This document shows, one piece after another, positions 1-64,000 of a stretch of DNA of 64,000 bases. The DNA lies in assembly GCA_002067865.1 (NCBI GenBank), contig MVRC01000011.1, forward strand, positions 136,573 through 200,572, read 5' to 3'. Both the position numbers and the translations under genes were made by a program. The stretch is from Methanomassiliicoccales archaeon PtaU1.Bin124. Its GTDB lineage: Archaea > Thermoplasmatota > Thermoplasmata > Methanomassiliicoccales > UBA472. Each line of letters starts with the position of its first letter. Position 1 is the first letter of the stretch. Below the pieces are notes generated by a model that was given only the letters and a program-made list of their open reading frames with translations, was not told the DNA's origin and did no database searches.

Positions 1-8
1 GTACCTGG

Positions 9-1412
9 CTATCCGAGGTTCTCCTTGGCCCAGGCGAACGCCGCCTTATACACCTTGCGGTTCTTCTCCACCAGCGCGGGCTTGGCCGCAAAGCTGGCGT
101 CCAGCGCGGCAAGTATCTCCGGTTCCGGCAGCCCGTGGAGGCCCAGTGCGGTCAGGGCGCCCAGCAAGGCCGTGTTGGCCGCCTTCGGCACCCCGTTCTC
201 CGCCGCGACCTTCATCGCAGGGAACGCATAGACCTTGACGCCCGATGGGACCGGCATTGTGAGCGGAATGCTGGCCTCATAGACCAGGGTGCCACCTGGC
301 CGGACTGTGGGCAGGAACTTCTCCAGCGAGGGCTGGTTCATCGCCACCAGTACGTCCGGGTTGTCCACGGTCGGAGATCCGACCTCCCTGCCGCTGATGA
401 CCACCGAGCATGAGGCTGACCCGCCCCTCTGCTCAGGACCGTACGAAGGGAACCAGGAGACGAAACGACCGGCAGAGCCGGCCGCCTCGGCAATGACCAG
501 TCCCAGGCTGAGGATGCCCTGTCCACCGAACCCCGAGAACTTGAACTTCTTCTCGCGGAACGATTCGTCCAGTTTGGCCTCCTTGCCGTTCCCGCTGCTG
601 TGGAACAGATCACCCAAGGTCTTCTGCGGTATCGGCTTGGGGGCCGGGGCAGGCATATCGCTCCTATCCCTCAGGCAACCCAGCGGGAAGACCTTCTCCA
701 TCTCGTTGGTGACGAAGTCGGCCGCCTGCAGCGCGTCCATGCGCCAGTTGGTCGGGCATTGGGAGAGGAACTCCACGAAGGCATATCCCTTCCCGTCCCG
801 CTGGATCTCCAGTGCCTTCCGCACTGCCTTCTTAGCCTGCATGATGCGCTTCGTGTCGGCCACCGAGACCCTTTCGATATAGACCGGCGCCTCCAGTTGG
901 TTGAAGACCTCTGAGATCTTAAGCGGGTATCCGGCCTTGACCACGTCGCGTCCGAACGGGGTGGTGGTGGTCTTCTGACCTGGCAGGGTGGTCGGGGCCA
1001 TCTGCCCGCCCGTCATGGCGAATATAGAGTTGTTGACGAAGAAGCAGGCGAACTTCTCTCCCCGGTTCGCCGCCTGGAACGCGTTGTTGAAGCCGATCGC
1101 CCCGAGGTCGCCGTCCCCCTGGTAGGCGATGACGACCTTGTCCGGCAGGGCGCGGCTTATGCCAGTGGCGACCGCCGATGCCCGTCCGTGCGGCCCCGCC
1201 ACGTTCCCGGTGTCGAAGTAATAGTAACAGAAAGCGGCGCAGCCGACCGGGCTGACGAACACCGCCCTGTCCTGCAGGCCCAGATCGGCGATCGCTTCCG
1301 CGATCAGCTTATGGATTATTCCATGCCCGCAGCCCGGGCAGAAATGGGTGGCCTTCGTTCCGGGCTCCCTGCGCTCGAACGTCTCATAGAATCCCTGTGC
1401 GCTCTTGATCAT
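9..1412 (-). CDS. vorA: 2-oxoacid:ferredoxin oxidoreductase beta+gamma fusion (2-oxoisovalerate oxidoreductase VorA type)
   Basis: N-terminal FCPGCGHG and TPP motif GDGDLGAIG (beta); C-terminal GFGGQGIL and SYGPEQRGG (gamma); operon with alpha and delta subunits. Confidence 0.85.
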   Translation of the reverse strand: MIKSAQGFYETFERREPGTKATHFCPGCGHGIIHKLIAEAIADLGLQDRAVFVSPVGCAAFCYYYFDTGNVAGPHGRASAVATGISRALPDKVVIAYQGDGDLGAIGFNNAFQAANRGEKFACFFVNNSIFAMTGGQMAPTTLPGQKTTTTPFGRDVVKAGYPLKISEVFNQLEAPVYIERVSVADTKRIMQAKKAVRKALEIQRDGKGYAFVEFLSQCPTNWRMDALQAADFVTNEMEKVFPLGCLRDRSDMPAPAPKPIPQKTLGDLFHSSGNGKEAKLDESFREKKFKFSGFGGQGILSLGLVIAEAAGSAGRFVSWFPSYGPEQRGGSASCSVVISGREVGSPTVDNPDVLVAMNQPSLEKFLPTVRPGGTLVYEASIPLTMPVPSGVKVYAFPAMKVAAENGVPKAANTALLGALTALGLHGLPEPEILAALDASFAAKPALVEKNRKVYKAAFAWAKENLG

Positions 1413-2461
1413 CAGTTCGCCCCCTTCAGCATGGACTTGGCCTTGGCCACGACCTCATCGACCTGCATCAGGTTCCCGCCCATGCGGTTCAGCAGGCCGA
1501 TCTCATTGCATCCTTCCAGGTGCAGCTTGACATCATCACGATACTGGCCGTTGCTCAGCTCCACCACCAGTATGGGCCTGTCCCTGACGGCCCGGTTAAG
1601 CTGGTCCGTCGGGAATGGCGAAAGGGTCTGGGGCCGGAACAGTCCTGCCTTGATGCCCTCGTCCCTCAGCGCGTCCACGGCCGAGCGGGCGATGCGGGCG
1701 CTGGTCCCGTAGCCGGTGAGGACGATGTCAGCGTCATCCACCTTGTAGGCCTTGGCCATTGCATCTGCATTCATCGTCTCGAACTTTCGCTGCAGCTGCC
1801 AGTTATGCTCCTCCATGAGGTCCGGGTCGAGATAGATGGAGGTGATGAGGTTCTTTCTCGTGCCAGCGTCCCCATGCACGGCCCAATCGGCCGTCTCCGG
1901 CCTCGCCCACACCTGGTCAGGATAGGTGAGGAACTCCATCATCTGTCCCAGTACGGCATCTGCCAGCACGACCGCGGGGTTGCGGTACTTGTAGGCCATC
2001 TGGAAGGCCTTGATGGTCAGGTCGCACATCTCCTGCACCGAGGCCGGGGCGAGGACGATGGTGCGGTAGTTGCCATGGCCCCCTCCCTTCACTGCCTGAT
2101 TGTAATCTCCCTGCTCCGGGCCGATGTTGCCCAGACCCGGGCCGACCCTCATGACATTGACGATGACGGCCGGCAGCTGTGCGCCCGACAGGTAGGACAT
2201 GCCCTCCTGCATCAGGCTGATCCCAGGGCCGGAGGAAGCGGTCATGGCCAGCTTGCCGGTCGACGCAGCCCCGAATATCATGTTGATGGCGCCGGTCTCG
2301 CATTCAGCCTGAAGGAACTCCTTGCCCAGCTGCGGGAAGTAATCGGCCGCGGCATGAGCGATATCGCTGGCCGGGGTGATAGGGTAACCAAAGTAGACGT
2401 CGCAGCCAGCATAGACCGCGCCGATGGTGACCGCCTCATTTCCCTTGACGAACGCCCTCAT
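1412..2461 (-). CDS. vorB: 2-oxoacid:ferredoxin oxidoreductase alpha subunit (VorB type)
   Basis: GNEAV...[11 protein letters not shown] and [13 protein letters not shown] motifs; overlaps neighbours as in an operon. Confidence 0.85.
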
Positions 2462-2697
2462 GCTCCCGCCCCCTTGTCCGCCTTATGCACTTCGATCGCA
2501 TATGGTTCGGGGCAGTTGTAGAAGCATATGAAACAGCCAGTGCATCCCTCTCCCCCATACTCCGCATAGGTGTACCCCCTGCGGTTGAGCTTCCCCGAGG
2601 TTCTTATGGCCTTCTTGGGGCAGGCAGCTATGCAGCGGCCGCATCCCTTGCATTCGTCCCTGATTATCACTGGATAAGGAAGAGGCGGTTGGGTCAT
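2458..2697 (-). CDS. vorC: 2x[4Fe-4S] ferredoxin, delta subunit (VorC type)
   Basis: [12 protein letters not shown] and [12 protein letters not shown] motifs; first gene of the vor operon. Confidence 0.85.
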
Positions 2698-2765
2698 GAT
2701 TATCGCGACCCATCGGCAAGAAAGTAGAGGATACTTAATGGTTCACAAATATCCTGCTGGCCATC

Positions 2766-3359
2766 TCATTTGGAGAACTCTAGGAAGAACGTGTCCCCCA
2801 TCTTCGCCTGCCTGATCTCCTTCAGGCCGACCTTGGTGGCGAGGGCTTCGAAGTCCTTCAGTTCCTGGTCATGGCTCCAGCATTCATAATGCGTTTCGAC
2901 GGTCCTGCTTGGCATGACCACTGTAAGGGGGAATGTCATGGACTTCCACCCGCCTTCGGTCTTGGCCTTTTCGAAGGTCATGTCCCAGATAAGGAACCGG
3001 CCTTCGGGTTTCAGCACTCTTGCGACCTCACGGAACACAGCGCCATGGAGCTCGGGCGGTATCGACATCAATGAGAAGAACGACGCCACCGAGTTGAACG
3101 ATGAATTGACGAACTTCAGGTCCTTTGCGTCCATGACGATCTTGAGGGCATCGTTGTGGACCTCGGACAGCTCCTCCTTGCTGAGATCGATGGAGACGAC
3201 CCTCCAGCCGCCCAATTGGCCGATTATGCCCTCCCCTCCGCCTCCGATATCGAGGACCAGTCCTTCAGGGAAGGATATGCCCCTCATATCTACCGTCTGG
3301 TGCGGGAAATGGAGCTTCTCTCCCCTCGGGGCCTTATGCTCGGACATAGTGCAAAGCAT
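2766..3359 (-). CDS. class I SAM-dependent methyltransferase
   Basis: VLDIGGGGEG motif I, VARVLKPEGRFLI motif; start could be ATG at 3347. Confidence 0.75.
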   Translation of the reverse strand: MLCTMSEHKAPRGEKLHFPHQTVDMRGISFPEGLVLDIGGGGEGIIGQLGGWRVVSIDLSKEELSEVHNDALKIVMDAKDLKFVNSSFNSVASFFSLMSIPPELHGAVFREVARVLKPEGRFLIWDMTFEKAKTEGGWKSMTFPLTVVMPSRTVETHYECWSHDQELKDFEALATKVGLKEIRQAKMGDTFFLEFSK

Positions 3360-3414
3360 AGCAGGGTTAGAACTTAGTATTTACCATTGATAGGGTAGAG
3401 CGAGGTGCGTGTTA

Positions 3415-4299
3415 TCATTCCACACGGTGGAAGAATCCCCTAACCGCCCTCGAGAACTCCGACGGTCGTTCCAGATGGTGCATATGAGAGGCCTTCGGGA
3501 AGATGACCATCTCGGCATTGGGCGTGATATCCAGATATTTCCGGACGCCGCATGGTGCAGCCTCGTCGAACTCTCCGCAGGTGTAGAGGACCGGAACGTC
3601 TAGCCCCCTCAGCACGTTCCTGTTGTCGAAGTCCTTCAGTGTCCCAGTACAAGTAAACTCCGATGGTCCCCACATGGTGCGGTACACGGCCTGTCCCATC
3701 TTCTCGAACGTGCGGTTGACGATCTCAGGCCATGGATCGACCCGGCAAACATGGCGGCGGTAATATTCCATCATCGCCTCCTGATAACCGGGGTCATCAA
3801 AGGTACCTGAGGATTCTGCCTTCCAGATCCGGTCCCTCATCTCTTCTGGCAGGGAGGAGATATGACCTCTTGCCCCATCCAGGAATATCTTGGTGCTGAT
3901 GGCCGGTCCGGACATCACCGTGCTGACGATGCCATCCTGTCCATGCTCTTCCAGATATGAGGTCAGCAGCATCGTCCCCCAAGAACAACCCATGACGTGC
4001 ATCTCTTCCAGACCAAGACCGGTCCTTACCAGATGTAGCTCCTCTACGAACCTATCGACCGTCCAAAGGCCGTTGTCCTCCGGCCTTTCCGAATTGCCGC
4101 ATCCCAGCTGGTCGTAGAAGATGACCTGACGCTCGTCCGCCAGATCTCTCAATGGCAGGAGGAAGTCGTGTGGAGCTCCAGGACCGCCATGAAGCACCAG
4201 GAGCGGCGGCCTTTCCGTCCTCCGACCGACGCGAAGGAACCAGACCTTTCCACCTGGGACATCCACCCAGCCCCCTTCTTTTATGGGCGCGACCGCCAT
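3415..4299 (-). CDS. pip: proline iminopeptidase family alpha/beta hydrolase (tricorn factor F1-like)
   Basis: LHGGPG, YDQLGCG, GCSWG nucleophile elbow; start trimmed to ATG at 4299. Confidence 0.85.
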   Translation of the reverse strand: MAVAPIKEGGWVDVPGGKVWFLRVGRRTERPPLLVLHGGPGAPHDFLLPLRDLADERQVIFYDQLGCGNSERPEDNGLWTVDRFVEELHLVRTGLGLEEMHVMGCSWGTMLLTSYLEEHGQDGIVSTVMSGPAISTKIFLDGARGHISSLPEEMRDRIWKAESSGTFDDPGYQEAMMEYYRRHVCRVDPWPEIVNRTFEKMGQAVYRTMWGPSEFTCTGTLKDFDNRNVLRGLDVPVLYTCGEFDEAAPCGVRKYLDITPNAEMVIFPKASHMHHLERPSEFSRAVRGFFHRVE

Positions 4300-4389
4300 G
4301 ACCCTTCCAGAACCACCGTCGTATTTGTTCGTTATCCGCCGGATATCAACCATTATAATCCAAGCAAGGGCATGCCCTGGTGTGCGCCA

Positions 4390-5244
4390 ATGGGTCTAAG
4401 GACAGACATCGCCCTTCGCCTGGTGAAAGGCTCCTTCAACGGCCGCTTCAAGATCGCCAGGATGACCAGGATACCAGTCGTGGGCCATGCCATAGATTTT
4501 GCCTTCTTCCAGGATGACGATATCATCATCCTGCCCAAGGACCAGGTGTTCGCCGAGGCCAAGAAACGGACCATCAAGATGGACGTGGAGATAGGCCACG
4601 AGAACATGGTGCTTCCTTCTCAGGCGATCGATCACTTCCTGGACCGTTCCAGGTACATCTTCCTCATGGACAAATGCGTGTGCCGGGATGCCAATCAATG
4701 CGAGCATTACCCCCGGGAGGTCGGCTGCATCTTTCTGGGGCGGGGCACGAAAAGGATCCCCCCTCACCTTGGCCATATGATCGGCAAGGATGAGGCGAAG
4801 GAGCATCTTCGCAAGGCCAGGGAGGCGGGATTGGTCCATCTCATCGGCCGGGACAAGATCGACAGCGTGGTCTTCTCGACCGGTCCGAAGGAAGAGCTGC
4901 TCTCTATCTGTTCATGTTGTCCCTGCTGTTGCCTCTGGAAGATGGTGCCCGACCTCGATCCGAGGATCGGGCAGACCCTCACCCGCATGCCTGGGGTGGA
5001 GGTAGCTGCGGACCTGGGGAGATGCAAGGGCTGCGGCCGCTGCGTCAAGGAGAACGTCTGTTATGTCCGTGCCCTGTCCATGGAGGATGGTAAGGTCCGT
5101 CTTGACAGGTCCATATGCAAGGGCTGTGGGAGATGTGTGGAGTTCTGCCCCCACAAGGCGATGTCCTTAAGCATCACCGATGAGGGGTACCTCGAGGAGA
5201 CCATCAAACGCATCCAGCCCCTGGTGGACATAGAGTCCGAGTAA
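4390..5244 (+). CDS. Fe-S protein with Cys-rich domain (ICSCCPCCC) and C-terminal 2x[4Fe-4S] ferredoxin
   Basis: CKGCGRC...C and CKGCGRCVEFCP motifs; start trimmed to ATG at 4390 because the upstream part overlaps pip antisense. Confidence 0.75.
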   Translation: MGLRTDIALRLVKGSFNGRFKIARMTRIPVVGHAIDFAFFQDDDIIILPKDQVFAEAKKRTIKMDVEIGHENMVLPSQAIDHFLDRSRYIFLMDKCVCRDANQCEHYPREVGCIFLGRGTKRIPPHLGHMIGKDEAKEHLRKAREAGLVHLIGRDKIDSVVFSTGPKEELLSICSCCPCCCLWKMVPDLDPRIGQTLTRMPGVEVAADLGRCKGCGRCVKENVCYVRALSMEDGKVRLDRSICKGCGRCVEFCPHKAMSLSITDEGYLEETIKRIQPLVDIESE

Positions 5245-5299
5245 CCCAGAAGGATTATAAGGGCAGGCGTTGCATCATTGAACCGTCAGGGGTTCAGGC

Positions 5300-6667
5300 A
5301 TGATCGTGCAGAAGGTCAGGTCCGAAGGTATCGCCCACCTATCCTATTTCATCGGCCAGGGAGCTGATGCGGCGGTCATCGACCCGCGCAGGGACATCGA
5401 TGAGTATCTGGAGCTGGCCGCAAGGAACGAGATGAACATCAAGTTGATCCTCGAGACCCATAGGAACGAGGACTATGTGGTCGGGTCGTTGGAGCTGGCC
5501 GCCGCCACCGGGGCAAAGATCCTGCACGGCGGGCAGCAGTTCTTCAAGTACGGGGGCGAGGTGAAGGACGGGCAGGAGCTGATGGTCGGGAATCTACGCA
5601 TAAAGGCGCTCCATACGCCCGGCCATACGGCCGAATCTTTCTCATACGTGCTTTACGACCCATCCTCGTCCTCCAGTCCGATCATGGTCTTCACTGGGGA
5701 CGCCCTCATGGTCAACGAAGTGGGCCGCACGGACCTGATGGGAGCCGAAGCGAAGGAGAGGGCGGCATCGGACCTCTTCGACAGCATCAACAACAAGATC
5801 CTGCCGCTCGGCCCGCAGACAATCATATGCCCGGCCCATGGGGCCGGTTCCGTCTGCGCCACTCAGATCGTGGAAAGGGAGGAAAGCACACTGGGCATCG
5901 AGGCGATGTCCAACCCGATGCTCCGCCTCAGCAGACCCGATTTCATATCAAAGAAGCTGGGGGAGAGCCTGGAGATATCTCCCATCTTCAGGTCGATGGA
6001 GGTCTGGAACCTGGAGGGCGCTAAGGTACTTGGCAGGCTGCCATCCCCTCAGCCCCTGTCGCCCAAGGAGATAAAGCATGCCATGGTCAAGGGGGCCTTC
6101 CTCCTCGACGTTCGGCAGCCATACAGCTTCGCCGGGGCGCACATCCCAGGGGCGACCAACCTGTATGTCGACTTCCTTCCTGTTTATTCTGGCTATGTAA
6201 TCACTCCCGACCGGCCCATCGCGCTCATCGCCGAAGGGCATTGTCAACTGGAACAGGCCGTGAGGTATCTGGTCCGGCAGGGATATGATTCCTTTGCTGG
6301 ATATCTTCGTGTGGGCATGGACCTATGGTCGAAGCAGGGGAACGAGATCGCCACCATGGACATGGTCACCGCCAAGGACCTTATGGCTATGATCAAAAGG
6401 GGCGACGACATCATCATCCTCGACGTTAGGGACAAGAGGGAAACGGCCAAGGGAGGGATCGACGAGGCCAAGATATTGCACCTGGGAGAGATACAGTCCA
6501 GATTGGCCGAGGTCCCGAAGAACAAGATGATCGTGACCTATTGCGGCTCGGGGTTCAGAGGAAGCTGTGCGGCCAGTCTCTTGCTTAGGAACGGATACTC
6601 CAAGGTGGCCAATCTACACGGCGGCTACGCGGCATGGCAGAGCTATCTACAGTCATCTTCAAGGTGA
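5300..6667 (+). CDS. MBL-fold metallo-hydrolase fused to two rhodanese domains
   Basis: ETHRNEDY, HTPGHT, FTGD, CPAHGAG; C-terminal rhodanese loop YCGSGFRG. Confidence 0.85.
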   Translation: MIVQKVRSEGIAHLSYFIGQGADAAVIDPRRDIDEYLELAARNEMNIKLILETHRNEDYVVGSLELAAATGAKILHGGQQFFKYGGEVKDGQELMVGNLRIKALHTPGHTAESFSYVLYDPSSSSSPIMVFTGDALMVNEVGRTDLMGAEAKERAASDLFDSINNKILPLGPQTIICPAHGAGSVCATQIVEREESTLGIEAMSNPMLRLSRPDFISKKLGESLEISPIFRSMEVWNLEGAKVLGRLPSPQPLSPKEIKHAMVKGAFLLDVRQPYSFAGAHIPGATNLYVDFLPVYSGYVITPDRPIALIAEGHCQLEQAVRYLVRQGYDSFAGYLRVGMDLWSKQGNEIATMDMVTAKDLMAMIKRGDDIIILDVRDKRETAKGGIDEAKILHLGEIQSRLAEVPKNKMIVTYCGSGFRGSCAASLLLRNGYSKVANLHGGYAAWQSYLQSSSR

Positions 6668-6669
6668 CC

Positions 6670-7053
6670 TTAGGATTTTATGAACTTGAGATAGCTGACG
6701 CCATCCACCCTTTCCAGCTCGTCGATGATGGTGTTGACCTCCCCCGCCTCTCCGCTCACTATGAGAACGTTCATGCAGCGGTCCGGTCCTACGTGGTTGT
6801 GGATGTGCGTGCGGATCATCTTCTGATGCTCGTGATAGCATTCGTCGATATGGTCGGAAGATCCCTTCTCCGTGACGACGATCAGGACTCCATCGACGTT
6901 CCCCACCATCTTCTTCCGCTCGTTCCTCTCTGCGACCAGCATGCGGAGTGCCGTTCTCACCGCCTCTGAGCGACCAGAGAAACCAAGGTCCTTCTGGACA
7001 TCATCCAGGTCCTTGATGTTCTGCTCATTGAGCGAGATGCTGATGACGGTCAT
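6670..7053 (-). CDS. nikR: NikR-family RHH/ACT metalloregulator
   Basis: RHH N-terminus (ISISL...SGRSEAVRTALR); H-x10-H-x-H-x5-C spacing matches E. coli NikR His76/His87/His89/Cys95. Confidence 0.8.
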   Translation of the reverse strand: MTVISISLNEQNIKDLDDVQKDLGFSGRSEAVRTALRMLVAERNERKKMVGNVDGVLIVVTEKGSSDHIDECYHEHQKMIRTHIHNHVGPDRCMNVLIVSGEAGEVNTIIDELERVDGVSYLKFIKS

Positions 7054-7062
7054 TGTGATCCA

Positions 7063-7100
7063 GTATGCATGTTATTAACAAATATTAAAAACATTCATAC
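7063..7100. promoter_or_regulatory. candidate NikR-type operator (11-bp inverted repeat, 16-bp spacer)
   Basis: GTATGCATGTT (7063-7073) - N16 - AACATTCATAC (7090-7100), 1 mismatch, between divergent regulator and ABC operon. Confidence 0.55.
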
Positions 7101-7151
7101 ATTCTTAATAGCAAAATTGATAATATGTAATAATATCATGATTTCGAGAAG

Positions 7152-8486
7152 ATGATTCCCCGCAAGGTCGTCACGGTCATGGTGATCGTCATACTGGTGG
7201 TCTCCAGTATCACCGCTCTATCGCTCATCGAGGTCGGCGATCCATTCGGGAGCGACCGGACCACGGTCGTCACCACCTTCTATCCGCTGTACTTCTTCAC
7301 CAGTAAGATCGCCGGGGACAGGGCCGATGTGAAGGTGCTGATCCCGGACAATGCAGAGCCTCATTCCTGGAGCGCCACCGCATCGGACCTGATCAGCGTC
7401 AGCTCGGCGGACATGTTCGTGTACAACGGGGCCGGGTTCGAACCTTGGGCCACCAGCTTCCTCGGTATTCTTCCGCAGAACGCGGTCATCGTGGACACCA
7501 GCAAGAACGTCGATCTGGTGCTTTCGGAGGAGATCGCCGAGCTGTTCGACAACGCCACTGACACCATGGCCAAAGGCCCGTTCACCGACGTCGTGGCCGT
7601 CGGGGTCGATGGAACGGCCGTCCCTTCCGTGGCTTTGGGCCAGGGATGCTATAACATCACCCTGCTCAACAACGGCACTGCCTACGAAGGCAAGTTCTCG
7701 CTCTCTGTCAATCAAATGAACGATTTCAGATTGTTCTTCGATTCCGCTGCCGAGATCACTCTAACATACGAGAATGGCACAGCGGTCGGGCTCGAGGCAA
7801 ACCTGGGGGTCATCGAAGGATATGAACAGTTCAGCGAGTCCCTGTTCCTCGAGTTGGAGCCCGGAAATGCCATCGTCACCGTGAAGAACTGCACGTCCGG
7901 TCAGCTGCATATGACAACGGTGGTTCCCGCCTCCGAGGGGGGCGAGGGAGAGCACGAGCACGGCCTCAATGACCCTCACTTCTGGCTGGACCCGGTCAGC
8001 GCCATAGTGCAGGTGCAGAGCATCCTCTCCGGCCTGATCAAGGTGGACCCGGGGAACGCAACGTACTATGGTCACAACGCGGACGACCTCATCCTCAAGC
8101 TGCAGAAATTGAATGACGATTATTTCACTGGCCTGGCCAACCGAACAAAGAACGCCATCATCACCACGCATGAAGGGTTCAACTATCTGGCCTTGAGGTA
8201 CAACTTCACCGCCTATGCGGCCATCGGCATCTCTGCCGATGCGATGCCCAGTGCCAACGACATTGCCAATCTCTGCAATCTGGCTAAGAGCCTGGACCTC
8301 CACTACGTGTTCAGCGAACCGGTATTCAGCGATACGGTCATCCGGACGATCGCGGCGGAGACCGGGACGCAGGTGCTGGTTCTGGACGGGGCCCACGGTC
8401 GAACCGGCGTCCATGCGCACATGGACTACTTTCAAATGATGTATGCTAACCTTGAAGCGTTGAAGATCGGACTGGAGGTAAGGTGA
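7152..8486 (+). CDS. znuA: Zn/Mn-type (cluster A-I) ABC transporter substrate-binding protein with large internal insertion
   Basis: N-terminal TM anchor; VVTTFYPLY, EPHSW, DPHFWLDP, THEGF, FSEP ligand motifs. Confidence 0.8.
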   Translation: MIPRKVVTVMVIVILVVSSITALSLIEVGDPFGSDRTTVVTTFYPLYFFTSKIAGDRADVKVLIPDNAEPHSWSATASDLISVSSADMFVYNGAGFEPWATSFLGILPQNAVIVDTSKNVDLVLSEEIAELFDNATDTMAKGPFTDVVAVGVDGTAVPSVALGQGCYNITLLNNGTAYEGKFSLSVNQMNDFRLFFDSAAEITLTYENGTAVGLEANLGVIEGYEQFSESLFLELEPGNAIVTVKNCTSGQLHMTTVVPASEGGEGEHEHGLNDPHFWLDPVSAIVQVQSILSGLIKVDPGNATYYGHNADDLILKLQKLNDDYFTGLANRTKNAIITTHEGFNYLALRYNFTAYAAIGISADAMPSANDIANLCNLAKSLDLHYVFSEPVFSDTVIRTIAAETGTQVLVLDGAHGRTGVHAHMDYFQMMYANLEALKIGLEVR

Positions 8487-8490
8487 TCCC

Positions 8491-9279
8491 ATGACAGAGG
8501 CAATATTCGAGCTAAAGGGGGTCGTGGCCAAATATGGCGAGCTGCGAGCCTTGGACGATGTCAGTTTCCGCATTGAGAAAGGGGATGTGGTGGGCGTCGT
8601 CGGCCCGAACGGGGGCGGGAAGACCACCCTGCTCAATGTCATGCTGGGCAACCTTCCGATCGTGGCCGGGTCCGTGAAGGTGTTCGGCCGGAACATACGC
8701 GAGTTCAAGGAATGGCATCGCATCGGCTACGTGGCACAGCACGCTATCCAGTTCGACCCCATCTTCCCCGCCACCGTGGAGGAGATAGTCTCCTTGGGAT
8801 GCCTTTCCCGCAAGCATATCGGCAAGCGCCTCAGTGCGGAGGACAAGGAAGAGGTGAAGCGCGCCCTGGAGCTGGTCGACCTTCTGCCCCAGAGGAACAG
8901 GCGCATCGGGCAGCTGTCTGGCGGACAGAAGCAACGGATCTTCATAGCCAAGGCCTTGGTCAAGAGGCCGGAGGTTCTAATACTGGACGAGGCCACGGCT
9001 GGCCTTGACATCTGCATCCAGGACCGTTTCATCGACCTCATCCGGAGGATGAAGGCGGAGAGGGACATCACCGTGGTCACCGTCTCCCACGACCTCTCCG
9101 GCGTACTGTGTCAAGCCAACAAACTGGCCGTGGTCAATAAGAAGGTGTATTGGCAGGAGATCGACGAGAAGTCGAATCCGGAGATCGCCCTAAGGCAGGC
9201 ATATGGGGAGCACTTCACCTTCGTGTTCCACAGCCACCATCATTGTGAACAACCACCCATCAAGATCAAGGAGGGCTAA
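8491..9279 (+). CDS. znuC: metal ABC transporter ATP-binding protein
   Basis: GPNGGGKTT, LSGGQKQR, LILDEAT; His-rich tail FHSHHHCE. Confidence 0.85.
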   Translation: MTEAIFELKGVVAKYGELRALDDVSFRIEKGDVVGVVGPNGGGKTTLLNVMLGNLPIVAGSVKVFGRNIREFKEWHRIGYVAQHAIQFDPIFPATVEEIVSLGCLSRKHIGKRLSAEDKEEVKRALELVDLLPQRNRRIGQLSGGQKQRIFIAKALVKRPEVLILDEATAGLDICIQDRFIDLIRRMKAERDITVVTVSHDLSGVLCQANKLAVVNKKVYWQEIDEKSNPEIALRQAYGEHFTFVFHSHHHCEQPPIKIKEG

Positions 9280-9281
9280 AG

Positions 9282-10139
9282 ATGAACGCGCTCGAGGCGT
9301 TGATCGAGATGTTCTCCTTCACGTTCGTCCAGAACGGTCTGATCGGAGGAGTGGCGGCGGCATTGATTTGCGCCATGCTCGGCGTGTTCATCGCCCTGAA
9401 GAGGGCCTCGCTCATAGGGGAGGGGCTGGCCCATCTCTCCTTCGGAGGCATAGCGGTCGGTCTGTTCGCAGGGATATACCCGCTCTACACGGCCTTGCTC
9501 CTGGCCCTCCTGGGCACCGTGGCGATATCGTACCTTCAGAAGAAGCGTCTCGTTTATTACGAGACCGCGATCGGCATCATATTCTCCTTCGGCCTGGCAT
9601 TGGGGGCCGTCCTTGCCAGCATGTCCGGGGGGTTCAACGTGGACCTGTTCTCCTATCTGTTTGGGGACATCCTCACCATCAGCTATCAGGACCTGGCCTT
9701 GGTCGTCATGCTGACGGTGGTCGTGGTGGCGTTCACCCTGCTGTTCTACAAGGAGATGATGCAGATGACGTTCGACGAACAGGGCGCAAGACTGGCGGGA
9801 GTACCGACCGGCCTTTTCGACATGGCCTTCAACATCATGACAGCCTTGGCCGTGGTCGTTTCCATCAAGATCGTCGGGTCGCTCCTCGTTTCCTCGCTGC
9901 TGATAATCCCGGCCGCCTCGGCGCTGCAGATCACGAGATCGTTCCGTACCACTGTCGTTTACAGCGCCGCCATCTCTGTGTTCTGCGTGGTGTTCGGCCT
10001 CTTTGCGTCGTTCTTCTACGACATAGCGACCGGCGGTGCGATCGTGCTGATCAACATCTTGGTCTTCGTCATCCTGGTCATCTCCCGCAAATTCTTCGTC
10101 AAGACCGTTTCCATCGAGGAGGACAAGCCTTGCGATTGA
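9282..10139 (+). CDS. znuB: metal ABC transporter permease (ABC-3 family)
   Basis: GEGLAHLSFGG, SYLFGDIL, VVSIKIVGSLLVSSLLIIPA motifs. Confidence 0.85.
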   Translation: MNALEALIEMFSFTFVQNGLIGGVAAALICAMLGVFIALKRASLIGEGLAHLSFGGIAVGLFAGIYPLYTALLLALLGTVAISYLQKKRLVYYETAIGIIFSFGLALGAVLASMSGGFNVDLFSYLFGDILTISYQDLALVVMLTVVVVAFTLLFYKEMMQMTFDEQGARLAGVPTGLFDMAFNIMTALAVVVSIKIVGSLLVSSLLIIPAASALQITRSFRTTVVYSAAISVFCVVFGLFASFFYDIATGGAIVLINILVFVILVISRKFFVKTVSIEEDKPCD

Positions 10140-10211
10140 AAAGCGATGCTGGCATAGATCAAGGAGATCGTCTTGTGCTTAGGAAATGCCTAAAAAATGA
10201 AATGAATCAAC

Positions 10212-10310
10212 GTTGCATTATAATGCAATATTGTTGCAAATTGTTATGTTAATATGAAACAAAATGGCCTGTTAACACCTATTTAGAGGGTTTCATGCAA
10301 CATCGTTGCG
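10212..10310. promoter_or_regulatory. cluster of palindromic operator-like sites upstream of mtaA paralog 1
   Basis: perfect 16-bp palindrome TTGCATTATAATGCAA (10213-10228); TGCAA-N5-TTGCA (10224-10238); TGCAA-N5-TTGCG (10296-10310). Confidence 0.5.
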
Positions 10311-10378
10311 AATATTCTCCTCAAAAATACAACAAGGATTAAATATTAACTAGCCCGATGGGTCGGCGGGGATTCTAA

Positions 10379-11497
10379 ATGGGCTACGAAGAAAGATTTC
10401 CACCAGCAGACATGAAGTGGGCGGGTAATGCCGCCAAGAGGTTTGCGAGCCCCTTCGTCGATAACCCACACGACAGGATCGATGTAGACGCTATCATCCT
10501 GTCGCACGCAGCAGTATCGTGCGGTTATACGATCAGGGACTTCTACGAAAAGCCAGAATTGGGAATACACTGTGTCGCACACGCCTCTGCGATGTATGAC
10601 CTGTTGCCGGTTACTCACTGGTTCTTCTCATTGCCGTGGGTCACTGAGCTCGGCATCAAGCTGGAGTACAAGGACACTCTGCCACCAATCTCGACCGGAC
10701 CGATCCTGAAGGAGCCGGGCGACGTCGACAACGTTCGCGTGCCCGACAAGAAGGAGCTCGACGGTGCCTGGACCCTGCCGCTGTTCAAGAAGCTGTACGG
10801 GTATGTCCAGAAGAACTTGGGCCACACCCTGGTGCCCATCTCCTATGGTTTCGACCTGGTAGGTGCGGCAGCTGAGCTGTGCGGCGTTGAGAACTTCATC
10901 ATGTGGACCTTCACCGAGGAAGAGGCAGCCAAGAAGCTGGTCCGCAAGTACACCGACACCGCCGTCAACGGCGCTGAGGGCCTGGCCGACACCTATGGGA
11001 TGGCCATGCTCATCGTCGGGTCCGTTCTGGCCAACAACGACATCTTCTCCGATGACGCTGTCAAGACCTACTCCGCGGACAACATGCACCACTACGTCGA
11101 CCAGTGCTTCAGGCGCGGCGCCGGCCCCCAGGTGTTCTACCACCTGTGCGGTAACCACGAGACCGACTACAAGGTGTTCAAGGACACCCTGATGTGGTCC
11201 CCGTTCACCGTCATCCACGCCGGTTACAGCGGCAGGGACGTGTTCCCGTCCGCCAAGCTGAAGTCTGAGTTCCAGGACCGTGCGACCTGCATGGGTTCCG
11301 TGGACACCAAGCTCATGATCGACCCGAACCCGATAAAGGTTTACGACCAGGCCAAGAAGCAGCTGCTCGAGGGACGTGACTCCAAGAGGGGTTACATCTT
11401 GGGCACATCTTGCGAGACCCCGCCGTACACTATCCCGGGCAACATGTACGCTTTGACCAGGGCTGCTAGGGACTTCGGTACCTATGGAACATGGTGA
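10379..11497 (+). CDS. mtaA: methylcobamide:CoM methyltransferase MtaA/MtbA family (uroporphyrinogen decarboxylase fold), paralog 1
   Basis: Zn-ligand motif YHLCGN and C-terminal GTSCETPP; codon usage resembles that of mtaCB (impression, not computed). Confidence 0.75.
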   Translation: MGYEERFPPADMKWAGNAAKRFASPFVDNPHDRIDVDAIILSHAAVSCGYTIRDFYEKPELGIHCVAHASAMYDLLPVTHWFFSLPWVTELGIKLEYKDTLPPISTGPILKEPGDVDNVRVPDKKELDGAWTLPLFKKLYGYVQKNLGHTLVPISYGFDLVGAAAELCGVENFIMWTFTEEEAAKKLVRKYTDTAVNGAEGLADTYGMAMLIVGSVLANNDIFSDDAVKTYSADNMHHYVDQCFRRGAGPQVFYHLCGNHETDYKVFKDTLMWSPFTVIHAGYSGRDVFPSAKLKSEFQDRATCMGSVDTKLMIDPNPIKVYDQAKKQLLEGRDSKRGYILGTSCETPPYTIPGNMYALTRAARDFGTYGTW

Positions 11498-11507
11498 GGT
11501 GAGATAA

Positions 11508-11963
11508 ATGGAAGTCAACACTGACGCGGTTAAGGAACTGATCGGCAAGAGGGGATTGAAGGTCGCGGACATCGAAGACGTCATCAAGACGGCCGAGTCC
11601 TCCGGCAAGAAGTTCACCAAGAAGGGAACCAACCTCAACATGGCCTCGAAGCGTATCGGTGATGTTACCGTCTACGCGGTCTACGAGCTTGAGAGCGGCA
11701 TACTGAAGAAGAAGGCGGTCGTCAAGTCCGCCTACTCCCACCGTGTGAAGCTCAACAAGGTCGACCATCTGGCTGAGGAGTCCGAGTGGATGATGGGCAA
11801 CAGCCCGGTCCACAACGCCACCCTCAACCTCGAGTACATGACCGTGGTCCGCTCTGGACCCGGCCTGGCCAGCGCTGACGGCTCCGTCATGATGGTCGAG
11901 GAGTACCTCGCCACCAAGACCTTGGCCGCCGCCGAGGGCCTGTTCGAGAAGAAGAGAGCATAA
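11508..11963 (+). CDS. conserved hypothetical protein; DUF4258-like N-domain (AYSHR) fused to a cysteine-free DVU_1557/YgiT-like ribbon
   Basis: GAGGTGA SD, 10 bp after mtaA stop; family likeness from recalled motifs only. Confidence 0.65.
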   Translation: MEVNTDAVKELIGKRGLKVADIEDVIKTAESSGKKFTKKGTNLNMASKRIGDVTVYAVYELESGILKKKAVVKSAYSHRVKLNKVDHLAEESEWMMGNSPVHNATLNLEYMTVVRSGPGLASADGSVMMVEEYLATKTLAAAEGLFEKKRA

Positions 11964-11971
11964 ACACTAAA

Positions 11972-12007
11972 GGCCGCGCAAGCGGCCATCCAATTCTTAT
12001 TTTTTCT
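11972..12007 (+). terminator. hairpin plus T-tract ending the mtaA1 bicistron
   Basis: GGCCGC-GCAA-GCGGCC (11972-11987) followed by TTCTTATTTTTTT. Confidence 0.6.
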
Positions 12008-12137
12008 ATCGTGGACGGAGTCACGAATTTATCCATTAGGTAGCAAAAACATTCATCAATTATGATACTGGCTGTACTTATCCAACGCCTCGGCAAACCT
12101 TGATGATACCGGATTGGATTCAGGGAGGCATCATCCG

Positions 12138-13517
12138 GTGAATTTGATGAGAGAGACCATTGGATCCACGCGCAGCCTGTGCCCGGAGTGCCTGAAGACC
12201 ATACCGGCAACGAAGGTGGCTGAGAACGACGCCATCTATCTGGAGAAGGAATGCCCCGAGCACGGCAAGTTCCGCACCATCATCTGGCGCGGGGTCCAGG
12301 ATTATAAGGACCTGACCAGGTACGCCTGCGAGCTGTCCAAGCCTCTAAAGGTGGCCATCCAGGAGAAGGACCGCTGCCCCGAGGTGTGCGGGCTCTGCCC
12401 CGATCATAACCAGCATACCTGCCTTGTCGTCCTGGAGATCACCAACCAGTGCAATCTCAAGTGCCCCATCTGCTTCGCCTCCGCCAATGAGAAGTACAAG
12501 TTCCATCCCAGCATGGACGAGATCAAGAAGATGTACCAGCACATGCTGGATTACGTCAGCCATCCCATCTGTGTGCAAATCTCCGGAGGTGAGCCGACGA
12601 TCCGGGACGACCTTCCGGACATCGTCAGGCTGGGCAAGAGCATGGGCATCGACCATATCGAGGTGAACACGAACGGAGTGAGGTTCGGCCAGGACCTTGA
12701 GTTCCTGCAGAAGTGCAAGGACGCCGGTGTCGATTCGCTGTACTTCTCCTTCGATGGCATGACCTCCGATGTGTACATGGCGACCTGCGGCAAGGACCTC
12801 CTGCAATCGAAGCTGAACGCCGTGGAGAACTGTGCCAAGGTCGGCCTGGGCGTCACCCTCGTCTGTGTCGTCTCACCGAACATCAACATCAACCAAGTGG
12901 GCGATGTCGTGCGGTACGCCAAGAGCAAGGTGCCTACCGTGAAGGGCATCCACTTCCAGCCCATCGCCTATTTCGGCCGCTATCCAATCACGCCGAGGGA
13001 CCTTGACCGCGTCACCATCCCCGATCTGCTGAAGGCGATAGAAGAGCAGACAAAAGGGGAGCTCAGGGCGGACAACTTCATTCCCACATCCTGCAGTAAT
13101 GTGCACTGCGATGCCAAGTCCATGTCGGTCATCTTGGAGGATGGTTCCATGTTCCCGCTGACCTCCCGTGCGTTGGGGCCGCCAAGGGAGACCAAGGCCA
13201 TCGCCACCAAGACCCGGAAGGAGATATCCGACCTCTGGCGCTACATCGAGGAGTCATTGACGCTGGAGGAGGACGCAGCCGGAGAGAACACCTGGGGCTC
13301 ATTCATCGAAAGGGCCAAGACGATGTACCTCACGGTCAGCACTATGGCCTTCCAGGACGCCTGGAACGTGGAGACGGAGAGGCTGTGCAACTGCTGCATC
13401 CATACCATCACTCCGGACGGCAAGCTCATCCCGTTCTGTCTGTTCAACATCAACGGGGCGAACGGTAAGACCCTTTACCGGCACGAGATGTGGTCCAAGT
13501 TCGCCAAGAAGGAATGA
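12138..13517 (+). CDS. radical SAM protein, MJ0619/Tes superfamily, TrsS-like branch
   Basis: N-terminal CPEC...CPEHG, CPEVCGLCPDH, RS motif CNLKCPIC, SGGEPT, HFQPIAYFGRYP, AFQDAWN...CCIH...PFC; start GTG 12138 or ATG 12147. Confidence 0.85.
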   Translation: MNLMRETIGSTRSLCPECLKTIPATKVAENDAIYLEKECPEHGKFRTIIWRGVQDYKDLTRYACELSKPLKVAIQEKDRCPEVCGLCPDHNQHTCLVVLEITNQCNLKCPICFASANEKYKFHPSMDEIKKMYQHMLDYVSHPICVQISGGEPTIRDDLPDIVRLGKSMGIDHIEVNTNGVRFGQDLEFLQKCKDAGVDSLYFSFDGMTSDVYMATCGKDLLQSKLNAVENCAKVGLGVTLVCVVSPNININQVGDVVRYAKSKVPTVKGIHFQPIAYFGRYPITPRDLDRVTIPDLLKAIEEQTKGELRADNFIPTSCSNVHCDAKSMSVILEDGSMFPLTSRALGPPRETKAIATKTRKEISDLWRYIEESLTLEEDAAGENTWGSFIERAKTMYLTVSTMAFQDAWNVETERLCNCCIHTITPDGKLIPFCLFNINGANGKTLYRHEMWSKFAKKE

Positions 13518-13518
13518 G

Positions 13519-13860
13519 ATGGCATTGATGGAAAAGGGCCACGAGTGCCCGGAATGCAGGGAGGAGGAGCCGATCGCTCCGATCCTGTTCTTGGGATTGG
13601 GGGGCATGCTGGCGTTCTTCTCCTTTGCATTCTGGATCGTCACGTTCGTGGCCGAGCCGGGCATGTTACCCCTGGCCGCCGGCATGACCGTCGTCGGCGG
13701 GGGAATGATGGCCTATGGCTGGTATTTGATCAGCCAGAGGAAAAAGCGGAAGCTCAAGGCGCATCAAGCGGCGGTGGAAAAGGCAAAATGTGATTATTGC
13801 GGCGGGCAGAACGACCCTGGCACCACCAAGTGCCAGTTCTGCGGCGCACCACTTTTCTGA
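13519..13860 (+). CDS. small membrane protein with CPEC, two TM helices and C-terminal double zinc ribbon
   Basis: starts 1 nt after radical SAM stop; CDYC...CQFC. Confidence 0.7.
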   Translation: MALMEKGHECPECREEEPIAPILFLGLGGMLAFFSFAFWIVTFVAEPGMLPLAAGMTVVGGGMMAYGWYLISQRKKRKLKAHQAAVEKAKCDYCGGQNDPGTTKCQFCGAPLF

Positions 13861-13861
13861 T

Positions 13862-14167
13862 TCAACGGTTCTTGGTCTTACCGACCGAGTTACGGTAGTT
13901 GGCCAGGATATCGTTCATGTAGCTAGCTACGAACGCCTCCTGCTCCTTCGTCTTGACGTTAAACTCCTGCAGCGGGAACTCCGTGTCGCAATAGACGCAG
14001 CGGGCCAAGCGGCAGTTGGTGGTGGACTTCGGACATCCGACGCACGCGATCGCCCTTGACTGGAACAGGCTGAACTCCTTGCCACACCTGGGACACTTGA
14101 TCCTCTTGGTGGTCTTCATCAGCTGCGGTGTAACACCAGCCCTTTGAAGTTCCGGGGTCAGGGGCAT
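13862..14167 (-). CDS. small Cys-rich (zinc-finger-like) hypothetical protein
   Basis: CPRC, CVGC, C...CVYC. Confidence 0.7.
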   Translation of the reverse strand: MPLTPELQRAGVTPQLMKTTKRIKCPRCGKEFSLFQSRAIACVGCPKSTTNCRLARCVYCDTEFPLQEFNVKTKEQEAFVASYMNDILANYRNSVGKTKNR

Positions 14168-14228
14168 CTAAAAACCTCTGGAATCAGGGAAAGCGCCCCG
14201 GTTATAAATAATGTGGCTGGAACGCATG

Positions 14229-14999
14229 CTAACTCTTCTCCAGCTCGCTCCGGGTGGGCTCGAACTCCGGCGGGAACAAAGCAGGCCAGCGCAAGAACGG
14301 CCTGAACGGATAGGGAGAGAACGCGTCGGTGACCTTGATCCCCTCCACTATCTGCGACAGACGGCCGATGGGTATCACCATGACCAGCTCGTCGTCCTGC
14401 ACCAGTCCCCACATCCGGTCCCCGGCGCAAGGGACCTCCAAGATCGCACTGCCGGTATCGATGGCCCGCGCCACGCTCTGGCAGACCGCCGCCTGGCCGG
14501 TTATGGGGTTGTCTATCACCTCTCCCTTGGCATAGCTGAGGCCCAGCAGCACCTTGAGCGCTTGACCGGGCGTAACGTAGATGATGACGACATCGGGATC
14601 GAAATCAGCGAGGTCCAGCGCTGCCGTCCTTACCCCTCCGTTCAGCACGTCGGGGCGAAGCGCGGCCACATGGGTCTGCAATATTCTGGCCGCCTCCTCG
14701 TCCTTGGTGAACGAGCGGTTCAGATCACCGTCCCTCAGCCTGGCCGGTTCCCTCACCATGCCCAGGCAGACCTCGGCCCAGAGGCATTTGTTCCCCTCCG
14801 TCGACGAGGCCACCACGCCCTCGTCCCTCTGATATCTGGACAGGGCGATCATCTGGCACAGGCAGGTGGTGCGCAGCACCTTCACCTTATCGACCGCCAG
14901 CTCCTCCGCCGGCAAAAGGCGCAATGCCACGGGATCGGTCCTCAGTCTAAGTTCCTGGACAAGGTCCCGGTGAAGCCCAGCAAGCTCGCTGCGGTCCAT
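14229..14999 (-). CDS. DUF169 family protein
   Basis: PVAL, CQMI, C-LGM, PDVVII, GQAAVCQ, PCAGDR pattern; start trimmed to ATG 14999. Confidence 0.75.
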   Translation of the reverse strand: MDRSELAGLHRDLVQELRLRTDPVALRLLPAEELAVDKVKVLRTTCLCQMIALSRYQRDEGVVASSTEGNKCLWAEVCLGMVREPARLRDGDLNRSFTKDEEAARILQTHVAALRPDVLNGGVRTAALDLADFDPDVVIIYVTPGQALKVLLGLSYAKGEVIDNPITGQAAVCQSVARAIDTGSAILEVPCAGDRMWGLVQDDELVMVIPIGRLSQIVEGIKVTDAFSPYPFRPFLRWPALFPPEFEPTRSELEKS

Positions 15000-15080
15000 G
15001 CTCCGGGATGCCCGTGGCCGGTAGATAACGATGCCTGTCGGACAGCAATGGTTTTTTCTCTCCTTCTCCATCAGGTAGCG

Positions 15081-16535
15081 TTGAAACCGATCGAGCGGAT
15101 CAAACTGATGTTGGCCAGGACGCAGCTGGTCTCCAACAAGATCGCGGACGATGAGGAACATCCACTCCAGGCCCAGATCGAGATGAAGGTCAGGCTGGAG
15201 CTGAAGCACGACAAGGACTTCCGCCGCGCCCTGGGCCGTTCTCGCCTCTCCGATGTCACCCGCCAGGACATGGTGGAGTTCCATCTTCACAAGTTTCGCA
15301 AGCAGATGAGATACGTCAATGCCAACTCGACCTTCTACCGCGATCGGTTCAAGGCGCTCGGCCTCAGGCCGGAGGACATCGTCACCTACGAGGACCTGCT
15401 CAAGGTGCCTGTCACGGAACCATCAGACCTGGCCGAGGACCCCTATGGCTTCCTCTGCGTCTCGCAGACCGAGGTCATGCGGGCCTTCACCACCACTGGC
15501 ACCTCGGGGCAGAGGAAGAGGCTGTTCTACACCCAGAGGGACGTGCTGAACATCGTCGATTCCATTGCCTCTGCCATCCGGAACGTGGGCATGACCGGGA
15601 ACGATACGCTCCACATCATGTTCCCAGCGGTCAGCGCGTGGGACCCCAGCCTCATGCTGGACAGCGCCTGCAAGGTAGCTGGTCTGCGCTCCAAGGTCTG
15701 CAGCGACATCGACGTGGAGAAACAGCTCCAGGCGATGAGGGACTCCCAGGCGAAGGTCATCATCGGGCTCACCTCCTTCATCTACAGGATCACCGTCCTG
15801 GCCCGGGACAAGCATGACCTGCGCGCCTTCGGCGTCAAGGCCATCATCTGCTCCAGCGAGCCTTTGAGCGAGGCGGTACGGCACGAGATCGAGGCGGCGT
15901 GGGGTTGCAAGGCGCTGACCCAGTACGGCATGACCGAGATGGGCCTGGCCACCGCCATCGAATGCTTCGCCCAGGACGGGATACACCTGGACGAGGGCAA
16001 CTATCTCTGTGAGTGCATCGACCCGGCCACCGGTAAACATCAGCCGGACCGCGTCGAGGGCGAGCTGATATGGACCAGTTTGAACATGCAGGGCAGCCCG
16101 CTGCTCCGCTACCGTTCCTACGATCTGTCATGTTACATCTCCCCGCCCTGCGGATGCGGATACACCACGGTCGGCAAGATGGGCAAGCCCAAGGGAAGGA
16201 TCAACGGGGAGACGAAGATAGGTCTGGGGGACAAGATATGGCCCTCAATGTTCGACGAGGCGGTCCTGGGCGTGTCAGGCGTGCTGGGCTACCAGGTCAT
16301 CATCGACAAGGCGGGCTTCAGGGACCATCTCACCTTCAACGTGGAATACCATGGCGACGCCAGCGGCGTTCCGGCCGCGATAAAGGACAAGCTCATGGCC
16401 CTGGACGAGATCAAGATCGGGCTGGACAGCGACCTCATCGACCCGTTGGTGGTGGAGATCCTGCCGGAGCGGAAGGATTTCGTGCTGAAGCAGAAGACCA
16501 TCGTCGACAACCGCCCCCTGTTCGATAAGAAGTGA
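15081..16535 (+). CDS. phenylacetate-CoA ligase (PaaK)/DVU_1553-like adenylate-forming enzyme
   Basis: TTTGTSG P-loop, QYGMTEMG, PLLRYRS; start likely TTG 15081 after CAGGT (or ATG 15048). Confidence 0.75.
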   Translation: MKPIERIKLMLARTQLVSNKIADDEEHPLQAQIEMKVRLELKHDKDFRRALGRSRLSDVTRQDMVEFHLHKFRKQMRYVNANSTFYRDRFKALGLRPEDIVTYEDLLKVPVTEPSDLAEDPYGFLCVSQTEVMRAFTTTGTSGQRKRLFYTQRDVLNIVDSIASAIRNVGMTGNDTLHIMFPAVSAWDPSLMLDSACKVAGLRSKVCSDIDVEKQLQAMRDSQAKVIIGLTSFIYRITVLARDKHDLRAFGVKAIICSSEPLSEAVRHEIEAAWGCKALTQYGMTEMGLATAIECFAQDGIHLDEGNYLCECIDPATGKHQPDRVEGELIWTSLNMQGSPLLRYRSYDLSCYISPPCGCGYTTVGKMGKPKGRINGETKIGLGDKIWPSMFDEAVLGVSGVLGYQVIIDKAGFRDHLTFNVEYHGDASGVPAAIKDKLMALDEIKIGLDSDLIDPLVVEILPERKDFVLKQKTIVDNRPLFDKK

Positions 16536-16601
16536 GCCATCGACCGCTTTCTGCGGGGCCGACCTATGTTTATCTAGGCGTTCCGCTTTGCTCCAATCCT
16601 G

Positions 16602-17192
16602 ATGAGAGCGGGTGTCGTCTTTGTCCAGGGAGCTGCGCCTGAGCATGTCCAGGCGCTGCACGGCGCTTTCGATACGCTAGGCATAAAGGGCACTGTGGCG
16701 CAGGTGCGCAAGAGAAAGGACCTGGACGACCTGGACTGCCTGATAATTCCCGGCGGCGAGAGCACGACGATCTCGAAGCTCTTGCTCCGTTTCGATCTGG
16801 CCGACGAGATAAGGCGCATGGCCGCCGATGGCGTCCCGATCATGGGGACCTGTGCTGGCTGCGTCCTCCTATCGAAGCAGGGGGACGAGCAGGTGGCCAG
16901 GACCCAGACGGAACTGCTGGGGCTCATGGACATGCAGGTCGACCGCAACGCGTTCGGCAGGCAGAGGGAATCGTTCGAGACGAGCTTGAGGGTAGAAGGT
17001 CTGAACGAGCCGTTCCCGGCCGTGTTCATCCGAGCTCCCCTCATCAAGAAGGTTTGGGGTGGCTGCAGACCGCTGGCGAAGCATGGGGACGATATCGTCA
17101 TGGCCAGACAGGAAAATCTGCTGGCCCTGTCGTTCCACCCCGAGCTTTCCGGCGATACCCGGCTGCATCAGATGCTTTTAAAAATGATCTGA
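16602..17192 (+). CDS. pdxT: pyridoxal 5'-phosphate synthase glutaminase subunit
   Basis: PGGESTT, GTCAG, RNAFGRQRESFE, FIRAP, FHPEL. Confidence 0.9.
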   Translation: MRAGVVFVQGAAPEHVQALHGAFDTLGIKGTVAQVRKRKDLDDLDCLIIPGGESTTISKLLLRFDLADEIRRMAADGVPIMGTCAGCVLLSKQGDEQVARTQTELLGLMDMQVDRNAFGRQRESFETSLRVEGLNEPFPAVFIRAPLIKKVWGGCRPLAKHGDDIVMARQENLLALSFHPELSGDTRLHQMLLKMI

Positions 17193-17193
17193 C

Positions 17194-17925
17194 CTAGCCC
17201 TTTATCGCCTTGATGATGGCCGCCAGGGAGCTCAGGTCATCGTTCTCGGCGATGGTGCCCGTGACGATGATGTTCGCTCCGGCCCTCTTGACCGCCAATG
17301 CCTGCTCTGGCTTCCTGATCCCACCACCGATGATCAACGGGACGGATATGGTCTTCTTGACCGCCGCGATCATCTCGCTAGAGACGGGCTCAGGCGCGCC
17401 CGAACCGGCCTCCAGGTAGACCAATTTCATGCCCATGTACTCGGCGGCCAACGCATATGCGCTGGCCAACTTCAGATCGTCCCTGGGGATGGGGTCCGCC
17501 TGTCCAACCTCTCCGACCTTCATTCCCGGAGCGACGATGATGTAGCCCATGGCGATCGGCTCGAGGTTGATCTTCTTGATTATGAGCGATCCGGCCACCT
17601 GCTCTCCGATGACCATCTTCACGTTGCGGCTGTTGAGCATGCTCATGAAGTAGATGGCATCGCAATAAGGGCTGATGGCGTGTGCCCCGGAAGGGAAATA
17701 AATGACCGGCAGTGAGCACATCTTCTTGATGGCCAGCACGGTCTCGTCCAGGTTCTTCTGGGTGACATCGGTGCTTCCGCCCACCATGATCGCATCGCTG
17801 CCGAAGGATTGAGCCTGCTTGGCGATCCTGCCTGCCTCCTCTGGGTCCTGCTTTGCAGGGTCCAGCAGGGTCATGTGCAGCACGCCTTTCGGAATCCTCT
17901 CATCGATGTATTCCTTGACCTTCAT
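17194..17925 (-). CDS. geranylgeranylglyceryl phosphate synthase (GGGPS/PcrB family)
   Basis: HMTLLDPAK, DAIMVGGST, YLEAGSGA, IGGGIR. Confidence 0.9.
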   Translation of the reverse strand: MKVKEYIDERIPKGVLHMTLLDPAKQDPEEAGRIAKQAQSFGSDAIMVGGSTDVTQKNLDETVLAIKKMCSLPVIYFPSGAHAISPYCDAIYFMSMLNSRNVKMVIGEQVAGSLIIKKINLEPIAMGYIIVAPGMKVGEVGQADPIPRDDLKLASAYALAAEYMGMKLVYLEAGSGAPEPVSSEMIAAVKKTISVPLIIGGGIRKPEQALAVKRAGANIIVTGTIAENDDLSSLAAIIKAIKG

Positions 17926-18737
17926 TGTAATCCTCCCAACAGGAATGCTATCAGAGCCACGAGCATGCCATACTTAGCGAACTTCTGGCCAAGCCTGGGG
18001 CTTCGGAATTGAACAACGGAGGCATATATAAAGATTCCATCGGCCACAATGACCGGCACCAGATACAGCGGGCCGAAGGTGCCAGTGAGATATGGGACCG
18101 GGGACAACGATACCGCCCCGATGATGGCGACGGCACCTACGACCCCTGCCCATTTCGTGCCGATTCGTTTCGGAAGGGTGTAACGGTCGAAGTCCGCCTC
18201 CATGTCCTCGATGTCCTTTATGACCTCCCTCCCCAGTGTCGCCAATCCCGCCAGCAGGGCAAGGATGTATGTCCTGGACAGCGCGTCCACGATCGTCCCG
18301 CCCAGCAGGAACAGCATGGCGGTAAGAGCGGCGATCGTTAGGTTGCCTGAGAATCCTCTCTTCTTCGTGCTCAGTTCGTAAAGGAGCATGAGGGCGACGG
18401 CCGTGACCACGACCACGATGGACTGCCAGTTGAGGAAGAGCGAAAGTGCGACAGAGACGATGAAGCAGACGGCGGACACCTGAAGCACCGTCTCGGGCCG
18501 CATCATTCCTGAAGGAATGGGCCGCTCAGGGTGCCCCTGCTTGTCGACCTCCCTGTCGATGTAATCATTAAGAGAGTTCCCTGCTGCGATGAAGAAGAAC
18601 ACGACCCCGGCGCTGAATATGACCGCCACCGGTCTGTCGATCAGATGGTATCCGGCAGCTACCCACAGGCCCATGATCAGTCCCACGATGCCCATGATGC
18701 AGTTGCCTATGCGGAACAGCTGCAGGTATTTGTTCAC
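17922..18737 (-). CDS. digeranylgeranylglyceryl phosphate synthase (UbiA family)
   Basis: GNSLNDYIDREVDK..HPERPIPSG and REVIKDIEDMEAD Asp-rich motifs; overlaps GGGPS. Confidence 0.9.
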   Translation of the reverse strand: MNKYLQLFRIGNCIMGIVGLIMGLWVAAGYHLIDRPVAVIFSAGVVFFFIAAGNSLNDYIDREVDKQGHPERPIPSGMMRPETVLQVSAVCFIVSVALSLFLNWQSIVVVVTAVALMLLYELSTKKRGFSGNLTIAALTAMLFLLGGTIVDALSRTYILALLAGLATLGREVIKDIEDMEADFDRYTLPKRIGTKWAGVVGAVAIIGAVSLSPVPYLTGTFGPLYLVPVIVADGIFIYASVVQFRSPRLGQKFAKYGMLVALIAFLLGGLQ

Positions 18738-18824
18738 GACCCGGCATCACCGTGGCCAGTATAAATCATTCCTGGGTCGGTGAGGAGGAAAGGGTTAGAT
18801 ACCACTTGCTTTAATCCGCCAATC

Positions 18825-20282
18825 ATGATGCCGGCGGACATGCTCTCAGAGGTGGAGCAGGTCAAGTCGATAGTGGCCCGTTACTTTCCCATTTACGATG
18901 TGAAGGTGAACTACCAGGCGGTCACGCTCTATGTCACCCCGATCTCCACCGAGATCGAGGACAAGTTCGACAAGATGCGCATCGAGATGAAGGGGCTGAA
19001 ATACATACCCTTCCTGGCGCACAAAGGCGGAGAGTACACCATCACTGTCATCAGGGCCCAGGAAAGAGCCACCCGCGGCCTGGGCTTCAACGTCGTTCTC
19101 CTGATCATCACGGCCTTCACCATGGTCATCGCCGGAGCGGTCCTGTGGGGCTCATATTCCGGTGATACTGATCTGTTCTCGCTGAACAACTTACTATGGG
19201 GGTCGGTCTATTTCGCCATACCGCTCATGACCATTCTGGGAGTCCATGAGCTATCCCATTTCCTGATGTCCAAGCGGCATAATGTGGCCGCATCACTGCC
19301 GTTCTTCATCCCGTCCATCCCGCCGCTGGGCACGATGGGGGCCTTCATCTCTCTGCGGGACCCTATACCCAACCGAAAGGCGTTGGTGGACATCGGGATC
19401 GCTGGGCCGATCGGCGGTCTGCTGGTAACCATACCCATTGCGATCCTGGGTTTCTGGCTCACGTCATCCGGCACGCCGGTAGGGGCAGTGCCGCAGGAGG
19501 GTCTCATCGGTATGGGGGCGCCGTTGCTCTATGACCTGATCCAGCTCTTCGTTCCGATGTCGCAGAACGTTTACGTCCATCCCCTGGCCTTCGCGGCCTG
19601 GGTGGGCTTCCTGGTCACCGCCATCAACCTCCTCCCGGCCGGTCAGCTGGACGGCGGGCATGTGGCGCGCGGCCTGCTCGGTGAGAATGCCAGATTCCTC
19701 AGCTATGCGGTCATGGGCATCCTCATGTTCCTCGGCATATTCCTTTACACCGGATGGCTTCTGTTCGGTCTGATCGTCATATTGCTGGGGATGAACCACC
19801 CTCAGCCGCTGGATGACGTCAGCAAGCTGGACATCAAGAGGAAGGCACTGGGCGTGGGGGCCATCGTCCTGCTCTTGCTGACGTTCAGCCCGGTGCCGCT
19901 CTACACCACCGAGGCCGATTTCCACTATGAGGTCGATGTGGTCGGCGGGAACGTCGTCAACATCACCGCCGGCAGCACCGCCATGATATACATGGAGATC
20001 AAGAACGTGGGCAACACGAACTATACGATGACCATGGTGGTGATGAACGTCCCGTCGGAGTGGGGTAGAGGCCTCAATCTGGAAAATCAGACCGGGGTCA
20101 CGACCGAAAGGGTCACCTTCGATCTTCATTATCAAGAGACCAGGACGGTCGTCCTGGAGCTGATCGTCCCGGCGACAGCGGTCCATGGGCAGTATAACAT
20201 AATGGTCGACGCTGTCTCGAAGAACAGCAATGGGGATGCGAAGATCACCATTCAGACGCCATTGACGATCAACGTCTCCTGA
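18825..20282 (+). CDS. site-2 protease (M50) with C-terminal Ig-like extension
   Basis: HELSH and NLLPAGQLDGG motifs; start uncertain (18825/18840). Confidence 0.85.
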   Translation: MMPADMLSEVEQVKSIVARYFPIYDVKVNYQAVTLYVTPISTEIEDKFDKMRIEMKGLKYIPFLAHKGGEYTITVIRAQERATRGLGFNVVLLIITAFTMVIAGAVLWGSYSGDTDLFSLNNLLWGSVYFAIPLMTILGVHELSHFLMSKRHNVAASLPFFIPSIPPLGTMGAFISLRDPIPNRKALVDIGIAGPIGGLLVTIPIAILGFWLTSSGTPVGAVPQEGLIGMGAPLLYDLIQLFVPMSQNVYVHPLAFAAWVGFLVTAINLLPAGQLDGGHVARGLLGENARFLSYAVMGILMFLGIFLYTGWLLFGLIVILLGMNHPQPLDDVSKLDIKRKALGVGAIVLLLLTFSPVPLYTTEADFHYEVDVVGGNVVNITAGSTAMIYMEIKNVGNTNYTMTMVVMNVPSEWGRGLNLENQTGVTTERVTFDLHYQETRTVVLELIVPATAVHGQYNIMVDAVSKNSNGDAKITIQTPLTINVS

Positions 20283-21276
20283 GCACCATATAGTATCTGG
20301 AGAGCGAGCGGTGCACCCTCTGGTCATGTCTCTCCTCCAGGACCAAATTTTCCGGGATGACGACATCGCGGGGGAACACCATGCACAGCCTTCCATCCGC
20401 GCGGACCGTCTGGGCCATGACGACCAGGCTGCGCGAATACAATGAATCCAGCGCTTCCCTGTTGGTACTGGTGGAACGCCCGTACGGGGGGTCGGAAGCG
20501 ACCCCGTCCACCTCGCCGAACACCTCGGCCGCCTTGCCCACGTCGATGGCCTCCAGTCTATCGGCCTTAAGCCCGAAGTGTTCCAGGTTCTGCGCGCAGC
20601 CCTCGATCATCTCCGGTGAAAGGTCGGAACCATAGACCTTCATACCGAGCATGGCCGCTTCGATGAGGAGGCCGCCAGTGCCGCAGAACGGGTCCAATAC
20701 TCTATCTCCGGCCTTGGCCCCGGTCATGTTGACCACTGCCCTGGCATAACGAGGATGGAGGGAAATGGGGGAGAAGAACGGCCGCTCCTTCACCTTACGG
20801 AGATCGTACTGGCTTCTATCGATCTCGATGAGCTTGTGATGGACCAGCAACCTATCGGATATCAACCCTCTTATCTCGACCTGCGGTGCGGCAAGATCGA
20901 CCTTCCTATCGGATACGTAATTAGCTGCGATCTTGATGGTGAGCTGTTCAGAATCAATTCCCTGCCCCAGTTCCCTGTACCTTCGTACCCTGACCGATGC
21001 GGTCCCCTCAGGCAGCTCAGAACGAGGCCCGATGAAATTGCCGTCAAGATAATGGCCTAGGAATCTTCCGATACGATGCGTCAACGCAAGTCTGGCCGCA
21101 ACCATTTCTAAACGGTCTTCAGGAAAACGAATGACCGCGTAGCCCGGCCCATTTAGCTCGAGGGCATGCGAGGGGCATTCTGCCCGGACCGTAGCAAGAA
21201 GTTCTGCCAGGGGGAGCGAGGGATGCTCCCCTGACAGTTCAAAAAGGAATGTTCCATCCGCCGATCCTTGCATCAA
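20269..21276 (-). CDS. trm11: tRNA (guanine-10 N2)-methyltransferase Trm11/TrmG10 family
   Basis: THUMP-like N-half, RPFFSPISL, LDPFCGTGG, DPPYGRS. Confidence 0.8.
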   Translation of the reverse strand: MMQGSADGTFLFELSGEHPSLPLAELLATVRAECPSHALELNGPGYAVIRFPEDRLEMVAARLALTHRIGRFLGHYLDGNFIGPRSELPEGTASVRVRRYRELGQGIDSEQLTIKIAANYVSDRKVDLAAPQVEIRGLISDRLLVHHKLIEIDRSQYDLRKVKERPFFSPISLHPRYARAVVNMTGAKAGDRVLDPFCGTGGLLIEAAMLGMKVYGSDLSPEMIEGCAQNLEHFGLKADRLEAIDVGKAAEVFGEVDGVASDPPYGRSTSTNREALDSLYSRSLVVMAQTVRADGRLCMVFPRDVVIPENLVLEERHDQRVHRSLSRYYMVLRRR

Positions 21277-21292
21277 CGGAGGTGGAGATGTT

Positions 21293-22234
21293 TCAGTCCC
21301 TTATACCTTCCTCAGAGACCGTGATGACCACCTCAGCCTCTGGGAGGTTGGGCGAGTCGATCAGCCTGGCAATGCGCTTGCCGCCCTTGCTCTTCCTCAG
21401 GTAGAGACGGTAGGTGGACGCATGCCCTACGATATGGCCTCCGACCGGCCTGGTGGGGTCACCGAAGAACGCATCGGGCTTGGCCGCGACCTGGTTGGTG
21501 ACGGCGATGACCGCGTTGTTCACATCGGCGAAGCGCAGCAGGTCATGCATGTGCTTGTTGAGCAGCCCTTGCCTCTCTGCCAGCGTTCCTCTTCCCACAT
21601 ATTCAGCGCGGAAGTGAGCGGTCAGAGAGTCGACCACCATCAACTTGATGGGGGTCTTGAGGGCGATCTCCTGGGCCTTCTCCACCAACAGCATCTGGTG
21701 AGAGGAGTTAAAAGCCCTCGCCACATGGATCTTCTGCAATGTCTCGATCGGATCCAGGTCCAGCGCCTCGGCGATCTGCACGATACGTTCGGGGCGGAAC
21801 GTGTTCTCAGTGTCGATCACGATCACATCCCCGTCCAAGCCGCCCTTCGACACAGGCATTGTCGCGTTGACCGCCAGCTGGAAGCACATCTGGGTCTTCC
21901 CGCTGCCGAACTCACCGAAGAACTCGCATATGGACTGGGTCTCAAGTCCCCCGCCGAGCAGCTCGTCGAAGGCCTTGGAACAGGACGTCAGGCGGTTCAA
22001 TTTCTTTCTTCTCTCCAATATGGAGTCACCGGATTCGAAGCCGCCTACATCCGCCGCCTGCTTGGCGGCCGCTATGATCTTCACAGCGGTGCTTTCCCCG
22101 ATATCGGCCACATCTGCCAATGTCTTCGGGTTCTCGACCGCTATCGACATCAGATCGTTGTAACCGGCATCACGTAGCTTCTCTGCAGTTGCGGGACCGA
22201 CACCTGGCAACTCTTCCAATTTCACTTCTGCCAT
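21293..22234 (-). CDS. radA: DNA repair and recombination protein RadA
   Basis: LEELPGVG Hh[26 protein letters not shown]; start at ATG 22234 after AGGTG. Confidence 0.95.
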
Positions 22235-22409
22235 TGATGCACCTACCATTGGTTATCTCGGTGAGGATATTATTACTAGCGATGGGAGGTCACCGAAAGT
22301 ACCATCATACCGACCGCAAGGATGCCGTATAAAAGATATCATTGCAATCAAACGCACCGCCCCGTCTCTGTCATAACTTTAATAAGCGGCATGGGATTAA
22401 CCCGTCTTC

Positions 22410-22784
22410 ATGGCTCAGAAGAAGGTAAAGGAGCCCCAAAAGAAGGAAGCTCGCAAGAAATCAGAGGAGAGCTTCGAATGGACCCCTCCAGACTTTAATG
22501 AGAGGGAGTTCCTTGAAAAGGATATCAGGGGTACCAAGATTCTCATGGTCTCCGCAATGATGTCCGTCATATGCGGCGCGGTGGCCTTTGCATTCCAATC
22601 CGTTTCTTGGATCATTGGACTGGTCGTGATCCTGGCCGGGATGATATCCCTGCGGTATCTCTACCCCATGTTCAAGCTCGACCTGAAGGACATAGACAAG
22701 AAGACCTGGGCCGCCAACCTGTTCATGTTCTTCCTGCTGTCCTTGGGCATCTGGATCATGCTGCTGAACCCGCCATTCAGTTGA
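22410..22784 (+). CDS. hypothetical membrane protein (about 3 TM)
   Basis: Lys-rich N-terminus then hydrophobic segments. Confidence 0.65.
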   Translation: MAQKKVKEPQKKEARKKSEESFEWTPPDFNEREFLEKDIRGTKILMVSAMMSVICGAVAFAFQSVSWIIGLVVILAGMISLRYLYPMFKLDLKDIDKKTWAANLFMFFLLSLGIWIMLLNPPFS

Positions 22785-22790
22785 AATCCC

Positions 22791-24122
22791 TTAAGAAATT
22801 TCCCAAGGTTGTCTTTTATCCAGCATTCCTGATAGGGCCGATTCCATCCCGCCCTTCCTCGATTCCTTATCGTCGAAGACGCGCAGCTCGACATTCTTGA
22901 ATGCGCTACCCATCGCTGCCGATTGTACGCTCCCCTCGACGGCCGCCTTGGCGCTGGTGAACTTCCTTTCCACGAAGACCACCCAGCGGCCATCCTCGAT
23001 GAACGGTGCTCCGAGGCCTTCCGCCCTCCAGCGGCGCAAGAAGTCCTGAGAGTTCTCCATCCACACGGGAGGGCCTACGTGCTTCCTTCCCCGGCTCAGA
23101 ACATCATTCTCCAGCAGTAACGTCCATTGGATGCGCTCTTTCTCGACGTGGAGGTGCTTGGCTTGCACCTGGAAACCCTCGTGTTCCAAGACCGTGGCGA
23201 TCCCATCCAACGTCTTTCTGGCCTGTGGGTAGAGGTTGTCATCGATCAAAACTGGCCGGTCTGCCTCGACGCTCAGGACCTTCATTCCTATCGAATCAAT
23301 GATATCATCTATCTGCGACTGGGTCAAAACATCCCTCTTCCTCGGGAAGAAGAATCTCTCGTCTGGACATTGCGAATACTCTGCGCAGGCATGAATAAAG
23401 AGGGCGAACTTATCCGTGGACAATGCAGATGCCACATTTCGGTTCTTGTCAACTGGATCGTAGAATACCAATGGCGAATCGAACTTCATCTGGCCTTTTC
23501 CTTCGATCTCGATCTTTGTGCCATACTTCCATTTGGATGCCCGCTCGATCACTGTGCGAAAATCACCATATCTTAGGATCAACAGCTCGACCAGGTAACC
23601 AGAAAAACCTTGGACCTTGGCCTCTGCCCCATAGGCCCCTATTCCTTTCATGAACTGCTTAAGGACCCTAACCTCGTCCCTTTGGCCTGCCTTCAGATGG
23701 GATAGCATATAATCAGTATGGAACGGGGTGCGGTCGACCGCAGACATCAGTGTGCTAGGGTCCTTGATCCCATAACATGGAACGATGTCCGCCTCGAACC
23801 CATCGAACATCCCGTGGACATAGGGATGTTCAGCATACCTTTCCTCCCGTTCTTCGAGAAGGTCCCTACCGATCTCTAGACCGATCCGGTCCATTTCCGG
23901 TCTGGGCGTCCCCTCCGAAAATAGGATGAACACATCGATGTCCGGTCTAGATACATATGTACCCTTTGCGACCGAACCAACGACCTTGATCTCCATGACA
24001 CTTTCTATCATCGAGGTACGAGCTCGAACCGCACTAACTAGACGATCCGTGGCAGCCTTGACCTCTTTCTCAAGGCCAGCCGTGGGCCGGATCTTGTGGC
24101 CGATCTCCTGTTCCAGTCGCAT
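22791..24122 (-). CDS. cca: archaeal class I CCA-adding enzyme
   Basis: GSVAKGTY...DIDVF, YAEHPY, DRTPFHT, YGAE..VQGFSGYLVELL. Confidence 0.93.
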   Translation of the reverse strand: MRLEQEIGHKIRPTAGLEKEVKAATDRLVSAVRARTSMIESVMEIKVVGSVAKGTYVSRPDIDVFILFSEGTPRPEMDRIGLEIGRDLLEEREERYAEHPYVHGMFDGFEADIVPCYGIKDPSTLMSAVDRTPFHTDYMLSHLKAGQRDEVRVLKQFMKGIGAYGAEAKVQGFSGYLVELLILRYGDFRTVIERASKWKYGTKIEIEGKGQMKFDSPLVFYDPVDKNRNVASALSTDKFALFIHACAEYSQCPDERFFFPRKRDVLTQSQIDDIIDSIGMKVLSVEADRPVLIDDNLYPQARKTLDGIATVLEHEGFQVQAKHLHVEKERIQWTLLLENDVLSRGRKHVGPPVWMENSQDFLRRWRAEGLGAPFIEDGRWVVFVERKFTSAKAAVEGSVQSAAMGSAFKNVELRVFDDKESRKGGMESALSGMLDKRQPWEIS

Positions 24123-24858
24123 TGAGGGTGAAGCCTCAATGTATGGCTTATTCTTTTGCCTTTAAACCAACATGATGCATTGTTTGTTACTAAGGCCAAA
24201 TTTCATAATATCCTTCCCTCCTAGCTCACATATCATGCAATATGCCGAAGGTCCGCTCGTAGTGACTTTACAGATTTGCGTACGTAAAATGTCGATATTA
24301 GCCAGACAGTGGATGTATCATCCACTAACAAATTTATTTAAAATTTTCAAAATTAAACACTTGTATATTTTTTTTCTGTCCAGTAAAAAACGCACCCTTT
24401 ATCATTCAAGATAATATCAACCCTAAAATCTAAAATTGATTAATTAATTTTAAAATTAAATGAAATAATCGACCCGAATTGTTTTCACATCTGGCTAGTC
24501 AAATATTTCTTCGTTTTAATTGATTTTATATGTTATATATATTATGATAATTATAATTAATTTAATAAATGTATTATTATATTTACAAATTTTGGATACC
24601 CAATTTGACATATATAATATTCATGAAAAATAATTGATTTTAATCATTCCAGATAAATTATAACAATTATAATCAGTTTTACATGTTTTATTATAATTAT
24701 AGTATAATTAATATAGCTAATTATATGGTATAGAAAGATAAAAATACCTTAATATACTAAAAAAGTTAGTATTGTGTTCGAAATGGGTGAGAGGTAGAAG
24801 TTGGGGAGTGGTTCAACCTCGATCTCATTTGTTTGGAGGAGTCTATAGGGGTGTCAAA
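24123..24858. promoter_or_regulatory. very AT-rich divergent intergenic/control region of mtaCB
   Basis: about 735 bp without a credible ORF; repeated ATTATAAT; palindrome AGTGGATG-TAT-CATCCACT at 24308-24326. Confidence 0.6.
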
Positions 24859-25638
24859 ATGTTGGACATAAGTAGTGTGAACTATGACGCCATATTCAGG
24901 CGTTACGACATACTTGTCGAAGCGAAGGAAAAGCCCGAGGACATTGCCGCCAAGATCCTTCCGAAGGATGCTCTCCTGAAGAAGGTTGCGGAGGACGTCG
25001 TCTTTATGAAGTATAAGGACGTCGAAGCCGACACGAAGGCTGCCATGGAGAAGTACAAGCCAGAGGAAGTCATCGAGAAGGCCCTGGTTAAGGGAATGGA
25101 TGTTGTTGCCGAGCTTTACGGCCGCGGTATCTACTACCTGCCCCATGTGATGGTTTGCGCCGACGCTATGGACAAGGGTATCAAGCTCTGCGAGAAGAAC
25201 ATCAAGGGAGAGAGGCAGACGAAGGGCAAGATCATCTTGCACGTTGCCGAGGGTGACCCCCACGACATCGGTAAGAACATTGCCATGGTTCTGCTCAGGT
25301 CCGCCGGATATGCCACCATCGACATGGGCCGTGATGTGCCAGTCGTTGATGTGCTGGACCTGGTTGAGAAGGAGAAGCCCGATGTGCTGACTGGAACTGC
25401 TCTGATGACCACGACCATGTCTGCATTCCCGAGGATCTCTGAGAGGCTGGCCGAGAAGGGCATAGAGATGCCGTTCATCTGCGCCGGCGGTGCAGTCAAC
25501 CGTGCGTACGTCGAGTCATTCCCCATGGGCGTGTACGCGGAGAAGGCTGCTCAGGGCCCTGTCCTGGTCGGAAAGGCCATGGACGGATGGGACTGGAAGA
25601 AGATCAGGTCCAAGTGGGATGACGTGGTGAAGGGGTGA
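24859..25638 (+). CDS. mtaC: methanol corrinoid protein MtaC
   Basis: B12-binding EGDPHDIGKN, GTALMTTTM, GGAV; start at ATG 24859. Confidence 0.9.
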   Translation: MLDISSVNYDAIFRRYDILVEAKEKPEDIAAKILPKDALLKKVAEDVVFMKYKDVEADTKAAMEKYKPEEVIEKALVKGMDVVAELYGRGIYYLPHVMVCADAMDKGIKLCEKNIKGERQTKGKIILHVAEGDPHDIGKNIAMVLLRSAGYATIDMGRDVPVVDVLDLVEKEKPDVLTGTALMTTTMSAFPRISERLAEKGIEMPFICAGGAVNRAYVESFPMGVYAEKAAQGPVLVGKAMDGWDWKKIRSKWDDVVKG

Positions 25639-25644
25639 TCTAAG

Positions 25645-27048
25645 ATGGCAATAAAGAGATTTACCAAGATGGAATACAAGAGCGCCGACGACATGGTCTT
25701 CGGTGAGGCAAAGTACCCCCTGACCTATGGTCTGGGCCAGAAGATTGGTGCCGGAACCGTCGTTCCAGAGATCAACTTCGCTCCAAGGCCTGGCGCTGAG
25801 AAGAACCCAGCGACCCTGACCCGCGAGTACGTTGACTACATCACCAAGGACATTCTCGACCGCGCTGTGACCCTCGGTTTCCCGGCGGTTCAGCTCGAGA
25901 ACGAGTGGATCCACCAGATGGGTAACGACCCGGAGAAGTTCGCGAAGCCGGTTGTCGCTGGACAGAAGGCCTTGATGCAGAAGTACCACGATGAGTACGG
26001 CATCGCGCTGTCCATCCGCCACACCTGCGCCGACCCGCGCCTGGCTGAGAAGGGCCTGCGCCCGGGAATGGACAAGACCCACATGTACCCAGAGAAGACC
26101 ATCGAGTCCTTTGAGGTTGCAGCGGAGAACGGCGCCGATGTGCTGTCTGTCGAAACGATGGGCGGCAAGGAAGTGTCCGACTACGCGATTCTGCACCAGG
26201 ACATAAAGGGATGGCTGTTCGGTATCGGCTACCTGGGCTCCATGGATATGGAGTGGATCTGGCCCCAGATCGTTGAGGTCGCCAAGAAGAACAAGATCAT
26301 CGCTGGCGGCGACACCAACTGCGCTGGTGCCAACACCTCGATGTTCATGGCCGGTGGCTACCTGGACAAGGATATCCCGAGGACGTTCTCTGCAGTTACC
26401 CGCTGCATTGCCTCTGCCCGTACCCTCGTTGCATACGAGTGCGGTGCGACTGGCCCGGACAAGGACTGCGGCTATGAGGGCCCGATCCTGAAGTCCATCA
26501 GCGGAAAGCCGTCTGCCCAGGAGGGCAAGGGCGCCCAGGATGCCCACGCTGACTTGATGGGTAACCTGATCGCTCAGGTCTGCGACCTGTGGTCCAACGA
26601 GTCCGTCGAGTACCACCCAGAGTTCGGTGGGTCCTCCGTGGCTTGCTGGCTCGGTGTGATCGGCTACGAGGCCGCTCTCATGAACACCGCCAAGCAGCTG
26701 AAGCAGGACAAGCTCCTCCGTGACCTGTACGCGGCCACTGACAGCTACCGCAGCCCAGAGGGCTTCTGCCTGAGGTACGACAACGCCTACAAGATCGGTC
26801 AGGCCATTGTTGAGGAGGGCAACGATATCTACCTCCGCAGCAGGGCTGCCGGCCTGAAGGCTGCAGAACTGATCGCTGAGAGCAACGCCAAGGGCGGTCT
26901 GAAGCTGAGCAAGCACGAGAAGGACATGCTCAACAAGATCACGACCGACCTGAAGGCTCTGCCCGACTCTGCGAGCAAGTTCGAAGAGCAGTGCCTCAAG
27001 GAGTACAAGAACGTCCCGATGTTCAACCCCAAGAACTACGGACTGTAA
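25645..27048 (+). CDS. mtaB: methanol:corrinoid methyltransferase MtaB
   Basis: ETMGGKE, GDTNCA, GPDKDCGYEG, DLWSNESV; directly downstream of mtaC. Confidence 0.95.
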   Translation: MAIKRFTKMEYKSADDMVFGEAKYPLTYGLGQKIGAGTVVPEINFAPRPGAEKNPATLTREYVDYITKDILDRAVTLGFPAVQLENEWIHQMGNDPEKFAKPVVAGQKALMQKYHDEYGIALSIRHTCADPRLAEKGLRPGMDKTHMYPEKTIESFEVAAENGADVLSVETMGGKEVSDYAILHQDIKGWLFGIGYLGSMDMEWIWPQIVEVAKKNKIIAGGDTNCAGANTSMFMAGGYLDKDIPRTFSAVTRCIASARTLVAYECGATGPDKDCGYEGPILKSISGKPSAQEGKGAQDAHADLMGNLIAQVCDLWSNESVEYHPEFGGSSVACWLGVIGYEAALMNTAKQLKQDKLLRDLYAATDSYRSPEGFCLRYDNAYKIGQAIVEEGNDIYLRSRAAGLKAAELIAESNAKGGLKLSKHEKDMLNKITTDLKALPDSASKFEEQCLKEYKNVPMFNPKNYGL

Positions 27049-27080
27049 GCGGAGAGGAGCTCCTAGGTTCCACTTCAAAC

Positions 27081-27103
27081 CCTTTCCCCTTTTCTCTTTT
27101 TTA
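27081..27103 (+). terminator. pyrimidine/T-rich terminator after mtaB
   Basis: CCTTTCCCCTTTTCTCTTTTTTA about 35 nt after the stop. Confidence 0.45.
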
Positions 27104-27258
27104 TGCAGCTCCTAGTTGCCATGGACTGCATTTAAAAGAAGAGGGGTTGTTTTTATCTAAACAACAACCAAGAGGATTTTCTTTCGATCATCTGGCCATT
27201 GAAAATCATCGATCGGCATGTTTGACAAATGATGATTCGCTAGTGTTAGAAATGATGA

Positions 27259-27278
27259 TCCCAGGCCCTCGCCTGGGA
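27259..27278. terminator. 8-bp hairpin between convergent mtaB and ramA
   Basis: TCCCAGGC-CCTC-GCCTGGGA. Confidence 0.45.
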
Positions 27279-27292
27279 GATAAAAAGGAAAT

Positions 27293-28924
27293 TTAGCTCT
27301 TACCACCGATCTTCAGCTGCTTGAAGACGAAGACCTTCTCCGGGCAGATGCGCTCGCATCTCAGGCAGGCAGTACCGTTACATAGGTCCGACCGGACAGA
27401 GATCTTGAACTCGTCCCTGGCATCCTCGATGCTGATGGCGTTCTCGGGGCATTCCTCCTCGCATTTGCGGCAGCCGATGCAGCGCTCGAAGGCACCGACG
27501 ATGGTGGTGCCGATGTCCCTGAGGATCTTCAGGCCAGCGGCGCCAACGACAGGTATGTCTCGCTCGACGATGCGGTGCACCTTGGCCTCGCGGAACTTTT
27601 CCGGCAATGGCTGGATGCCCTTTGCATCGAGGAAGAAGTTGTACATGTCCCTGGTCATTCCTTCCTGCCACATGCCCAGCTCCTGGAGGTAGATGGTCTC
27701 GAAGACCTTGTCCATGGCGAACATGATGTGGTTGGCGCGGATACTGTTGGCGATCGTCTGCAGCTTGTCCATCATCTGCGGGTCCCTGACAATGTCGGTG
27801 GCACAGGCCAGCGAGGTGTTGCCCACCTGGTAGATGGTCTTCGGCGTGGCCGGTATCAGACCGACCTTCTGCGCCTTCAGGGCGTCAACGTAGGTTCCGG
27901 AGGCACCGGACATGTACATCGTGTCCAGATCATCGAACTTGACGCCCGCATGCTCCAGCAGGGTGAAGTGACCGGCGCGCATGGCGCCGAACGCCTTCGA
28001 GGCCTCCAGGAAGTCCTTCGGGTCCAGGAAGACCCCGTCCTGCAGGTGGATCTTTCCGTCCATTGTCGTGAACCGGGGAGGCTGGATGGTGCCCCATTCG
28101 ATACCCGCCGCGATGGCCGCGACCACACCGGTACCGGTGATGCCCTTCGCCATCCCGTGCATCTTGCCCTCTTCGACCACGTTCCCCGTGTTGACCTCGA
28201 CCAGGTCCCCCTGCTGCGGCAGGATGGTGTCATCCAGCACGGAGCAGCGCCAGTAGTTGTCCACATCCACATCGGTGATGGCGCCCGGGGATGCCAGCAT
28301 GCCGAAGTGCACGGACTGTCCTTCCATGGCCGGACCGGCCGCGGCCGATCCGGTGAAAATGTCATCTCCGACCTTCAACGCCATCTCGGCGTTCGTGCCG
28401 TAATCGGTCACAAGGCAGGTCTCCTTCCTCTCCAACAGACCTGTCTTGTACATCATGGCCAGCGCATCTGCGCCGATCTCATGCTTTATGGAAGGGGGAA
28501 TGTAAACATCGGTGTTCTTCCCGCCCAGGTCGATGCCGATCTTGTCGGACGCCAGCACCTTGGCGTCGCGCTTCTGGTGCTCCACCCCTCTGACCTTCAA
28601 TGCCCTTTCACCGGCGAAGGCCAGGTCCCTGATCTCCATGTTCTGGAAAATGGACAGCTGGATGGGATTGCCACATACGGCGATCCGCCCCACCTGGGTC
28701 TTATCGATGCCCAGGAGGTCTATCAGCCTGTTGATCGTGTCGACCATTAGATGGTTCGCCAGGTTCTGGTCCACCTCGATGCAGAAGGTCAGGTGGTCCA
28801 TCACGTTCGCGCCTGGGACCGGGTGGCGCACAGTCATCGCAGTGGACAAGATCTGTCCGCTGTCCAGGTCGATCGCGTGCATCCTTGTTCCGCTGGTCCC
28901 GATGTCTATTGAGATTCCGTACAT
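27293..28924 (-). CDS. ramA: methyltransferase corrinoid activation protein RamA/RamM (ASKHA ATPase + C-terminal ferredoxin)
   Basis: IDIGTSG, HPVPGANVMDHL, DYGTNAEMAL, GSAAAGPAMEGQ, C-terminal CIGCRKC...CP / CNGTACLRCERICP. Confidence 0.9.
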   Translation of the reverse strand: MYGISIDIGTSGTRMHAIDLDSGQILSTAMTVRHPVPGANVMDHLTFCIEVDQNLANHLMVDTINRLIDLLGIDKTQVGRIAVCGNPIQLSIFQNMEIRDLAFAGERALKVRGVEHQKRDAKVLASDKIGIDLGGKNTDVYIPPSIKHEIGADALAMMYKTGLLERKETCLVTDYGTNAEMALKVGDDIFTGSAAAGPAMEGQSVHFGMLASPGAITDVDVDNYWRCSVLDDTILPQQGDLVEVNTGNVVEEGKMHGMAKGITGTGVVAAIAAGIEWGTIQPPRFTTMDGKIHLQDGVFLDPKDFLEASKAFGAMRAGHFTLLEHAGVKFDDLDTMYMSGASGTYVDALKAQKVGLIPATPKTIYQVGNTSLACATDIVRDPQMMDKLQTIANSIRANHIMFAMDKVFETIYLQELGMWQEGMTRDMYNFFLDAKGIQPLPEKFREAKVHRIVERDIPVVGAAGLKILRDIGTTIVGAFERCIGCRKCEEECPENAISIEDARDEFKISVRSDLCNGTACLRCERICPEKVFVFKQLKIGGKS

Positions 28925-28948
28925 TCGTTTGCTCCCCCAGAGATCTTC

Positions 28949-29365
28949 CTAATGCTCGTGTTCACATTCACAATGATGGCCGGCGCGATGCACGCCGATC
29001 TGCTCGTCCAAGGGCTCCAACTCCTTGTCCAAGCTGGCCTCCACCTCTTCATCATCGAGGTTCAATACGGCCGCCATCACCTTAACGGTTCCTTTTTTCA
29101 CCGTGTCGCCACGCAGCTCGTCGACGACCTCGGCGCCTAGACCGGTGTCGACCACGCTGTACTTCAGCACTCCGACGTCGGTCTCCGCGATCATCTTCAC
29201 GTGGCCGATGACCGCGCCCCTGTCCTCCAGGTCCTTGGCCCAGGCCACGATGAACTTCTTCATGGCCGACCTGAGCTTGGCCGATTTGATCGGAAGGTGC
29301 TCAAGATGCAGCAACGTTCCGTGGCTGCCCGCATGTGCCAGTTCCTTCGAGTTCTCTTCCATCAA
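28949..29365 (-). CDS. hypothetical protein with His/Cys-rich C-terminal tail
   Basis: IGHVKM; tail HRAGHHCECEHEH; overlaps GTPase stop. Confidence 0.7.
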   Translation of the reverse strand: MMEENSKELAHAGSHGTLLHLEHLPIKSAKLRSAMKKFIVAWAKDLEDRGAVIGHVKMIAETDVGVLKYSVVDTGLGAEVVDELRGDTVKKGTVKVMAAVLNLDDEEVEASLDKELEPLDEQIGVHRAGHHCECEHEH

Positions 29366-29964
29366 GCCACCACCCTGGCCAATAGCATGTTCTCCACATC
29401 ATCGATCTTGTCCCCGCGCTTGGCGCTGGTGACCAGCACCTGGGCCTTGGGGTTCAATCCATGCAATAGGTCGCTCACATCGGCGATCTTGGCGTCGTCC
29501 ACCAGGTCGCACTTGTTCAATGCCACGACGTCGACGTCCTCGATCTGGCGGCGGAAGAACAGCTCCGCCTCGCGGTAGATCTTCTCTGCCCGATAGGCAT
29601 CCACGACGCAGATGGCTAGCTTGTCCTCGTACTCAACCATCGAGGTGCGTATGAGATTATTGATCTTGGACGGCAGCGCTATGCCGGTCGGCTCGATGAA
29701 GACGAAATCGGCCTTGAAGTCCTTCGAGACCGTGCGCAGGGTATTGGTCAGGCTGCCCGACAGGGAGCAGCAGATGCATCCTTCCGTCAACTCCACGCTG
29801 TTCAGCCCGTAGGAATCGATCAACGCTCCGTCTACGCCGACCTCGCCGACCTCGTTGACGATGATCGCCACCCTTTTTCCTCTTTTACCTAGCCTCTTAC
29901 CGAGGTCTATCATCAATGTGGTTTTACCGCTTCCCAGGAACCCCGATATGAGACAGATTATCAT
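29362..29964 (-). CDS. CobW/COG0523-like G3E P-loop GTPase lacking the CobW C-terminal domain
   Basis: GFLGSGKTT, VNEVGEVGVDG, GCICC, EPTG, NKCD. Confidence 0.85.
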   Translation of the reverse strand: MIICLISGFLGSGKTTLMIDLGKRLGKRGKRVAIIVNEVGEVGVDGALIDSYGLNSVELTEGCICCSLSGSLTNTLRTVSKDFKADFVFIEPTGIALPSKINNLIRTSMVEYEDKLAICVVDAYRAEKIYREAELFFRRQIEDVDVVALNKCDLVDDAKIADVSDLLHGLNPKAQVLVTSAKRGDKIDDVENMLLARVVA

Positions 29965-30031
29965 GTGCTCCAATGAAGCGACTGGATATGTTATAATACT
30001 TGTGGCCAGTCGTTCTGACGGATGAAAAAAA

Positions 30032-30877
30032 TCAATCTAGGGTGCTCTGCGGGATGTCCTGGTCCAGGATCTCCCCGGTCCCCTGCTGGCCCCGCTTCGC
30101 TATCCTGATATTCTTCCCGACCGTGACGGTCATCAGGTCCTCCGCGGCAACGGTCTTCACACCGCTGTTCTCCTCGATGTATCTGGCCTGCTTGTCGGTG
30201 CCGTCGAAGATGAGCTTCGCCCCGAAATGGGTCAGTAACGCCATCTCCGGCCTGACCCGCTTGACGATCTCGGCCGCATCCTCGGTGCAGATGTGGTTCG
30301 GCACGCGAGCCTTTAGCGGCCTTGTCAGAGCGAGTATTAAGATGCGGCAGCCCTCGTGCTGCTTGACCACATCATCGTCCAGCTCGGTGTCGCTCATGTA
30401 GCCTATCTTGCCGTCGCTGGTATGGAATATGAACCCGACACCGGTGGGGTCGCTGTGCTTGGTCTTGACCACGCCGATGCGCATCATGCCGATGCGAACC
30501 TCGTCACCAGGCGTCACCATGACCTTCTTGTCCGGCAGGGACAGGTGATAGTTAGACAGCGCAGGGCCGTGGCCATCGCCCCCCTCCATGACGCTGCGGC
30601 TTCCCACCAACCAACCTCTCTTCTTCAACCCTCCCCTGGTCATGCCTTCCACCAGCACCTCGGCATCGGTGTAGTGGTCAGGGTGGCAATGGGAGATGAG
30701 GACCGCCTCGGTCTTGGCCGGGTCCATCTTGAGCTTGGCCATGTTGACCAACGCCCCCGGACCCGGATCGATATGGAGGTTTACCCCGTCCCTGAGGTAA
30801 AGACCGCCGGTGCTGCGCACCTGGTATATAGTGGCGAAACGCCCTCCTCCGGTCCCCAGGAACGTCAAGCTTGTCAT
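30032..30877 (-). CDS. MBL-fold metallo-hydrolase (conserved archaeal, phosphodiesterase/RNase Z-like)
   Basis: FLGTGGGR, IDPGPG, SHCHPDH. Confidence 0.8.
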   Translation of the reverse strand: MTSLTFLGTGGGRFATIYQVRSTGGLYLRDGVNLHIDPGPGALVNMAKLKMDPAKTEAVLISHCHPDHYTDAEVLVEGMTRGGLKKRGWLVGSRSVMEGGDGHGPALSNYHLSLPDKKVMVTPGDEVRIGMMRIGVVKTKHSDPTGVGFIFHTSDGKIGYMSDTELDDDVVKQHEGCRILILALTRPLKARVPNHICTEDAAEIVKRVRPEMALLTHFGAKLIFDGTDKQARYIEENSGVKTVAAEDLMTVTVGKNIRIAKRGQQGTGEILDQDIPQSTLD

Positions 30878-30988
30878 GGATATCAGAACTTCAGATCCGA
30901 ACTGACAACCCCAAGCCTCCTGGCATATTCAATTTTTCCCAAGTGTTCGAGGAATGTTATTTATCGGTCGCGGGGTGTATCCAGCCCG

Positions 30989-32281
30989 ATGTCGAGCCTC
31001 ATCGTGAAGAACGCCCTCATCGTGACCCAGGACAAGGACCGGAGAATCATCAAGGGGGACATCCTCGTGGAGGACAATCTGATCGTCCAGGTGGGTAAGG
31101 TCACGGGCGACGCAGATGAGGTGATCGAAGCGGGCGGGGACATCGTCATGCCCGGCATGGTCAACACGCATTCCCACATAGCCATGTCTGTCATGAAGGG
31201 AGTGGCCGACGACGTGCCGTTCGGAAAGTTCCTCGACAAGGTGTTCGCCATCGACTCCGACAGGCAGGAGAAGGACCTCCTGGCCGGCGCCAAGTTGGGT
31301 GCGATGGAGATGCTCCTCTCAGGCACCACCACCTTCGTGGACATGTACTATTCCGAGGACATCATCGCCAAGGCGGTGCAACAGGCAGGGTTGCGTGGTG
31401 TGCTTTGCTGGGCGGTGCTGGACGTTCAGTTCACAACGCAGAAGGGTGTTCCGCTGGACAACTGCAAACGCTTCTTCGCAGAGCACAAGGACCAGGAACG
31501 GATCTATCCCGGCATTGGCCTGCAAGGAGTATATGTCTGCTCGACAGAGACGTTCCAAGCATCAGAGGAGTTCTCCCGTTCCAGCGGTGCATTGATGCAC
31601 TTCCACCTTTCCGAGACCCGGAAGGAGGTCTACGATCACAAGGACAAGACCGGGAAGAGGCCGGCGGACTACCTGGAATCGATCGGCGTGCTGAGCGACC
31701 GCTGCCTGGCCGCACACTCCGCCTGGCTCACCATCAACGAGGTGAAGGCGCTGGGGCGGAACGGCTGCAGCATCGCCACCTGCCCGGTGTCGAACATGAA
31801 GCTGGCGACCGGCGGGGTGGCGCCCATCCCGGAGATGATGATGAACGGCGTCAATGTCAGCGTCGGAACCGATGGCTCCACCACGAACAACAGTCTGGAC
31901 ATGTTCGGCGAGATGAAGATGCTGGCGCTCCTGCAGAAGTCCTACCGCTGGGACCCGACGATCCTGCCAGCCCAGCAGGTGCTTGACCTGGTGACGCTCA
32001 ATGGCGCCAAGGCGGTGCATCTGGAGATGGAGATAGGCTCGATCGAGGTGGGCAAGAAGGCCGACATGGTCATCCTGGATGGCAAGGCGCCGAATCTCCG
32101 ACCCCTGCTGCCTGACAATGTGGTCTCCAACATCGTCTACTGCGGCAATGCTGGCAACGTCAAGACCGTTCTATGCGACGGCAAGGCGGTCGTCAGGGAC
32201 AGGCATGTTCGCACCATGGACCAGAAGAAGGTGCTGGAAGAGAGCGAGCCAGCATTGATCTCTTTGAGGAAAGGCCATTGA
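30989..32281 (+). CDS. amidohydrolase, MTA/SAH/5'-deoxyadenosine deaminase-like
   Basis: NTHSH, HFHLSET, CPVSNMKL, GTDG..NN.LDM; start trimmed to ATG 30989. Confidence 0.85.
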   Translation: MSSLIVKNALIVTQDKDRRIIKGDILVEDNLIVQVGKVTGDADEVIEAGGDIVMPGMVNTHSHIAMSVMKGVADDVPFGKFLDKVFAIDSDRQEKDLLAGAKLGAMEMLLSGTTTFVDMYYSEDIIAKAVQQAGLRGVLCWAVLDVQFTTQKGVPLDNCKRFFAEHKDQERIYPGIGLQGVYVCSTETFQASEEFSRSSGALMHFHLSETRKEVYDHKDKTGKRPADYLESIGVLSDRCLAAHSAWLTINEVKALGRNGCSIATCPVSNMKLATGGVAPIPEMMMNGVNVSVGTDGSTTNNSLDMFGEMKMLALLQKSYRWDPTILPAQQVLDLVTLNGAKAVHLEMEIGSIEVGKKADMVILDGKAPNLRPLLPDNVVSNIVYCGNAGNVKTVLCDGKAVVRDRHVRTMDQKKVLEESEPALISLRKGH

Positions 32282-32299
32282 GGCTGGAAGAAATAAAAG

Positions 32300-32410
32300 T
32301 CCCGACTCCCGGATTTGAACCGGGGGCCTGCTGATATCGGCGTCAAAGTAACCGGCAAGCCGGTAAACCCACTACAGTCAGCCGCTCCAGCCAGTCTGAG
32401 CTAAGTCGGG
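32300..32410 (-). tRNA. tRNA-Tyr (GTA) with 36-nt intron at 37/38 (intron 32336-32371)
   Basis: acceptor CCCGACT/AGTCGGG, D-stem GCTC/GAGC, anticodon stem GCTGA/TCAGC, loop CT-GTA-G|A, T-loop TTCAAAT. Confidence 0.92.
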
Positions 32411-32701
32411 TGATTTGCTCCTAATTACCTCACCATATTTAGTATTAACCCCCATGCCACGGCCTATCACAACCAGGTCCAGCAGTCGCCTGAGTGCTGG
32501 CCCTCCCTGACTAATGCTTTCTTTTCCAGGTCCATCTTGGCAACGTTCCTTCCGTTTTCTCGGGCAATAGCAGATCAAAAACGACGCCTCTTGTGAAGAT
32601 AAAGCAGACCAAAGGTCCGACCGTGATTTTCTTACACTTCATTGTTCCAGCATATCTTGGTTAACAAAAGTATAAATAGGGATCACGTGTTACTTTGTCC
32701 G

Positions 32702-32730
32702 ACAAAAAAGGTCTATCCGACCTCTTTTGT
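32702..32730 (+). promoter_or_regulatory. 12-bp inverted repeat just downstream of a TATA box, in the leader of the RHH gene
   Basis: TATAAATA at 32671-32678; ACAAAAAAGGTC-TATCC-GACCTCTTTTGT. Confidence 0.5.
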
Positions 32731-32748
32731 ACTCCAAGGTGTAAGGCA

Positions 32749-32988
32749 ATGGAGGACACGGACCTCGAAAAGGTGACCTTGCGCCTGCCGGCCCGGTACA
32801 TAAGGGCATTGGACTTCCTCGTGAAGGCCGATGACTTTCCGTCCCGGTCCGAGGCGATAAGGGCTGCCGTCAGGGACTTCATCTATGCTAGGGTCGATCT
32901 CGTAGCAGATAAGATGAAGAAAATGGACGAGGCCGAGAAGACCCTTGCCCAGATCGAGGAGCTGGAAGAAAGGTATCTGAAGAAGTAA
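32749..32988 (+). CDS. ribbon-helix-helix protein, CdrS/CopG-like
   Basis: EKVTLRLP...FPSRSEAIRAAVRD; start ATG 32749. Confidence 0.8.
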   Translation: MEDTDLEKVTLRLPARYIRALDFLVKADDFPSRSEAIRAAVRDFIYARVDLVADKMKKMDEAEKTLAQIEELEERYLKK

Positions 32989-33114
32989 GCCGGTCAGAAT
33001 GGGATGGGGTGCACGTTCTGAAGGGCTGAGGTCACAATTACCTCCCCTTATTTTTTTATTTTTTTATAATTGGTTTAGCAGAAGCTAACTGGAAAAAATA
33101 TAAGAATGGAAGAT

Positions 33115-33131
33115 GAGGCCAGCATGGCCTT
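33115..33131 (-). terminator. hairpin ending the rpl44e-PAC2 operon
   Basis: GAGGCCA-GCA-TGGCCTT, followed on the minus strand by a T-rich run. Confidence 0.45.
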
Positions 33132-33142
33132 CGTAAGTGATT

Positions 33143-33901
33143 TTAACCGATGTAACCGAGGTCCTCTTTCCGCGGTTCCTGCGGCGCCTCGATCTCCTTA
33201 ATCTTCGAGGCTAGGGCATCGATCTGCTCGGCCTTGTCCCTCAGTGCACTGTAGTCGACCTCGACCTTGAGGATGTTCGATAGGACCTTGAGCACGCCCT
33301 CGGCCCCCTTGGGGTCTACGAAGTAACCGGAGGTCTCTCCCATGAGGCATACGGCCTCGAAACCCTGGCTCTTGCCCAGGCCCAACAGCAGTCCCGAAGC
33401 CCCAACGATGCCGCTCCCCGGCTCTCCCTTCGAGAAGACGACCCCCTTCTCCTTCATCTCATTGACCAGTGTCGCGTCGGTCGCAGCGCCCAGGACGCGC
33501 GGGTTCTCGACCATGCGGCCGATGCCATACCCACCCAGGGTGTAGATACGCTTCACTCCCAGCCTCTTCGAGACCTGAAGCATATGATATGACAGCTCGT
33601 ACTGGCCTTCCGGCGTCAGACCCTGGTAATCACCGATCAGGACGACCAGGTCAGGGGCCTCTCCGTTCCTCTTCACGTAATAGAGCTCGTTGCAGACCAG
33701 CCTGATGATGCCGTTATCGTCGACCAGCACCTGCGGCGGGAAGAACTTGGAATAGATGTCTGCGAACTTCGTGGCCTTGAGCTGCTCCACCAGGTGTTCG
33801 GCCGCCAGCTTTCCGACGTTGCCAACGCCAGGCAGTCCCTCGACCAGGATGGGGGCGTTGAGTTCAGGCCATTCCTTCTCGATCATTATGATGCTATCCA
33901 T
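33143..33901 (-). CDS. proteasome assembly chaperone PAC2 family
   Basis: EGLPGVGNVGK, GIVGASGLLLG, LMGETSGY..DP; start ATG 33901. Confidence 0.9.
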   Translation of the reverse strand: MDSIIMIEKEWPELNAPILVEGLPGVGNVGKLAAEHLVEQLKATKFADIYSKFFPPQVLVDDNGIIRLVCNELYYVKRNGEAPDLVVLIGDYQGLTPEGQYELSYHMLQVSKRLGVKRIYTLGGYGIGRMVENPRVLGAATDATLVNEMKEKGVVFSKGEPGSGIVGASGLLLGLGKSQGFEAVCLMGETSGYFVDPKGAEGVLKVLSNILKVEVDYSALRDKAEQIDALASKIKEIEAPQEPRKEDLGYIG

Positions 33902-34067
33902 CGTTCTCCCTCCTTTCCTTGAGCAACATCCTGCGGTATTTCCCCCAACGGTCCTCGGGGGAATACCTCGCCGGTATCGGCACGATGGTGCTCTGGCCGC
34001 AGCGGGGGCACACATCTTTCAGAGTGTACTCATCACAATTGCGGCATTTCCTGAGCGAGGTCTTCAT
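33894..34067 (-). CDS. nop10: H/ACA RNP protein Nop10 (57 aa, not in ORF track)
   Basis: hand translation MKTSLRKCRNCDEYTLKDVCPRCG...PARYSPEDRWGKYRR. Confidence 0.92.
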   Translation of the reverse strand: MKTSLRKCRNCDEYTLKDVCPRCGQSTIVPIPARYSPEDRWGKYRRMLLKERRENDG

Positions 34068-34119
34068 AAGTTCCTCAATCCGGTATAAGACATGGCGAAG
34101 AGGTTTGAATAAGGTTGCC

Positions 34120-34905
34120 CTACTTGTTCACATCGCGGGTGAAGGAGCCCTCTCCCCCACACTCCTTGATGCTGGACAATATTTCAGTGGTGGCCGCCTT
34201 GAGGTCCTCTTCGGCCTCCTTGTAATCAGGGGCGGAGACCACGATCCTATACCTCGGCGCACCGATGTACTGGATCTTCATCCGGTCCTCACGGCCCTCC
34301 AGGCCGAGGATCAAAGCTTTCTTGATCGCTTCGATGCCATCTGCGGCCGGGCAGCGCAGTTCCAGATGACCTGCGATCTCGACCAGTGGCGGCATGACGT
34401 TCTCAATGGCGACCTGGTTGAACGCGTCGACCCAGTCACCGGAGAAACCGGCCTCTTTCAGGCTTTCCTTGTTGGCCGCGCAGGCCTCGAACGCAGCATA
34501 TAGCGTTCCATACTGCTCCATCAGGGCATATCCGAACTTCTCGAAGGCGGCCTTGACCGGCATGCCGACGCGCTCTGCGACGATCTCCAGCAGCTTGTCC
34601 GCCTTGTTCTCGTTCTTCCACTCCTGGATCTTGTCACGCCGCTGATGCTCGTTGACAGATTTCAGAGAGAGGTCGATATGTCCTTTGCTGGTGTCCACTC
34701 CGAGGACCTTGCAGACCACCTTCTGGCCTTCCCTCACATGGTCTCGGATGTACTTTACCCAGCCCGTGGCAACATCTCGGACATGTATGAAGCCCTCCTT
34801 GTTGCCGTACTCGTCCAGGGTGACGAACGCCCCGAAGTTCTTAACGTTCTGTACAGTACATACAACGAGTTCGGATTCCTCCGGGAACTCGCTGGTCTTC
34901 GGCAT
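34120..34905 (-). CDS. eif2a: translation initiation factor 2 alpha subunit
   Basis: S1 domain FPEESELVVCTV...GFIH..V..GWVK; IGAPRYRI; start ATG 34905. Confidence 0.93.
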   Translation of the reverse strand: MPKTSEFPEESELVVCTVQNVKNFGAFVTLDEYGNKEGFIHVRDVATGWVKYIRDHVREGQKVVCKVLGVDTSKGHIDLSLKSVNEHQRRDKIQEWKNENKADKLLEIVAERVGMPVKAAFEKFGYALMEQYGTLYAAFEACAANKESLKEAGFSGDWVDAFNQVAIENVMPPLVEIAGHLELRCPAADGIEAIKKALILGLEGREDRMKIQYIGAPRYRIVVSAPDYKEAEEDLKAATTEILSSIKECGGEGSFTRDVNK

Positions 34906-35084
34906 TAGTCGACCACCTCTAGCAGCTCCCCCTTGATCTCTCCCTGCCCACCGCGGGGCTTGATCAGGGTTGAGCCGCAAACGTGGCACGTGACGTTGAT
35001 GGCCGGCTTCTTGAAAGCCAGCTGCTCGTTCCCACAGTCGGCGCACTTGATCTTCACAAAGTTGTTGGTATGTGTCATGAGCAT
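34905..35084 (-). CDS. rps27e: 30S ribosomal protein S27e
   Basis: FVKIKCADCGNEQ...CHVCG. Confidence 0.93.
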   Translation of the reverse strand: MLMTHTNNFVKIKCADCGNEQLAFKKPAINVTCHVCGSTLIKPRGGQGEIKGELLEVVD

Positions 35085-35362
35085 CACTCCGTCAGCTCGA
35101 ACTTCTTCGCACGGAAGCAGGGGCTCTGATGGGCCTTCTTGCACTTCTTGCAGCGGTAGCGGAGGTTGACCCTCTTGGTCGGCTTCTCACGTCCCTCCGG
35201 CTTAGGCCGAGGGAAACCACCGTATCCAGACGTGGCCCTACGGAATCTGCGCTGACCCCACGCCAGTTCGCTTGCTTTCTTCTTTTTGACCCTCTCGACC
35301 TCATGGTCGGTGTGGGTTTTGCAGTGGGGACAGTAAGTCTTAATCGCCCTGGGCATTTTCAT
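35084..35362 (-). CDS. rpl44e: 50S ribosomal protein L44e
   Basis: [29 protein letters not shown]. Confidence 0.95.
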
Positions 35363-35788
35363 TATAATCACCCTTGGATAAGGGAGGGCTAATACTCAAT
35401 TATTATTTAAACTCTTAGCACCCGGAGGCATGCTGGAATGATGCTGGCCACATCATTTTATTTTGCGCCAGCGGCGATGCAGAAAGTTAGTGTTTTCTAT
35501 AATAATTAATGGAATTTTTCCTGGCCCTTAAAGGTTCCGGAACCGACCTCCCTTTCCCGACCCTATTTCCTTAACAGGAGGGGGCTTCTGATGCCGATGA
35601 ACGTCCATTCTATGATGGCCATATAATTGTAAATTTATCCAGCATGTCAATGATAAAAATCAATAGCCAGCATGTTATCCAGTCATTTCAATATTAATTA
35701 GAAATAGAAAACGATTTATATCATCGACATAATAAATGTTTAACATAAACGCTATCAAAATCTCTTAAATTCGAGGGGAGTGTAATAG

Positions 35789-36166
35789 ATGGTAGATAGA
35801 GGATTCAGCAAAAAAGATGAGACCCTGGTCGACATCCTCATGGGCACGGGCATGCCTAAGAACGTCGCGAAGACGTTGGCGTACCTGCGCAAGAAGGAGG
35901 AGACGACGTCGGTCGACATCGAACTTTCAACCCAATTGCGGCAACCGGAGGTGTCGATCGCGATGCAAGAGCTCCGCCGCAGGAAATGGGTCATAAAGCG
36001 CGATATAAAGAAAGAGGGCAAGGGCCGCCCGGTACATGCCTACAAGCTTGCGATCCCGTTCGACAAGATCATCGAGACCTTGGAGAAGGAAGAGCGCAAG
36101 CGCATAGAGAGGATCGAGGCTAACATCGAGCTTCTCCGGCAACAGGCTCAAAACCTGGGGGCATAG
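35789..36166 (+). CDS. winged-HTH transcriptional regulator (COG4738/ArsR-like)
   Basis: LRQPEVSIAMQELR..WV..R..KKEGKGRP..Y.L. Confidence 0.8.
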   Translation: MVDRGFSKKDETLVDILMGTGMPKNVAKTLAYLRKKEETTSVDIELSTQLRQPEVSIAMQELRRRKWVIKRDIKKEGKGRPVHAYKLAIPFDKIIETLEKEERKRIERIEANIELLRQQAQNLGA

Positions 36167-36187
36167 TCCCCAAAATTCTTCCTTTCT

Positions 36188-36856
36188 TTACCTTTCCATT
36201 ATTTTTATCCCATTCTCTCCAGCCACGACCACTTTAGTGGCCATGCCAAGGAACAGTCCGGTCTCGACCACTCCTGGGATCCGTTTCAATCTCGTCTCCA
36301 GGCCCTTCGGGTCGGGGATCGATTCGAACCTGCAGTTGTATATGAGGTTGCCATTGTCAGTGATCGTCGGAGAGCCGCCTCCTCTCAGCTCGGGACGGCA
36401 TCCTAGCGCCTCGAGATGCCTCCTCGTCCGCTCGTGCCCGAACTGAACGACCTCGATGGGCAGGGGCGATTTCGTTCCCAGCATCTTGACGATCTTGGAA
36501 TCGTCAACGATGATCACTTCCTGCTTGGATATGTAGGCGACCATCTTCTCCCTGAGCAAGGCCGCGCCCATGCCCTTGATGAGGTCCAGTCCCCGGTCCA
36601 CCTCATCCGCCCCATCGATGGTGAGATCGATGGTCTCCACCTCGTCCAGCCTGAGCAGCGGGATTCCCAGTTTGCGGGCCTGCTCCTCCGTGGCGCTGGA
36701 GGTGGGAACGCCCTTCAGGTCCCATCCCTGCTTCACCAGGCGGCCGATGGCCTCCACTGCGAAGTAGGTCGTGCTGCCCGTCCCCAGGCCCAGCACCATC
36801 CCGTCCTGCACGAACTCGACCGCTCTCTCCGCCGCCAACCTCTTCTTCTCGCTCAT
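36188..36856 (-). CDS. rpiA: ribose-5-phosphate isomerase A
   Basis: GLGTGST, DGADEVD, IKGMGAALLREK, PGVVETGLF. Confidence 0.95.
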   Translation of the reverse strand: MSEKKRLAAERAVEFVQDGMVLGLGTGSTTYFAVEAIGRLVKQGWDLKGVPTSSATEEQARKLGIPLLRLDEVETIDLTIDGADEVDRGLDLIKGMGAALLREKMVAYISKQEVIIVDDSKIVKMLGTKSPLPIEVVQFGHERTRRHLEALGCRPELRGGGSPTITDNGNLIYNCRFESIPDPKGLETRLKRIPGVVETGLFLGMATKVVVAGENGIKIMER

Positions 36857-36860
36857 CCGC

Positions 36861-37568
36861 TCACCCCATGTTCTTGAGGATGAGGTCGCTCAGCTTCTCG
36901 GCGACATAGGTGTTAACCTTCTCCCCCGCCTCCTGGGAGGCGTCCTTGGCATGTCCTACGCATTGCTGCGGGAACCTGGTCTCGGGGTGTCGGTCGATGA
37001 CGTAGCGGGCTTCGGTGCTCGTACCGACCGGCCGCACCTCCTTCACCAGGTCCGGACGGAGCGCCATGATCCGCGACGTCTCCACCAGCCCACCATGCCC
37101 GTCCTTCCTTCCGCCGCACAGTTCGGCGGTCATCTCGTCGGCGATGAAGTAATCAGATAGCATCATTACCTTGACATCGTACATCTCCGCGATCTCCTCG
37201 CAGGCGGACTTCAATGCGGCGATGTGGATGCTGCCCGCATGTCCGCTCAGCACGACGATCTTCTTGACCCCGTTGGCCACGAGGGATTCCATGATGTCGA
37301 CCGCCAGGGCCTTCAGCGTCTCCATGCTGATGCCGATGGTCCCTGGCATCTTCTTGGTGGAGCTGTGCTGACCGTATGGGACCAGGGGAGCCACCAGGCC
37401 GCCCACCAGATCGGCCACGATCTCTGCCATGGCCACCGGCTGGATGCAATCCGTCGATAGCGGCAGATGGGGCCCATGCGCCTCGATGGCACCGAAAGGT
37501 ATGATGACGACCGGGTCCGACCTGACGGACTCCGCGAACTCATCGGACGTGAGTTCGGCGATGCGCAT
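36861..37568 (-). CDS. creatininase/ArfB/MftE family amidohydrolase
   Basis: GAIEAHGPHLPL.TD, SGHAG, DGHGG..ETS; start ATG 37568. Confidence 0.85.
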   Translation of the reverse strand: MRIAELTSDEFAESVRSDPVVIIPFGAIEAHGPHLPLSTDCIQPVAMAEIVADLVGGLVAPLVPYGQHSSTKKMPGTIGISMETLKALAVDIMESLVANGVKKIVVLSGHAGSIHIAALKSACEEIAEMYDVKVMMLSDYFIADEMTAELCGGRKDGHGGLVETSRIMALRPDLVKEVRPVGTSTEARYVIDRHPETRFPQQCVGHAKDASQEAGEKVNTYVAEKLSDLILKNMG

Positions 37569-37723
37569 CACTTTTCCCCCTTCTTCGGTTTTATCAGCCT
37601 GGTCCCGCAAACAGGACAGTTGCCCTTGGCAATCGCATCGGATTTGAACTGTTCCGCCAGCTGGCGGCCGATCTCTTCCATCCTCTCATCTGGGATGGTC
37701 TTGTTGCACTTCGGGCAGTACAT
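37568..37723 (-). CDS. 51-aa zinc-ribbon protein (not in ORF track)
   Basis: hand translation MYCPKCNKTIPDERMEEIGRQLAEQFKSDAIAKGNCPVCGTRLIKPKKGEK; TGA overlaps next ATG. Confidence 0.8.
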   Translation of the reverse strand: MYCPKCNKTIPDERMEEIGRQLAEQFKSDAIAKGNCPVCGTRLIKPKKGEK

Positions 37724-37798
37724 GATGCCGCCATCGGCAAGCGCCTAGATATTTTCTCCGCGGCAAGATTGAATAGAACGATATCCCATGGAGCGGCC

Positions 37799-38470
37799 GT
37801 GAGGTTGGCAGCGCTCTTCTCCGGCGGCAAGGATTCCACCTACGCCATCATGCTGATGGAACAGATGGGGCATGAGGTCACGCATCTCATCACGATCGTT
37901 CCCAAGGATCCATATGCCATGCTCTTCCATACTCTGAACCTGAACCTCATCCCGCTGCAGGCGGAATCGATGGGGAAGGCTCTGGTGAGGGTGGGGTCGA
38001 GCGGCGAGGAGGCAGCGGACCTGGCCGCGTTGAAAGCTGCGTTGGCGTCAATCGAAGTGGAAGGGGTCATCACCGGCGCCATCGCGTCGGACTACCAGTG
38101 GGACCGGATAAACGGGGTGTGCGAGGACCTCGGCCTGCGCTGTTTCTCGCCCATGTGGCGGAAGGAACAGGAGACGCTGCTGAGGGATATGGCGGATGGA
38201 GGTCTGAAGGCCATCATCGTCGGGACCTTCGCGGAAGGCCTGGACAAGAGATGGCTCGGGATAGAATTGGACCATAAGGCCATCGATTCCCTCGTCAAAC
38301 TGAGAACAAGGTTCAGCGTCAATGTGTCCGGCGAGGGAGGAGAGTACGAGTCGTTGGTGCTGGATTCCCCGATGCACTCCCGCCCCATCGAGATCATCGA
38401 GACCAGGGTCGAGGAGGATATCAACTCGTCCAGATTGCGCGTCACCGATGCCAGGTTAGGGGATCGTTAG
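37799..38470 (+). CDS. diphthine--ammonia ligase (Dph6 family)
   Basis: LFSGGKDS, GAIASDYQ, GEGGEYESLVLD; GTG start 37799. Confidence 0.88.
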   Translation: MRLAALFSGGKDSTYAIMLMEQMGHEVTHLITIVPKDPYAMLFHTLNLNLIPLQAESMGKALVRVGSSGEEAADLAALKAALASIEVEGVITGAIASDYQWDRINGVCEDLGLRCFSPMWRKEQETLLRDMADGGLKAIIVGTFAEGLDKRWLGIELDHKAIDSLVKLRTRFSVNVSGEGGEYESLVLDSPMHSRPIEIIETRVEEDINSSRLRVTDARLGDR

Positions 38471-38965
38471 GCCGAGCGCCCTTCTGCATTCTTGCAGGAG
38501 CTCATCAACCTCGGGAACCTGATGCGTATCTGGAGGGACCCAGGCCATGGTGATCCTCCTTTCTTTATCGATCAGGAGGGCCGCCCTGCATGTCCTTCCC
38601 TTCAGCCAGCTATCCTCGGGGCACATCATGCCCAATCGTAACGCCACGATCCCTTTCACATCGCTGAGGAGCGGGAATTGAATTCTCATATTGCCCTTCC
38701 AGGCTGCGTGGGAGTAGGTGGTGTTGGTGCTCAGCCCAACGACCTGGATGCCCATCTCCTCGAATCTGTGAAGGTTGTCGCGGATAGCTCCCATCTCGAT
38801 CGAGCATAGCATGCCGAAATCGGTCGGGTAGAACAATAAAAGCACCGGCCCCCCATTCAACAGTTCGCTCAATCGGACGTTCTTACCTGTATCGTCGGGA
38901 AGCTCGAAATCGGCCACCTCGGTGCCGATCTCTGGGCGTCTTCCTGTCAGCATATCGGACATCAA
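38456..38965 (-). CDS. AhpC/TSA (BCP-like) redoxin
   Basis: DFELPD, FYPTDFGMLC, FPLLSD. Confidence 0.8.
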   Translation of the reverse strand: MMSDMLTGRRPEIGTEVADFELPDDTGKNVRLSELLNGGPVLLLFYPTDFGMLCSIEMGAIRDNLHRFEEMGIQVVGLSTNTTYSHAAWKGNMRIQFPLLSDVKGIVALRLGMMCPEDSWLKGRTCRAALLIDKERRITMAWVPPDTHQVPEVDELLQECRRALGLTIP

Positions 38966-38994
38966 CCGACCGTCTTCATCAAATCGTTTGCGGT

Positions 38995-39486
38995 CTAGCC
39001 TTCCCTGTCCAAGCGTTCCGCTAGCTCGATGAGCAGGTCGTAATCGGGCTCCAGCGCCGGGTCGTTAGGGGCCCAAGCATATCGGACTATACCGTTCTTA
39101 TCAAGCATGAAGCAGGCCCGGTATGAACGGTCCCCGAGGAAGCCATTGTCGTCCCCATACAGGTCATACGCCTTTGTGACGGAACAATCCACATCGCTGA
39201 GCAGGAAGAAGGGCAGGCGCAGCGAATCGCTCCAGGCTCCGTGCGAGTACGTGGTGTTGCAGCTGATCGGGACGAAAAGGCAATGGTCCTTCAGCTCCGA
39301 ATAGATCTCCCTGAACGCCTTCATCACCACGGAGCACATCACGCCAAAGTCCGATGGGTAGAAGTAGACGAGGATGGGCTTGCCACCGTACAGACTGGAA
39401 AGCCTGATCATCTCGCCGGTCTCGGTAGGGAGATCGAAGTCAGGCGCCTTGCTGCCCTGCTTCAGTCCCAGTTCTCTTTCGGTCAT
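38995..39486 (-). CDS. AhpC/TSA (BCP-like) redoxin, tandem paralog
   Basis: APDFDL, FYPSDFGVMC, FFLLSD. Confidence 0.8.
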   Translation of the reverse strand: MTERELGLKQGSKAPDFDLPTETGEMIRLSSLYGGKPILVYFYPSDFGVMCSVVMKAFREIYSELKDHCLFVPISCNTTYSHGAWSDSLRLPFFLLSDVDCSVTKAYDLYGDDNGFLGDRSYRACFMLDKNGIVRYAWAPNDPALEPDYDLLIELAERLDREG

Positions 39487-39522
39487 CTCATACCTTCCTT
39501 CGCCCGGAGGTGTCCGAGGAAA

Positions 39523-40587
39523 TCAAAGCATGTGCCTTCCATCCTTCATGATCAGAACATCATCGACGTAGACCGTCGGCTTGAGCACCAGATTGTCCAG
39601 GTGGATGAGCGCATGGGCGTCATGGTCCAGGTTCATGCCGATGGCGAAGTGCACCGTGCCCATGATCTTCTCGTCCTCCAATATGTTGCAGCTCATGCGG
39701 GCATTGGGGTTGAGACCGATCCCCAGCTCCCCTAGGTGCCTGGTGTTCCTCTCCTCGTCCTTCATGCCCTTCTCCCGCGCCTCTGCCGCCGAATGGTCGA
39801 GCAGGTCCTGCAATTTCTTGGCGGTGGTGCCACCCGTGATCTCTGCGACGTAGCCGTTCCGGTATACCACCCTGACAGGTTCGTCCGGCATTTCAGAATA
39901 AGTGTCCAGGTCCACGGACCCATCGAACACGATGACGCCCTCGGTGGTGCCGTTGGCAGGGGAAACGTAGACCTCTCCAGTAGGCAGGTTCCCTCCCTGG
40001 CCAGGTTTGCGGAAATCTCCATCATCATATTGTCCCGAACGACCTTTGATGCCGAATGTCACATCCGTGCCGCCCGGGGACATCACCCTGATCCTCTCCC
40101 CCTCGTCGATGACCGCCTTGATCTTCCTGGCGTGACGGCGCAGCTCTTCATAATCGATCGGGACCGTCCGCACCCACATGTCCATGGTCACATTGGGAGA
40201 CCAGAAGGCCCGGCATCTCTTGTCGCCGTCCATGATCTTGTCCCAGATGTGATGATATTTCTTCCCATCCCTGCCGATATAGCCGATCTGCTGTCCATAT
40301 GGGTCCTTTCCCAACCTGCCCCTATTGATGGCGATGATGATGTCCGGTTCGGTTCTGATGGCCTCTAGGACGACCTGGTCCGCGTTCTTGAAGTTGTCCT
40401 TGTCCTGCTGGACCACCAGCACGGGACATGCCTTGAGCTTCTCTGCCTGGCGGAATATCTCCTGGCAGATTTCGAAAGGATCGCCGTCAAGGTTGGTGAT
40501 GATGAGGACCCTCTCTCCTTCCTTCACTCCCAAGACATCGGTCAATGCAAGTTTTACCGCTTCTTTGAACTTATCATCGCCAGGCAT
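39523..40587 (-). CDS. M29 / aminopeptidase T-like metallopeptidase
   Basis: GNLPTGEVY.P, ELGIGLNP, EDEK..GTVHFAIG, HLD. Confidence 0.85.
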   Translation of the reverse strand: MPGDDKFKEAVKLALTDVLGVKEGERVLIITNLDGDPFEICQEIFRQAEKLKACPVLVVQQDKDNFKNADQVVLEAIRTEPDIIIAINRGRLGKDPYGQQIGYIGRDGKKYHHIWDKIMDGDKRCRAFWSPNVTMDMWVRTVPIDYEELRRHARKIKAVIDEGERIRVMSPGGTDVTFGIKGRSGQYDDGDFRKPGQGGNLPTGEVYVSPANGTTEGVIVFDGSVDLDTYSEMPDEPVRVVYRNGYVAEITGGTTAKKLQDLLDHSAAEAREKGMKDEERNTRHLGELGIGLNPNARMSCNILEDEKIMGTVHFAIGMNLDHDAHALIHLDNLVLKPTVYVDDVLIMKDGRHML

Positions 40588-40684
40588 GCTGAGGCAGACG
40601 GTCTATCGGATTATTTATCTCATATGGTGAATCAGCAGAAAAAACTGGAAGAAATGAACGATCCCGCAGCGTCAATGGCACCGT

Positions 40685-41134
40685 TCAACGGACCGTGAAT
40701 TTTTGGGTGGGGACCTTCGCTACTCCGAACCAATATTCCTGGATCACCCTCACGCTGTCTTCGAGCTTCTTGAGACCGATCGGCTTGGTCACATAACCGC
40801 TGGCCCCGCTCTGATATGCCCTTTGGATGTCATCTGGCCGATCTGATCCGGAGAAAACGATCACCGGAACATACCTCAGGTTAGGTCTCTCCCTTATCTT
40901 GCTCAGGAGTTCGAACCCATCCATGAATGGCAGGGAGAGGTCCATCAGGATCAGGTCAGGGATGTTCGCAGGCCCTCGCGCCTCCAGATAGTTCAAAGCC
41001 TCCTCACCGCTACCGACTGAATCGCTCGAGACCTTGAACGAGCTTCTTGAGAGCGCTTCTCTCATGAGCAACTGATCTCCTGGATTATCCTCGATCAGAA
41101 GAATATGATAAGGTCCTGCATACTCATCCATCAT
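40685..41134 (-). CDS. single-domain response regulator (Rcp1-like)
   Basis: LLIEDN, LMDLSLPFMDG, VFSGS, YVTKP. Confidence 0.9.
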   Translation of the reverse strand: MMDEYAGPYHILLIEDNPGDQLLMREALSRSSFKVSSDSVGSGEEALNYLEARGPANIPDLILMDLSLPFMDGFELLSKIRERPNLRYVPVIVFSGSDRPDDIQRAYQSGASGYVTKPIGLKKLEDSVRVIQEYWFGVAKVPTQKFTVR

Positions 41135-41495
41135 TTCAATCTACCATGAACCGGAGCGGAATCTTGAACATTTGCCTAGCTAGGCGATCATACTGGGCAT
41201 TTTCTCTTTAATGGAAAATATACTATTGTTTAGTTAAAGTGTTATTATTAAAATATTAAATATTAATCATGATAACAATGATACATATTAACACGCCATC
41301 TGTATAGCCATATGACATCATTTTTCTTGATATGTTAGCATAATAAATATGATATATAATATTAATATAAATGAATTGAAAACGTAGATTTTTCCTCTCT
41401 ATTAATGTTCTTTAGTCTTTCTTTAGATGAAATTGAGAAACCTATTCAAATATCCCTAGGGCTAGAAGGTGATAGGAAAAGGGGAGGAACTAGGC

Positions 41496-41966
41496 ATGGA
41501 AATAACTGGTGGAAAGCTGTACCTGTTCATCGAACGGGTCCCTCTGAGAACTCATCTGATCCTCAGGAAGGAGCTAGCGAACGGAAGAAAGGTGTTGTAC
41601 GTTTCAAAGAACCCGCCGGTGGTGCTTGAGAACCAACTGTCCTCGGAGGACGGATCCCTGCAGCTCAAATGGCTCTCCCCCAGGACCGACAAGAACTGCA
41701 TCTCTCCCATGAACCTGACCATGATCGAAGATGAGATCTGCAAGTTCATGGAATCGCACAAGGACGGGATCATCGTGATCAACGGACTGGAAGTTCTGGA
41801 AATGTGGAACGGCTTTATGCCGATGGTCAAGATGGTGGAGCGGATCAAGGAGAAGTTGGTCGACCCCGAGAAGGCGATCCTCATCAGCCTGGACCCCAAG
41901 AATCTTGTGTCCAACAACCTCAACAGGCTGGAAAGGGTCACCGATGTGGTCGTGGCCCCAGGTTAA
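41496..41966 (+). CDS. stand-alone DUF835 (inactive KaiC/RecA-like) protein
   Basis: KVLYVSK.PP, WLS, ISP.NL, GIIVINGLE.L..WNGF, ISLDP. Confidence 0.75.
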   Translation: MEITGGKLYLFIERVPLRTHLILRKELANGRKVLYVSKNPPVVLENQLSSEDGSLQLKWLSPRTDKNCISPMNLTMIEDEICKFMESHKDGIIVINGLEVLEMWNGFMPMVKMVERIKEKLVDPEKAILISLDPKNLVSNNLNRLERVTDVVVAPG

Positions 41967-42064
41967 ACACTTTTAGGGACACTTTCCAGTCCGTCCCACA
42001 TTTAAAAATCATTATATGGGCGAGAGTTCACTAAACGCAATCCCAAACAACCTGCAATGGAGGA

Positions 42065-42778
42065 ATGGTCTTGGACAAGCCAATCGGTTCCGAGAAAGAA
42101 TTGGAGGAATTGAGGAAGGAGATGCAGTCCTTCTCCTATTCCATCTCCCACGATTTTCAAGCCCCCGTTCGTAGGATCATCGGGATGGGCCAGATACTAA
42201 AAGAAGACCATTCTCAAGGGCTTGATGACAAGGGGCGCAAGTATCTCGATATCATTGTCGCTGAGGCCACCAGGATGAACGAGATGATCGGCGATCTGCT
42301 CATCTGGTCCAGGGCGAACGCGAGCGCGATCTCGAAGAAGGAGATGGACCTCAGCCGGATGGTGAAGGACCTGATCGATGAGCAGAGGTCTAGGAGTGGG
42401 GCCCCGGAGATCGTCTCCAATGTCTGCAGCGGTCTTAGGGCCGAAGGGGACCCAGCCCTGATCGAGACCGCATTGAGGGAACTGGTCGACAACGCGGTCA
42501 AATTCTCCGATCCTGGAAAGGCGAGGACCATCGAGTTCGGTCATGATCCATCCGCCGATGGCGGTGCCTTCTTCATAAGGGACGAAGGGGTCGGCTTCGA
42601 TATGTCCCATCCGGAGCGGCTGTTCAAGCCGTTCCAGCGTTTCCATGGGGCTGAGTTCCCGGGCGATGGTATGGGTCTCGCCATCGCGTCATTGGTGATA
42701 CGGAAGCATGGTGGAAGGATATGGGCGAGATCGGACCCCGGAAAAGGGACGACCATATTCTTTGCTCTCGGTCCATAG
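42065..42778 (+). CDS. histidine kinase (HisKA + HATPase) without sensor domain
   Basis: H-box SYSISHDFQAP, N-box ELVDNAVKF, G1 DEGVGF, F-box LFKPFQR, G2 GMGLA. Confidence 0.9.
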   Translation: MVLDKPIGSEKELEELRKEMQSFSYSISHDFQAPVRRIIGMGQILKEDHSQGLDDKGRKYLDIIVAEATRMNEMIGDLLIWSRANASAISKKEMDLSRMVKDLIDEQRSRSGAPEIVSNVCSGLRAEGDPALIETALRELVDNAVKFSDPGKARTIEFGHDPSADGGAFFIRDEGVGFDMSHPERLFKPFQRFHGAEFPGDGMGLAIASLVIRKHGGRIWARSDPGKGTTIFFALGP

Positions 42779-42856
42779 AAATTTTCTCTATATAGGTAAA
42801 GTATAGTCGATTTTTCACTGTAGTTTAATATAATACCATCCTCCAATAGAAGAACC

Positions 42857-44455
42857 ATGAGCCCAGGGGAGGACGGGGCGGCGAGGGTCCTGCTCGTCGA
42901 AGATTCCGAGGTCGATGCGATCCTTTTGATGAGGGAGCTCGAGAAGGCGGGTTTGGATCTGGACATGATCAGGGTCGAAACGGAGGACCAGCTCCGAAAA
43001 GAACTGTCGGTAGGCAAGTTCGATGTCGTCATCTCCGATTTCATTCTCCCTCATTTCAACGGCATGGACGCTCTATTGGTCGTCAGAGAGAAGAGCGACG
43101 ACCTGCCCTTCATCCTCGTCTCTGGTAAGATCGGTGAGGAACAGGCCGCCGAGGCCATTCGAAACGGTGCCAACGATTACATCATGAAATCCAACCTGGT
43201 CCGGCTGGGCGTGGCCGTCAAGAGGGCCATGGAGGAGGCGGCCGTCAAGAGGGAGAGGCGGAAGGCCAGGGATGAACTGGAAAGGTCGATGGTCGAACTG
43301 AAATCGAAGACCGACCAGTTGGCGGAAACGAACCGCAAGATGAAGGCGGAGATGGAGGAGAGGAAGAGGGCGCAGGGCGAGTTATTGAAGTCCAGGGAGT
43401 ACATGAAGAGCGTCATCGACAGCGCCCCGGAGCTCATTTTCTCGGTGGACAAGAACATGCGAATCGGCACCTGGAACAAATCCCTGCAAAGGCTGACACA
43501 TTTAGAGGAGAAGGAGGTGCTGAATCGAAGTGTGGAGAAGGTACCTGCCTTCTCTGCCTCCTCCGATCTGATCAAGGCGCTGAAGACGCCCAATCTCATC
43601 CCCACGATGAAGATCGAGTTCACCATCACCACCCAGCAGAACGTAAAGAAGATCATCCAGGCCACTGGTTCGACCATAAGGGGCTCGACCGATGAGGAGC
43701 TGGGGACATTGTTCATCGGAAGGGACATCACCCCGAACATCGAGGAGCATGGGAGGCTCATCGAAGGCATGGGCTATCTCATCAAGGACAGGGGGACCAG
43801 GGCATCGATCGACCTCTTCCTTTCTCTGGTGAGGGCAGGAAGGGAGGGCATGTTCATCACCCGTTCCAATCCCACGCTCATATCCAGCCTGCTCCCTTCT
43901 ACCTCGAACATACGGGTGGCCCGTCTATCCCAGGACATGGGGGAGGATGGGTCTGTCTCTCCGACAGGGATCCTCGACATCGTCAATGATTTCGGGACCG
44001 AGCCGAACGTCATCCTGCTGGACGGAGGACATTATCTGGTCGCCATACTGGGGTTTGAGAAGTTCCTTGAGACCGTGTTCCAGCTGTCCGAGACGCTGGC
44101 GAAGCGGAGGACGATCTTCCTAGTGCGCATCGACCCGGCCTTGCTGGATGAAAACAAGATGGCGTTCATCGAGAACGAGCTGATGATCCTCCCTAGCCAG
44201 AAGGTCGAGGACGTGGTCATCGAGGACGAGGTATATTCCCTTCTCAGATTTGTCCATGAGCAGAACGAGAACAACTCGCTGGTATCCTTGAAGAAGATCT
44301 CATCAAAGTTCGATATCTCGCATGTCACGGTGGCCAAGAGGATCGAGAACCTGGAGGCCGATGGCCTGATCTACGTCAAGAAGATCGGGAAGCAGAGGGC
44401 CCCATTCCTCACCGAGAAAGGAAAGACGCTGCTGGCCAAGAGAAGGGCGGCTTGA
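42857..44455 (+). CDS. response regulator REC - coiled coil - PAS - DUF835 - winged HTH
   Basis: LLVEDS..D, ISDFILP..NG, VSG, YIMK; PAS (SVIDSAPELIFSVD..IGTWN); ILLDGGHYL..LGF; HTH (KISSKFDISHVTVAKRIENLEADGLI). Confidence 0.85.
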   Translation: MSPGEDGAARVLLVEDSEVDAILLMRELEKAGLDLDMIRVETEDQLRKELSVGKFDVVISDFILPHFNGMDALLVVREKSDDLPFILVSGKIGEEQAAEAIRNGANDYIMKSNLVRLGVAVKRAMEEAAVKRERRKARDELERSMVELKSKTDQLAETNRKMKAEMEERKRAQGELLKSREYMKSVIDSAPELIFSVDKNMRIGTWNKSLQRLTHLEEKEVLNRSVEKVPAFSASSDLIKALKTPNLIPTMKIEFTITTQQNVKKIIQATGSTIRGSTDEELGTLFIGRDITPNIEEHGRLIEGMGYLIKDRGTRASIDLFLSLVRAGREGMFITRSNPTLISSLLPSTSNIRVARLSQDMGEDGSVSPTGILDIVNDFGTEPNVILLDGGHYLVAILGFEKFLETVFQLSETLAKRRTIFLVRIDPALLDENKMAFIENELMILPSQKVEDVVIEDEVYSLLRFVHEQNENNSLVSLKKISSKFDISHVTVAKRIENLEADGLIYVKKIGKQRAPFLTEKGKTLLAKRRAA

Positions 44456-44533
44456 TATCGAAGCTATGCACTTCGCTAAATCGACATTCGTGGAAGGAAA
44501 GGTATTTCCACGGTAACCACACTTTTGGAGCCC

Positions 44534-45673
44534 ATGAGCCTTTGTCCGGACATGCCAAATGCCGATGCCATATTCCCATCCGTCAACGAAAAGTGGCACA
44601 AGCACGCGGAAAAGCGGTTCGCTAGCCCATTCACCGGCCAGAACTATGACAGGATCGATGTCGATCCGATGATGCTGTCGCACGCGGCGCTCATCACTGG
44701 CTACACCATCAACGATTTCTACACCAAGCCTGCGCTGGGAGCGAGGTGCGTGGCGAACGCATCGGAGATGTACGATCTGCTGCCCGTAACACACTGGTAC
44801 TTCTCGCTGCCTTGGGTGGCGGAACTGGGAGCAGAGATCGAGTTCAAGCCATACCTTCCGCCGGTAGTGAAGGAACCGACCATCAAGGACATCGAGCAGG
44901 TAGACAAACTTGAGGTTCCGGACCTGAACGAGATGGAGAAGGGATGGACCGGGAGCAGGATGATCGAAGCGCAGGACTATGTGCAGCAGCACCTGCCCAA
45001 GATGTTCATTCCAATGACCTACACCTCCGACCTCACCGGAGGCGGGGCGCAGCTATGTGGCATCGCCGATTTCATCATGTGGTCCATGACCGAGAGGGAT
45101 GCGGCGGAGAAATTGGTGGCGAAGTACACCGAAGTGGCGATCAACGGGGCGGAGCTGATGGCCAACCGCTACGGCATGGCGTTCATCTCCACCGGTTCCG
45201 TTCTGGCCAACAACGACATCTTCTCCGACCAGGATGTGAACGACCTGTCGATCAAGTATCTGAAGAGGTTCGTGGACCAGGCCATGAGAAAGGGAGCTGG
45301 GCCGCAGCTGCTGTACCACCTGTGCGGTAACCATGAGACCGATTACAAGCTGTTCCGCGACCAGGTCCCGTTCTCCATGATGACCATCTTCCACATCGGC
45401 TACAAGGGCCGCGAGGTCTTCCCATCCGACATACTGATGAAGGAGTTCGGCGACAGGGCTACCATCATGGGCTCGGTCGACACGAAGATCATGATCCTGC
45501 CGAACCCGAAGAAGGTCTACGAGCAGGCCAAGGAGCAGCTCATCCGAGGCAGGGATAGCAAGTGCGGTTACATATTGGGGACCGCCTGCGAGCTGCCTCC
45601 AGACGCCTATCCGGCCAACGTGCATGCGCTGGTCCAGGCGGCCCGGGACTACGGCACCTACGGGACATGGTGA
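44534..45673 (+). CDS. mtaA: methylcobamide:CoM methyltransferase MtaA/MtbA family, paralog 2
   Basis: YHLCGNHETDYK, GTACELPP; clearly similar to 10379-11497 over the full length. Confidence 0.72.
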   Translation: MSLCPDMPNADAIFPSVNEKWHKHAEKRFASPFTGQNYDRIDVDPMMLSHAALITGYTINDFYTKPALGARCVANASEMYDLLPVTHWYFSLPWVAELGAEIEFKPYLPPVVKEPTIKDIEQVDKLEVPDLNEMEKGWTGSRMIEAQDYVQQHLPKMFIPMTYTSDLTGGGAQLCGIADFIMWSMTERDAAEKLVAKYTEVAINGAELMANRYGMAFISTGSVLANNDIFSDQDVNDLSIKYLKRFVDQAMRKGAGPQLLYHLCGNHETDYKLFRDQVPFSMMTIFHIGYKGREVFPSDILMKEFGDRATIMGSVDTKIMILPNPKKVYEQAKEQLIRGRDSKCGYILGTACELPPDAYPANVHALVQAARDYGTYGTW

Positions 45674-45680
45674 TCGTCCC

Positions 45681-45881
45681 ATGAGGTGCTTCAACTGCGC
45701 CTGGGAAGGTCCGGAGGAGGAGCTGGTGGAGAAACCAGGCAGCCTGATCTTCTATGACTTCGTGGCCCAGCAGACGTTGGGAATGGAAGTGACCAGGTCC
45801 AACCAGCACTGTCCCAAGTGCGACTCGATCCTCAAAAGCCATCGGCTCGTGGGCGGGATGGTCCTGGACCAGGGGATCTGA
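45681..45881 (+). CDS. small zinc-ribbon protein
   Basis: CFNC...CPKC; 7 nt after mtaA2 stop. Confidence 0.7.
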   Translation: MRCFNCAWEGPEEELVEKPGSLIFYDFVAQQTLGMEVTRSNQHCPKCDSILKSHRLVGGMVLDQGI

Positions 45882-45910
45882 GGGGCGGACCAGGAACATC
45901 CGGTCCCCCC

Positions 45911-46411
45911 TCAATTTTTTGTCCTTTCCCTCAAGTTGCGGGCGAAGCGGTCAGCATTGGCCAGGTCTTCGGCGTTCGGCCGGCCCTTGTTCATTCCCCC
46001 GAACAATTTGAGGAAGCTGTTGGTGTTGAAGCCTTTGCAGGCGAACTCGTCGACGATCACATACCCTTTCTTCTGGAGTATGTCCCTGAGGATCGAATGG
46101 TCCTTGGCCACCTTCTCCTCGCCCATGATGGCGCTTGTCGAGAACAGGAACGCCCTCTTCCTGGACACGGGCGGGATCATTTCGGCCAGCTCGATCAATT
46201 TGACATGATGCTTTCCGTCATATATGCCTGACCCAAATCCTATCAGATCGTACTGCTCGATCTCATCGGTACGGACATCCTGAGGTGACTTGATTGTCGC
46301 GTTGAGCGCGTTCGCCATCACACCAGCGACCTTGGCGGTGTTCATGTGGTGGTATGATGAAAGGATCAGAAGCGTCCTCTCCGTTACTACATCCGGGGTC
46401 TTCATTGCCAT
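45911..46411 (-). CDS. flavodoxin-like protein
   Basis: SYHHMNTAKVA, IGFGSGIY, FLFST, F.CKG...GRP...DL..A..F; start 46411 or 46405. Confidence 0.8.
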   Translation of the reverse strand: MAMKTPDVVTERTLLILSSYHHMNTAKVAGVMANALNATIKSPQDVRTDEIEQYDLIGFGSGIYDGKHHVKLIELAEMIPPVSRKRAFLFSTSAIMGEEKVAKDHSILRDILQKKGYVIVDEFACKGFNTNSFLKLFGGMNKGRPNAEDLANADRFARNLRERTKN

Positions 46412-46622
46412 ATCCCCCTGGAAGATACGGTCGGTCCTTTCATACATAGCTTTTCGATGGGGTTCATCGTCGATCTCGTGGACATGTAGATCAGAACATC
46501 TACCGGTGGTCACCGCATATAACGAGGTCGGGCACTGGTGGCCACATCGTGACCAAGCGTAAATGACCATTATATAATCGGAAAATCGTTAGTTCTAAAA
46601 TCACCAGATAGGGGGGTAACGA

Positions 46623-49600
46623 GTGAGGACGATAATCGGTAAATCGATAGCGGTAGCTATAGCGTTGATAATGATATTCGGCGTCATCTTGGTGATGCCG
46701 AGCGGAACGAGCGCCCCGGCGCCAGGATGGACGGCGATCAAAGCGTATGCAAAGCCCGATCCCCTGAGCAGTTGGGGGGTCGTGGAGAACTCGATAGCAT
46801 TGGATTCGCACGGGCATGTGCACATCGCCTTCGCCTTCGGCACGAGCAACAACGACAACGTTCTGATGCACACGACAAATGCGAGCGGAGCTTGGGTCGC
46901 CGAGGTCGTGGACAACACGGTCGATTCGGGCTATTATCCTTCGATCGCGATCGATTCCAATGACCATATCCACATCGCCCATTACTCCTATAACGAAAGG
47001 GGCCTCAGATATGCGACAAATGCTGGCGGCACGTGGGTCAATCAGACCGTGGTCTCCCGGATCGACATCAGTGATGGTATGTACAGGGCGGACGCCCAAT
47101 ACGGCCTATCTTTAGCCGTTGATTCTGCCGGGATCCCCTACATCGCATACTCGAGTCAGACCAGCCCAGGCACATATGAGGGTCGGCATTTCGATCTCAA
47201 CATGGCTGTGAAAATGGGAGGGGTGTGGAGCTTTGAGACGATCACCGGTGTGACGGGAGGGGACCTCTATCTGAAAAAGTCCCTGGTCCTCGATTCGAGC
47301 AAGCACGCCCACATCGCCTATAGCCAGTCGACCAAGCTGTATTACGCCACCAATGAGAGCGGGTCATGGGCAATGCAGATGCTGGACAATCAGTATGAGA
47401 ACGGTTGGGAGCACTACATCGCCCTGGATGGCCTGGGTCATGTCGGCATCAGTTATCTGACCAACAACACCACGCCCCCGTTGAACCTCAAATATGCCAC
47501 CAATGCAGGCGGTTCATGGGTGAACGAGACGATCGTGAGCTCGAACTCCCTGGTCCGTCCTACTCAGCTGGGCTATGATTCATCTGGCTATCCATGCATC
47601 ATGGTCTTCCGTAATTCCATGGTGTCTCTCTATAGCAAGACATCCGGAGGTACCTGGACCGAGACGAATCCGTTGGGCACCTCGACCACCATATCGGTCA
47701 ACATGTTCATGATGGCCGACGACCACGGAAAGTTCCATGTGTCCTATGCGGAGTACAATGACCTGTGGTACGTTACAAACTCCATCCCGTCCGATGTGAC
47801 CGCTCCGAGCATCTCAATCACCTCGCCCTCGTCCTCCGGCAGCTACTCGACCTACTCCAGCACGGTCACGGTCTCCGGCACGGCCTCCGATGACATCGGT
47901 GTGACCAGCGTGACCTGGACCAACGATAGGGGCGGTTCTGGCACGGCAACGGGGACCGGCAGCTGGTCGACCGGAAGCATCACCCTGCAGACTGGGGACA
48001 ATGTGATCACGGCGACAGCCCATGACGCATCCGGTAAATCGACCGATGTATCCATAACCATCACATACACGCCAGATATCGTCGACCCGAGCGTGATGAT
48101 AACATCACCGACAGATGCGATCGCCTATACCACCGACGTAGACCATATCGCATTGGCCGGAACGGCTTCCGACAATGTCGGTGTTGCATCGGTCACCTGC
48201 CACAACAACGCCAACGGGGCGGATGCTACAATCGCTGGGACAACATCCTGGTCGACCTCTTCAGATATGCCGTTGGTTTTGGGCGAAAACATCATCGTGG
48301 TCACTGCCAATGATGCGAACGGCAATTCCGCCACTGACACGATCACCGTGACCTATGCGGTGGACACGACAGTGCCGATGGTCACGATCACCGCTCCGGG
48401 GGACGATTTTGCCACCAACGTTGTTACAGTGGCCGTGACATGGACCGGAAGCGATAACGTGGGCGTGGTTGGATACAAGTACCGACTCGATGGCGGGGTC
48501 TGGTCCGGAATGACGACCGACACGACCTACACCTTTGGCGGTCTGGCAGAGGGCGCCCACACCGTGGACGTCAGGGCTTACGATGCTCGGGAGAACAACG
48601 CCACCGCGACGGTCCACTTCACCGTGGACCTGGTCTCGCCGATTCTTGGCATCTCCGCTCCGACGGACGGAGCGTTGATTGGTTCCCCGACGGTGTCCTG
48701 GTCCGGCGCCGACACCCTCTCCGGCATCAGCCACTACCTGGTCCGGGTGGACAATGGCACCTGGTCCGGGCAGCTCCAATCGACCAGCTACGCGTTCACG
48801 AACTTGGCCGATGGTCCGCACCAGGCGCAGATCCGTGCGTATGACAGAGCTGGCAATTACGTCGAAAGGGTGGTCAACTTCACTCTGGATGCCACTGCAC
48901 CAGTACTGAGCATCACCGAGCCGTCCTCCGGTTTCGCGACGAACGAAACGAGCGTCACGGTCGAGTGGGGCGCCTCTGATGCCATATCTGGTCTGGCCGG
49001 CTACCGGTTCCGCATCGATGGCGGTTCTTGGTCAGATCTGTCCTCGACCGTCAGCTACGAGTTCGCAGATCTGTCCAATGGCCAGCACAATGTCACCGTC
49101 CGCGCCGTGGACAACCTGGGCAACACCGCCGAGCGCTATATCGTCTTCACCGTGGACACGATGATGCCGACCCTCTCCATCATCAGTCCGGCCAACAACA
49201 CGCACTATAACGTGGCCAACGTGGCGGTATCTTGGTCGGCCAGCGATCAGCACTCTGGAATCCAAGGATATAGGTATCGTTTGGATGGAGGCGCATGGTC
49301 ACTGTTTGCATTAACCACAGGGCAGACCTTCACAGGTTTGTCCGAGGGCACTCACATCTTGGAGATCGAGGCACTGGACAATGCGAGCAACTCTGCCAAG
49401 GTCTCCATGACGTTCTTCGTCGACATCACCTCGCCATCGGTGAGCATCAGTTCCCCGACCGCCAACGCCACCTACACGACCAACGCATCGGCGCTATCCC
49501 TCTCCGGAGCGAGCACGGACAACATCGGCGTCATCGAGGTGACCTGGGCGAACTCCCAGGGAGGATCGGGAACTGCGACCATGTCGAGCACTGGATGGAC

Positions 49601-49817
49601 CATATCTGGAATCACCTTGAAGGCGGGGTCGAACGTCATAACCGTGACGGCCAGGGACGCGTCCAACAACACCGCCACGTCGACGCTGACCGTGACCTAT
49701 ACTCCCGACAGTGTGAAAGCAGCGGGACTTGACATGGGGATCATAGCCATCATCTTGGCCGCAGTCCTTGCGGCCATCGTGGGGGTCGTGTTCTTCATCC
49801 GCCGGAGGAAGAAGTGA
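46623..49817 (+). CDS. large cell-surface protein: signal peptide, 7 beta-propeller-like blades, 7 Ig-like repeats, C-terminal TM anchor
   Basis: repeats S(I/L)AxDS..HIAY...YATN..G.W and D...P.v.I..P; C-terminal hydrophobic helix + RRRKK. Confidence 0.85.
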   Translation: MRTIIGKSIAVAIALIMIFGVILVMPSGTSAPAPGWTAIKAYAKPDPLSSWGVVENSIALDSHGHVHIAFAFGTSNNDNVLMHTTNASGAWVAEVVDNTVDSGYYPSIAIDSNDHIHIAHYSYNERGLRYATNAGGTWVNQTVVSRIDISDGMYRADAQYGLSLAVDSAGIPYIAYSSQTSPGTYEGRHFDLNMAVKMGGVWSFETITGVTGGDLYLKKSLVLDSSKHAHIAYSQSTKLYYATNESGSWAMQMLDNQYENGWEHYIALDGLGHVGISYLTNNTTPPLNLKYATNAGGSWVNETIVSSNSLVRPTQLGYDSSGYPCIMVFRNSMVSLYSKTSGGTWTETNPLGTSTTISVNMFMMADDHGKFHVSYAEYNDLWYVTNSIPSDVTAPSISITSPSSSGSYSTYSSTVTVSGTASDDIGVTSVTWTNDRGGSGTATGTGSWSTGSITLQTGDNVITATAHDASGKSTDVSITITYTPDIVDPSVMITSPTDAIAYTTDVDHIALAGTASDNVGVASVTCHNNANGADATIAGTTSWSTSSDMPLVLGENIIVVTANDANGNSATDTITVTYAVDTTVPMVTITAPGDDFATNVVTVAVTWTGSDNVGVVGYKYRLDGGVWSGMTTDTTYTFGGLAEGAHTVDVRAYDARENNATATVHFTVDLVSPILGISAPTDGALIGSPTVSWSGADTLSGISHYLVRVDNGTWSGQLQSTSYAFTNLADGPHQAQIRAYDRAGNYVERVVNFTLDATAPVLSITEPSSGFATNETSVTVEWGASDAISGLAGYRFRIDGGSWSDLSSTVSYEFADLSNGQHNVTVRAVDNLGNTAERYIVFTVDTMMPTLSIISPANNTHYNVANVAVSWSASDQHSGIQGYRYRLDGGAWSLFALTTGQTFTGLSEGTHILEIEALDNASNSAKVSMTFFVDITSPSVSISSPTANATYTTNASALSLSGASTDNIGVIEVTWANSQGGSGTATMSSTGWTISGITLKAGSNVITVTARDASNNTATSTLTVTYTPDSVKAAGLDMGIIAIILAAVLAAIVGVVFFIRRRKK

Positions 49818-49864
49818 ACACTGTCCAGTAAAGAAAGGTCTAGCGCGGTCCAAACCTCTTCCAT

Positions 49865-50218
49865 TTACTTCTTCAAAATAATCAAGCTCTTTCTGATCTC
49901 GTCGATGTTTTTTGCGGCGACAGGATCCGTTGACAAGTATTGTTTCAGCTTGCCGCATGGGTAATCCTCGCATTCGGCGCATGTGCTGACACGTCTCTTC
50001 ATCGCGCAAGGCCTGACCAAACAGAGCTTCTGGCAGTATCCAGAGATCTTAGAGGATTTACATCCCTCGCACTCGATGTCCTCGGGGGCGTTTTCCACCC
50101 TTCTATCGGCCCAATTCTCAATCAAATGTTCTTTAGATATCCGGTCTCCAGCTTTCGTTGCCTTGTACGCCTTGCAGTCACCGCAATCCAGGCCGCAGTA
50201 GGCTATTAAATCAGACAT
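49865..50218 (-). CDS. DUF3795-like Cys-rich Fe-S protein
   Basis: IAYCGLDCGDC, CEGC, C..C.VRPCA, TCAEC.DYPC. Confidence 0.78.
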   Translation of the reverse strand: MSDLIAYCGLDCGDCKAYKATKAGDRISKEHLIENWADRRVENAPEDIECEGCKSSKISGYCQKLCLVRPCAMKRRVSTCAECEDYPCGKLKQYLSTDPVAAKNIDEIRKSLIILKK

Positions 50219-50253
50219 TTCAGCAATCTCCTAACACGAGCCTCTCCCTACAG

Positions 50254-51141
50254 CTACGTCGTCACCATTGCCCTGGAGCCGTTGATCAGCAAAGTGTGCT
50301 CCGTCTGGGAGACCATGCCGCCTCCAGCTTCGATCAGGATCGGATATGCATAGATCGCCCCTTGCCTGACCAGGGTCCTCAGGTTGGCGGGTGCTTTGGG
50401 GTCGAGGGCCGAGCACCACCTCTCACAGAATGCCAGGCTCCCGAATTCCTCTTTGATCAGATCGAAAAGATGTTTTGCACCGGCATCTTTTATCTCCCGG
50501 TCCCTTTGGACAATGTAAATGTTGCCTGGCTTCGCGTTGTCCACCTCTCCCGCCCCATCAGTGGCGAATGGCTCGATGGCCAGCAGCATCTCGTTGTGGA
50601 CCTTCGCGGTGTTACCATCATCGTAGTTCGAGATCGACAGGCCTGAGTGCAATTCATGCCGTTTTATCTCATGGCCACCAAGATTGCGTATCGGCACGAA
50701 ACCATTGCTTCTGATCCCCCTCTCGATCACGCCCCCGATGGCGCCGACCGGAACCCCTTCGCTGATCATATCTATCGCCATCGAGAGCGCTTTTGATGGC
50801 GCATCGATCAGGCTGGACCAGTTCTTCGTGCTTACTTCGACCGTTATCGCCGTGTCGCCCATGTGGCCGTTCACATGCGCCCCGACATCTAACTTCACCA
50901 CATCACCTCGGCTGAATGTGGTTCTGTCGTTCGAGGCGGGGGTGAAGTGGGCAGCGATCTGGTTGATGCTGATGTTAACGGGAAATGCAGGTTTCGCTCC
51001 CTTCTTTAGGATGTATCTCTCGGTCTCTTCTGCCACGTTGAGCAGGCTCACGCCTTCAGCGATCATGCTTGCACCGAGCTGACGAGCCTCCCGCGTCACA
51101 GCTCCTGCCTTGATTATGCTATCCAGGGTATCCTGTTCCAT
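50254..51141 (-). CDS. map: methionine aminopeptidase type II
   Basis: AFPVN, AAHFTP, KLDVGAHVNG..GDTA, GGH, AIEPF, QTEHT. Confidence 0.93.
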   Translation of the reverse strand: MEQDTLDSIIKAGAVTREARQLGASMIAEGVSLLNVAEETERYILKKGAKPAFPVNISINQIAAHFTPASNDRTTFSRGDVVKLDVGAHVNGHMGDTAITVEVSTKNWSSLIDAPSKALSMAIDMISEGVPVGAIGGVIERGIRSNGFVPIRNLGGHEIKRHELHSGLSISNYDDGNTAKVHNEMLLAIEPFATDGAGEVDNAKPGNIYIVQRDREIKDAGAKHLFDLIKEEFGSLAFCERWCSALDPKAPANLRTLVRQGAIYAYPILIEAGGGMVSQTEHTLLINGSRAMVTT

Positions 51142-51281
51142 CTTAGGACCTCGAACATCATTTGCTACTCATCGAGCACAAACTCTAGAGGAAATAAATC
51201 TATACCCTCAATGGGGAGATGGCTGACTTTTATCCATCACCGACGTTGATATTTCATTGCCAAACAATCGAAAATTCGCCT

Positions 51282-52415
51282 TCATCTTTCTCCAATCGGG
51301 ATAAATTTCTTCCCATACTCCCCTACATAATCGGAGGAGGGGCGAAGAAGAACAGCATCCTCATATTGTTCGATAATGTGAGCAACCCAGCCAGATATCC
51401 TGCTCGAAGCGAAAAACGGCGTGAAATATTCTTTTGGGATCTCCAAGGCGTCCATAGCCACTGCGGCGTAGAAATCCAGGTTGGGATAGATCTTCTTTCG
51501 ATCGTGCACTATCTGCTCGATCAGTAAACATCTGTTGTAAAGGCTCGATGTCCTCGGCCTATGGCAAAGATTTTCGACTATGCCTCTAAGATGTTTAGTT
51601 CGGGGATCCTCGACCCTATATACCCTATGGCCAAATCCCATTATCTTCTTATGATCATCCAACAGCCCTGAGATGTATTCATCCACACGTTCCTCAACCT
51701 CGATGTCGTTCAACATGTTCATGACCTTCTCGCTGGCACCTCCATGTATGGGGCCCTTCAACGTCCCTATGGCGGTCGTTACTGCGGAATACATATCGGA
51801 ATTAGTGCTCGCGGTCACCCTCGCCGCAAATGTGGAGGCGTTGAAGCCATGGTCCGCATGCAATATCATGAGGCGATGAAGAACTTCTGTCTCATCCATG
51901 TCTGGCGGAGAACCACGAAACATGTAGAGGAAGTTCGTTGCGAAACCGAAATCCTCCCTGGGGCTAGGAGTTTCCTTTCCCTCTCGGGATCGATGCAAGG
52001 TCGCAACTATCGTCGGTACTTGGGCCATTAAACGGATCGCTCTTCTATTGTTGGCCGCTTCACTGAACTCCCCTCCATCCGGATCATACTCGCCAAGGTG
52101 AGATACTTCCGTCCTGAGGACATCCATCGGGTGGCAATCTCTTGGAGTGGCTTTGATGCTGTCAACGACCGCATCTGGAAGTTTCATCTCAGCTACCAAT
52201 GCCTTACTGAATTTATTCAATTCCTTCTGTTTGGGCAATCGTTTATGGATGAATAGGAAAGCGATCTCCGCATAGATGATCCGCCCGACCAGGTCATCGA
52301 TGTTATAGCCCATGTAATATAGGCTACCCATCGGATTGACGAAGCTGATCCGCGTTTCTGCCGCCGCAACGTCTTTCAACCCCCGGACAACTGTTTTCGG
52401 TGCACCCTCGTTCAC
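51282..52415 (-). CDS. (Si)-citrate synthase / 2-methylcitrate synthase family
   Basis: DHGFNASTF, GPIHGGA, MGFGHRVY, YPNLDFY; GTG start after GGAGGTGA. Confidence 0.9.
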   Translation of the reverse strand: MNEGAPKTVVRGLKDVAAAETRISFVNPMGSLYYMGYNIDDLVGRIIYAEIAFLFIHKRLPKQKELNKFSKALVAEMKLPDAVVDSIKATPRDCHPMDVLRTEVSHLGEYDPDGGEFSEAANNRRAIRLMAQVPTIVATLHRSREGKETPSPREDFGFATNFLYMFRGSPPDMDETEVLHRLMILHADHGFNASTFAARVTASTNSDMYSAVTTAIGTLKGPIHGGASEKVMNMLNDIEVEERVDEYISGLLDDHKKIMGFGHRVYRVEDPRTKHLRGIVENLCHRPRTSSLYNRCLLIEQIVHDRKKIYPNLDFYAAVAMDALEIPKEYFTPFFASSRISGWVAHIIEQYEDAVLLRPSSDYVGEYGKKFIPIGER

Positions 52416-52676
52416 GCCATCACCTCCCCTTGGACAATAATCACAAATGTGAGGGCAACCAAACGATGATCATAACGCCAGTGGGCCAGTATCGTGCGCC
52501 TCGCTTCCCAGGCACATTGTGCATGGCTCAAGCCATAGTTTGTCCTTTATGTAATAACATCATAGTGCATCCCATAAATTTTTTTCCATCAGGGAATATC
52601 CTGGTGTTCCTTCATATTCCAGATGTTGCTTCCAGATACCGGGAAAATCCATCTGACATCATGGGTCTCCCTCAGC

Positions 52677-53834
52677 TCAGATCACCACAATATGCTCCAC
52701 CACCAGCAGCATGATAATGAGAATCAGCAGCAATAGTATCCATATCAATAGGGCGGTCAACGCCGTTCGCTTAGCTTTTCTCTCCTCCCACCAGTAGGTG
52801 GGCCACACACCGAGGAGGATGAAGACCAGGGTGCCAGCCAGATTTATGCCTATCAGGTTGCTGATGAGAATAAGTAAGGATTGTACTGCCAGGTCTGCCT
52901 CTCCGCTCCCCAATAGAAGACCACTGACTACTAGGGGGGGTAGAAGAGCAGCAGCCACTGTTACGCCTACCAAAGCTGTTCCGATCCCAACGCTGAAGAA
53001 CAACGCAGCCGCCGCACCCGCAACCAGGCCTATGATAACGTCTCCGATGCCGAAACGGGTACGGAGAGCAATTTCCGGAATGGTCGGATCGATATGGAGA
53101 TACAATCCCAAAATGAACGATATTGATAATGCTAAAAGCAGGCCAGAGAAAAGCGATATCAGAGCCTTGCCTGCCAATTTTTTGTTAGCAAGAGTTGTAG
53201 ACAAGGACAGTGCGACGTTCGGGGATAACAAAGGGGCAATCACCATCGCCCCGATAATCGCCGCGATGTTATTCTGTACCAGACCTACCGCAGCGACCAG
53301 AACAGATAGCACAACCAGGGAGAAGTAGACACCATTTACCTTAACGGCATCGCTGAGATCGGAGTATAGTTCATCTTTGCTTATGCGAGATATGTTCCTT
53401 CTCTTCTTTTTATCCTCCTTGCCCTCCTCCCTGGTCGTTACCAGGGTCGATTGCCTGGATGACAAAGAGGATCCGGGAGAATCGTTGGTTTTTTCCATTT
53501 TCCGCTCTTCGGAAGCAAGGGCGTTGGATGCCTTTTCAACGGCCTTCTGCTCCTTTTCCTCTTCCTTCTCCTTTTCTATCTTTGACTTATATTCGGGAAT
53601 CGTCGCCTCCAAAGGGATCAGGTTAATTCTGAACCCAGTAATGAATCCGAACTCTTGCTGGAAACGTTTGATGACCTCTTCTGCCTCGACAGCATCCAGA
53701 ACGATCCGGATGATTGATAGGTCAGAAGACAAGGTAATGGTGGGCAAGTCATCGATATGCCGATCTTTCAATAGGCTAGCCACATTGTCCATCGAGTTCG
53801 TAGGTACAGTAATCTCGACCAATCTTAGCGCCAT
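52677..53834 (-). CDS. TIGR00341/DUF389 family membrane protein
   Basis: IIGAMVIAPLL.P, GV.VAAALLPPL. Confidence 0.85.
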   Translation of the reverse strand: MALRLVEITVPTNSMDNVASLLKDRHIDDLPTITLSSDLSIIRIVLDAVEAEEVIKRFQQEFGFITGFRINLIPLEATIPEYKSKIEKEKEEEKEQKAVEKASNALASEERKMEKTNDSPGSSLSSRQSTLVTTREEGKEDKKKRRNISRISKDELYSDLSDAVKVNGVYFSLVVLSVLVAAVGLVQNNIAAIIGAMVIAPLLSPNVALSLSTTLANKKLAGKALISLFSGLLLALSISFILGLYLHIDPTIPEIALRTRFGIGDVIIGLVAGAAAALFFSVGIGTALVGVTVAAALLPPLVVSGLLLGSGEADLAVQSLLILISNLIGINLAGTLVFILLGVWPTYWWEERKAKRTALTALLIWILLLLILIIMLLVVEHIVVI

Positions 53835-54161
53835 ACAGCTCGATGATTAATCCTTTCGGCGCAGGGATAATTCTTTCTGTCATCTACCCCCAAGGCATCT
53901 CCAATCCATCAAAAGCCCTTGGTGATAGTTTCCATAGGCGAAATTTTTGCCAGTTACATTTCGCATACTACTGATCGCATAGACTCCTGGAGAGCTTATC
54001 TCAACGTTCCGGACCCAGCGGGTCAGAAAGGGAGGATCTCATAAAATTGTGGATATGATGATTGTGATTTTAGTGCCCATTTTATTTAAAATAAAGAAAT
54101 AATCAAGAAAGCAATATCAAAATTCAAAAATTATTTCCATCAATGCCGATATTACAAATTC

Positions 54162-55511
54162 ATGTCAATTTTGGAGAACACATCTGACATGGAGATGGTG
54201 CTTGAAGAGGTGAATAAGGAACAAGTGAAGTTCGTGGAGATGCAGTTCTCCGATATTTTTGGCACGATGAAGAGCGTAACGATCCCCTCGGAAAGCATAA
54301 CGGAGGTCATTGATGAGGGCGTATCGATCGATGGCTCTTCAATACTCGGGTTTGCCACAGTTGAGGAATCGGAATTCAAAGGTAGACCCATCATGAACAC
54401 GTTCAAGATATATCCATGGACCTGTGGAACGGATCAAAAGACCGCCCGCCTTGTCTGACAGATATTTGACTATGACGGTAAAAGGTTCGAGGGAGACCCC
54501 CGTCTCATTCTGGAAAGAACACTGGAGAGGGCGAAGGAGATGGGTTTTGCATACAAAGTGGGCCCCGAGATGGAATTTTTCTTATTGAAACCGGAGGAGA
54601 TCATGAATGGCATTCCTCGGGCTTGTGACAAGGGCAGATATTTTGACCTAATGCCCTTGGATTGGGGGGAGAAAACGAGGAAGGACATAATCAATCACTT
54701 CAACAAGATGGGCTTTAAGATCAAGGCCTCCCATCACGAAGTCGCCCCTGGCCAACAGGAGATCATTTTGAGGTACGGCGATGCCCTTGACATGGCCGAT
54801 CAGATTATGACAATCAAATATGGCATAAGAACAGTGGCCAAGCTAAATGGTTTACACGCCACGTTCATGCCAAAGCCGTTTCAGAATGATAATGGCAACG
54901 CCATGCATGTTCATCAGTCATTGTCCAGGTTCGGCGGTGGGAACGCTTTCGACGATCCGGAAAGCAAATACGGGCTCAGTGAGCTTGCCATGAACTTTCT
55001 TGGGGGGTTACTGACCCATGCTAAAGAGACATGCGGGATTCTCACCTCACATGTCAATTCCTATAGGCGCCTAATGCCAGGATATGAAGCTCCATGTTAT
55101 GTAAGCTGGTCGAACAGGAACCGCAGCGCCCTCATCAGAGTCCCGGCTATGAGGGGGAACGGAACTCGCCTGGAGCACAGGAACCCGGATCCGGCGGGTA
55201 ATCCATATCTTCAGTTCGCCGTGATGCTTGCCGCGGGACTGGATGGTATCGAAAGAAAAATTGAGCCACCTGAACCTGTTGAGAGAAATACATTCACCAT
55301 GAGTCCGGAAGAAAGATCATCCTTAGGTATTGACAGTCTACCTGAAACTCTCGGAGAGGCATTGAACCTGATAAACAACAGCGAGTTCATGAGAAAGGCT
55401 CTCGGCGAACATATTTTCGGTCAGTTCCTAACCATTAAAATGAAGGAATGGCAGGAGTTCAAGCGGTTGATCACCCCATGGGAGTTGGAGAGATACATCA
55501 CTTCGGTTTAA
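54162..55511 (+). pseudogene. glnA: glutamine synthetase type I interrupted by one in-frame TGA (54456-54458)
   Basis: ORFs 54162-54458 and 54540-55511 are in the same frame; ...TARLV*QIFDYDGKRFEGDPR...; GPEMEFF, HHEVA, ATFMPKP, NRSALIRVP intact. Confidence 0.75.
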
Positions 55512-55689
55512 AATCCAATGCTTATCCAGACGAAAATAATTTGGTATTGGATGACTATATAAATAATGTTCAATAAATAAATCAAGTATGGTCAATGAAT
55601 CATGGGGCCTCACCCAACCATTAAAAGCACCAATGGTGGGTTTAAGAAAGTGCAGGAAATTGACTGAAAGAACTGTATGAGTGTAAAAG

Positions 55690-55764
55690 TGGGTCTGCCC
55701 GAATTTGAATCGGGGTCTCAAGCTCCCAAAGCTCGAAGGATGGACCAAGCTACCCCACAGACCC
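55690..55764 (-). tRNA. tRNA-Pro (TGG)
   Basis: acceptor GGGTCTG/CAGACCC, anticodon arm CGAGC-TTTGGGA-GCTTG, T-loop TTCAAAT. Confidence 0.95.
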
Positions 55765-55895
55765 GAGTGAGGCGCTCTAATGCCGAACTCATCAATATAC
55801 TTTTTGAGCCCCAACGCGCTGGACACAATTCCTTCTTCAAATCGATCGAGCTCGGGTCAATTTTTTAATAGCTGCACGGGTAAATATACCGCTTC

Positions 55896-57017
55896 GTGGC
55901 ATCGAAGCGCACTTTCATCATGATCCTTGCCGTGGCCATTGCCGCCATGCTCATCGCCACCGGCGGTCTGTTGATCTATAAGGACTCCTTGACAAGAAGC
56001 GGATTCTCCCAGAGCGATCTGAGGACGCCGGTGGTGGTCTATGATTCATCGGTCAAGGTGTGGAACCCGGTGCCGACTACCACCAATGAGCCATCAAAGT
56101 CCATATCCATGACATGGGTGATGACCCCCATCTACGCCGGCTATGGCGGGACAGTGAACCTGACCCTAACCAATGATGGCCCGACGGTCATTCACATATC
56201 CGGCTACGGCCTGGAATGGATCGTGTCCGGGATCAAGACCACCCGGAACGAGAACTTGAACCTGACGCCTGGCAGCAGCGCGAACCTGGGTCTCCTGTTC
56301 TTCGATGCGCCTGACACGGTCGGTTCATATTCGTACCGCCTCCTCCTCGATCTGGCGGTCAAGGTCTGGAGCGGCACGTCCTGGCATGATTTTGGCATGA
56401 TCGAAGGGAGCACGAAGCAGGCGGACATCATCCCCTCGCTGAGCTATCATAACTACACCACGACGAAGAACCAGGCCAGCTACTTCGACAAGATCAAGGG
56501 GCTGTCGGGCGGCAGCGAGGTCTCTTCGCTGGCGAACACGATCAAGGGGGGCCAGAGCTATAACATCCAGCTGATCTGCGACGCCTTCGACTGGGTCGTG
56601 AACAACATCGCGTACAAGGACGACCCGTCGGATTACTGGCAGAGCTGCGCCGAGACGCTTTCCTGGCGCACTGGCGACTGCGAGGACCAGGCCATCCTGA
56701 TCGCGTCCATCATCACCGACATGGGAGGGAATGCCAGGGTCAACATCGTGGAAGGGCATGCGTTCCCCACGGTCTTCGTGGGCACCAACTCCACCTCGGT
56801 CTATGCGATCGACTCGGCGGTCGAGTCTCATTATGGGACAAGCCTGCCGGTCTACTACATCCATGACAGCATGGGTTATTGGATGGTAATCGATACCACC
56901 GGTTTCCCGTACGCTGGAGGACTTCCCACCACGGCAGGTCCAGTTCTTGACGGCGGCGCCAACGCCTGGTCCTTCGAGTCGACCAATTTCCTGATCGCCA
57001 TCGACGTGATGTTCTGA
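55896..57017 (+). CDS. membrane-anchored transglutaminase-like cysteine protease
   Basis: N-terminal TM; GDCEDQA, GHAF, W..IDTT triad. Confidence 0.8.
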   Translation: MASKRTFIMILAVAIAAMLIATGGLLIYKDSLTRSGFSQSDLRTPVVVYDSSVKVWNPVPTTTNEPSKSISMTWVMTPIYAGYGGTVNLTLTNDGPTVIHISGYGLEWIVSGIKTTRNENLNLTPGSSANLGLLFFDAPDTVGSYSYRLLLDLAVKVWSGTSWHDFGMIEGSTKQADIIPSLSYHNYTTTKNQASYFDKIKGLSGGSEVSSLANTIKGGQSYNIQLICDAFDWVVNNIAYKDDPSDYWQSCAETLSWRTGDCEDQAILIASIITDMGGNARVNIVEGHAFPTVFVGTNSTSVYAIDSAVESHYGTSLPVYYIHDSMGYWMVIDTTGFPYAGGLPTTAGPVLDGGANAWSFESTNFLIAIDVMF

Positions 57018-57983
57018 TCAGTGCCCGGAGGCCAGTATCTCCCTCACAGCCCGTTGCATAGATGCGGCGCTGTTCAACTTGGGCTCCCAGCCGATGGACT
57101 TGAGCTTGTCCAGGCCGAGGAGCATGTCCCTGACATCGCCGACCCAGCCCACACCGCCCCGCACCCCGCCGGTCCAGTCATATCGAACGTTCTTCAGGCC
57201 CATCTCCGCCACCACGATGTCGGCGATGCCCCTCACGTTCAGGCGGTCGTATGAACCGATGTTGTAGGCCTCGACCGGTCTCGCCCCGGCCCTGGCCGCC
57301 GCCAGCATGGCAGAGATGCATTCGGAGATGTGGATGTATGACTTGTTCGTGCCCGGGTCGGCCCCGAGTATCTCCAGCTTGGTCGGGTCCTGTCTCAGCT
57401 TCCTCACGAAGTCGTGCAGGACGTTATGCGTGCTGCGGGAGCCGACCACATTGGCGAAGCGGTACAGGATGGCCTCCATCTCGAAGGTGTGGGCGTAGGA
57501 GGAGATCATGGCCTCGCACGACAGCTTCGTCCCGCCATAGATCGATATGGGCATCAGGGGGCCATAGTTCTCCGGCGTCGGGATGACCGCCGCCTCTCCG
57601 TACACCGTCGAGGTGGAAGGGAAGCAGATCCCCTTGACGCCCTTCTCCCTCATCGCCTCCAGCACGTTGAACGTGACCGTGATGTTCTGATCGAAATGGG
57701 TCCTGGTGTTCTTCGGCCCCTGCCTCACGTCCGGATTGGCGGCCATGTGGAACACGACATCGACGCCGTCCATGACGTCGGCCAGCTCCTCCCTCAGGAG
57801 GTCGAGCCGCACGAAGCGGAAATCGTCGTGGGACAATGCGTCCTTCAAGAATTCCATCTTGCCGGCGGAGAGGTCGTCCACCCCGATGACCTCGTTCCCT
57901 TCCCTCAGCAGCCCATCGGTGAGATGGCTTCCGATGAACCCGGCGCATCCAGTGACCATGACGGTCTCATTGCGTAACTTCAT
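57018..57983 (-). CDS. NAD-dependent epimerase/dehydratase (GalE-like)
   Basis: TGCAGFIG, STSTVYG, YGGTK, RFANVVG. Confidence 0.9.
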   Translation of the reverse strand: MKLRNETVMVTGCAGFIGSHLTDGLLREGNEVIGVDDLSAGKMEFLKDALSHDDFRFVRLDLLREELADVMDGVDVVFHMAANPDVRQGPKNTRTHFDQNITVTFNVLEAMREKGVKGICFPSTSTVYGEAAVIPTPENYGPLMPISIYGGTKLSCEAMISSYAHTFEMEAILYRFANVVGSRSTHNVLHDFVRKLRQDPTKLEILGADPGTNKSYIHISECISAMLAAARAGARPVEAYNIGSYDRLNVRGIADIVVAEMGLKNVRYDWTGGVRGGVGWVGDVRDMLLGLDKLKSIGWEPKLNSAASMQRAVREILASGH

Positions 57984-58552
57984 CTGTTGTTCCTCCCCAT
58001 CCTCTTGTCCAGTTCGGCCACGAAGTGGCGCATCGCGTCCCCTCGGTGGGAGTATCGCCCCTTCTCTTCCAGGCCCATCTCCGCGAACGTCCTCTGCGCC
58101 CCGTCCGGCTGGAATACCGGGTCATAGCCGAACCCATCGCTCCCCCTCGGGCCCATCGTGATCTCTCCGGACGACCTTCCGGTGACGATGATCCTCTCTC
58201 CGCACAGGTGGCAGCCAATACAGCATTCGAAATGGGCCGTCCTGTCCTCCGACCCGTTGAGCAACTTCAGTATGCCGTCGTTACCGATGGTCGAGAAAAC
58301 GTAGCTGGAATAGACGCCAGGAAATCCATTGAGGGCATGGACGAAGAGGCCGGAATCGTCCAGTATGAAGTCCTCGTGGCCCTGGTCGGCGATCTGGTCC
58401 AGACAAGACCTGACGACCTCCTCCAATGTGTCGGCCTGGACCTCGTCGCAGTCGGCCTTGAGCAGGGAGACCGTGATGCCCAGCTGCCCAAGTCCATGCT
58501 GGAACTCCTGCAACTTGTGCATGTTGCCGGTGACGAGGCGCAGCTCCCTCAC
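57980..58552 (-). CDS. rdgB: non-canonical purine NTP pyrophosphatase (RdgB/HAM1)
   Basis: TGNMHK..E, DDSGL, GFGYDPVF, SHRG. Confidence 0.93.
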   Translation of the reverse strand: MRELRLVTGNMHKLQEFQHGLGQLGITVSLLKADCDEVQADTLEEVVRSCLDQIADQGHEDFILDDSGLFVHALNGFPGVYSSYVFSTIGNDGILKLLNGSEDRTAHFECCIGCHLCGERIIVTGRSSGEITMGPRGSDGFGYDPVFQPDGAQRTFAEMGLEEKGRYSHRGDAMRHFVAELDKRMGRNNR

Positions 58553-59163
58553 GTGTACCGACCCCGGTCCTCGATCTGCTTGATCTTCTTCATCACGTCG
58601 TCCCCCTTGGCGAAGTTCTTCTTGTACGAACTGAGGACGACATCATAGCAATCGAGGAAGCTGGAATGGGCCGATTGGAACGCTTCCTTCAGAAGATGAA
58701 GGTCGACGCCCATCTCCTCCAGGTCGGCGTTCTTAGTGCCGAGGGAGAAGTCGATGAGCCAGATGCGGCCTTCGTAATGGATCATGTTGGAGGTGGTGAG
58801 GTCACCGTGCGTTATCCCGCCCTGGTGCAGCAATGCCACCAGCCTGCCGATCTCCTTGCACAGCTCCCTCCTCATCTCATCATCGGAGGAGTCCAGCAGG
58901 TCCTTGACCCTCGGTCCGGACAGCTCCTGCATGACTATCTCCCCTCCGATCAGATCGATGTCATAGATGATCGGGGTCGGGACTCCCAGGCGGCGGGCCT
59001 CCTGGATGAGCCTGGCCTCGTTCCTGGTCCTGCTCACGCGCAGGCTGGCATCGAGGTCGGGATGACGGTAGCCCTTGGGCACCCTGCTCTTCATTATGAC
59101 ATGGCGCCCCATCCAAGTGCCGCGCCTGATCTCGGCCTCCGCCCCTCTTCGAATCACTTCCAC
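58549..59163 (-). CDS. bud32: KEOPS complex kinase Bud32
   Basis: GAEA, K.R.PK.YRHP.LD, HGDLTTSN, IDFSL, GVDLHLL. Confidence 0.93.
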   Translation of the reverse strand: MEVIRRGAEAEIRRGTWMGRHVIMKSRVPKGYRHPDLDASLRVSRTRNEARLIQEARRLGVPTPIIYDIDLIGGEIVMQELSGPRVKDLLDSSDDEMRRELCKEIGRLVALLHQGGITHGDLTTSNMIHYEGRIWLIDFSLGTKNADLEEMGVDLHLLKEAFQSAHSSFLDCYDVVLSSYKKNFAKGDDVMKKIKQIEDRGRYT

Positions 59164-59181
59164 GGCCAGTGGAAGGTCGCC

Positions 59182-61020
59182 CTAGGTAATAATATTTCCA
59201 ATCGGTTCGTCCGAGCTTCCTTCCTGGTGCTGATGCTCTCCATGGAATTGTCTGAGGGCGGCTCCGATGTCGTCCACCTGCTGCGGTACGAAGTCGGAGG
59301 GCAGGCCGGCCCTCACCGCATCGCCCAGGTATCGCTCATCCAGCAGGACGATGCTCGCCCTGTCGGTCTCGCTCCGAATGGCCCTGCCCGCCGCCTGGAG
59401 CACCTTGGTGATGGCCGGGTAGATGCGCACGTACATCATCGCCTTCCTGCCCCCGTGGCGCCCGCTCATCCTGGCCATAAGCTCTTCCGATTCTATGCTT
59501 GGGGGTGATAAAGGTAGGCCGGCTACGACCACGCTGGCGATGAGGTTGTCCGGGACGTCCACGCCTTCAGCGAAGGAACCCGAGGCGGTGGCCAGGAGAA
59601 GGCACGGCCTCTCTCCGCGCAGGCTCATGAGCAACGCATCCTTCTCGGCCTTGGCCATGCCCTTCCTCTCCGACAGGACCTTCTTCCCCACCGTGCTCGT
59701 CAGGTTCGCTTCCACCTTGGAGAGAAAATCATAGGAGGGCAGGAAGGCGAGCACGTTCCCCGGAACGTTGCGACAAACAAGATCCAGGCGTTCGGCCATC
59801 GCCGCGTATGTGCTATCATCCCTGCGATCGAAGCGGGACGTGACCGAATCGTCCACCAATATGAGCCGGTTCTCCTTGGGGAAGGGAGAAGTGTATCTCC
59901 TGCACACCGCCACGTCCCTGATGCCCAGCAAATCCGCGAACATCTCCGGGGGGTGCAGCGTGCCGCTCATCATGATGGCGCAACGGCACTGGTCCATCAC
60001 CGCCGAGGCGATGATCCCCGGTTCAAGATAACGGACGTGGAGCGTGCCAGTGCCGGGGTCGGCGAACCGGACCGACCGGTCGCCGTCCCTGCTCCAGGCC
60101 AGGAGGAAATCGGCCACCTCGTCCACGCTGCGGCGGATCCGGTTCCGATAATGCTCCCTTATCTGTTGGCCCAGCGAGGCCGCGTCCAGGCCGCAGGCAT
60201 CGATCAATGCCGCATCCAATCCTTCTATCGGCAACTGGGCGGTCCTCTCGAAACAGGAGCGGTCCAGATGATCGATAAGGGCCTTCAGGCCGGCCTTGAA
60301 CGTCCTATTCCCGGTCGAACGGAACGCGCCATGGGCCGTGCTGCGCTGCAGTAGGGCCGACCGGTTCTCCATGATGCGGCCAGGGAGATTGTGCGCCTCG
60401 TCCACCACCAGCACCATCTCCTCCGTCTTATGGCCGGACGCCCCCATCAGGTCACAGTCCAGGGAGAACGCCTGATTGAAATCCGCCACGACCAGCTGGG
60501 CCATCGGGACCGCCTTCCTCGCTGCCAGGTATGGGCATGCCCCCAGGCGGAGGCAGAGGCGCTGCGCCTCGGTCACGTGCAGGGGATATTCCAGCAGGCG
60601 GCGGGAGGCCTTCTCGATCCTCTCCTCTTCCAGGAAATAGCAGTCCTGGGAGTCCATACAGGGCGGCTTCCCACCAGGCTTGTTGCATAGGCACGAGTCC
60701 TCCCGCGAGATGATGTCGATCACCCCCATGCGGTTGCGCCGCCAGATGTACCTGGCCGTCTCCACGGCGGCATTGTGCTGCGATTGCCTGGCGGTCAGGA
60801 AGAACGTCACCCCGCTCTCCTGGGTCGTCTCCAGGGCGGCGGCCAATGCCACCGCGGTCTTGCCTATGCCGGTGGGCGCATGGGCCAGCAGATGGACCTT
60901 GTTCGCGACGCAGGACCTGGCGTCGTCCAGGAACTGACGCTGCCCCTCCCTCACCTGGGCGAATGGGAACAGTCCGTTCTCGATGGCAGGGGTCAATGGG
61001 AATGGTTCGTGGGCTTCCAT
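59182..61020 (-). CDS. XPD/Rad3/DinG family helicase
   Basis: HAPTGIGKT, Fe-S Cys cluster...CPY, VDEAHNL, SGTL, EGVD, Q.AGR.IR. Confidence 0.88.
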   Translation of the reverse strand: MEAHEPFPLTPAIENGLFPFAQVREGQRQFLDDARSCVANKVHLLAHAPTGIGKTAVALAAALETTQESGVTFFLTARQSQHNAAVETARYIWRRNRMGVIDIISREDSCLCNKPGGKPPCMDSQDCYFLEEERIEKASRRLLEYPLHVTEAQRLCLRLGACPYLAARKAVPMAQLVVADFNQAFSLDCDLMGASGHKTEEMVLVVDEAHNLPGRIMENRSALLQRSTAHGAFRSTGNRTFKAGLKALIDHLDRSCFERTAQLPIEGLDAALIDACGLDAASLGQQIREHYRNRIRRSVDEVADFLLAWSRDGDRSVRFADPGTGTLHVRYLEPGIIASAVMDQCRCAIMMSGTLHPPEMFADLLGIRDVAVCRRYTSPFPKENRLILVDDSVTSRFDRRDDSTYAAMAERLDLVCRNVPGNVLAFLPSYDFLSKVEANLTSTVGKKVLSERKGMAKAEKDALLMSLRGERPCLLLATASGSFAEGVDVPDNLIASVVVAGLPLSPPSIESEELMARMSGRHGGRKAMMYVRIYPAITKVLQAAGRAIRSETDRASIVLLDERYLGDAVRAGLPSDFVPQQVDDIGAALRQFHGEHQHQEGSSDEPIGNIIT

Positions 61021-61116
61021 GGTACGGGCCTAGGTCGGCCTCACATGGGGTTACTTGCGACTGGAATCAGCCTACTTCCGGCAGGATAAAATAATGGCCG
61101 AACCGCTCAAGCCTGG

Positions 61117-62346
61117 ATGACTCACCACTACTATCACGGAAGGGCCGCCGTCCTCGTGGCGTTCCTGCTCTTCCTCTCCACCCTGGTGGGCTACATCTCC
61201 CGCTCCACCATCTCGGTGGCGCTGCCTTTCATCTCCAGCGATTACGGATGGACCCCTGAGCAGCAAGGGTTCTGGGGAGGGATCCTGCTGGGCATCTTCC
61301 TCGTCGGCTACGGTATCTCCAATGTGCTGCTCAGCCCCCTCATCGATAGGTACGGCCCGCGGATGGTGCTTATCGCGTCCATGGTGATATGGTCGGTCAT
61401 CACGTTCTTCACCGGTGTCCTCGGGCTGATCTTCGGGGCGTTCATCATATTGCGGTTGTTGCTGGGCCTCTCTCAGGGCGTGCTGTTCCCCTCCGCCAGC
61501 AAGATCGCCAGGGTGCAGTTCGAGCCCAGGATGCGATCCCGGGTCAACGGCTTCTACATGAGCTCCATGTTCGTCTCCAACCTCCTGATCGGGCTGCTCA
61601 TGCTGCCTCTCATCCAGGCCACCAGCTGGCAGTTCGTCCTCTATGTCGCGGCCGGCCTCGGCCTGCTGCTGGCTGGTATCATATTCATGCGGCTCAAGGA
61701 GAACATCCAGCTGGAATTGAGGCCGAAGGGGTTGAGGGAAGCGTACACCAACATCCTGGCCGGATTGAGGGAGACGTCTCGCACCAAGGGGTTCTGGCTC
61801 GTTACAGCGGCCGATACCTCGATGAACCTGGCATGGTGGGGGCTCTCTCTCTGGCTCCCTACCTTCTTGATCGAGAGCAAGGGATTCCCGGTGGACGACC
61901 TCATCTGGGCGCTGCCGCTGATCTATGTGGGCGGCTTCCTCGGCATCTTTGTCGGTTCGTGGCTGAGCGACAGGTTGGGAAGGAGGTCGGACATCACCGC
62001 CATATTCTCTGCCAACGGCGCCGTGGCGTTGCTGATATGCCTTGTCGCCAGCAGCGAGGTGCAGGTGGTGGCCGCGTGTTTCGTCACCTTCTTCTGCATC
62101 AGCCTGTTGCCTGCCAACGCATACACGCTGCTGCAGGGCATCATCCCGGAAAGGCTCACCGGATCCTCCACCGGACTGCTCAACGGTATCTCGAACGGGT
62201 TGGGGGTGCTGGGCCCCATGATCATCGGGTTCAGCGTCGCCCTGACGGCCGGGTGGGAGGCCGGGATAGTCTTCATCGCGATCACGCAGCTTATGGCGGC
62301 CTGGTTCGTCCATTCCTTCCGGAAATATGAGATGCCAGCCGAATGA
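61117..62346 (+). CDS. MFS transporter (ACS-like)
   Basis: DRYGPRMV, LRLLLGLSQG..FP, SDRLGRR. Confidence 0.88.
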   Translation: MTHHYYHGRAAVLVAFLLFLSTLVGYISRSTISVALPFISSDYGWTPEQQGFWGGILLGIFLVGYGISNVLLSPLIDRYGPRMVLIASMVIWSVITFFTGVLGLIFGAFIILRLLLGLSQGVLFPSASKIARVQFEPRMRSRVNGFYMSSMFVSNLLIGLLMLPLIQATSWQFVLYVAAGLGLLLAGIIFMRLKENIQLELRPKGLREAYTNILAGLRETSRTKGFWLVTAADTSMNLAWWGLSLWLPTFLIESKGFPVDDLIWALPLIYVGGFLGIFVGSWLSDRLGRRSDITAIFSANGAVALLICLVASSEVQVVAACFVTFFCISLLPANAYTLLQGIIPERLTGSSTGLLNGISNGLGVLGPMIIGFSVALTAGWEAGIVFIAITQLMAAWFVHSFRKYEMPAE

Positions 62347-62383
62347 CCAATCCTTTATTGCGCAGGTAGTCGGTAAGGGGGTC

Positions 62384-63055
62384 GTGGACGTCCTCCCATT
62401 AGACTGCCCCGCCCTCGATGCCCTTCTAGGAGGCGGCATCGAGACCGGTTGCATCACTCTTCTCTACGGTGAGGCAGGCACGGGCAAGACCAACCTCTGC
62501 TTGGTATTGGCCAGCAAGGTCGCGGAACAGGGGAGGAAGGTGGTCTTCGTCGATACCGAGGGGGTCTCGATGAGGCGCTTGGAACAGGTCTCGGGTCAGG
62601 ACCCCGAGGCGGTGGCCAAGAACTTCCTGGTGTTCGAGGCGCACAGCTTCAAGGACCAGGAGACCATGGTCGACAAGGCGATCAAGCTGGCCGAGAGCTC
62701 AGTGGACGTCGGCCTGGTGGTCGTGGATTCCATGACGATGTACTACCGCCTGAGCGACAAGGAGGAGGAGCGGGCAGAGAGGCGTTCCCTCGCTAACCAG
62801 AGCGCCAAGCTTCTGACCCTCGCCCGGAAGAAAGGTGTCGCAGTATTGCTGACCTCGCAGGTCTTCCTCGACGTGGAAAGGGGAATCGTGGAGGCGCTGG
62901 GCGGAAACGTCCTGCATCACAACGCCAAGACGATCGTCAAGCTGGAAAGGGCCGGCATCGGCAAGAGGCGGGCCACCATAATGAAGCACCGTCATCTGCC
63001 GGAGGGCCGCAGCGCTGACTTCTATCTGACCGAGAGCGGCATCGCCTGCGATTGA
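62384..63055 (+). CDS. radB: DNA repair protein RadB
   Basis: LDALLGGG, YGEAGTGKTN, DTEG.S..R, KHRH; GTG start 62384. Confidence 0.92.
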   Translation: MDVLPLDCPALDALLGGGIETGCITLLYGEAGTGKTNLCLVLASKVAEQGRKVVFVDTEGVSMRRLEQVSGQDPEAVAKNFLVFEAHSFKDQETMVDKAIKLAESSVDVGLVVVDSMTMYYRLSDKEEERAERRSLANQSAKLLTLARKKGVAVLLTSQVFLDVERGIVEALGGNVLHHNAKTIVKLERAGIGKRRATIMKHRHLPEGRSADFYLTESGIACD

Positions 63056-64000
63056 TCAGCGGTCCCGGTTCACAGAGTAATCGATGAGCTGGGAGATCAT
63101 CTGCTTCTCCTTGCACTCGGGCAGGCACTGCAGCAGGCGCTTGGCCTCTGCGGTGTACTCCTTCGCCTTGGATGATACGAAATCGATGCTACCGGTGCGG
63201 CGAAGCGCCTCGATGGCCGCCTTGACCTCCTCGTCGGTGGCGTCCTCCTTGCCCAGTGCGGCGAGAAGGATATCGCGGTCCTTGCTGGGTCGCTTCAGGT
63301 TCTCCATGGCGTGGACGATGATGAGCGTCCTCTTGCCGTTGCGGATGTCGCTGCCCACTGGCTTGCCGGTCTTCTTGCTGTCGCCCAGGATGCCCAGGAC
63401 GTCGTCCCAGATCTGGAACCCGATGCCGAAGAGGCGGGCGCACTCCTTCATGTCCTTTATCTGCCTCTCGCTTCCCCCGCCGATGATGGCGCCTCCCTCG
63501 GCGGCGCAGGCGAACAGAACGGCGGTCTTCTTCTCCACCATCTCCAGGTATTCCTCGACCCCGACCGTCTGGCGGCCCTCGAAATCGATGTCCATCTGCT
63601 GCCCTTCGGCGATCAGGTAGACCGTCTCGGAGACGGTGTGGACCAGCGCGCGCAGCGCCTCTCCGTCCACCTCAGACTCACTGAGAATGTCGTAGGCACG
63701 TGCGAACAGCGCATCGCCGGCGATGATGGCGGTCGGTTCGTCGAACAGGACGTGGACGGCCGGCCTCCCCCTCCGCACGGGGTCCTTGTCCATCACGTCA
63801 TCGTGGACCAGCGTGAAATTGTGAATGATCTCCAGGCAGCAGCCGAAGGGTACGGCCTTCTTGCTGTTGCGGCCGATGGCCTCGGCCACCATCATGGCCA
63901 GGATGGGCCTCATCCTCTTGCCCCCGCCCTCGGGGTAATGCTTCATCGCCTGCCGCAGCTTGGCGTACTTGCCGTACTCCAGGTAGTTCATTATGCTCTC
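63056..64000 (-). CDS. idsA: geranylgeranyl diphosphate synthase (IdsA family), probably 5'-truncated by the window edge
   Basis: GGKRMRP, LVHDDVMDKD..RRG, GQQMD, FQIWDDVL; frame stays open to position 64000. Confidence 0.9.
   Translation of the reverse strand, partial: ESIMNYLEYGKYAKLRQAMKHYPEGGGKRMRPILAMMVAEAIGRNSKKAVPFGCCLEIIHNFTLVHDDVMDKDPVRRGRPAVHVLFDEPTAIIAGDALFARAYDILSESEVDGEALRALVHTVSETVYLIAEGQQMDIDFEGRQTVGVEEYLEMVEKKTAVLFACAAEGGAIIGGGSERQIKDMKECARLFGIGFQIWDDVLGILGDSKKTGKPVGSDIRNGKRTLIIVHAMENLKRPSKDRDILLAALGKEDATDEEVKAAIEALRRTGSIDFVSSKAKEYTAEAKRLLQCLPECKEKQMISQLIDYSVNRDR

Follow-up and report, generated by a model that had tools for sequence, protein, structure and literature searches.

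A probable TrsS-family paralogue of tetraether synthase within a conserved gene cassette of Methanomassiliicoccales

Introduction

The closest characterized relatives of the protein described here are the tetraether synthases (Tes, or GDGT-MAS) MJ0619 and MA_1486, with the structures PDB 7TOL/7TOM (Lloyd et al. 2022, PMC9433317; Zeng et al. 2022, PMC8941075). Lipid-biomarker surveys infer tetraether producers from the presence of Tes homologues, 456 of which were counted in bacteria by Zeng et al. (PMC8941075). A related group, the “radical SAM (seleno)protein TrsS”, is a selenoprotein family of Haft and Tolstoy (2025, mSystems 10:e0141724), as cited in PMC13188914. The archaeal orthologues already carry the name TrsS at NCBI. 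The family had thus been catalogued before; the function of its archaeal member is only predicted, and no functional study of any TrsS was found in the literature searched.

The present analysis concerns a gene in a 64,000-nucleotide stretch of DNA (the window; contig MVRC01000011.1, positions 136,573–200,572, assembly GCA_002067865.1) of Methanomassiliicoccales archaeon PtaU1.Bin124. Our main reading, to which we assign a probability of roughly 0.6, is that this gene encodes TrsS, a paralogue of tetraether synthase and not the tetraether synthase of the organism, and that TrsS is the core of a conserved gene cassette acting on a substrate probably activated by a ligase.

Results and Discussion

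Identification of the gene and its metal sites

The features discussed below are listed in Table 1. The open reading frame of the gene spans positions 12114–13517 and was judged to be real, its matches being far above chance (E = 3e-160 for the TrsS model NF045646 and E = 4e-94 for PDB 7TOL). The likely start codon is GTG at 12138, 9 nt past a GGAGG motif (12124–12128), with ATG at 12147 as an alternative; residues are numbered here from the ATG. Every metal-site motif named in the first-pass annotation (CPEC..CPEHG, CxxxCGLCxxH, CxxxCxxC and CCIH..PFC) is present in the protein: (i) a rubredoxin-like site, C12-x2-C15-x20-C36-x2-H39 (CPEC..CPEH), (ii) the [4Fe-4S]N motif, C77-x3-C81-x2-C84-x2-H87 (CPEVCGLCPDH), (iii) the radical-SAM motif, C102-x3-C106-x2-C109, and (iv) a C-terminal motif, C416C417IH..PFC431. 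The C-terminal half also carries HFQPIAYFGRYP and AFQDAWN.

Table 1. Features of the TrsS locus (positions are those of the window).
Feature	Position	Strand	Remarks
URO-D superfamily, MtaA-like putative zinc methyltransferase, 372 aa	10379–11497	+	PF01208, E = 1e-24
151-aa adaptor	11508–11963	+	NF045663 (positions 684–758), E = 1.6e-10; hhalign with DVU_1557, 98%, E = 2.7e-13
GC hairpin GGCCGCGCAAGCGGCC followed by a T-run	11971–12010	+	terminator-like, read from sequence
TrsS-family radical SAM enzyme	12138–13517	+	rubredoxin-like site, [4Fe-4S]N, radical-SAM cluster, [4Fe-4S]C
113-aa two-TM protein, C-terminal zinc ribbon	13519–13860	+	in 5 of 46 archaeal loci
101-aa zinc-ribbon protein, convergent with TrsS	13862–14167	−	7 invariant Cys
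DUF169 protein, 256 aa	14229–14999	−	PF02596, E = 4e-37; four invariant Cys
PaaK-like adenylate-forming ligase, nearest family DVU_1553	15048–16535	+	start ATG 15048 or ATG 15108
GGGP synthase and DGGGP synthase (context genes)	17194–18737	−	synteny with cassette conserved; GGGPS 17194–17925 (TIGR01769, 271 bits), DGGGPS 17922–18737 (NF009521, 222 bits)

Assignment to the TrsS family

The window protein scored 533.5 bits against NF045646 (E = 3.3e-160; profile positions 2–441 of 441; curated cut-off 490 bits), and a genome-level search with the same model gave 533.2 bits. Its score against the Tes model NF045702 was 392.3 bits, obtained in two pieces and below the cut-off of 450 bits. The TrsS-like character previously read from the C-terminal half is thereby confirmed. 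The search for a separate canonical Tes, as proposed in the first-pass annotation, revealed one on another contig of the same genome (673.8–673.9 bits with NF045702), and therefore the window gene is not merely the only Tes of this organism. TrsS and Tes, which share approximately 33% identity, occur together in 67 of 121 Methanomassiliicoccales genomes.

In a tree of 115 sequences (86 TrsS and 29 Tes) the two families were split with SH-aLRT support of 100 on both sides. Archaeal TrsS are monophyletic (support 100), and the window protein groups with the bacterial TrsS (support 100), an outcome that had been named beforehand as speaking against a lipid-acting enzyme. Nesting of archaeal TrsS within the bacterial sequences, seen in the free tree (support 88), was not retained, a constrained tree being even better in the AU test (p = 0.88); since this test does not reject bacterial monophyly, no direction of transfer is claimed. 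The archaeal stem branch is long (0.78), which allows functional change after the split from bacteria.

Structural comparison with tetraether synthase

The AlphaFold2 model of TrsS (pLDDT 87.6) has a TM-score of 0.83 to 7TOL (GDGT-MAS). The metal-site layout known from Tes, which had been claimed for this protein, is retained at all four sites: the columns of C12, C15, C36 and H39, of C77, C81, C84 and H87, and of C102, C106 and C109 are all kept, as are the [4Fe-4S]C ligands C321, C416 and C431, with M400 as the labile Met (Met439 of Tes).

The Tes-invariant residues Tyr459, His401, His318 and Asn269 are all replaced in TrsS. Tyr459 was reported to be completely conserved across 1000 Tes homologues (Lloyd et al. 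2022, Extended Data; PMC9433317); the corresponding column contains Tyr in 29/29 Tes; all 41 archaeal TrsS have Thr there, and the bacterial ones carry Val, Thr or Ile. Cys92 is invariant in all 86 TrsS sequences. Cys316 is present in 41/41 archaeal and 33/45 bacterial TrsS, and the selenocysteine codon (TGA) of one bacterial locus (L076) sits at this column. The remaining 12 bacterial members have Ala, Gly or Ser at this position, so Cys316 is not universally essential. An in-frame TGA, which is optional in the family, does not occur in the window gene. The TrsS-specific residues His269 and Trp406 are present.

Relative to Tes, TrsS has two deletions of approximately 20 aa each, and its C-terminal domain is shorter by approximately 40 residues. 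The segment preceding the Cys321 ligand comprises 21 residues (40 in Tes), the part that is gone being hydrophobic in Tes, and 78–83 residues separate Cys321 from Met400 (100 in Tes). By this comparison of segment lengths, TrsS does not have a full-length Tes C-terminal lipid-binding domain. An N-terminal extension carried by the TrsS of one other locus (L142) contains no recognizable domain.

These data bear on the idea that TrsS is a second tetraether synthase, i.e. a redundant or condition-specific Tes isozyme acting in the formation of GDGT or macrocyclic archaeol. The protein shares its architecture and cofactor sites with GDGT-MAS, and 22 methanogen genomes were reported to contain two Tes homologues (Zeng et al., PMC8941075). 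However, it is the other copy in this genome that exceeds the Tes cut-off, the window protein has Thr at the Tyr459 position and lies in a separate clade with bacteria, and the second homologue of M. acetivorans, MA_1114, gave no GDGT (PMC8941075). Such an isozyme is therefore extremely improbable. MA_1114 itself falls below the TrsS cut-off and so is not TrsS.

The adjacent two-TM protein is a recent insertion

The stop codon of TrsS (TGA, 13515–13517) is followed by a single G and the ATG (13519) of the gene for the 113-aa protein, exactly as the 1-nt junction had been described. This protein contains two hydrophobic segments and a complete C-terminal CxxC..CxxC ribbon; its N-terminal part has only one HxCxxC knuckle, and the earlier designation as a double zinc ribbon is therefore slightly generous. 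Comparison with Pfam yielded no match above the cut-off.

As a conserved feature, the membrane zinc-ribbon partner did not stand up to comparison of the loci, being found in five of the 46 archaeal ones and only where the identity of TrsS reaches at least 82%. In approximately 35 of the remaining archaeal loci, −4 to approximately 130 nt (mostly <65 nt) separate the stop codon of TrsS from that of the 101-aa gene convergent with it. The two-TM gene is thus a young, lineage-restricted insertion outside the conserved cassette. It could be supposed that its product is an obligate partner anchoring TrsS at the membrane: coupled translation is suggested by the gap of 1 nt and by AAGGA within the 3′ end of TrsS, and both termini are predicted, by the positive-inside rule, to be cytoplasmic. 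This role is nevertheless very unlikely, as approximately 40 of the 46 archaeal loci and every one of the 46 bacterial loci lack the gene, its sequence diverges far more rapidly than that of TrsS (41–50% vs 82–90% identity), and it has almost no homologues anywhere (three others in a collection of 5.8 billion proteins).

The conserved archaeal cassette

Across Methanomassiliicoccales the genes are arranged in the order URO-D/MtaA-like, 151-aa adaptor, TrsS, 101-aa ribbon, DUF169 and PaaK-type ligase. This order is kept in 40–44 of the 46 archaeal loci, and 8 additional loci, drawn from five families, show it as well. TrsS, the ligase and the URO-D-like gene are jointly present or absent in approximately 114 of 121 genomes, and the three have been lost together several times independently; one exceptional genome (G105) retains the ligase and the URO-D-like gene but lacks TrsS. 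Thus, TrsS is inherited together with the ligase and the zinc methyltransferase-like gene.

The URO-D-like gene adjoins in 40/46 archaeal loci, and its presence follows that of TrsS across the 121 genomes. The closest solved structure to its product is MtaA (4AY7), and H255-x-C257...C345 is invariant. A role as the housekeeping MtaA was rejected, since three canonical copies (284–311 bits with TIGR01463) are encoded elsewhere in the genome, as against 37.5 bits for this gene.

The adaptor, found in 41/46 archaeal loci, is similar over its N-terminal half, a DUF4258-like domain, to the C-terminal domain that the dicluster oxidoreductase of bacteria carries (NF045663). Its C-terminal half corresponds to a ribbon of the DVU_1557 type and has no Cys in this genome; 4 Cys are kept in 13 of 19 adaptor orthologues, and the tail VEEYLATKTLAAAEGLFEKK[KR]A hardly varies. 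The GC hairpin beyond this gene looks like a terminator that sets the two upstream genes apart from the transcription unit of TrsS.

The 101-aa ribbon protein (invariant C25, C28, C42, C45, C52, C57 and C60) is encoded in 44/46 archaeal loci and in all 8 further loci from other families. It could not be assigned to a family; its comparison with the DVU_1557 profile gave 40% probability and the PDB matches were generic zinc ribbons, and therefore no kinship with DVU_1557 is claimed. DUF169, present in 40/46 archaeal loci and lost from those of Methanomethylophilaceae type, gave a confident AlphaFold2 model (pLDDT 91.8), but neither a sequence match nor a structural relative was detected in the PDB. 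The literature search yielded nothing useful on the function of DVU1553–1559 or DUF169.

The ligase, located 1.5 kb downstream of TrsS, matched best to NF045666 (244 bits, below the cut-off of 300 for that model) and is also similar to PaaK 2Y4O (E = 2e-46). It is the best counterpart in this genome of the bacterial DVU_1553 ligase (193 bits vs at most 113 for others).

TrsS in bacterial genomes

TrsS was found in Acidobacteriota, Desulfobacterota, Chloroflexota and Bacillota, in the form of orthologues 40–45% identical to the window protein. The ligase adjoins TrsS in 46/46 bacterial loci, and the neighbours are the DVU_1551–1559 families, which constitute a molybdenum aldehyde-oxidoreductase (Mo-AOR) cluster. 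This gene context argues against a lipid role of TrsS in bacteria. A whole-genome tblastn search of the archaeon with Desulforamulus proteins detected no Mo-AOR, XdhC, C-GCAxxG or DVU_1557 gene; of the bacterial dicluster oxidoreductase and DVU_1557 only the tail domains survive here, fused in the 151-aa protein. “Soft-nucleophile methylation” (by analogy with ArsM-like Cys pairs) was considered for the bacterial DVU_1556 methyltransferase and dismissed, as the latter has only one distinctive conserved Cys.

The Mo-AOR, XdhC, MocA-like and MoeA-like genes among which bacterial TrsS sits could indicate that the enzyme modifies a molybdopterin/pterin cofactor or takes part in maturation of the aldehyde oxidoreductase encoded nearby, and the Pfam name of the N-terminal domain, HMPTM, goes back to an old annotation of MJ0619 as a pterin methylase. 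That assignment, however, was not reproduced and has been superseded by GDGT-MAS (PMC9433317), and the present genome has TrsS and the ligase without a Mo-AOR, XdhC or MoeA-like partner, which makes a cofactor-related function highly improbable.

The phyla reported for the bacterial “Tes homologs” of Zeng et al. (2022), proposed to be brGDGT synthases, overlap with the phyla in which TrsS was found here; many of these homologues are therefore likely to be TrsS. Tes homologues have also been found to be absent from producers of membrane-spanning lipids (PMC13159169).

Association with lipid biosynthesis genes

The GGGP and DGGGP synthase genes, described in the first-pass annotation as lying about 4 kb away, are indeed located 3.7–5.2 kb downstream of TrsS. 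Their synteny with the cassette holds across most sampled families of the order, and in 7 of 8 additional true-TrsS loci (L133–L140) the order ligase-[PdxT]-GGGPS recurs, with DGGGPS in 5 of them.

It is conceivable that the cassette tailors ether lipids in Methanomassiliicoccales, e.g. by C-methylation of the glycerol backbone to give butanetriol/pentanetriol tetraethers (BDGT/PDGT); TrsS would generate a radical by taking hydrogen from a carbon of the lipid, in the glycerol backbone or elsewhere, and a methyl group carried on a corrinoid would come from the MtaA-like enzyme. Such tailoring would explain the conserved position beside GGGPS/DGGGPS. In addition, homology and a common fold link TrsS to an enzyme that activates lipid C-H bonds, TrsS is inherited along with a gene of a methyltransferase family, and M. 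luminyensis makes BDGT/PDGT through enzymatic backbone methylation (cited in PMC10673518), for which the literature search revealed no enzyme. Against this, (i) the bacterial orthologues occur in Mo-AOR clusters of hosts without archaeal lipids, (ii) the hydrophobic Tes segment and the Tes-invariant pocket residues are gone, (iii) an unrelated PdxT gene separates the cassette from GGGPS, which like DGGGPS is encoded on the opposite strand, (iv) the ligase and DUF169 have no obvious part in backbone methylation, and (v) Bathyarchaeia likewise make BDGTs (PMC13003381). Both the lipid-tailoring role of the cassette and the chemistry envisaged for its two enzymes are considered unlikely. The earlier inference of a lipid or other hydrophobic substrate is thus weakened by the bacterial TrsS clustering, the lost Tes segments and the lack of a conserved two-TM partner, while the GGGPS/DGGGPS synteny still speaks for it. 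If true, lipid tailoring would assign genes to a class of biomarker lipids lacking a known biosynthesis.

Proposed function

The most likely function of TrsS is radical chemistry on a substrate other than a tetraether, activated by the ligase. The enzyme would be the core of a conserved cassette common to the archaeon and strictly anaerobic bacteria, the shared part of which comprises TrsS, the PaaK-type ligase, a small adaptor and a methyltransferase. TrsS keeps the four-cofactor radical-SAM machinery and has a remodelled, shorter C-terminal substrate domain.

By analogy with GDGT-MAS, (i) electrons would enter via the rubredoxin-like site and [4Fe-4S]N, (ii) SAM would be cleaved at the C102/C106/C109 cluster, (iii) the 5′-deoxyadenosyl radical would take hydrogen from an unactivated sp3 carbon, and (iv) the substrate radical would be handled at [4Fe-4S]C (C321, C416, C431 and labile Met400), possibly with the help of Cys316 (TrsS-specific, selenocysteine in some bacteria), Cys417 and Cys92. 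The substrate, probably a carboxylate, may first be activated or tethered by the ligase, and methyl transfer could take place before or after the radical step. We infer these catalytic steps, the activation by the ligase and the role of methylation from the same analogy.

The archaeal cassette can be regarded as a naturally occurring minimal form of the TrsS system of bacteria, composed of TrsS, ligase, adaptor tail and methyltransferase, from which the molybdenum enzyme has been dropped. Since this enzyme is absent, the core of the pathway is separable from its accessories and offers a small gene set for assay. The second Tes-like copy in Methanomassiliicoccales is TrsS, a distinct enzyme with partners of its own, and does not belong in counts of tetraether synthases.

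Comparison with known systems

TrsS and Tes have in common the four-domain fold, the CX2CX20CX2H site, [4Fe-4S]N with three Cys and a His, and the CX3CX2C motif. Unlike Tes, TrsS has additional conserved Cys residues, bacterial orthologues and a different gene context, and it coexists with a true Tes. With respect to the TrsS family, the window protein exceeds the NF045646 cut-off, belongs to the same clade and has the same signature residues (Cys92, Cys/Sec316, His269 and Trp406).

Common to the archaeal and bacterial TrsS systems are the ligase and, as a homologous component, the DVU_1557/dicluster-tail adaptor. The two differ in that the archaeal system has Cys instead of Sec at position 316 and combines the adaptor parts in a single fusion protein. 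Unlike the bacterial clusters, the archaeal genome lacks the Mo-aldehyde oxidoreductase, XdhC, MocA-HD, C-GCAxxG and the full dicluster oxidoreductase, and the class-I DVU_1556-type methyltransferase of bacteria has an MtaA-like zinc enzyme in its place in Methanomassiliicoccales. The DUF169 and 7-Cys ribbon proteins, together with the location beside GGGPS/DGGGPS, are features of the archaeal cassette only.

Identification of the window gene as TrsS

The radical SAM gene in the window encodes TrsS and not the tetraether synthase Tes (GDGT-MAS, MJ0619). Pfam searches detected an HMPTM N-terminal zinc ribbon and a Radical_SAM domain. The protein scored 533.5 bits with NCBIfam model NF045646, “radical SAM (seleno)protein TrsS” (cut-off 490), and 392 bits, in two pieces, with the tetraether synthase model NF045702, whose cut-off of 450 was not reached. 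A fully supported branch (100) divides Tes from TrsS in the maximum-likelihood tree, and the window protein falls on the TrsS side. Its C-terminal half is of the TrsS type, as the first-pass annotation suggested. Several archaeal orthologues are already named TrsS by NCBI, and a 2026 review (PMC13188914) includes TrsS among selenoprotein families, with Haft & Tolstoy 2025 as the source.

When all 18 contigs of the assembly (2.2 Mb) were searched, contig 16 proved to carry a canonical Tes of its own (673.8 bits), so the window gene, the sole TrsS of this genome, is not simply its only Tes. Among 121 genomes of the same order, Tes is present in almost all and TrsS occurs above the cut-off, besides Tes, in 67 (some more copies are truncated by contig ends); no in-frame stop codon was found in TrsS of this set.

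All motifs quoted for TrsS in the first-pass annotation were found in the sequence. Its likely start codon, GTG 12138, the one chosen in the first-pass annotation, is preceded by GGAGG at 12124–12128, 9 nt upstream; the alternative start, ATG 12147, is used here for residue numbering. The stop codon (TGA 13515–13517) is followed by a single G and then by ATG 13519 of a 113-aa membrane zinc-ribbon gene, which gives the reported 1-nt spacing. The two hydrophobic segments of the latter protein are present, as is a complete C-terminal CxxC..CxxC ribbon, but the N-terminal half of the proposed double ribbon is a single HxCxxC knuckle. NCBIfam also backed the identity of the nearby GGGP and DGGGP synthases (GGGPS, DGGGPS). 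With motifs, junction, hydrophobic and ribbon features and both synthases verified, the original observation is confirmed.

The 113-aa protein is not a conserved partner of TrsS. Homologues (41–50% identity) were found in five archaeal loci only, where TrsS is at least 82% identical to that of the window, and a search of 5.8 billion proteins added only three further relatives. Elsewhere, in about 35 loci, the stop codons of TrsS and of a convergent 101-aa gene are separated by −4 to about 130 nt (mostly <65), which leaves no room for an extra gene. Being conserved within a genus-level group, the 113-aa gene is real enough, and its translation may well be coupled to that of TrsS, but it is a young insertion outside the system.

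Metal ligands and active-site residues

The best solved-structure match by sequence was GDGT-MAS 7TOL (E = 4e-94). An AlphaFold2 model of TrsS, built from 61 TrsS sequences (pLDDT 87.6, pTM 0.89), matched 7TOL and 7TOM with TM scores of 0.83 and 0.77, the next best structure being MoaA (0.44). With the cofactors as described by Lloyd et al. (PMC9433317) for guidance, residues were compared among 29 Tes, 41 archaeal TrsS and 45 bacterial TrsS sequences. Every metal ligand is kept in all three groups: those of the rubredoxin-like site (C12, C15, C36, H39 in window numbering), [4Fe-4S]N (C77, C81, C84, H87), the radical-SAM cluster (C102, C106, C109) and [4Fe-4S]C (C321, C416, C431 and the labile Met400, equivalent to Met439 of MJ0619).

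At other positions, TrsS departs from residues that never vary in Tes: Asn is replaced by His (window position 269), His by Asn (318), His by Ala or Pro (401), Tyr by Trp (406), and Tyr459 of MJ0619 by Thr, Val or Ile (420). TrsS also lacks about 19 residues directly ahead of Cys321, a segment that is hydrophobic in Tes, and about 20 more between Cys321 and Met400, and its tail is shorter. Cysteines added in TrsS are Cys92 (86/86 sequences), Cys417 (usually present) and Cys316 (41/41 archaeal, 33/45 bacterial), the last lying five residues ahead of a cluster ligand. In TrsS of an Acidobacteriota MAG (L076), an in-frame TGA falls exactly at the Cys316 column (…IPSG*EEPHCSFSG…), which therefore is the selenocysteine site in this one locus.

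The lost Tes-invariant residues and the deletions argue against a tetraether role for TrsS, as do the non-lipid contexts of its bacterial orthologues and the coexistence of Tes in the same genome. Zeng et al. (PMC8941075) described methanogens that carry two homologues of Tes, as well as 456 homologues in bacteria, and suggested a role in brGDGT synthesis; Sahonero-Canavesi et al. (PMC13159169) found no Tes homologues in bacterial makers of membrane-spanning lipids.

Phylogeny and distribution of TrsS

Archaeal TrsS proteins fall into a single clade (support 100), whose stem is long (0.78). The unconstrained tree placed them within bacterial diversity with weak support (88), and a single bacterial TrsS clade was not rejected by the AU test (p = 0.88); the archaeal clade is thus either sister to or nested in bacterial TrsS, and given this p value no claim is made on the direction of transfer. 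A sample of 100 genomes from the phylum yielded true TrsS in this order only; more distant Tes/TrsS-like paralogues occur in two further lineages. In one of them (genome G132, Thermoplasmatota), a Tes/TrsS-like radical SAM gene (L141:7674–9949; 359 and 341 bits, under both cut-offs) directly adjoins a DVU_1556/ArsM-like class-I methyltransferase, a further pairing of radical SAM and methyltransferase genes outside the true TrsS family.

Gene neighbourhood in archaea and bacteria

A scan of species-representative genomes yielded 80 TrsS loci, 34 archaeal (66–90% identity) and 46 bacterial (40–45%; Chloroflexota, Desulfobacterota, Bacillota, Acidobacteriota). Twelve loci from the 121-genome set brought the archaeal total to 46, and neighbours were clustered and then named with NCBIfam. 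Bacterial TrsS sits in the DVU_1551–1559 cluster together with a MoeA-like protein, a molybdopterin aldehyde oxidoreductase, an NAD(P)/dicluster/CCG oxidoreductase (NF045663), the DVU_1557 zinc-ribbon protein, the DVU_1556 methyltransferase, the DVU_1555 C-GCAxxG protein, the DVU_1553 ligase (46/46 loci), XdhC, a MocA-HD nucleotidyltransferase and a CobC-like phosphatase. The archaeal cassette has its own conserved order (see table), and the remaining genes of the bacterial cluster are absent from this genome.

Features of the window, with place and frequency in the archaeal gene order
Feature	Position	Strand	Length	Place	Archaeal loci
MBL/NikR/ZnuABC-like genes	5300–10139				
URO-D/MtaA-like	10379–11497	+		1st	40/46
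Adaptor	11508–11963	+	151 aa	2nd	41/46
TrsS (frame, ORF list)	12114–13517	+	467 aa	3rd	46/46
Membrane zinc ribbon (frame, ORF list)	13519–13860	+	113 aa		
Zinc-ribbon protein	13862–14167	-	101 aa	4th	44/46
Open frame antisense to DUF169	14211–16535	+	774 aa		
DUF169	14229–14999	-		5th	40/46
Ligase	15048–16535	+		6th	29/46 (many contigs short)
GGGPS	17194–17925				
DGGGPS	17922–18737				
URO-D-like paralogue	44570–45670	+			

The ligase is followed by PdxT, GGGPS and DGGGPS. The core order was also found, with two variations, in 8 further loci that represent five families of Methanomassiliicoccales. Methanomethylophilaceae-type loci lack DUF169 and PdxT; L136 is a locus in which neither a DUF169 nor a GGGPS gene turned up. 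Upstream of the cassette lie genes for an MBL-fold/rhodanese protein, a NikR/CopG-like regulator and a ZnuABC-like metal ABC transporter, an arrangement recurring in about 14–20 of the 46 archaeal loci.

This conserved place beside GGGPS/DGGGPS, the fold common to TrsS and Tes and the methyltransferase in the cassette are all that speaks for a lipid role, such as the tailoring of butanetriol/pentanetriol tetraethers (BDGT/PDGT). However, an unrelated PdxT gene intervenes and the lipid genes lie on the opposite strand, and we regard lipid tailoring as unlikely. The literature searched assigns no enzyme to BDGT backbone methylation and no function to TrsS.

Cassette partners and their co-inheritance

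The N-terminal half of the 151-aa adaptor matches the profile of the dicluster oxidoreductase over its final 75 positions (E = 1.6e-10), and the C-terminal half of the adaptor matches the family of DVU_1557 (98% in hhalign, E = 2.7e-13); by matching both bacterial parts, it ties the two versions of the cassette together. Its four ribbon cysteines are kept in 13/19 orthologues; all four are lost in the window protein and, independently, in L039/L042/L044. The C-terminal tail, VEEYLATKTLAAAEGLFEKK[KR]A, is nearly invariant in all orthologues, as are the last ~22 residues; selection therefore seems to act on the tail and not on the metal site.

The closest solved structure to the URO-D-like protein is MtaA, and the invariant H-x-C...C motif of the URO-D-like protein occupies what we take to be the position of the MtaA zinc ligands. 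A housekeeping MtaA function was rejected, since canonical MtaA is already encoded three times in the genome (284–311 bits on TIGR01463, compared to 37.5 bits here). The window also holds a paralogue of the URO-D-like gene (58% identity), which many genomes of the order share. The ligase resembles PaaK (2Y4O, E = 2e-46), and its start codon is most likely ATG 15048 or ATG 15108; the 774-aa open frame is an artefact. DUF169, with four Cys invariant across 29 orthologues, gave a confident AlphaFold2 model (pLDDT 91.8), for which neither a structural relative (best Foldseek E = 0.38, TM < 0.3) nor a sequence match was found in the PDB.

In the same 121 genomes, presence or absence of the URO-D-like gene and the ligase agrees with that of TrsS: by approximate counts, read by eye from three long tables, about 71 have all three and about 43 none, leaving at most 7 discordant genomes, mostly fragmented assemblies. 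Joint absences are found in most Methanomethylophilaceae-type genera and in scattered genomes of other families, a pattern that implies several independent joint losses. The sole clear exception is the single-contig genome G105, in which the URO-D-like gene and the ligase lie 1.36 kb apart (G105:C1:1833653–1837503) with no TrsS anywhere.

Proposed reaction and comparison of the two cassettes

By analogy with GDGT-MAS, TrsS would cleave SAM reductively and abstract hydrogen from an sp3 carbon, and [4Fe-4S]C, together with Cys/Sec316 close by, would handle the substrate radical. The presence of a ligase points to a carboxylate as substrate, activated or tethered by this enzyme; judging from the invariant adaptor tail, a protein-borne substrate is conceivable. 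TrsS is part of a co-inherited cassette whose constants across the two domains are TrsS, the ligase, the adaptor tail and some kind of methyltransferase, and the archaeal version does without the molybdenum enzyme.
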